From: Candidatus Bathyarchaeia archaeon
GTDB taxonomy: Archaea; Thermoproteota; Bathyarchaeia; 40CM-2-53-6
Length of the DNA: 11,107 nucleotides
Assembly (NCBI GenBank): GCA_049517415.1
Contig: JBEKSC010000046.1
Coordinates: 1 to 11,107 of the forward strand
Direction: 5' to 3'
The notes below the pieces were generated by a model. The model worked only from the letters and a program-made list of their open reading frames with translations, was not told the origin of the DNA and ran no database searches. The position numbers were made by a program, and so were the translations under genes. This document shows, piece after piece, positions 1 through 11,107 of the stretch (positions are counted from its first letter, which is position 1; every line of letters starts with the position of its first letter).

Positions 1-471
1 CGATCCTACCCGAAACACGCCCTGAAACCCAGAGAACCCTACCCCGAGCTGACCAACTTCGGGGCCTGCAAGTTCGCCGCCAGAACTGCGTACAAGATGG
101 CGGGAATCAAGAAGCCTCTCAAGGAGGTCGACGTTGTAGAAATACACGACGCCTACGATTCGAGCGAGCTCCAAACCTACGAGGATCTAGACTTTTGCAA
201 AAGGGGCGAAGGCAAGACGCTCATCAGGGAAGGACAGACTTACGTGGACGGTGAAATACCAGTGAACGTCAGCGGGGGTCTGGAAGGGTTCGGGCACCCG
301 GTTGGCTCTACGGCGATCGGTCAAACCGTCGAGCTCTTTTGGCAACTGAGACAGGAGATTGGAAAGAAGCACAAGAGCAATGCCACTCAAGTGAAGGGCG
401 CGAAAGTTGGGCTTAATCACAGCCATGCGGGCACCGGAACTGCGATCTCAGTCATGATCATGGAGAGGTGA
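1..471 (+). CDS. Thiolase-family protein (archaeal/SCP2-like acetyl-CoA acetyltransferase), C-terminal part, 5'-truncated by the window
   Basis: Frame 1 is open from base 1 (RSYPKHALKP...) through the listed 97..471 ORF. It has thiolase C-terminal motifs VVEIHDAY, PVNVSGGL and GHPVGST, and is followed directly by a DUF35 gene as is typical for archaeal thiolases. Confidence 0.9.
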   Translation, partial: RSYPKHALKPREPYPELTNFGACKFAARTAYKMAGIKKPLKEVDVVEIHDAYDSSELQTYEDLDFCKRGEGKTLIREGQTYVDGEIPVNVSGGLEGFGHPVGSTAIGQTVELFWQLRQEIGKKHKSNATQVKGAKVGLNHSHAGTGTAISVMIMER

Positions 472-1154
472 TGGAAATGCAACCTGACAAAGTTGTCAAA
501 GAGAAGAAGCCCGATGAGAAATGGAACGAATGGGGCCGGTCTGGGAAGTGGAACGTGGTCGGCTACAAGATCATCGAAGGGGACAAGGGCCCAAGACCTG
601 ACAAGCTCGAAAGAGCAAGATACATGCTCGTTAACCGGCCATGGGACGTGATGTACGAGCACAGTTACGGACTGGTCTCAAGATTCTTTGAGGAACTGCT
701 CGAGAAGAAGTTGTTCGGAACCAAGTGTCCGAAATGCGGAGACGTATTCTGCCCGCCGAGAGCGCACTGCTGGAGGAACAAGTGTCGTCTTGCTGAGACT
801 CAGTGGGTAGAGATGCCAATGCGTGGCATGCTTCACTGCTTCACAGTCCTTGGCTTCGCAGGCGAGGCATTTCTGGCGGATCTGCCTTTCATATTGGCTT
901 ATGTCAGAGTTGAAGGGGCGAACACTCTGATCGCAGGCCGCCTAGTGGGCATCGAGCCAGAAGATGTAGAGTGCGACATGAATGTGGAAATCAAGTTCGT
1001 TGATCAGCCCAGCGGCAATCCCATGGATATCTACTTCGTTCCGGCAGGACCCCCGCGGGGCAGAAGATCAGAGGAAGAAAAGGCGCGAATGAGGAAACAA
1101 CTCGAACCGATACGGGTCTGGGTGAAAGAACGATTTGGTCAGAAAACCAAGTAG
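471..1154 (+). CDS. Zn-ribbon + OB-fold (DUF35/ChsH2-like) protein, thiolase partner
   Basis: CPKC-x4-PPRAHC-x4-C zinc ribbon followed by OB-fold (PFILAYVRVEGA...). Overlaps the thiolase stop (TGATG). Start could be 468 (GTG), 471 or 477 (ATG; GAGGTGAT SD-like sequence just upstream). Confidence 0.88.
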   Translation: MEMQPDKVVKEKKPDEKWNEWGRSGKWNVVGYKIIEGDKGPRPDKLERARYMLVNRPWDVMYEHSYGLVSRFFEELLEKKLFGTKCPKCGDVFCPPRAHCWRNKCRLAETQWVEMPMRGMLHCFTVLGFAGEAFLADLPFILAYVRVEGANTLIAGRLVGIEPEDVECDMNVEIKFVDQPSGNPMDIYFVPAGPPRGRRSEEEKARMRKQLEPIRVWVKERFGQKTK

Positions 1155-1279
1155 AGGGGCACTGCCCTACAACATCGAAGTCAAAAAACGATTGTTACCT
1201 CCAATTGGCGATAAGGATCGTGTAGTTTTCAGGGAAAGCGCCAAATGCACGGGATCTATACTTGACATTGAGCATTTCG

Positions 1280-1312
1280 AAAAAGGAGCCTAGTCTCTTG
1301 GATACTAAGGCT
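1280..1312 (-). terminator. Candidate hairpin + U-tract terminator after the cobalamin-binding subunit gene
   Basis: Minus-strand RNA reads AGCCU-U-AGU-AUCCAAGAG-ACU-AGGCU-CC-UUUUU, starting in the stop codon: an 8-bp stem with one bulge, then 5 U. Confidence 0.35.
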
Positions 1313-1750
1313 ACTTCCAACGTTCCTTCTTAACGCGGCCCACTATGTGGTCGACGATTGCTTTCAGAGTTGTGCCTGGGCCGAAATTTCCCGTTATTCC
1401 CAACTTCTCAAGTTTTGGTTTGTCTTCTTCGGGAATAATGCCGCCGCCTACAAGCAGTATGTCGCTTGCGTGTTTCTCTTTCAACGCCTTCGCGACTTTC
1501 GGGAACGCCGTCATGTGTGCCCCGTTGAGCAGACTCATTGCGACAACATCAACATCCTCATCAATAGCCATCTGAGCGACTTGCTCAGGGCTGGCCAAGA
1601 GCCCTGCATAGATTACTTCCATCCCAGCATCTCGGAGTGCCCTGCACAGAACAAGGGCGCCACGGTCGTGCCCGTTTGGCCGTAGGTTTACGCGAGCCCG
1701 GGCTTCGCCACAAGCACCCTAATCTTTTTCTGCTCGGTCTTCCTATCCAC
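1311..1750 (-). CDS. Cobalamin (B12)-binding small subunit of acyl-CoA mutase (IcmB/MCM C-terminal type), split by a 17-nt intron: join(complement 1693..1750, 1311..1675), 140 aa
   Basis: Exon 1 reads VDRKTEQKKIRVLVAKPGL and exon 2 reads (D)GHDRGALVLCRALRDAGMEVIYAGL... Removing 1676-1692 gives CTC GAC GGG CAC GAC CGT GGC = LDGHDRG, the DxHxxG cobalt-ligand motif. Downstream SLLNGAH and VGGGIIP motifs are intact. The ORF track only finds the truncated 1311..1622 piece. Confidence 0.9.
1676..1692 (-). other. Putative 17-nt bulge-helix-bulge (BHB) mRNA intron, CGUAAACCUACGGCCAA
   Basis: Fold: exon stem GCCCG/CGGGC (5 bp), central helix GGCU/GGCC (4 bp), bulges CG^C and AA^A (3 nt each), intron stem GUA/UAC with AACC loop. 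Cuts after the 2nd base of each bulge match the boundaries that restore the Asp codon. Unspliced it gives an in-frame TAA and a frameshift. Confidence 0.88.
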
Positions 1751-1773
1751 CGTGCGTGTTGTTGAGATCTTTC

Positions 1774-1780
1774 CACCTCC
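1774..1780 (-). promoter_or_regulatory. Shine-Dalgarno-like site GGAGGTG for the B12-binding subunit gene
   Basis: Minus strand GGAGGTG lies between the large-subunit stop (1786-1788) and the small-subunit ORF. Confidence 0.55.
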
Positions 1781-1785
1781 GGAGT

Positions 1786-3558
1786 TCAGAGTATCGAGGG
1801 TTCCTTCCAGTCCCCGAACACTTTTCTCCCAACGTCAACGATCTCTCCAAGTGTCGCATAGGACTTGACCGCTTTAAGCATCGGGTAAATACTGTTTGAA
1901 TTAGGATCCTCGAAAGAAGAGCGAAGTTGTTCTAAAGAGTTTTTCACCGCGGTACCATTCCGAGTCTTTTTGAGTTCACCTAACCTCTTTACCTGGCTCT
2001 GGCGCACTTTTTCGTCGATTCTTAAAGTCTCGATGGGGGAAGCTTCATTCATTTCGTAGGCATTGACTCCCACAATAACTCTCTTGCCTTCTTCCATCTG
2101 ACGTTGGTACTTGTATGAGGTGTCTGCAATTTCTCTTTGGATGAAACCTTTCTTGATGGCGGCCAGAATACCGCCTATGTCCTCGATTTTAGCGAGATAC
2201 TCGAATGTTCGCTGTTCCAGTTCATCCGTTAACCACTCCACATAATAGGACCCGCCGAGAGGATCGATTACATTGGCAACACCTGTTTCTTCGGCTACCA
2301 GTTGCTGCGTTCTCAGGGCGATTAGGGCAGCCTGCTCTGTTGGCAGGGCCCACGCTTCATCGTAGGCGTTTGTGTGCAGGGATTGTGTTCCACCCAGTAC
2401 TGCGGCTAAGCCCTCTACCGCAGTTCTTACAATGTTGTTGAGTGGTTGTTGCCACGTCAACGATACACCTGATGTCTGGGTGTGAAATCGCATCAGCATT
2501 GACCTTGGGTCTTTCGCATGGTATTTTTCCTTGAGAACCTTAGACCAGATTCGTCGCGCAGCCCGGAATTTTGCAATTTCCTCGAAGAAATCCATCCCGC
2601 AGTTAAAGAAGAACGACAACCTGGGGGCGAAATCATCCACCTTCAGCCCAGCCTTCAGGCCTAAGTCTACATACGCAAAACCATCGGCGAGCGTAAAAGC
2701 CAGCTCTTGCAAGGCGCTTGAACCAGCTTCGCGAATATGGTATCCGCTTACGCTGACATAGTTCCACGTCGGCATGTGTTTTGTGGAGTAAAGCATCATG
2801 TCACGGATAATTCGGAGGTGAGCTTCAGGGGGATACACCCACTCTTTTTGGGCAGCATACTCCTTGAGAATATCCGTCTGCACGGTGCCACGCAGTTTTC
2901 TTGAATTAAATCCGCGCTCATCCGCGAGTGCAACATACATACAAGTTAGGACAGAAGCCGGCGCGTTGATTGTCATTGAGGTACTGACCTGATCAAGCGG
3001 AATGCCATCAAAGATGGCCTCCATGTCTTTGAGTGACGATACGGAAACGCCGCATTTGCCAACTTCGCCTTCCGCCCTCGGATGGTCGGCGTCAATTCCA
3101 TACAAAGTGGGCATATCGAAAGCGATGCTCAGCCCAGTTTCGCCCTCTTTAAGGAGGTACTTTAGGCGGGCGTTGGTTTCCTCAGGGCTCCCGTAACCAG
3201 AGAACATTCGCATAGTCCACGGGCGACCTCTGTACATGGTAGGGTAGATTCCACGGGTGTATGGAAATTCGCCGGGTAATCCAATATCACGGTGATAATC
3301 ATGGTGCGACACGTCAGTAGGATCGTAGATGCGCTTGAGGGGGATCCCTGAGGGATTCTCGAAGGCTTCCCTCCGCTCAGGTGCATTCGCCAACCATTTC
3401 ATGAGCGTGCCTTGGTTCCATTTGCGCTGATTTCGCGCAATGGAATGGAGCTCTTTGCGGTTGTACAGCGTGGCCTGTTTCTTTTTCGCGGCTGTAATTT
3501 GCTCAACTTTCCTGGCCCAGTAATTTATTCTTCGTTTTGGGGGCATTTGTTTCCACAC
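1786..3558 (-). CDS. icmA: Acyl-CoA mutase large (substrate-binding) subunit, isobutyryl-CoA mutase-type
   Basis: MCM-family motifs PGEFPYTRG, GLSIAFD, STSMTIN, SGYHIREAG, FHTQTSG, GGTQSLHTN, DPLGGSYYVE; no fused B12 domain. Specificity positions are Phe (WTMRMF) and Gln (KEYAAQ) rather than Tyr/Arg. The true start is uncertain and may lie downstream of 3558. Confidence 0.85.
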   Translation of the reverse strand: MWKQMPPKRRINYWARKVEQITAAKKKQATLYNRKELHSIARNQRKWNQGTLMKWLANAPERREAFENPSGIPLKRIYDPTDVSHHDYHRDIGLPGEFPYTRGIYPTMYRGRPWTMRMFSGYGSPEETNARLKYLLKEGETGLSIAFDMPTLYGIDADHPRAEGEVGKCGVSVSSLKDMEAIFDGIPLDQVSTSMTINAPASVLTCMYVALADERGFNSRKLRGTVQTDILKEYAAQKEWVYPPEAHLRIIRDMMLYSTKHMPTWNYVSVSGYHIREAGSSALQELAFTLADGFAYVDLGLKAGLKVDDFAPRLSFFFNCGMDFFEEIAKFRAARRIWSKVLKEKYHAKDPRSMLMRFHTQTSGVSLTWQQPLNNIVRTAVEGLAAVLGGTQSLHTNAYDEAWALPTEQAALIALRTQQLVAEETGVANVIDPLGGSYYVEWLTDELEQRTFEYLAKIEDIGGILAAIKKGFIQREIADTSYKYQRQMEEGKRVIVGVNAYEMNEASPIETLRIDEKVRQSQVKRLGELKKTRNGTAVKNSLEQLRSSFEDPNSNSIYPMLKAVKSYATLGEIVDVGRKVFGDWKEPSIL

Positions 3559-3639
3559 GAACTTAGAAAGTTCAGAGGAGGGGCGTTAATGTTCTTTTGG
3601 GTAATCTGAGGCCGTTGTCCTTCAAGGTCATATACGTCC

Positions 3640-5256
3640 TTGGTTCCTAGGATTGTTCGTCCAACTTTGAAGGAAAAGAAGAGTTCTTCTTCGCCGGCCA
3701 CGACAGGGAAGCAACACTTCGGCGCGTCAGATTCCAGTCCTCACTACCCCAAAGGCATTCTAGGTGAACCTGGCAAATTTCCATTTACGCGCGGTATCTA
3801 CCCTGAAATGTACCGTTCGCGGCTCTGGACGATGAGGCAGTATTCAGGGTTTGGTAGCGCAGAAGCCACGAATAGGCGTTTCAGGTTTCTGATAAAACAA
3901 GGACAAACCGGGCTCAGTGTTGCCTTTGACCTTCCGACTCAATTGGGGTTTGATTCAGACAGCCCGAGAGCTGAGGGCGAGGTGGGCCGGGTAGGAGTAC
4001 CCATCAGTTCCGTGGAAGATATGCGATTGCTTTTCCGAGGCATCAAGCTTGGAACGGTCAGCACTTCCATGACCATCAACGCTACTGCGGCCATAATGCT
4101 GGCGATGTATGCTGCGGTAGGGAGTTCGCAAGGGGTTCCGCTTTCACGATTGCGGGGAACGACGCAGAATGATATTCTCAAAGAGTACATAGCTCGAAAT
4201 ACCTACATCTTCCCTCCCGAGCAATCCTTGAGGTTGTCCGTGGATATCATCGAATTTTGTGCAGAACAGATGCCGATGTGGCACCCGATCAGCATAAGCG
4301 GATACCACATAAGGGAAAGTGGCTCAAGCGCAGTCCAGGAACTCGCTTACGCGTTTGCAAACGCAGAAGAGTACGTTCGCGCTTGCATTAAGCGAGGATT
4401 GGAGGTCGACGATTTCGCACCACACTTGTCCTTCTTCTTCGCATGTCATAACGACTTCCTAGAAGAGATAGCGAAGTTCCGTGCAGCACGTCGCATATGG
4501 GCGCATATGATGAAAGAAAAATTCCACGCGAAGAATCCTGAGTCTATGAAGCTACGTTTCCATACTCAAACTAGCGGGGAAACGTTGACTGCACAGCAAC
4601 CGCAAAACAATATTGTGCGCGTGGCCATACAGGCTTTGGCAGCGGTCTTAGGGGGTACACAATCCTTGCACACAAATTCCCTCGACGAAGCGTTATCTTT
4701 GCCTACAGAGGAAGCCGTGAAAATAGCACTCCGAACGCAGCAGATAATTGCCTTCGAGAGTGGCGTGACAAAGGCAATCGACCCATTGGGTGGGAGCTTC
4801 TACGTGGAATCCTTGACGAACAAGATTGAAAACGAAGCGAAAGCCGAGATTCGTAAAGTCGATGAATTAGGCGGTGCTGTGAAAGCAATTCAGAGCGGAT
4901 ACATCCAGAATCAGGTTCGCGATAGCGCCTTCAAGAGGCAAATGGGCATAGAATCGAGCGCTCACAAGATAGTCGGCGTTAACGTATATGTTGACACGAA
5001 ACCGTACCATATTACCCTCCATAAGATCGAGTCAGCCGCGGTACGCCGGCAGATCTCTCGCACTAAGGCTTTCAAGCGAAAACGCAAGAAAACTCAGCTA
5101 CTTCGTAACCTCAGAACGCTTCAGAATGCTCTAGAGCGAGACATCAATGTAATGCCTTTGATAATCAGCGCTGTAAAGTCCGGAGCCACCACCGGCGAAA
5201 TAAGTGATGCCATAAGAGAAGAGTATGGGGAGTTTCATCCCAAGACCATTATCTAG
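3640..5256 (+). CDS. mcmA: Methylmalonyl-CoA mutase large (substrate-binding) subunit
   Basis: Same family motifs, with the MCM specificity residues Tyr (WTMRQY) and Arg (KEYIAR); no fused B12 domain. TTG start is uncertain. Confidence 0.9.
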   Translation: MVPRIVRPTLKEKKSSSSPATTGKQHFGASDSSPHYPKGILGEPGKFPFTRGIYPEMYRSRLWTMRQYSGFGSAEATNRRFRFLIKQGQTGLSVAFDLPTQLGFDSDSPRAEGEVGRVGVPISSVEDMRLLFRGIKLGTVSTSMTINATAAIMLAMYAAVGSSQGVPLSRLRGTTQNDILKEYIARNTYIFPPEQSLRLSVDIIEFCAEQMPMWHPISISGYHIRESGSSAVQELAYAFANAEEYVRACIKRGLEVDDFAPHLSFFFACHNDFLEEIAKFRAARRIWAHMMKEKFHAKNPESMKLRFHTQTSGETLTAQQPQNNIVRVAIQALAAVLGGTQSLHTNSLDEALSLPTEEAVKIALRTQQIIAFESGVTKAIDPLGGSFYVESLTNKIENEAKAEIRKVDELGGAVKAIQSGYIQNQVRDSAFKRQMGIESSAHKIVGVNVYVDTKPYHITLHKIESAAVRRQISRTKAFKRKRKKTQLLRNLRTLQNALERDINVMPLIISAVKSGATTGEISDAIREEYGEFHPKTII

Positions 5257-5280
5257 GAAGATAACGAGGCGCCCACGCTC

Positions 5281-6255
5281 GTGCCTAAATCGCATGCAAA
5301 ATCAACGCCCAGCGCATTAATTCGAAAAGCTGTGCATGGGGATCGACGTGCCATATCACAGTTAATGTCGATGGCTGAGAATGACCCTCAAGCGAGGATT
5401 ACGATTCTTTCTAAGTTGTACTGGCTTACTGGGAAGGCGCAAATCGTTGGCATAACTGGTCCGCCAGGATGCGGAAAGAGCACGCTGATTGCACAACTTG
5501 CGAAGCGTTACAGAGATGCTGGCCGCAGTGTGGGAATTGTCGCTGTCGACCCGTCAAGTCACATAACTGGTGGAGCCTTGCTTGGTGATCGAATTAGGAT
5601 GGGAGAACTCGCCTCGGATCCCCGAGTTTTTATCAGGAGCATGGCTACTCGCGGGCATTTTGGGGGGGTTGCAAGAGCAACGGAAGACGCGGTTCGAATC
5701 CTAGACGCTTCGGCGATGGACTATGTGATTGTTGAAACAGCGGGAGCGGGTCAGTCAGATGTTTATGTTAAGCAACTTGCGCATACCACTGTCGTCGTAA
5801 CTGCCCCCGGGATGGGGGACGAAATTCAAGCTTTGAAAGCGGGCATTATGGAAATCGCAGATATCTTCGTCGTCAACAAGGCCGATAGGGAGGATGCGGA
5901 CCGCGCGGCGCAAGAAATTCACCAAATGATTATGATGTCCGAACCTTTCCGAGGCTGGCGGCCACGCGTCCTGAAGACGGTTGCGACATCCGGGGATGGA
6001 GTCGCCGGACTCGTGGAGACGATAAACCAACATGCAAAGTACCTTGGGGATTCCGGCGGGTTGCGGAAAACTAGAGTTGCACGCCTGCCTTCTGAAGTGC
6101 TTGAAGTAGCCAAACAGTACTTTGAGGAGGTAACGCTGAAAGAAATAGCGACATCCGAAATGTTTCAGAAAATTATGAGGCAGGTAACAGCGAACAAAAT
6201 TGACCCTTACTCCGCGGGCCGCAAATTAGTCAGTAAGCGACTTGCAAGACGCTAG
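5281..6255 (+). CDS. meaB: Methylmalonyl-CoA mutase-associated GTPase MeaB (ArgK/MMAA family)
   Basis: GITGPPGCGKS Walker A, AVDPSS, GGALLGDRIRM, FIRSMATRG, VETAGAGQ, NKAD; 24 nt downstream of the mutase gene. Confidence 0.95.
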   Translation: MPKSHAKSTPSALIRKAVHGDRRAISQLMSMAENDPQARITILSKLYWLTGKAQIVGITGPPGCGKSTLIAQLAKRYRDAGRSVGIVAVDPSSHITGGALLGDRIRMGELASDPRVFIRSMATRGHFGGVARATEDAVRILDASAMDYVIVETAGAGQSDVYVKQLAHTTVVVTAPGMGDEIQALKAGIMEIADIFVVNKADREDADRAAQEIHQMIMMSEPFRGWRPRVLKTVATSGDGVAGLVETINQHAKYLGDSGGLRKTRVARLPSEVLEVAKQYFEEVTLKEIATSEMFQKIMRQVTANKIDPYSAGRKLVSKRLARR

Positions 6256-6362
6256 TTTGAGCTTACCCGAGAAGGGAAGAAACTGCAAGATCAGCCCCTC
6301 TGGACCCGGAAAATCGTCCATCCATTGGAGGATGCCTCTATGCGTGCGCGCGGCTAAACCAA

Positions 6363-6397
6363 AGTGTATAACACCTTAACATTGGGGGTATAACACT
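6363..6397. repeat. Direct repeat GTATAACAC x2 (6366-6374, 6388-6396) with flanking inverted AGTGT/ACACT; candidate operator
   Basis: Exact 9-bp repeat at 22-bp spacing in the intergenic region upstream of the PolB2 cassette. The regulatory role is inferred. Confidence 0.45.
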
Positions 6398-6451
6398 CGA
6401 TGAACCGCCTCAAAATGCAGAACGCTTTACATTCACATATCTCTGACAGAC

Positions 6452-7252
6452 ATGCGCTCAATCTGGTCTCCCAGATTATCTGCTTGTATTCTTCACGGCA
6501 ATTCTATGGTTCCATTGAATTGTAAAGTAACCGTCGAAAACTTTGTGAAAGTTAACGACCTTCTAGGCAAGCGTGAACAGTTACAACCTGATTTGACTTC
6601 TGGCATGGAAGTCATAGACGGGATCTTGAGGCTCAACTTCGGCCAGTTTGTTACGTTTCAGGGGAACCATGCACATGCTCTCTCTATGTTACTCTGCGTC
6701 AGGGCGACTCTGCCACAACCGTTAAGCCCAGATTGTGATTCGGTATTCGTTGACGGAGGTAACCTTTTCGACCCATACTATATCTCAGACCGCTCAGTTG
6801 AGCATGGCCTTGACACGGAGAAAGTGTTAGAACGTCTTCACGTCAGTAGGGCTTTCACCCACCACCAACTCGCGTGCCTCATAACCGATAAACTTCCACC
6901 CGCGATAAAGAAATTCAGGGCGAAATTCGTCGTCGTCTCTGGCATTACGCAGCTCTACCGCGACCCAGACATACAGGGCGAGGATAAAGAAGATGCACTT
7001 CGCATCTTCGCGAAAACTGTAAGAAAACTCGCAAGCCTCGCCAGACAACAAAAATGCTTGATAATTGCAACGAACTTAGAATCCAGAAATACACTAATGG
7101 ATCACATCCTTGCACAGGCCGCTCACGTTGCTGCAACAATCGAGCAAAAAGACACCTTGATTCGATTCTCATTACGGAAACATCCATGGCTTCCCCCAAG
7201 CACCGCTGTCGCATCCTCGCCTGGGATCGTGACTTTGGAGAGTTACCTGTGA
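6452..7252 (+). CDS. Inactivated RadA/Rad51-like ATPase-fold protein associated with PolB2
   Basis: LTSGMEVIDGIL, VFVDGGNLFDPY, LERLHVSRAFTHHQL and VVVSGITQLY resemble the RecA/RadA core, but the Walker A GxxxxGKT is absent (FQGNHAHALS). The real start is probably ATG 6506 or GTG 6545. Confidence 0.8.
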   Translation: MRSIWSPRLSACILHGNSMVPLNCKVTVENFVKVNDLLGKREQLQPDLTSGMEVIDGILRLNFGQFVTFQGNHAHALSMLLCVRATLPQPLSPDCDSVFVDGGNLFDPYYISDRSVEHGLDTEKVLERLHVSRAFTHHQLACLITDKLPPAIKKFRAKFVVVSGITQLYRDPDIQGEDKEDALRIFAKTVRKLASLARQQKCLIIATNLESRNTLMDHILAQAAHVAATIEQKDTLIRFSLRKHPWLPPSTAVASSPGIVTLESYL

Positions 7253-7506
7253 TGGGGCGAACAATACCGTCATGGAGAATGGTCGTAGAGGCTGAGGTTG
7301 AGAAACTGAAAAGATTTCAGGAATTTCTCAGAGAAGAAGACAAAATCATTTTCGAAGATATGTTGAACCAATGTAAGCTGCTCGCGTCAGCGGCGAGTGC
7401 AATGGCCTCACCAATAAAACAGGTGCCCTTGATCATTTCTATGCTGTTCGCGCACCACAAGAAAATTATCGAATTAGAGAAGAGGATCGAAGAGCGGGGC
7501 CTTTGA
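7252..7506 (+). CDS. Small alpha-helical PolB2-associated protein (arCOG07300-like), 84 aa
   Basis: MGRTIPSWRM... begins at the ATG overlapping the upstream TGA (TGATG); its own stop overlaps the polB2 TTG (TTGA). This position matches the conserved PolB2 operon. Confidence 0.8.
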   Translation: MGRTIPSWRMVVEAEVEKLKRFQEFLREEDKIIFEDMLNQCKLLASAASAMASPIKQVPLIISMLFAHHKKIIELEKRIEERGL

Positions 7507-9782
7507 AGCATCAAGGCTGGATCCTTGACCTCTACCCTAATGCTGGCCAAATGGTGGTCTGGCTCAAGCAGCCCGACGGATCATGTGTTAGGCTAGTTGA
7601 CAGGTGGAAACCACGAATCCACATTGGCGGGGAGCTTGACGACCTTCTAAACCTTCAACCATTCATACCATCAGGCACATTCGTCGAGAAATTTGAGAGG
7701 GCAGGCGATAAGTCTGAGAGTAAAGTTCTCGAAGTTGAAGTAAACGACGAACCAGAAGCCCAAGCTCTGGGACGAAAAATCCTCCGGCATGGTGGATACT
7801 CGACGTTTAGGCTCTACGACGTGGATGTCCCATCAACTCAAATGTACCTCTATCACAACGACTTGTTCCCTCTAGCGTTCGTCGAGGCCGACGCCTCTCA
7901 TGGCCGCGTTAAGTGGGCTGTCAATGATTCACGTGAAACAATCGACTACGAACTACCAGCGCTTCGAAACCTACGGCTAGAAATTAGCACCAAGAAGACT
8001 CGTAGAGTCTCACGATTTGAAGACGAATTAGGCTCCATTAAAATCCAAACCAACGGGGACACCATGATTTTCGATTCAGGCAGTGAACTCGACAAACTTG
8101 ACAAACTCGTCACAGCATTCCGCGAAATTGACCCAGACGTAGTCTTGACGGAAGGCGGAGACTCCTTCATCTTTCCCTACTTGGCTAGACGTGCTCACCA
8201 CCACCATATACTCCACAGAATGGTTCTCGGAAGGGAGGAGTCGCCGCTTCGTGTTTATGAGGTGCAAGGCCACAGTTACTTCTCGTACGGGAAGATGCTC
8301 TTCAAGCAAACCGCCGCAAGACTGCTGGGCCGGTTGCATGTGGACGAGGCGAATGGTTTCATCAGCAGCGACTGCGGCCTCGAAGGCCTTTTCGAAGTAG
8401 CCCGAACCTGCATAATCCCATTGCAGAGGGCCTCGCGAACGACGATTGGCACTAGTATGACGTCCCTTCAACTCTACCACGCCGTCAAAGCCAACGTGCT
8501 AATCCCCTGGAACAAGAACGAGCCCGAGGAGTGGAAGAACGGAAACGAGCTCATACTAGCGGACCGCGGCGGCTTCATTTACGAACCAAAATTCGGACTA
8601 CACGACTCCGTTGGGGAACTCGACTTCTCCTCCCTATACCCAACCATAATGCGCAACATGAACCTGAGCGGGGAAACCGTACGTTGCAACTGCTGTCCAG
8701 ACTCCGTTCATAGAGTACCAGAGCTGGGGTGGAATGTTTGTGAACGATGGAACGGCATAGTGCCCAGATCGCTCGACATATTACTCCGGAAACGTGCGCT
8801 TTACAAGAAGTACAAGAAAGAAGCTACGGACCCACCTACGAGGTTGCGGTATGATCAACGCCAAGCCGCGCTCAAATGGATCCTAGTCTGCTCATAGCCG
8901 CCTCGAAAGCGGCGGGCAATTGGATACCTAGGCTTCAAGAACGCGCGGTTTGGGAGAATCGACGCGCACATCGCAACCTGCGCTTACTCCCGGCAGATTC
9001 TACGAAAAGCGGTTGCAATCGCGGAATCCAAGCGCTTCCAACTCATACACGGCATCGTGGATTCGATGTGGCTCCGGGAACCTAACGCAACCCCAAGCGA
9101 GTATGAGGAACTATGCCGCACGATAGAGGAGCAGCTACGCTTCCCGATAGCGTTCGAAGGATGCTACAAGTGGATTGTGTTCCTGAACTCGCGAATAAAT
9201 CCGCGAATTCCTGTCCTCAACCGTTACTACGGAATCTTTCAAGACGGGAAACTCAAAGTCAGAGGAATCGACCTCCGCCGCCACGACACTGCCGGCATAG
9301 TCAGGCGATGCCAAACGGACGTGCTGACCACACTCTCGAAGGCTGATAACTCAGAGGAATTCATGACGCTCATACCTGAAGCGCTGACGGTAGTAAGGTC
9401 ATACGTTCACCTAATCAGAAGCGGAGCTATCCCAGTCGAGGAACTCGTTATCGAGAAACGCCTCAGCAAGAATCCCAACGAATACAGAAATCTGGTTCCA
9501 CAAGCCATCGCGGCTAAACACCTTGCTGCGGAAGGCATGGAGGTACACGCCGGGCAAACAATCAACTACATCTTAACCTACGACAAGTCTAGGATAAACC
9601 AGAACAGAGCTCTCCCAACTGAGCTGATGGATGAAGGATCCGACTTCGACTCGGAGAGGTATGTCGATCTACTACTTTCCTCAGTTGTCAACCTTCTACT
9701 ACCCTTTGGATATGATCTAGCAGCGTTGAAAGACCCTGACAGGCAAATCAGCAAAGCACCAGGTTTAGGTTCGCCTAGGTAA
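7503..9782 (+). CDS. polB2: Family B DNA polymerase, PolB2 group, split by a 24-nt intron: join(7503..8895, 8920..9782), 751 aa
   Basis: ORFs 7503..8897 and 9057..9782 are in the same frame with a single TAG between them. Motif A is ELDFSSLYP; motif B is restored to KWILVCSFGYLG after removing 8896-8919; motif C is the PolB2-type HGIVDS. NRYYG and KVRGIDLRRHD are present; exonuclease acidic residues are degenerate. Confidence 0.9.
8896..8919 (+). other. Putative 24-nt BHB mRNA intron, AGCCGCCUCGAAAGCGGCGGGCAA
   Basis: Central helix GCUC/GGGC (4 bp), bulges AU^A and AA^U, intron stem GCCGC/GCGGC (5 bp) with 7-nt loop; exon-side stem imperfect (CCUAG 8882-8886 / CUAGG 8928-8932 further out). 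Cuts after the 2nd bulge base join T8895 to TT8920-8921 = Phe. Unspliced it creates TAG at 8895-8897. Confidence 0.85.
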
Positions 9783-10407
9783 CAATTTGCCCCACAATTT
9801 CCTTGTGTTGTGTTTCATCAATCGTCCCAAGAGCAACAAGCTTATCGGCAATTTGCCGCATCGTCGTGAAAGTGTGAAGCTTCACCCCGGCCTTTCGAAG
9901 GTTCTCCTTAGCACCTTGCTGTCGATCAAGGAGTACAACGGCGTCCTCGACGACTCCCCCTTCGCCACGGATTGCTTCAACCGCCTCTATGATGTTCTTC
10001 CCGGTCGTTGCGACATCATCTAATACCAAGACCTTGTCGCCTGGTAGCAGGAGGCCCTCAATTCGACGCTCACGGCCATGTTCCTTCGTTTCCTTTCGGA
10101 CATAAAGAAACGGTTTTGAGAGGTTGAATGCTAACACAGCTGCGTAGACTATACCGGCAGTTGGTATACCTGCCAAACGTTGAATCCTCTTCGCTAGGCC
10201 AGGTTCCACGACGGCCCGGTAGAAATTAATCGCCCTGTGAAACGCCTCGGGGTCGCCTGGAAGAAGACGCAGGTCAACATAATACGAACTCAGTATGCCG
10301 CTTGCAAGCTTGAATGTTCCGAATTTGAGGCTTCCAGTTCTCAACAGAATCTCGGTAAAATCATCCTCACCCAGACTTTCGCGCACAGCAGGTACCCCTT
10401 CCTTCAT
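9775..10407 (-). CDS. pyrE: Orotate phosphoribosyltransferase
   Basis: KFGTFKLASGILSSYYVDLR, YVRKETKEHG, and PRPP-binding loop VLVLDDVATTG. Confidence 0.95.
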   Translation of the reverse strand: MKEGVPAVRESLGEDDFTEILLRTGSLKFGTFKLASGILSSYYVDLRLLPGDPEAFHRAINFYRAVVEPGLAKRIQRLAGIPTAGIVYAAVLAFNLSKPFLYVRKETKEHGRERRIEGLLLPGDKVLVLDDVATTGKNIIEAVEAIRGEGGVVEDAVVLLDRQQGAKENLRKAGVKLHTFTTMRQIADKLVALGTIDETQHKEIVGQIVT

Positions 10408-10555
10408 AGAATCGCCTCAGCGTTTATTCTTTTGCAGAACACTATCCAATGACGCTGTCCGAACAACGAATTTCGCTCGCCCCATGTAAATGAAACTTTA
10501 ACCAGCACAAGAGCAATCGGTAACGAAGTGAACTGCAGGAAGGCGCTTTCGGCTC

Positions 10556-11107
10556 TTGGTCGAGGTTTGGCTCCCATATGGAACATCCGAGATCCCCGTA
10601 CGCGTACCCGAAGAGAGACTAATCAACATCTTCAGAACACAGAACCCCAACAAACCATTGGACACCCTAACTGAGGCGAGAAAGCTAATCGAATCTAACG
10701 AACACTTCCAAACAATCGCAAAAGAGGCTAAACAACCATGCATTGCCCTCGGGCACTGCGGCAACGGACCGCTAGCAACAGATCTGATCAAGGTCCTTCT
10801 GGAGAACCTGGGAGCCCAGAGGCCCGCGATTACAATATTGCGCACGCAAAGTGCGGTTGAACTCAACCCAGGGACACTTTCTGAAACCACAGTTTCTGAT
10901 CATAACCCAAAACTGTCGCCTACCCTTCCAATTGAGGATTTCAGCGGCAAGTTTTCACCGCAGCTGAATGCAGACTTCTTCAAAGCTGACCTCCGGCTCG
11001 TAGTAGGAGAACTGAAACCCAGCCACTTTCTCCAATACACCGGAATATGCGACATAGTTTTCCCAGGCCTGGCCTCCGAGAGCTCTGTTCGCAGTCATCT
11101 CACGAAC
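10556..11107 (+). CDS. Lactate racemase (LarA) N-terminal domain-like protein, degenerate, 3'-truncated by the window
   Basis: Not in the ORF track. TTG at 10556 opens a frame with no stop to the window end: MVEVWLPYGTSEIPVRVPEE...LNADFFKADLRLVVGELKPSHFLQYTGICDIVFPGLAS, resembling the LarA-family patterns LPYG, N-x4-AD-x4-G and PG-x-A. Confidence 0.7.
   Translation, partial: MVEVWLPYGTSEIPVRVPEERLINIFRTQNPNKPLDTLTEARKLIESNEHFQTIAKEAKQPCIALGHCGNGPLATDLIKVLLENLGAQRPAITILRTQSAVELNPGTLSETTVSDHNPKLSPTLPIEDFSGKFSPQLNADFFKADLRLVVGELKPSHFLQYTGICDIVFPGLASESSVRSHLTN

Follow-up and report, generated by a model that had tools for sequence, protein, structure and literature searches.

The gene for the B12-binding (small) subunit of an acyl-CoA mutase in a Bathyarchaeia genome is broken within the aspartate codon of its cobalamin-binding motif, which raises the question of whether the interrupting nucleotides are spliced out of the message, passed over by the ribosome, or are a mark of damage. 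In the 11,107-nt stretch of DNA that we analysed (the window), the insert is 17 nt long, lies on the minus strand at 1676..1692, and splits the Asp codon of DXHXXG after its first base; relatives carry inserts at the same site. From the comparative sequence evidence we are highly confident that this is a real archaeal pre-mRNA intron of the tRNA type and that it is spliced, and production of the enzyme very probably depends on splicing of the message.

The split B12-binding subunit gene and its predicted splice site

Exon 2 of the gene (1311..1675, minus strand) matches TIGR00640, the acyl-CoA mutase C-terminal domain, with 131 bits against a cut-off of 57, and an intronless relative (P0016) matches the structures PDB 2yxb and 4r3u_C. 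P0016 is labelled Bathyarchaeia at its source, and its exon 2 sequence is 100% identical to that in a genome of the host's genus. The DXHXXG motif, whose Asp-His pair is described as the cobalamin-binding motif of mutases in the part of PMC4915002 considered here, is present only once the intron is removed. Directly upstream on the same strand lies mutase large subunit A (1786..3558; TIGR00641 and PF01642). Large subunit B, also recognised by profile matches, is divergent (3640..5256, plus strand), and a MeaB-type mutase-associated GTPase (TIGR00750, above cut-off) lies at 5281..6255 on the plus strand. At the position of the methylmalonyl-CoA mutase Tyr, subunit A has Phe and subunit B has Tyr, a pattern that we take to suggest an isobutyryl-CoA-type (A) and a methylmalonyl-CoA-type (B) enzyme sharing one B12 subunit.

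Exon 1 (1693..1768, minus strand) comprises 25 codons and one base, and probably begins with a non-canonical ATC at 1768; the alternative is a GTG at 1750. The candidate ATC (1766-1768) follows a GGAGG site at 1776-1780 by a few bases on the minus strand, and ATC, ATT or ATA stands at the start position in 28 of 36 genus-type loci, with ATG or TTG in five and none of these in three. Counted from the ATC, the spliced product is 146 aa long. The initial annotation had estimated that an unspliced message would yield a peptide of roughly 20 aa; that figure stands for the GTG start (20 aa), but becomes 26 aa if the conserved ATC is the start. It had also named this gene as the only B12-binding subunit in the cluster, on which both mutases would depend, and both statements hold genome-wide: in the host genome (100% complete, 6.9% contamination) PF02310 matches this gene alone, and the two PF01642 large-subunit matches both lie inside the window. 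We infer that the one B12 subunit serves both large subunits; since the Asp-His pair binds cobalamin, neither would have a B12 partner without splicing. The motif Asp is not invariant among homologs, and Asn takes its place in some uninterrupted ones (L032, L322, L326, L338, L340, L344, L361, L363, L365, L374, and L383). Public-database calls for these genes are 103-126 aa long and mostly lack the Asp or the entire cobalamin motif; because gene callers truncate the genes in this way, metabolic reconstructions are distorted.

The minus-strand transcript of 1670..1703 is predicted to fold into an hBHBh' motif, with a 5-bp outer helix between the exons (1703-1699 paired with 1674-1670), a 4-bp central helix that includes one G-U pair (1698-1695 with 1681-1678), a 3-bp intron stem closed by a 4-nt loop (1691-1689 with 1684-1682), and two 3-nt bulges (1694-1692 and 1677-1675). 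EndA cuts between the second and third bulge residues, according to the portion of PMC2738675 used here, and the predicted cuts fall after 1693 and after 1676. This structure is both the minimum-energy and the centroid fold of the 34-mer, and its pairs persist in 54-nt and 91-nt contexts, so that folding at all three lengths bears out the canonical motif, complete in all its elements, that the initial annotation had described. That annotation also derived the same 17-nt boundaries from the BHB geometry and from the protein, with a junction that cannot slide, and here too we agree: among deletions of 2-20 nt starting at 1720-1687, only the removal of 1692..1676 restores KPGLDGHDRG, so the junction is fixed, and the insert ends defined by the protein coincide with both BHB cut sites, after the second base of each bulge.

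Taken by itself, the fold is no more stable than chance would allow (z = -1.14; 27 of 200 shuffles are equally stable), and nine BHB-shaped sites in the window pass our filter. Because the fold is ordinary and such sites are numerous, what carries the argument is the agreement with the protein motif, together with conservation in relatives. A search with Rfam gave no match at the gathering score anywhere in the window, and a homing-endonuclease or group I/II intron is ruled out, as inserts of 15-32 nt are too short for a nuclease or a ribozyme core.

Same-site inserts in Bathyarchaeia and Asgard archaea

An ortholog search of 61 genomes gave matches in 39; an insert occupies the same base in 17 of the best 30 of these 39 loci, and the other 13 are uninterrupted there. 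The insert is present in 13 of 15 loci of the host's own genus, the intronless relatives there being L012 and L016, in all four loci of genus g5, and in none of the other 11. In a further set of 40 Bathyarchaeia loci, none of the 37 that cover the site has an insert. An alignment of orthologs had been expected to reveal exactly 17 extra nucleotides; the insertion point is indeed the same base, but the length is not fixed, and inserts vary from 15 to 23 nt.

A metagenome pattern scan yielded at least 120 loci, of which 108 are readable by motif and the remaining 12 are intronless homologs with K-L-G-L-D. Because the search pattern itself specified the exon strand of the central helix, conservation on that side is circular in this set, which is also biased towards intron-bearing alleles. 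Pooling all loci gave 137 rows, 112 of them unique, among the matches listed, and 66 of these 112 have introns of 15-23 nt, with 58 distinct sequences. Among the matches listed, the four central pairs are kept in all 58 distinct introns, and the first, second, and third intron-stem pairs in 57, 42, and 27, respectively; the weak stem in many relatives would require relaxed recognition there. The spacing of the BHB (4 bp plus 3 nt) is constant whatever the insert length.

The outer helix is visible in the exons themselves. Its fourth pair forms in 55 of the 58 distinct introns versus 4 of 46 intronless rows, and three codons of the motif follow suit: the third position is C in the Pro codon of 62 of 66 intron-bearing versus 2 of 46 intronless rows, C in the Asp codon of 66 of 66 versus 13 of 46, and G in the second Gly codon of 62 of 66 versus 4 of 46, all among the matches listed. 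Synonymous exon sites are thus held to the outer helix in intron-bearing genes. The protein is also constrained, with an exon 2 dN/dS of 0.012-0.061 in the five intron-bearing pairs with unsaturated dS; this is the purifying selection of a working gene, rather than the value near 1 that the initial annotation had named as the sign of a pseudogene. In the remaining intron-bearing pairs synonymous sites are saturated and pN is 0.03-0.12.

On a gene tree of 105 rows (seven short rows dropped, motif codons excluded), intron state changes twice among the matches listed, versus 33 times with shuffled labels. With intronless outgroups, we read the two changes as one gain and one loss, a history in which a single gain, in the common ancestor of two genera within one Bathyarchaeia family, was apparently followed by at least one loss. 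The 58 introns then stem from one gain, and counts across them are not independent. Among the 108 readable metagenome rows in the matches listed, we found no intronless neighbour more than 84% identical to an intron-bearing allele. Protein matches include 69 full-length members of 120, some 90-96% identical to intron-bearing alleles, in a comparison where contig and protein look-ups cannot separate spliced RNA from intron loss; several of these close relatives are encoded on contigs of 17-198 kb, an indication that the intron has been lost in further cases.

A pattern scan of genome contigs returned mostly chance matches (among those listed, 105 of 120 rows lack the motif and two of the eight rows with inserts are other genes), and it also gave the first Asgard case, L243, with a 26-nt insert at the identical base. 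The B12-subunit gene is present in 120 of 151 genomes of L243's order. We inspected 72 Asgard loci (29 best matches, 40 selected, and three from the pattern), and eight of them (L304-L306, L362, L364, L391, L394, and L399) have a 26-32-nt intron with a full hBHBh' at the same base as the Bathyarchaeia intron. Searching 400 Asgard genomes with a pattern gave 19 matches, comprising the same eight and 11 chance matches outside the gene, with none in the reversed control; across 401 Thermoproteota genomes it matched the host genome and four chance sites outside the gene. In two of the eight Asgard introns a central pair has changed on both sides, from G-C to A-U. With about 52% identity between the Asgard protein and that of the Bathyarchaeia host, and with introns alike in little beyond the motif, an independent Asgard gain is likely.

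Within Asgard archaea the carriers are scattered on the gene tree, with eight changes, at least six of them forced by starred branches, a distribution indistinguishable from that of shuffled labels. Where one sister gene has the intron and the other lacks it, 0.34 of the last 14 exon-1 bases differ, versus 0.19 in 30 control pairs; among the eight carriers themselves only 1.7 of 22 flank bases differ, with 80% identity further away. This flank pattern fits short-patch transfer, but it also fits selection on the outer helix, or an intron that was ancestral and has been lost many times.

The site seems predisposed to gain introns, since its Pro-Gly...Asp-Gly codons are mutually complementary. 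The Pro-Gly-Leu-Asp-Gly codons may then be a ready-made splice site: as the exon flanks pair mutually and the central strand GGCU pairs with its own copy, a short tandem duplication at the junction would at once create a perfect hBHBh' intron, which EndA could remove without a scar. Such introns would have arisen separately in Bathyarchaeia and in Asgard archaea at the same base, would come and go between close Asgard relatives together with a short exon patch, and would then be selected for an in-frame stop. We offer this combined scenario tentatively, and judge it somewhat less probable than its failure in one part or another. Likeness to a tandem duplication exceeds that of structure-matched random introns in four of the eight Asgard introns (p 0.005, 0.008, 0.02, and 0.049, values neither independent nor corrected); the model is unsupported in the other four (p 0.11-0.43) and in all eight Bathyarchaeia introns examined (p 0.2-0.98). 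In the intronless Asgard allele L383, exon 1 ends like the 3' end of an intron and encodes Asn, as would be expected from a deletion between terminal repeats. If the duplication scenario is true, it offers a testable birth route for archaeal introns, means that protein-coding messages are spliced in Asgard archaea, and supplies a stop-inside-intron rule for finding such genes. With young and old introns at one site, and near-identical sister genes with and without them, the origin of BHB introns is directly testable.

Splicing machinery, the internal stop, and rival explanations

The host genome encodes the proteins that removal of the insert would call for. It has two EndA subunits, one of them closest to PDB 3p1z, 3ajv, 2cv8, and 2zyz, and one RtcB match (1-426, without a stop), and most of its tRNA genes contain introns (ARAGORN). 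All five Asgard carriers examined have two PF01974 matches each. We propose that the B12-subunit transcript folds into the hBHBh', that the two-subunit EndA would cut after the second base of each bulge, and that RtcB would join the exons, restoring the Asp codon and the frame of an approximately 146-aa subunit available to both mutase large subunits. Left unspliced, the mRNA would stop one codon into the intron, giving only a 20-26-aa peptide, and selection would keep that stop; the same site would have been occupied separately in Asgard archaea.

Splicing of messages in this genome is probably not confined to one gene. A second BHB-like intron, of 24 nt, lies at 8896..8919 (plus strand), within the gene at 7503-9782 for a family B DNA polymerase that we take to be PolB2-like. 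It breaks the sequence C-S-F-G-Y-L-G, creates a TAG at the 5' junction, and has a 4-bp central helix, a 5-bp intron stem, and a relaxed outer helix. At 17 of 30 polymerase loci a 20-32-nt insert is found at the same base, always forming TAG at the junction; eight loci have no insert, one has a single extra base, and four are unreadable by motif. A RadA/RadB-like gene, a small ORF, and the polymerase are grouped together at 6452-9782 (plus strand), presumably resembling an archaeal PolB2 operon. In polymerase loci L054, L055, and L062 the stretch before GYLGF is not the usual KWILVC, and in two of the three the open frame is very long (1283 and 1654 aa); we suppose that inteins may be present.

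The cbf5 gene of the host genome has a 19-nt BHB-like insert at GTL-D-P, within the catalytic Asp codon (G000:C24:34228-34246, plus strand); this insert has a 4-bp central helix and also contains a stop in frame. At least three coding sequences of this genome (B12 subunit, PolB2, and cbf5) thus appear to contain BHB introns, on comparative or positional support, and aIF5A shows no interruption across profile positions 4-130. An ab initio genome-wide scan for spliced genes recovered both window introns but had no power, with 67, 17, and 12 candidates under three filters versus 58-68, 13-20, and 6-10 with shifted decoy geometry, and 112 candidates after folding versus 104-181 for decoys. Given the split cbf5, and what the part of PMC2738675 considered here reports of such introns, mRNA splicing is very probably already needed in the host.

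The intron itself contains an in-frame TAA (1688..1690, minus strand), and a stop is close to universal. Among the matches listed, 57 of 58 distinct introns have one in frame, compared with 7 and 3 in the other frames and a shuffle mean of 19.6; it falls at codon 1 in 38 introns (TAA in 22, TGA in 10, TAG in six), at codon 3 in 18, and at codon 2 in one. Seven of the eight Asgard introns and all 17 PolB2 inserts also have it. That three stop codons and two main positions interchange argues for selection, although common descent inflates the count. In the absence of the stop, translation of unspliced mRNA would continue for a further 19 or 36 codons (medians for the shifted frames, among the matches listed), and introns of 15 and 18 nt would give a full-length protein lacking the Asp. 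The simplest reason for the stop may therefore be that it avoids junk or dominant-negative products.

A conserved stop could also speak for recoding by the ribosome, which would either hop over the stop-containing hairpin or restart within the insert, leaving the RNA uncut. Ribosome hopping is known from T4 gene 60; in bypass sites a conserved stop in the reading frame lies at the base of a hairpin, a layout that the stops in 57 of the 58 inserts among the matches listed resemble, and programmed bypass elements are defined by matched take-off and landing codons. Such a match is found in only one of the 58 inserts, however, and synonymous codons in six; the last insert-frame codon is AAC in 42, so that hopping would not give Asp, and an ATG, GTG, or TTG in the exon-2 frame occurs in five (all among the matches listed), with a restart forfeiting the first conserved strand of the protein. 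The exact 4-bp plus 3-nt spacing of the BHB is also kept across insert lengths, and we consider recoding very improbable. Less probable still, and rejected in substance by the same-base inserts and the dN/dS values, is that the gene is a pseudogene or the insert a sequencing or assembly artefact. The raw frame is broken and the database calls are truncated at 103-126 aa, as that explanation would have it, but the inserts recur in 66 unique rows from many assemblies among the matches listed, dN/dS is at most 0.06, and the gene, which is the sole PF02310 match, has two intact large subunits and MeaB as neighbours.

A further possibility adds to splicing rather than replacing it, namely that the spliced intron is a regulated switch that holds back the mutases, as might happen when tRNA substrates occupy EndA or when B12 is scarce; the alternative is that it is a tolerated, near-neutral passenger. 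The intron does sit in the sole B12-binding subunit, in a gene that also seems to use a weak ATC start, and it has persisted across two genera with synonymous sites saturated; a negative regulatory role has been proposed for the cbf5 intron, as stated in the part of PMC2738675 considered here. Against this, intron sequence and length drift freely except for the BHB and the stop, two relatives in the same genus (L012 and L016) and probably several further cases lack the intron, and none of the 37 further Bathyarchaeia loci covering the site has it. Since imprecise loss from an essential codon is impossible, its persistence is explained without any function. We think a switch unlikely, and favour a passenger intron with a selected safety stop.

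Relation to known BHB introns

The closest known system is the BHB intron in the cbf5 pre-mRNA of Desulfurococcales and Sulfolobales (Yokobori 2009, PMC2738675, citing Watanabe 2002 and Yoshinari 2006), with which we compare ours on the basis of the part of that report considered here. Both introns are short (16-44 nt in cbf5), lie in coding sequence between bases 1 and 2 of a functional Asp codon, are cut (or predicted to be cut) after the second bulge base, have a patchy distribution with losses, and go with a two-subunit EndA. By analogy, the B12-subunit intron would work as the cbf5 intron does, and what our analysis would add is the same-site introns of Asgard archaea, the selected stop, and the PolB2 intron. 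There are also differences: cbf5 encodes an RNA-modifying enzyme, whereas the B12-subunit host is a metabolic gene, in Bathyarchaeia and Asgard archaea; most cbf5 motifs are described as unconventional, whereas the motif in this genome is canonical; and cbf5 splicing was shown on cDNA, whereas the intron described here is known from DNA. The near-universal in-frame stop is a property of the B12-subunit introns, and the term "stop codon" is absent from PMC2738675.

The 5'-UTR intron of HVO_1309 in Haloferax volcanii is likewise an mRNA substrate of the tRNA-splicing endonuclease, but lies in an untranslated leader rather than in a coding frame, and in 2020 the same source named cbf5 as the only other mRNA example (PMC7714728, in the part considered here). 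In the open PubMed Central and bioRxiv literature that we searched, we found neither a BHB intron in this gene or in Bathyarchaeia or Asgard mRNAs, nor an archaeal coding sequence other than cbf5 with such an intron.

The tRNA introns of Asgard archaea and Thermoproteales (bioRxiv 10.64898/2026.10.13.758758; PMC4090602) are also short BHB introns with many gains, and in the parts of these sources considered here their route of arrival is left unresolved; the words "mRNA", "cbf5", and "tandem" do not occur in the bioRxiv preprint. Those repeatedly gained introns are in tRNA genes only, whereas the host here is a protein gene, with local tandem duplication as a candidate route. With the B12-subunit and PolB2 introns standing beside cbf5, the tRNA-splicing machinery appears to act also on messages for carbon metabolism and for a DNA polymerase.

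Follow-up and report, generated by a model that had tools for sequence, protein, structure and literature searches.

Two interrupted genes on a bathyarchaeal contig

The window analysed here is an 11,107-nucleotide stretch of contig JBEKSC010000046.1 from Candidatus Bathyarchaeia archaeon (GCA_049517415.1), a MAG with an estimated contamination of 6.86% from a widespread, uncultured, mesophilic lineage of Bathyarchaeia found in peat and soil. On the minus strand, a methylmalonyl-CoA mutase gene is split by a short insert close to the genes for its partner proteins:

1693..1750, minus strand: putative exon 1 of the methylmalonyl-CoA mutase small (B12-binding) subunit (GTG at 1750; 19 codons and the first base of an Asp codon)
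1676..1692, minus strand: candidate BHB micro-intron, 17 nt, phase 1 (TAA at intron bases 3-5)
1311..1675, minus strand: putative exon 2, stop codon included (Pfam B12-binding, E 9e-22)
1670..1703, minus strand: full BHB motif, its register read directly from the sequence
1699-1703 with 1670-1674, minus strand: outer helix, 5 bp
1695-1698 with 1678-1681, minus strand: central helix, 4 bp
1692-1694 (CGC) and 1675-1677 (AAA), minus strand: 5' and 3' bulges
1682-1691, minus strand: short inner hairpin, with an inner helix of just 2-3 bp
1786-3558 (minus strand) and 3640-5256 (plus strand): large-subunit mutase genes (Pfam MM_CoA_mutase, E 6e-221 and 2e-212)
5281-6255: MeaB (E 3e-83)

Exon 1 aligns with the N-termini of intronless orthologues (…KIRVLVAKPGL-D), and exon 2 covers positions 14-130 of the 132 in TIGR00640. 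The insert splits an Asp codon (g|ac) after its first base, inside the cobalamin-binding motif L-D-G-H-D-R-G, and this motif is restored when both bulges are cut after their second base. The MFE fold of the insert is BHB-like and off by one pair from the assigned register; in a strain variant found alongside, the intron is one base longer. The two large-subunit genes and MeaB (1786..6255) all require the interrupted small subunit. That subunit is single-copy, being the sole TIGR00640 match in the genome, and lies beside them.

The second interrupted gene, on the plus strand, encodes a family-B DNA polymerase (PolB):

7503..8895, plus strand: putative exon 1 (Pfam DNA_pol_B and exo1; NF004416 positions 83-403)
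8896..8919, plus strand: candidate BHB micro-intron, 24 nt, phase 1 (TAG across the 5' junction)
8920..9782, plus strand: putative exon 2, stop codon included (NF004416 positions 406-621)
8890..8920, plus strand: relaxed BHB motif (HBh'), without a contiguous outer helix
8890-8893 with 8914-8917, plus strand: central helix, 4 bp
8894-8896 (AUA), plus strand: 5' bulge; the predicted 3' cut falls after 8919
8897-8901 with 8909-8913, plus strand: inner helix, 5 bp

The two open reading frames are contiguous halves of a single NCBIfam profile. The insert splits a Phe codon (t|tt) after its first base in LKWILVCS-F-GYLGF, a variant of motif B, and the TAG consists of the last exon base and insert bases 1-2. 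Cutting after the second bulge base gives back VCS-F-GYLG, and a structure-blind, alignment-only search for the best deletion chose exactly 8896-8919. This PolB has variant motifs (VCSFG, and HGIVDS where family-B polymerases usually read YGDTDS) and the genome holds three other PolB genes, so that it is less clearly indispensable.

The two inserts have several features in common: phase 1, one G-U pair within the 4-bp central helix (GGCU/GGCC in the mutase, GCUC/GGGC in PolB), a 3' end reading GG(C/G)CAA, and GCTC inside the last 6 bases of the preceding exon. The initial annotation had listed this anatomy together with the lengths and stop codons, and all of it is present in the sequence. Fold energies are unexceptional against shuffled sequences (z = -0.18 and -0.33). 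EndA, the archaeal splicing endonuclease, cleaves each 3-nt bulge between its second and third bases, and in both genes these canonical BHB cuts are the only junctions that restore frame and conserved motif. The same rule agrees with the position of the cbf5 intron given in PMC2738675, and both inserts have strict (mutase) or relaxed (PolB) BHB geometry as defined in PMC6379350.

Conservation and turnover in related Bathyarchaeia

Of 20 orthologous mutase loci, 16 have an insert at the identical site and 4 have none; of 25 PolB loci, 17 have one at the identical site (16 parsed loci and one recognised by eye) and 7 lack it; the genomes compared are kin from several genera, and their loci are not independent. 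All insert-free loci are continuous exactly at the predicted junctions. Insert lengths are 16, 17, 18, 19 and 23 nt in the mutase and 20-32 nt in PolB, and cover all residues modulo 3. Both loci, mutase and PolB, remain syntenic in relatives (G018:C2, G016:C3, G015:C54). An assembly or binning artefact, or excision of the inserts at the DNA level in some cells, could be suspected in a MAG with this level of contamination, but such an origin is hardly credible: in 4 runs, drawn from 4 studies, there are contigs that span both inserts with 0 differences, no joined form being reported, and 16 to 17 genomes carry the inserts with synteny kept.

The 4-bp central helix is kept in register in 16/16 mutase and 15/15 PolB loci. 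Across the 16 mutase orthologues, 92.2% of cells pair, versus 17-35% with the partner slid; in PolB the proportion is 94.8%, and the slid-partner range for both introns together is 17-58%. Compensatory change was found in PolB, where three pairs are altered on both sides and covariation reaches 0.237 versus 0.138 in shuffled alignments (0 of 500 reach the observed score). Mutase covariation was no higher than in shuffles, 220-270 of 500 of which reach its score; most of its pairs are invariant or change on one side, from U-G to U-A (8 versus 8 loci) or from G-C to G-U. The orthologue comparison that the initial annotation had proposed brought out presence and absence at both sites, and compensatory changes in PolB.

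Exon 2 is under purifying selection in intron-bearing loci. For each gene, the spliced frame runs open through this exon in all 15 intron-bearing relatives (121-127 codons in the mutase, 270-300 in PolB), and substitutions fall mostly on the third base of codons (8/4/75 and 29/25/72, for example). The exonic halves of the BHB motif are likewise under selection: synonymous sites within them are fixed in intron-bearing genes, and the third base of the Gly codon is G in 16/16 of these versus T2/G1/A1 among intronless genes. It is very improbable that these loci are decaying pseudogenes whose inserts are ordinary insertion mutations that fold by chance. The same MAG does contain truly broken genes (C4, C28 and C7), and the fold energies would suit such an origin, but decay does not account for one site per gene shared by 16 and 17 genomes from several genera, for a BHB register retained in all insert-bearing loci, or for inserts that vary in length while exon 2 stays intact with a third-position substitution bias. 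The mutase subunit is, in addition, single-copy and adjoins its partner genes. It is most likely, on the evidence of these comparisons, that the introns were precisely lost or gained in different genera.

Splicing machinery and related intron systems

Two genes with EndA domains (C10:75178 and C2:42070) lie elsewhere in the genome. The alpha chain is closest to the crenarchaeal heterotetramer chains 3p1z_B, 3ajv_B, 2cv8 and 2zyz_B, with which its catalytic His and loop Lys align, and the second gene is beta-like; the genome encodes a crenarchaeal-type alpha/beta pair. RtcB is encoded at C5:94022 (573 bits). The enzymes that the initial annotation had sought are encoded in the genome, outside the window. 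As the PolB motif has no contiguous outer helix, its cleavage would require an endonuclease tolerant of relaxed motifs, and the similarity of the host EndA to the crenarchaeal enzyme suggests such tolerance. The tRNA genes of this genome are intron-rich (23/28 aragorn calls).

The genome also contains a positive control for BHB introns in mRNA. Watanabe reportedly described the cbf5 pre-mRNA intron of Crenarchaeota in 2002. The host cbf5 has a 19-nt BHB intron (C24:34228-34246) that splits the catalytic Asp codon between its first two bases and is found in 30/30 related loci with compensatory changes, which extends the range of this intron into Bathyarchaeia. The crenarchaeal intron has the same position in Yokobori 2009 (PMC2738675), and the systems are alike in having a tiny BHB intron in coding sequence, a hetero-oligomeric EndA, and patchy gain and loss; the mutase intron, moreover, likewise lies in an Asp codon, between the first and second bases. 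In contrast to cbf5, the hosts here are new (the mutase small subunit, family-B polymerase and an MtnA/eIF-2B-like gene), so that the mutase and PolB introns are not members of the cbf5 family, and the organisms are mesophilic peat and soil Bathyarchaeia with splicing predicted from sequence, rather than hyperthermophiles in which splicing was seen experimentally. The MtnA/eIF-2B-like gene bears a fourth intron family, present in other families of the order; here too the structure-blind best deletion is the BHB cut, and the intron sits in the H-C-N motif. Each of the four introns falls within a motif for catalysis or cofactor binding: the catalytic Asp in Cbf5, the DxHxxG Asp in the mutase, motif B in PolB and H-C-N in the MtnA-like gene.

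A different way of passing the inserts would be programmed ribosomal bypassing (hopping) or frameshifting on uncut RNA. Bypassing as in phage T4 gene 60 is marked by a short untranslated gap, a stop codon at the take-off site and a hairpin, and the gap, stop and hairpin at the present inserts recall it; the 24 runs listed for the organism include no RNA run, which leaves room for such a mechanism. Translational read-past is nonetheless very improbable. Neither site has matching take-off and landing codons, and what is conserved is not such a pair but the exact BHB register with its 3-nt bulges. The genome encodes the matching endonuclease and ligase, and the same anatomy occurs in cbf5, for which experiments demonstrated splicing in Crenarchaeota (PMC2738675).

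Both inserts are, very probably, genuine archaeal BHB introns in pre-mRNA, and their anatomy and comparative behaviour fit the EndA/RtcB reading put forward in the initial annotation. From the anatomy, conservation and selection shown above, and from the presence of the enzymes, we infer cleavage and ligation themselves. The six bases that end the exon, of which four make up a helix strand and two belong to the bulge, would pair with the six at the end of the intron; EndA, as a heterotetramer of alpha and beta chains, would cleave each 3-nt bulge behind its second base, and RtcB would ligate the exons, remaking the mutase Asp codon in the cobalamin-binding motif and the PolB Phe codon in motif B. 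Unspliced RNA would meet an immediate stop codon and yield a truncated, inactive product.

A close structural parallel is found in non-canonical tRNA introns, in which relaxed BHB motifs (hBH, HBh') are cut by (alpha-beta)2 or epsilon2 EndA, as described in a review (PMC6379350). The present introns resemble these in their 3-nt bulges, 4-bp central helix, optional flanking helix on one side and class of enzyme, and the host genome is itself rich in tRNA introns. Unlike in tRNA, the substrate is mRNA, so that the exonic part of the motif has to code for protein as well; within that part, synonymous sites are frozen in the intron-bearing genes. Haloarchaeal EndA is of the homodimeric type. In Haloferax volcanii, a BHB intron was found in the 5' UTR of HVO_1309, which likewise makes an mRNA other than cbf5 an EndA substrate, but that intron sits in an untranslated leader and does not interrupt the reading frame (PMC7714728). 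A more distant likeness lies outside the archaea. In eukaryotes, IRE1 and RtcB carry out the unconventional, stress-regulated splicing of HAC1/XBP1 mRNA. This system, mentioned in PMC13149111, also has a small mRNA intron, cleavage of a paired stem-loop by a protein endonuclease, RtcB-type ligation and an active protein as the result, although the endonuclease is unrelated and stress regulation is a feature of the eukaryotic system.

Extent and significance of the proposed mRNA splicing

The initial annotation had further supposed that many mRNAs of this lineage are spliced and that many of its apparent pseudogenes are intact, for which neither homology screens nor ab initio scans lend support. 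The homology screens covered 1.03 Mb of two relatives (G033 and G051) in 124 + 167 + 71 relative-ORF comparisons (about 360). An intron-like interruption was found in 1/124 comparisons of G033 ORFs with this genome, that one being PolB, itself the positive control; in 0/238 unbiased comparisons of G051 ORFs; and, in the reverse direction, in 1/351, the MtnA-like gene of G051. No convincing shared intron was found in 226 adjacent ORF pairs. Ab initio scans for BHB motifs that join ORFs gave about as many hits as frame-shifted controls (47,647 versus 47,454 and 48,535; in further scans, 992 versus 1,042 and 1,099, and 478 versus 476 and 505). The remaining gene interruptions seen were single-base frameshifts or point nonsense codons. 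Ordinary broken genes in the MAG include a thiolase-like gene (C4) with three 1-base indels, an MBL-fold gene (C28) with a TAG and a frameshift, and a PolB gene (C7) with a CAG to TAG change.

It is unlikely that EndA/RtcB splicing in this genome extends to mRNAs numbering tens to hundreds. In its favor are the three introns of the genome, the fourth family in the order, the very intron-rich tRNA genes, and the blindness of homology screens to some intron classes: those in genes without homologues are invisible to them, and those shared with both reference genomes are visible only if both exons exceed 45 codons. Against this stand the low counts of both screening directions, the adjacent ORF pairs and the agreement of the ab initio scans with their controls. 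The host repertoire is small, with three introns identified (cbf5, mutase and PolB), and the introns most likely form a small, evolutionarily dynamic set in this order, comprising those of cbf5, the mutase small subunit, PolB and the MtnA/eIF-2B-like gene.

For more than twenty years, the searchable literature has cited cbf5 alone as an archaeal BHB intron within coding sequence, in line with the initial annotation, which knew of no description for the present gene families; beyond cbf5, the literature search adds only the Haloferax 5'-UTR case (PMC7714728). Three further host genes are now added with strong comparative support. Annotation pipelines would label such genes pseudogenes or split genes, and in this organism misannotation loses the sole mutase small subunit of the propionate/methylmalonyl-CoA pathway. 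The inserts offer concrete, short RNA substrates for the study of alpha/beta EndA specificity, and, being patchily distributed and cleanly missing from some close relatives, they provide a natural system for the study of intron gain and loss. Their placement in catalytic and cofactor motifs raises the question of whether it reflects insertion bias, survival bias due to constrained exon sequence, or regulation. It is conceivable, if doubtful, that BHB micro-introns which turn over, and which insert or survive only in catalytic or cofactor codons, serve as a post-transcriptional licence for enzymes. If so, active enzyme would be made only after EndA and RtcB process the message, and central metabolism and DNA synthesis would be tied to the state of RNA processing, in an archaeal analogue of IRE1/XBP1-type control.

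Anatomy of the two inserts

The window makes up the whole of an 11,107-base contig (C46) of a metagenome-assembled genome (MAG) of 2.65 Mb in 59 contigs. The sequencing runs listed as containing it are DNA metagenomes from peat, wetland, and soil, with no RNA run among them. The following features were recognized in it, the genes from Pfam and NCBIfam matches:

Thiolase, C-terminal fragment
ChsH2-type OB protein
B12-binding methylmalonyl-CoA mutase small subunit, minus strand
1692..1676, minus strand: 17-nt insert in the mutase small-subunit gene
Two methylmalonyl-CoA mutase large subunits and MeaB
RadA/Rad51-like protein
Family-B DNA polymerase (PolB), two ORFs
8896..8919, plus strand: 24-nt insert in the PolB gene
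Phosphoribosyltransferase
LarA, N-terminal fragment

The mutase operon and the RadA-like and PolB genes also lie within about 7–8 kb of each other in relatives (G018:C2, G016:C3, and G015:C54), so that both introns sit in one conserved neighborhood. Near the start of the second mutase large-subunit ORF, three runs contain a co-occurring strain with a 1-base insertion after 3695 and a 1-base deletion at 3700.

The reading frame of the mutase small subunit runs through K-P-G-L, meets 17 extra bases, and resumes as G-H-D-R-G; exact removal of 1692..1676 restores an Asp codon (g|ac) and with it the cobalamin-binding motif L-D-G-H-D-R-G. The PolB frame runs through L-K-W-I-L-V-C-S, meets 24 extra bases, and resumes as G-Y-L-G-F-K-N-A, with removal of 8896..8919 giving a Phe codon (t|tt). 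The predicted junction peptides after splicing are AKPGLDGHDR for the mutase and WILVCSFGYLGFK for PolB. The initial annotation had described both inserts as candidate bulge-helix-bulge (BHB) micro-introns, and the features that it listed were confirmed in the sequence. Both inserts break the codon after its first base and bring in a stop codon at once, both have a central helix of 4 bp that includes a single G-U pair, both end in GG(C/G)CAA, and in both genes GCTC occurs shortly before the 5′ junction.

The exon strand of the central helix (GGCU in the mutase, GCUC in PolB) lies 2 bases upstream of the 5′ junction and the intron strand (GGCC and GGGC, respectively) 2 bases upstream of the 3′ junction; the junctions therefore fall after the second base of 3-nt bulges. 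With a further 5-bp exon-exon outer helix and a 2–3-bp inner hairpin, the mutase motif is close to the strict BHB form. The PolB motif, with an inner hairpin of 5 bp and without a contiguous outer helix, is of the relaxed HBh′ form as defined in the available sections of a review (PMC6379350). RNAfold minimum-energy folds were BHB-like for both inserts, that of the mutase with one pair shifted. Fold energies were no better than those of dinucleotide shuffles (z = -0.18 for the mutase and -0.33 for PolB), so stability is not evidence for the introns. When the best PolB deletion was chosen from 3,640 combinations of start and length solely by protein alignment to an intronless relative, it was 8896–8919, the deletion that has the perfect central helix.

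Conservation across assemblies and relatives

Metagenome contigs from four runs in four studies span both sites with no differences (X11 records 2 and 6; X12 record 15; X13 record 23; X18 record 32), and no joined, insert-free form was found among these bridging contigs. An assembly artefact is contradicted by the occurrence of the inserts in independent assemblies and genomes. In three of the runs a co-occurring strain carries one extra base within the mutase insert, a change that would cause a frameshift were the insert to be translated.

Orthologues were sought by DNA at each locus in 60 related genomes and the window's own. The mutase search gave matches in 24 of the 61 genomes, and 20 loci were retrieved. 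An insert was present at the identical site in 16 of these, with lengths of 16, 17, 18, 19, or 23 nt that cover residues 0, 1, and 2 modulo 3; the other four (in G008, G005, G028, and G024) were continuous exactly at the predicted junction, C-T-T-(G/A)|A-(C/T)-G-G. The PolB search gave matches in 30 of 61 genomes, with 25 loci retrieved. Inserts of 20–32 nt were parsed in 16 loci and that of locus L032 was seen by eye, seven loci (G019, G016, G006, G010, G033, G035, and G037) ran without interruption across the predicted junction, and one (L044) was not alignable upstream. All four central-helix pairs were intact in 16/16 mutase inserts and in all 15 PolB inserts parsed for the helix count. 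Over the whole mutase structure, 92.2% of cells pair, against 17–35% with the partner slid; covariation did not exceed that of shuffles, variation being one-sided (U-G vs. U-A in 8 and 8 loci). The corresponding figures for PolB were 94.8% against 30–58%, with three pairs changed on both sides and a covariation score of 0.237, against 0.138 in shuffles, that was reached by 0 of 500. The comparison with related MAGs proposed in the initial annotation yielded presence and absence of each insert at its own site and compensatory changes in PolB.

Exon 2 is open in the spliced frame in all intron-bearing relatives (121–127 codons in the mutase, 270–300 in PolB). Substitutions relative to the window fall mostly at third positions (e.g., 8/4/75 and 29/25/72 by codon position), a bias seen likewise in intronless orthologues. 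Synonymous sites in the exonic half of the motif were frozen only in intron-bearing genes: the third base of the central-helix Gly codon was G in 16/16 of these and T, T, G, and A in four intronless genes, and that of the 3′ outer-helix Gly codon was G in 15/16 and A, C, G, and T in intronless genes, counts that are descriptive only because the compared genomes are kin. If the genes were decaying and the inserts ordinary mutations, neither the conservation of the inserts nor this selection would be expected, and the mutase subunit is single-copy; decay is contradicted on these grounds. PolB, as one of four family-B genes and with variant motifs, is less clearly indispensable than the mutase subunit.

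Splicing machinery and the cbf5 intron

The type of splicing endonuclease (EndA) and the ligase RtcB had been named in the initial annotation as points to establish, and a crenarchaeal-like catalytic EndA, a beta-like EndA, and RtcB (573 bits) were all located in the genome. Of its two EndA-domain genes, the first (C10:75178 region) has its nearest matches in catalytic chains from crenarchaeal heterotetramers (3p1z_B, E 7.5e-39), and the beta-like one lies in the C2:42070 region. The alignment of the first is free of gaps in G-I-D-H-A-P-F and in the loop bearing the Lys that we take to be the functionally required one. A role for the EndA loop Lys is backed in general terms by the sections available of PMC6379350. 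Across the whole genome, aragorn placed introns at varied positions in 23 of 28 tRNA genes. Only these 28 were called, though the genome is rated 100% complete, and two calls with introns of about 1.2 kb (e.g., C4:117730-119008) look questionable; many tRNA genes probably escaped detection because their introns are multiple or non-canonical.

The genome's own cbf5 gene is split by a 19-nt BHB insert (C24:34228-34246; locus L076:1690-1708), whose central helix has 4 bp (CCCU/GGGG). The insert separates the first base of the catalytic Asp codon from the second. Crenarchaeal cbf5 introns are reported at this same position in the portion available of a 2009 paper (PMC2738675). The intron, of 19–23 nt, was found in 30 of 30 related loci fetched (29 parsed, one by eye), from at least four families of the order, and one central pair has changed on both sides (C-G in 22 loci, U-A in 5). 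Exon 2 of cbf5 is short in L083, L084, and L092 (genomes G013, G017, and G006), at 169, 80, and 137 codons vs. about 254; these early ends may reflect a second interruption or assembly error.

The window introns appear to work in the same way as that of cbf5, but are not members of its positional family. Translational bypassing, in which ribosomes would pass over the inserts, is an unlikely alternative; it leaves unexplained both that the conserved feature is the BHB register and that cbf5 has the same anatomy. Taken together, anatomy, comparison, and gene content make splicing by EndA and RtcB a very likely mechanism.

Number and novelty of the probable mRNA introns

The initial annotation had further suggested that this lineage splices many mRNAs and that many apparent pseudogenes in its genome may therefore be intact. 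A BHB-first scan of the genome returned 2,100,379 relaxed candidates. Those joining open frames numbered 47,647, vs. 47,454 and 48,535 in frame-shifted controls; with coding potential and intron lengths up to 60 nt there were 992, vs. 1,042 and 1,099; counted by unique stops there were 478, vs. 476 and 505, and of the three known introns only that of the mutase passed. With candidates equally common in the frame-shifted controls, the motif by itself does not suffice to discover introns ab initio, and a homology screen was used instead.

Queries were the ORFs of two regions, 400 kb of G033, a genome of the same family, picked so as to contain the two known loci, and 627 kb of G051, a genome of another family, taken as an unbiased region. 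They were compared with the whole genome, and a comparison was counted if it reached 100 bits and 40% identity and had no more than one stop. Among 124, 167, and 71 comparisons, some of them antisense-frame artefacts, PolB was the only intron-like interruption in this genome, the mutase being missed because its exon 1 has only 19 codons; all others were 1-base frameshifts or point stops. A reverse-direction screen (285 comparisons at slightly looser thresholds, and 66 more) gave one new case: in G051, an MtnA/eIF-2B-like gene is interrupted by 25 nt (G051:C1:123784-123808; L112:3784-3808), the excision of which yields T-H-C-N-A-G-A-L-A-T. The best deletion chosen blind to structure coincides with the BHB cut; the central helix measures 4 bp and the inner helix 7 bp. 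Across 18 loci of this gene (family loci L139-L155), nine, from six families of the order, have a phase 2 insert of 22–41 nt at that site, in a T-H-C-N-(A/T)-G motif; seven are continuous, and two were not parsed. The central helix is intact in 9/9 inserts, and the inner helices (4–11 bp) are unrelated in sequence. The window genome's own copy is intronless.

Several other interruptions were rejected as introns. A thiolase-like gene (C4:15268-16417) has three 1-base indels, near 15559, 15650, and 15944, and represents a pseudogene or else a region of poor assembly. An MBL-fold gene (C28:22014-22765, minus strand) has TAG at a Trp position near 22525 and a frameshift, and two genes on C30 (at 3375 and 11411-11885) have in-frame TGA codons, at 3375 and 11762, one of the two genes having a frameshift as well; none of these interruptions is an insertion. 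Another PolB, apparently canonical with YGDTDS present, has an in-frame TAG (C7:17054-17056, minus strand; L161:1555-1557) where eight of nine relatives have CAG and one has TAC; a point nonsense change or an error in the consensus, rather than an intron, accounts for it. Recoding of TAG was rejected: 352 of the 1,082 long ORFs end in TAG, and the aragorn calls for the genome include no suppressor tRNA. In a test for introns shared with the reference genomes, 226 adjacent ORF pairs gave 27 site coincidences, which by eye look like gene boundaries (13–127 nt, weak helices, several with start-site-like sequence).

In the unbiased sample, intron-like interruptions numbered 0/238 for this genome and 1/236 for G051. 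The proposal of many spliced mRNAs and intact apparent pseudogenes was not borne out, the homology screens giving only PolB here; the sample suggests that a genome has a handful of mRNA introns rather than many.

In the portions available of the literature, a 2020 study reports cbf5 as the only further BHB intron and adds a 5′-UTR intron in Haloferax (PMC7714728), a 2025 structural paper cites for mRNA only the cbf5 papers (PMC12397907), and the 2009 paper remarks that predictions of introns in other protein genes had never been confirmed (PMC2738675). In a full-text literature search, subscription journals aside, no account was found of BHB introns in genes for mutase, PolB, or MtnA, nor of any in Bathyarchaeia. 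Each of the four introns, that of cbf5 included, breaks a motif with a catalytic or cofactor-binding role. The mutase, PolB, and MtnA-like genes are three new host genes, and the Bathyarchaeia a new lineage, for the known BHB introns of mRNA.

Follow-up and report, generated by a model that had tools for sequence, protein, structure and literature searches.

A putative 24-nt BHB intron in motif B of a Bathyarchaeia polB2 gene, at a site where relatives carry inteins

Introduction

The closest described counterparts of the element reported here are the BHB introns in cbf5 pre-mRNA, which are 16–44 nt long, occur in Desulfurococcales and Sulfolobales and mostly adopt a relaxed BHB (Yokobori et al. 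2009, PMC2738675); the cited parts of that paper regard no other archaeal pre-mRNA splicing as confirmed. A BHB intron has also been described in the 5′ UTR of HVO_1309 of Haloferax volcanii, and the report, in the passages cited here, names cbf5 as the sole other reported case (Schwarz et al. 2020, PMC7714728). Both papers call, in the same passages, for more cases of archaeal mRNA introns. As to the enzyme, an (alpha-beta)2 EndA with a crenarchaeal-type loop cuts relaxed BHB motifs efficiently, according to the cited section of PMC6379350. In the main texts of the literature searched we found neither an archaeal polymerase gene with an intron nor mRNA introns from Bathyarchaeia, and the cited parts of the recent literature on EndA, of a splicing review and of the Asgard tRNA and genome literature yielded no further case within a coding sequence besides cbf5.

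The host gene in the present study is polB2. PolB2 polymerases are defined by the HxxxD form of motif C (PMC8764526, cited part), and the gene order iRadA-PPB2-PolB2, together with the MGRT start of PPB2, is described in the cited sections of PMC11791011, which also describe transfer of PolB2 between lineages as frequent. DNA damage induces the PolB2 of Sulfolobus, Dpo2, which is the principal source of targeted mutagenesis (PMC7390963, cited part).

Gene context and the 24-nt insert

The window, i.e. the whole stretch of DNA that was analysed, comprises 11,107 nt of a Candidatus Bathyarchaeia archaeon (contig JBEKSC010000046.1 of assembly GCA_049517415.1, GTDB lineage 40CM-2-53-6). Its plus strand carries iRadA, PPB2 and polB2 next to each other, which corresponds to the iRadA-PPB2-PolB2 operon. 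The first gene, iRadA (6452–7252, longest open reading frame), encodes a putatively inactive RadA/Rad51 homologue that matches the Pfam Rad51 family with an E value of 1e-10 and scores under every RadA/RadB cut-off in an NCBIfam profile search. PPB2 (7252–7506), a predicted small helical PolB2 partner of 84 aa, overlaps both the iRadA stop and the polB2 start; searches of Pfam and NCBIfam gave no match, and the open reading frame was assigned by its N-terminal MGRT (PMC11791011). The polB2 gene, identified by its open reading frame and by Pfam and NCBIfam matches, falls into two parts. What we denote exon 1 (7503–8895, plus strand, 464 codons and 1 nt) contains the N-terminal and exonuclease-like domains, motif A (DFSSLYP, 8622–8642) and the start of motif B (KWILVCS); exon 2 (8920–9782, plus strand, 2 nt, 286 codons and the stop), supported by Pfam, NCBIfam and its dN/dS, contains the remainder of motif B (GYLG), motif C (HGIVD, 9048–9062) and the thumb. 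Hallmarks of PolB2 are present, namely HGIVD as the HxxxD motif C in place of YxDTD and the D(K/R) motif as ADRGG in exon 1. Three other PolB matches of the genome are 23–28% identical, a search of the genome for a second PolB2 copy found none, and the named relatives in a protein search are Bathyarchaeia.

The long frame at 7503–9782 has a single internal stop, a TAG at 8895–8897 that lies astride the predicted 5′ splice site of a 24-nt BHB intron (8896–8919, plus strand; assigned from sequence, fold and relatives). All parts of the motif lie on the plus strand. The 4-bp central helix is formed by GCUC of exon 1 (8890–8893) and GGGC inside the intron (8914–8917). It is bordered by the 5′ bulge AU^A (8894–8896), with a predicted cut after 8895, and by the 3′ bulge AA^U (8918–8920), with a predicted cut after 8919. 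Both cut positions follow from the BHB rule, i.e. cleavage after the second bulge base, and from the intron-less orthologues. The predicted fold closes with an intron stem of 5 bp (GCCGC/GCGGC, 8897–8901 with 8909–8913) and a 7-nt loop (CUCGAAA, 8902–8908). Pairing between the exons around the BHB (8882–8932) is imperfect: 8882–8886 face 8928–8932, and the pairs beside the 3′ bulge are weak. Removal of 8896–8919 would join T and TT to a Phe codon, convert VCS-stop-PPRKRRAI-GYLG into VCS-F-GYLG and give a spliced frame of 464 + 1 + 286 = 751 aa. The alignment to NCBIfam NF004418 places profile position 435 on the Cys before the stop and resumes with position 437 at the Ile after the insert. The original prediction, made from this DNA alone, had proposed an intron with these boundaries, a TAG as the only stop of the gene, a restored VCS-F-GYLG in a 751-aa product and a relaxed BHB. 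All four points agree with the letters of the sequence, with the BHB cuts and with the profile alignment; the relaxed character of the motif is moreover shared by the relatives (see below).

The predicted fold includes the BHB, its central helix having a probability of 0.54 when 74 nt of context are folded. As a single sequence, however, the fold is at chance level (z −0.96; 30 of 200 shuffled sequences fold as well), so that it is the comparison with relatives and not its own fold that raises the insert above chance. Contigs of three DNA runs are identical to the window across the gene; these runs are possibly the source of the assembly and do not count as independent. An Rfam search of 8700–9100 with E values up to 1 gave no match, and given this and the length of 24 nt a self-splicing group I or group II intron was rejected. 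A scan for promoters and terminators with a bacterial consensus yielded hits at chance levels.

Survey of relatives

A protein search with one genome per species recovered 71 homologous loci. In 22 of them an insert interrupts the gene at the same base as in the window; 41 have no interruption, an intein is present in 3, a single additional base in 3, and 2 could not be read. The 41 intron-less loci read VCS, VCA or VTC followed directly by FGYLG, with nothing inserted, and the intron-bearing loci equal them in length after excision. The 22 distinct protein-found introns, that of the window included, measure 20, 21, 23, 24, 26, 31 or 32 nt and occur in all three frames. Since 16 of the 22 are not multiples of three and shift the frame, readthrough and a translated loop both fail as a general solution.

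At least 120 loci were obtained by a pattern scan of metagenomes. The pattern contains the bulges and the central helix, and for these elements the protein-found set alone is therefore independent evidence. When all sources were pooled, at least 82 distinct intron cores of 20–32 nt were counted among the matches listed, 51 of them out of frame. Every one of these 82 listed cores has TAG or TAA at the 5′ junction, with TAA where the stem begins with A-U, and cutting by the BHB rule gives FGYL in all 98 distinct intron-plus-flank variants among the matches listed. Some hits were left aside: one locus of the metagenome scan (L168) is not polB2, L017 is rearranged at the site and was not scored, and L049–L051, three of the 16 hits of one pattern search, showed no hairpin by eye and were not used. 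Viral contigs scanned with the intron pattern gave no match.

Among the best 30 loci from 401 genomes sampled phylum-wide, one is the window itself and one was unreadable; the other 28 have no intron, and 26 of these belong to genomes outside the order. Of the best 120 protein matches to exon 1, 103 are truncated database proteins of 448–470 aa that stop at VCS or VCA, 16 continue with FGYLG and one enters an intein. The original prediction had named orthologues with a translated 8-aa insert as the observation that would speak against splicing; a translated insert was sought in these best 120 homologues and found in none (0/120), and the intron reading stands.

Conservation of the RNA structure

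Two 3-nt bulges and a 4-bp central helix are present in all 22 distinct protein-found introns, together with the intron-side helix. All 88 cells of the central helix are paired. The 22 introns have the same three bases in the 5′ bulge and an A at the start of the 3′ bulge, and the intron stem forms its first three pairs in every one of them, with double changes. In the central helix, one double change spans the exon-intron boundary: L102–L104 have G-C in place of U-A, and the Ser codon has become an Ala codon. The covariation score amounts to 0.41; shuffling lowers it to 0.17, and with slid partners it does not exceed 0.08. In alignment A2, 91% of the cells pair and 32 cells, distributed over 6 of 12 pairs, are changed on both sides, compared with 9.2 cells after shuffling and at most 4 after sliding; kinship inflates the shuffle control, and the slid control retains it. 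The interior varies, with intron lengths of 20–32 nt and loops of 3 to 9 nt among the matches listed, and one relative with a 20-nt intron (L059) has a fold probability of the central helix of 0.04. These patterns indicate that the structure of the insert is under selection and kept by compensatory change.

The exon-side helix behaves differently. A mismatch adjoins the 3′ bulge in 23 of 23 intron-bearing loci, and the commonest exon-side pattern, one mismatch followed by four pairs, is found in 22 of 44 intron-less and in 11 of 23 intron-bearing loci. Exon-side pairing is thus equally frequent without an intron; it is not intron-specific and predates the intron. Such pre-existing pairing may have made the site receptive to an intron. 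The codons TGC and then TCA or GCA, as required by the helix and the bulge, are used in all 23 intron-bearing loci; intron-less loci vary at these codons.

Selection on the gene and integrity of copies

For intron-bearing alleles, dN/dS is 0.06–0.19 in exon 1 (10 of 12 pairs, those with measurable dS) and 0.08–0.15 in exon 2 (11 of 12 pairs, likewise), and intron-less alleles have values of 0.07–0.17 (5 pairs). The first 45 codons of exon 2 contain no ATG, GTG or TTG and are equally constrained, and the first in-frame GTG past the insert, at 9057, lies inside motif C; 45 constrained codons without a start argue against a second chain that begins at motif C. The values indicate that both exons are under purifying selection and that the gene is alive. 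Copies with further damage do exist. Among the metagenome matches listed, exon 2 has an early stop in 5 of 118 loci, is full in 64 and runs off the contig in 49, and exon 1 is broken in 2 of 116; the locus L061 is also broken in exon 1. Some intron-bearing copies may be decaying. Two intron-less copies (L099 and L094) are broken, too.

Splicing machinery and other introns of the genome

Two EndA paralogues are encoded in the genome. EndA alpha has the catalytic Tyr, His and Lys and a crenarchaeal-type loop, and aligns over its full length, loop region included, to the crenarchaeal structures 3p1z, 3ajv and 2cv8 with E values of 1e-36 to 1e-39. The second paralogue is beta-like: it is without the His-containing segment and gives weak matches to beta-subunit models. 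We infer that a two-subunit (alpha-beta)2 EndA of broad specificity is encoded, in line with the heteromeric enzyme for relaxed motifs that the original prediction had assumed. A ligase RtcB is also encoded (E 3e-172).

The polB2 insert is not the only candidate of its kind in the genome. The cbf5 gene has a 19-nt BHB intron inside GTL-D-P (G000:C24:34228), glyA has one of 32 nt (G000:C45:3291), and many tRNA genes are interrupted by introns. A loose genome-wide BHB scan gave 145,104 motifs and 451 candidates and was too noisy; stricter scans gave 57, 101 and 19 candidates, of which polB2, glyA and cbf5 alone were accepted. As the first two stricter scans missed cbf5, three mRNA introns are a lower bound. 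One strong-looking candidate (G000:C9:2912) turned out to be a gene boundary. With cbf5, glyA and polB2 in one genome, splicing of mRNA appears to be routine in this lineage.

Of 24 listed runs, one RNA run matched part of the window; its four contigs, from a related strain, correspond to 7550–8640 and end short of the junction. An origin of the insert from a tRNA intron was considered and rejected, because the tRNA introns of the genome contain no match within 2 mismatches. Two hits elsewhere in the genome within 2 mismatches of the insert appear to be coding sequence. An origin from the anticodon arm of tRNA-Thr, which matches at 16 of 17 positions, was likewise considered, but the loops of the intron variants listed range from 3 to 9 nt, and we do not interpret the match.

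Inteins and a +1 allele at the same motif

Five relatives (L020, L021, L078, L079 and L087) carry an intein in motif B between Cys and Ser (WILVC|SFGYLG). This position corresponds to the bond between 8891 and 8892; it falls within the central helix, and the intron site follows 4 nt downstream. The motif-B intein of L078 has LAGLIDADG domains, and the same gene has a second intein in motif A. Seven more proteins with a motif-B intein were found in one protein listing and one in another, with P0120 present in both. We take these positions to be the sites named pol-a (motif A) and pol-b (motif B) for inteins of B-family polymerases. The original prediction had drawn a parallel between an intron at this place and inteins, which target PolB motifs; with an intein only 4 nt upstream in relatives, the parallel is stronger than could then be known. 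The motif-B inteins lie in two intron-less clades. None was found in 162 intron-bearing loci (duplicates included, among the matches listed), the metagenome pattern having permitted one, and a motif-A intein was absent from 143 of 143 readable intron-bearing loci among the matches listed.

A third state of the motif is represented by L071–L073, which have no intron and contain one extra base at the same codon, with dN/dS values of 0.07–0.12 on both sides of it. Their sequence UCC UUU CGG resembles the +1 frameshift site UCC UUU CGU described in the cited part of PMC8310308. Within the order, 3 of 105 genomes show the pattern; they belong to one genus and are possibly the same genomes as L071–L073. 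Among 120 protein clusters of close relatives of this allele, 6 end in the shifted frame and 104 read plain FGYLG.

History of the intron

A protein tree was calculated from 56 rows, after 13 of 69 had been omitted (long branches, near-copies and surplus outgroups). Presence of the intron needs at least 6 changes on this tree, and a grouping of all intron-bearing rows in one clade is rejected (p-AU 2e-48). The simplest history would be one gain at the base of a clade of 37 rows, and then its precise loss from L085, from L054/L055 and from a clade of 16 rows. L102–L104 form a separate group with 42–44% identity and an intron of differing sequence, which could stem from a second gain or be an old remnant. 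The observed pattern could also result from transfer between lineages, which is described as frequent for PolB2 (PMC11791011, cited part).

Discussion

In the reading that we favour, motif B of the iRadA-PPB2-polB2 transcript adopts a relaxed BHB (HBh′), which the (alpha-beta)2 EndA would cut after 8895 and after 8919, and RtcB would then join the exons. Spliced mRNA would be translated into the full 751-aa PolB2. Translation of unspliced RNA would stop at the junction TAG and give a 464-aa piece, which should be inactive since the end of motif B, motif C and the thumb are missing from it. We regard it as highly probable that the transcript is cut by EndA at both bulges and joined by RtcB, and that an active polymerase arises from spliced RNA only. 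The likeliest reason for the presence of the intron, to which we give roughly an even chance, is that it is merely tolerated: it would have entered a site that was already half BHB-shaped, in an intron-rich lineage, and would persist because only an exact deletion within a conserved motif is harmless.

Two readings in which splicing occurs but the intron is selected for have to be weighed against this. The intron might limit or time the output of a mutagenic polymerase, either because ribosomes that reach the junction TAG compete with splicing or because DNA damage shifts splicing. Sulfolobus Dpo2 is indeed damage-induced and mutagenic (PMC7390963, cited part), the stop at the 5′ junction is found in all 82 intron cores listed, and the intron-less sister lineage L071–L073, in which both halves are constrained around the extra base, possibly has a second throttle at the same place. 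We nevertheless consider this reading rather unlikely, as at least three precise losses occurred within the main clade with dN/dS unchanged, as 104 of the 120 close relatives of the +1 allele have plain FGYLG, and as such introns also occur in two housekeeping genes of the genome, cbf5 and glyA. The related suggestion of the original prediction, that weak splicing of a relaxed BHB serves as a control, has so far found no support: relaxed motifs are the rule in cbf5 introns (PMC2738675) and are cut efficiently by the (alpha-beta)2 EndA (PMC6379350), both according to the cited parts, so that a relaxed BHB need not mean slow splicing, and the imperfect exon helix is found in intron-less alleles as well. 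Alternatively, the intron might be kept as a shield against a homing intein, whose presumed endonuclease target it would split 4 nt from the intein site. An intein landing at that site would presumably break the central helix and hence splicing, and inteins are found in intron-less clades only (0 of the 162 intron-bearing loci listed). However, there are just two independent intein clades, and their absence from intron lineages can be due to chance; both elements may merely survive where exact removal is needed; and motif-A inteins are absent from intron-bearing loci as well, i.e. the intron lineages may not meet inteins at all. We thus hold a role as a shield to be unlikely. A more general proposal is that motif B is contested, with RNA intron, homing intein and +1 frameshift as three exclusive states, and that the intron is kept for the intein block, as a throttle of the polymerase or for both; this is a tentative idea, possible though doubtful. 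If it were true, archaea would have their own version of spliceosome-free mRNA splicing under stress control, or an intron would be serving as a defence against an intein.

The remaining readings do without splicing. The TAG might be read through as pyrrolysine or Gln, with an 8-residue loop tolerated in motif B. The insert of the present genome is a multiple of three, and an in-frame TAG in a PolB3-like gene of the genome, at a position where CAG stands in three relatives, raised the matter of TAG recoding. Recoding was rejected, because a search of the genome for PylS gave nothing over the cut-off and TAG is an ordinary terminator that ends 486 of 1465 long coding frames. TAG is, furthermore, not enriched among in-frame junctions; together with the frame-shifting inserts of 16 of 22 relatives and the lack of a translated insert in any of the 120 best homologues, this makes readthrough scarcely credible. 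The other reading of this sort is a dead gene, or a two-chain polymerase with a second chain starting inside exon 2. Split archaeal PolBs exist, the database copies are 448–470 aa long in 103 of the 120 best matches, and a few intron-bearing copies have further breaks. But both exons have a dN/dS of about 0.1, 45 strongly conserved codons precede the first in-frame GTG (9057), which lies inside motif C, and a dead gene would not retain an RNA helix via compensatory change. We judge this pair of readings very unlikely and retain the spliced intron, most likely a tolerated one.

The present case would add a DNA polymerase to a list of coding sequences that, in the papers found, consists of cbf5 only, with at least 82 natural variants and with gains and precise losses on one tree. 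Intron gain and loss, host regulation and the interplay with inteins at the same motif become testable in one gene. The insert also has a practical consequence for databases: of the 120 best-matching proteins, 103 end at the site, and PolB2 looks broken in these entries although it is probably whole.

How does the locus compare with known systems? Apart from the intron, the operon is that of Sulfolobus Dpo2 and its mutasome, with the same order of three genes, the MGRT start of PPB2, the HxxxD motif C and the D(K/R) motif; no intron is reported there in the cited parts of PMC11791011, PMC8764526 and PMC7390963. Damage-induced, error-prone extender activity is known for Sulfolobus Dpo2 only. 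B-family polymerase inteins share the place, as the relatives hold LAGLIDADG inteins at both motifs of polB2, but they are translated, spliced as proteins and encode their own endonuclease, whereas the polB2 intron encodes nothing and would rely on enzymes of the host. Non-canonical tRNA introns of Thermoproteales and of Asgard archaea (PMC11291895 and PMC6379350, cited parts) are alike in size, in the HBh′ motif and in the enzymes; the polB2 host is an mRNA, and no tRNA intron of the genome matches the insert. The HVO_1309 intron is an EndA substrate in an mRNA, as the polB2 intron probably is, but it lies outside the coding sequence and breaks no frame. The closest match remains cbf5: we predict that the polB2 insert belongs with the cbf5 introns among the enzyme-spliced pre-mRNA introns, its host gene and its lineage being new to this group. 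Both introns are short and without an open reading frame, have a relaxed BHB with cuts after the second bulge base and a variable interior, mostly break the frame, lie in a conserved motif, were precisely lost by lineage and go together with a hetero-oligomeric EndA. They differ in that splicing of cbf5 was demonstrated by cDNA and that of polB2 is deduced, in the host, which is here a DNA polymerase of Bathyarchaeia, in a history of at least 6 changes on the tree with possibly two gains, and in a site that polB2 relatives share with an intein and a +1 allele.

Variation at the intron site and in polB2 relatives

The site of the 24-nt bulge-helix-bulge (BHB) intron in motif B of PolB2 (window positions 8896-8919) is variable among relatives. 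Contigs of co-occurring relatives run into loose ends at window positions 8900 (sequencing run X16) and 8902 (run X14), exactly within the intron loop, and this divergence indicates that other intron variants are present in the same samples. In a genome of the same genus, unrelated sequence replaces polB2 upstream of motif C, intron site included (L017, G013:C28). The polB2 alleles of L071, L072 and L073 (also L243-L245) are devoid of the intron and instead carry one additional base at the intron codon, which reads UCC UUU CGG (near 3495-3500 in L072 and L073, near 2800 in L071). Both halves of these alleles are under purifying selection, and the alleles are candidates for +1 ribosomal frameshifting or transcriptional slippage.

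LAGLIDADG inteins are present in PolB2 of L078, L020, L021, L079 and L087 at the motif A and motif B sites, of which the latter lies 4 nt away from the intron site; the gene of L078 (36-4352) features both. There, a second RadA-like gene pair adjoins polB2 on the opposite strand (L078:4759-6765, minus strand), one member of which has a Walker A motif that appears intact.

The intron hairpin (8897-8913) agrees at 16 of 17 bases with the anticodon arm that tRNA-Thr(CGU) has after splicing (G000:C1:7136-7175), and this matching arm is found in 17 of the 23 genomes of the genus. The anticodon-like 7-nt loop is kept in several of the 24-nt intron variants and absent from most other variants. The likeness may be due to chance.

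Other features of the window

Upstream of iRadA (6363-6400) a 9-base word occurs twice, the copies being about 25 bases apart and the first located inside a near-palindrome; an operator for a damage-response regulator is possible. A methylmalonyl-CoA-mutase-like cluster (1311-6255) comprises a B12-binding subunit (1311-1622, minus strand), two paralogous large subunits on opposite strands (1786-3558, minus; 3640-5256, plus) and MeaB (5281-6255, Pfam match). The mutase gene names are putative and assigned from sequence motifs.

Interrupted genes elsewhere in the genome

A PolB3-like gene of the same genome contains an in-frame TAG (G000:C7, about 17,050, minus strand, upstream of the match at locus L002), at which G021, G018 and G016 have CAG; either a nonsense mutation is confined to this genome or the assembly is in error here. 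BHB introns were detected in two further genes. That of glyA (32 nt; L281, G000:C45:3291-3322, plus strand) leaves the Pfam SHMT match contiguous across it (profile positions 50 and 51). The cbf5 intron (19 nt; L280, G000:C24:34228-34246, plus strand) shifts the frame within the GTL-D-P motif. In the table of PMC2738675 the cbf5 intron is confined to Desulfurococcales and Sulfolobales; as in the crenarchaeal cbf5 introns, it is the Asp codon that is split here.
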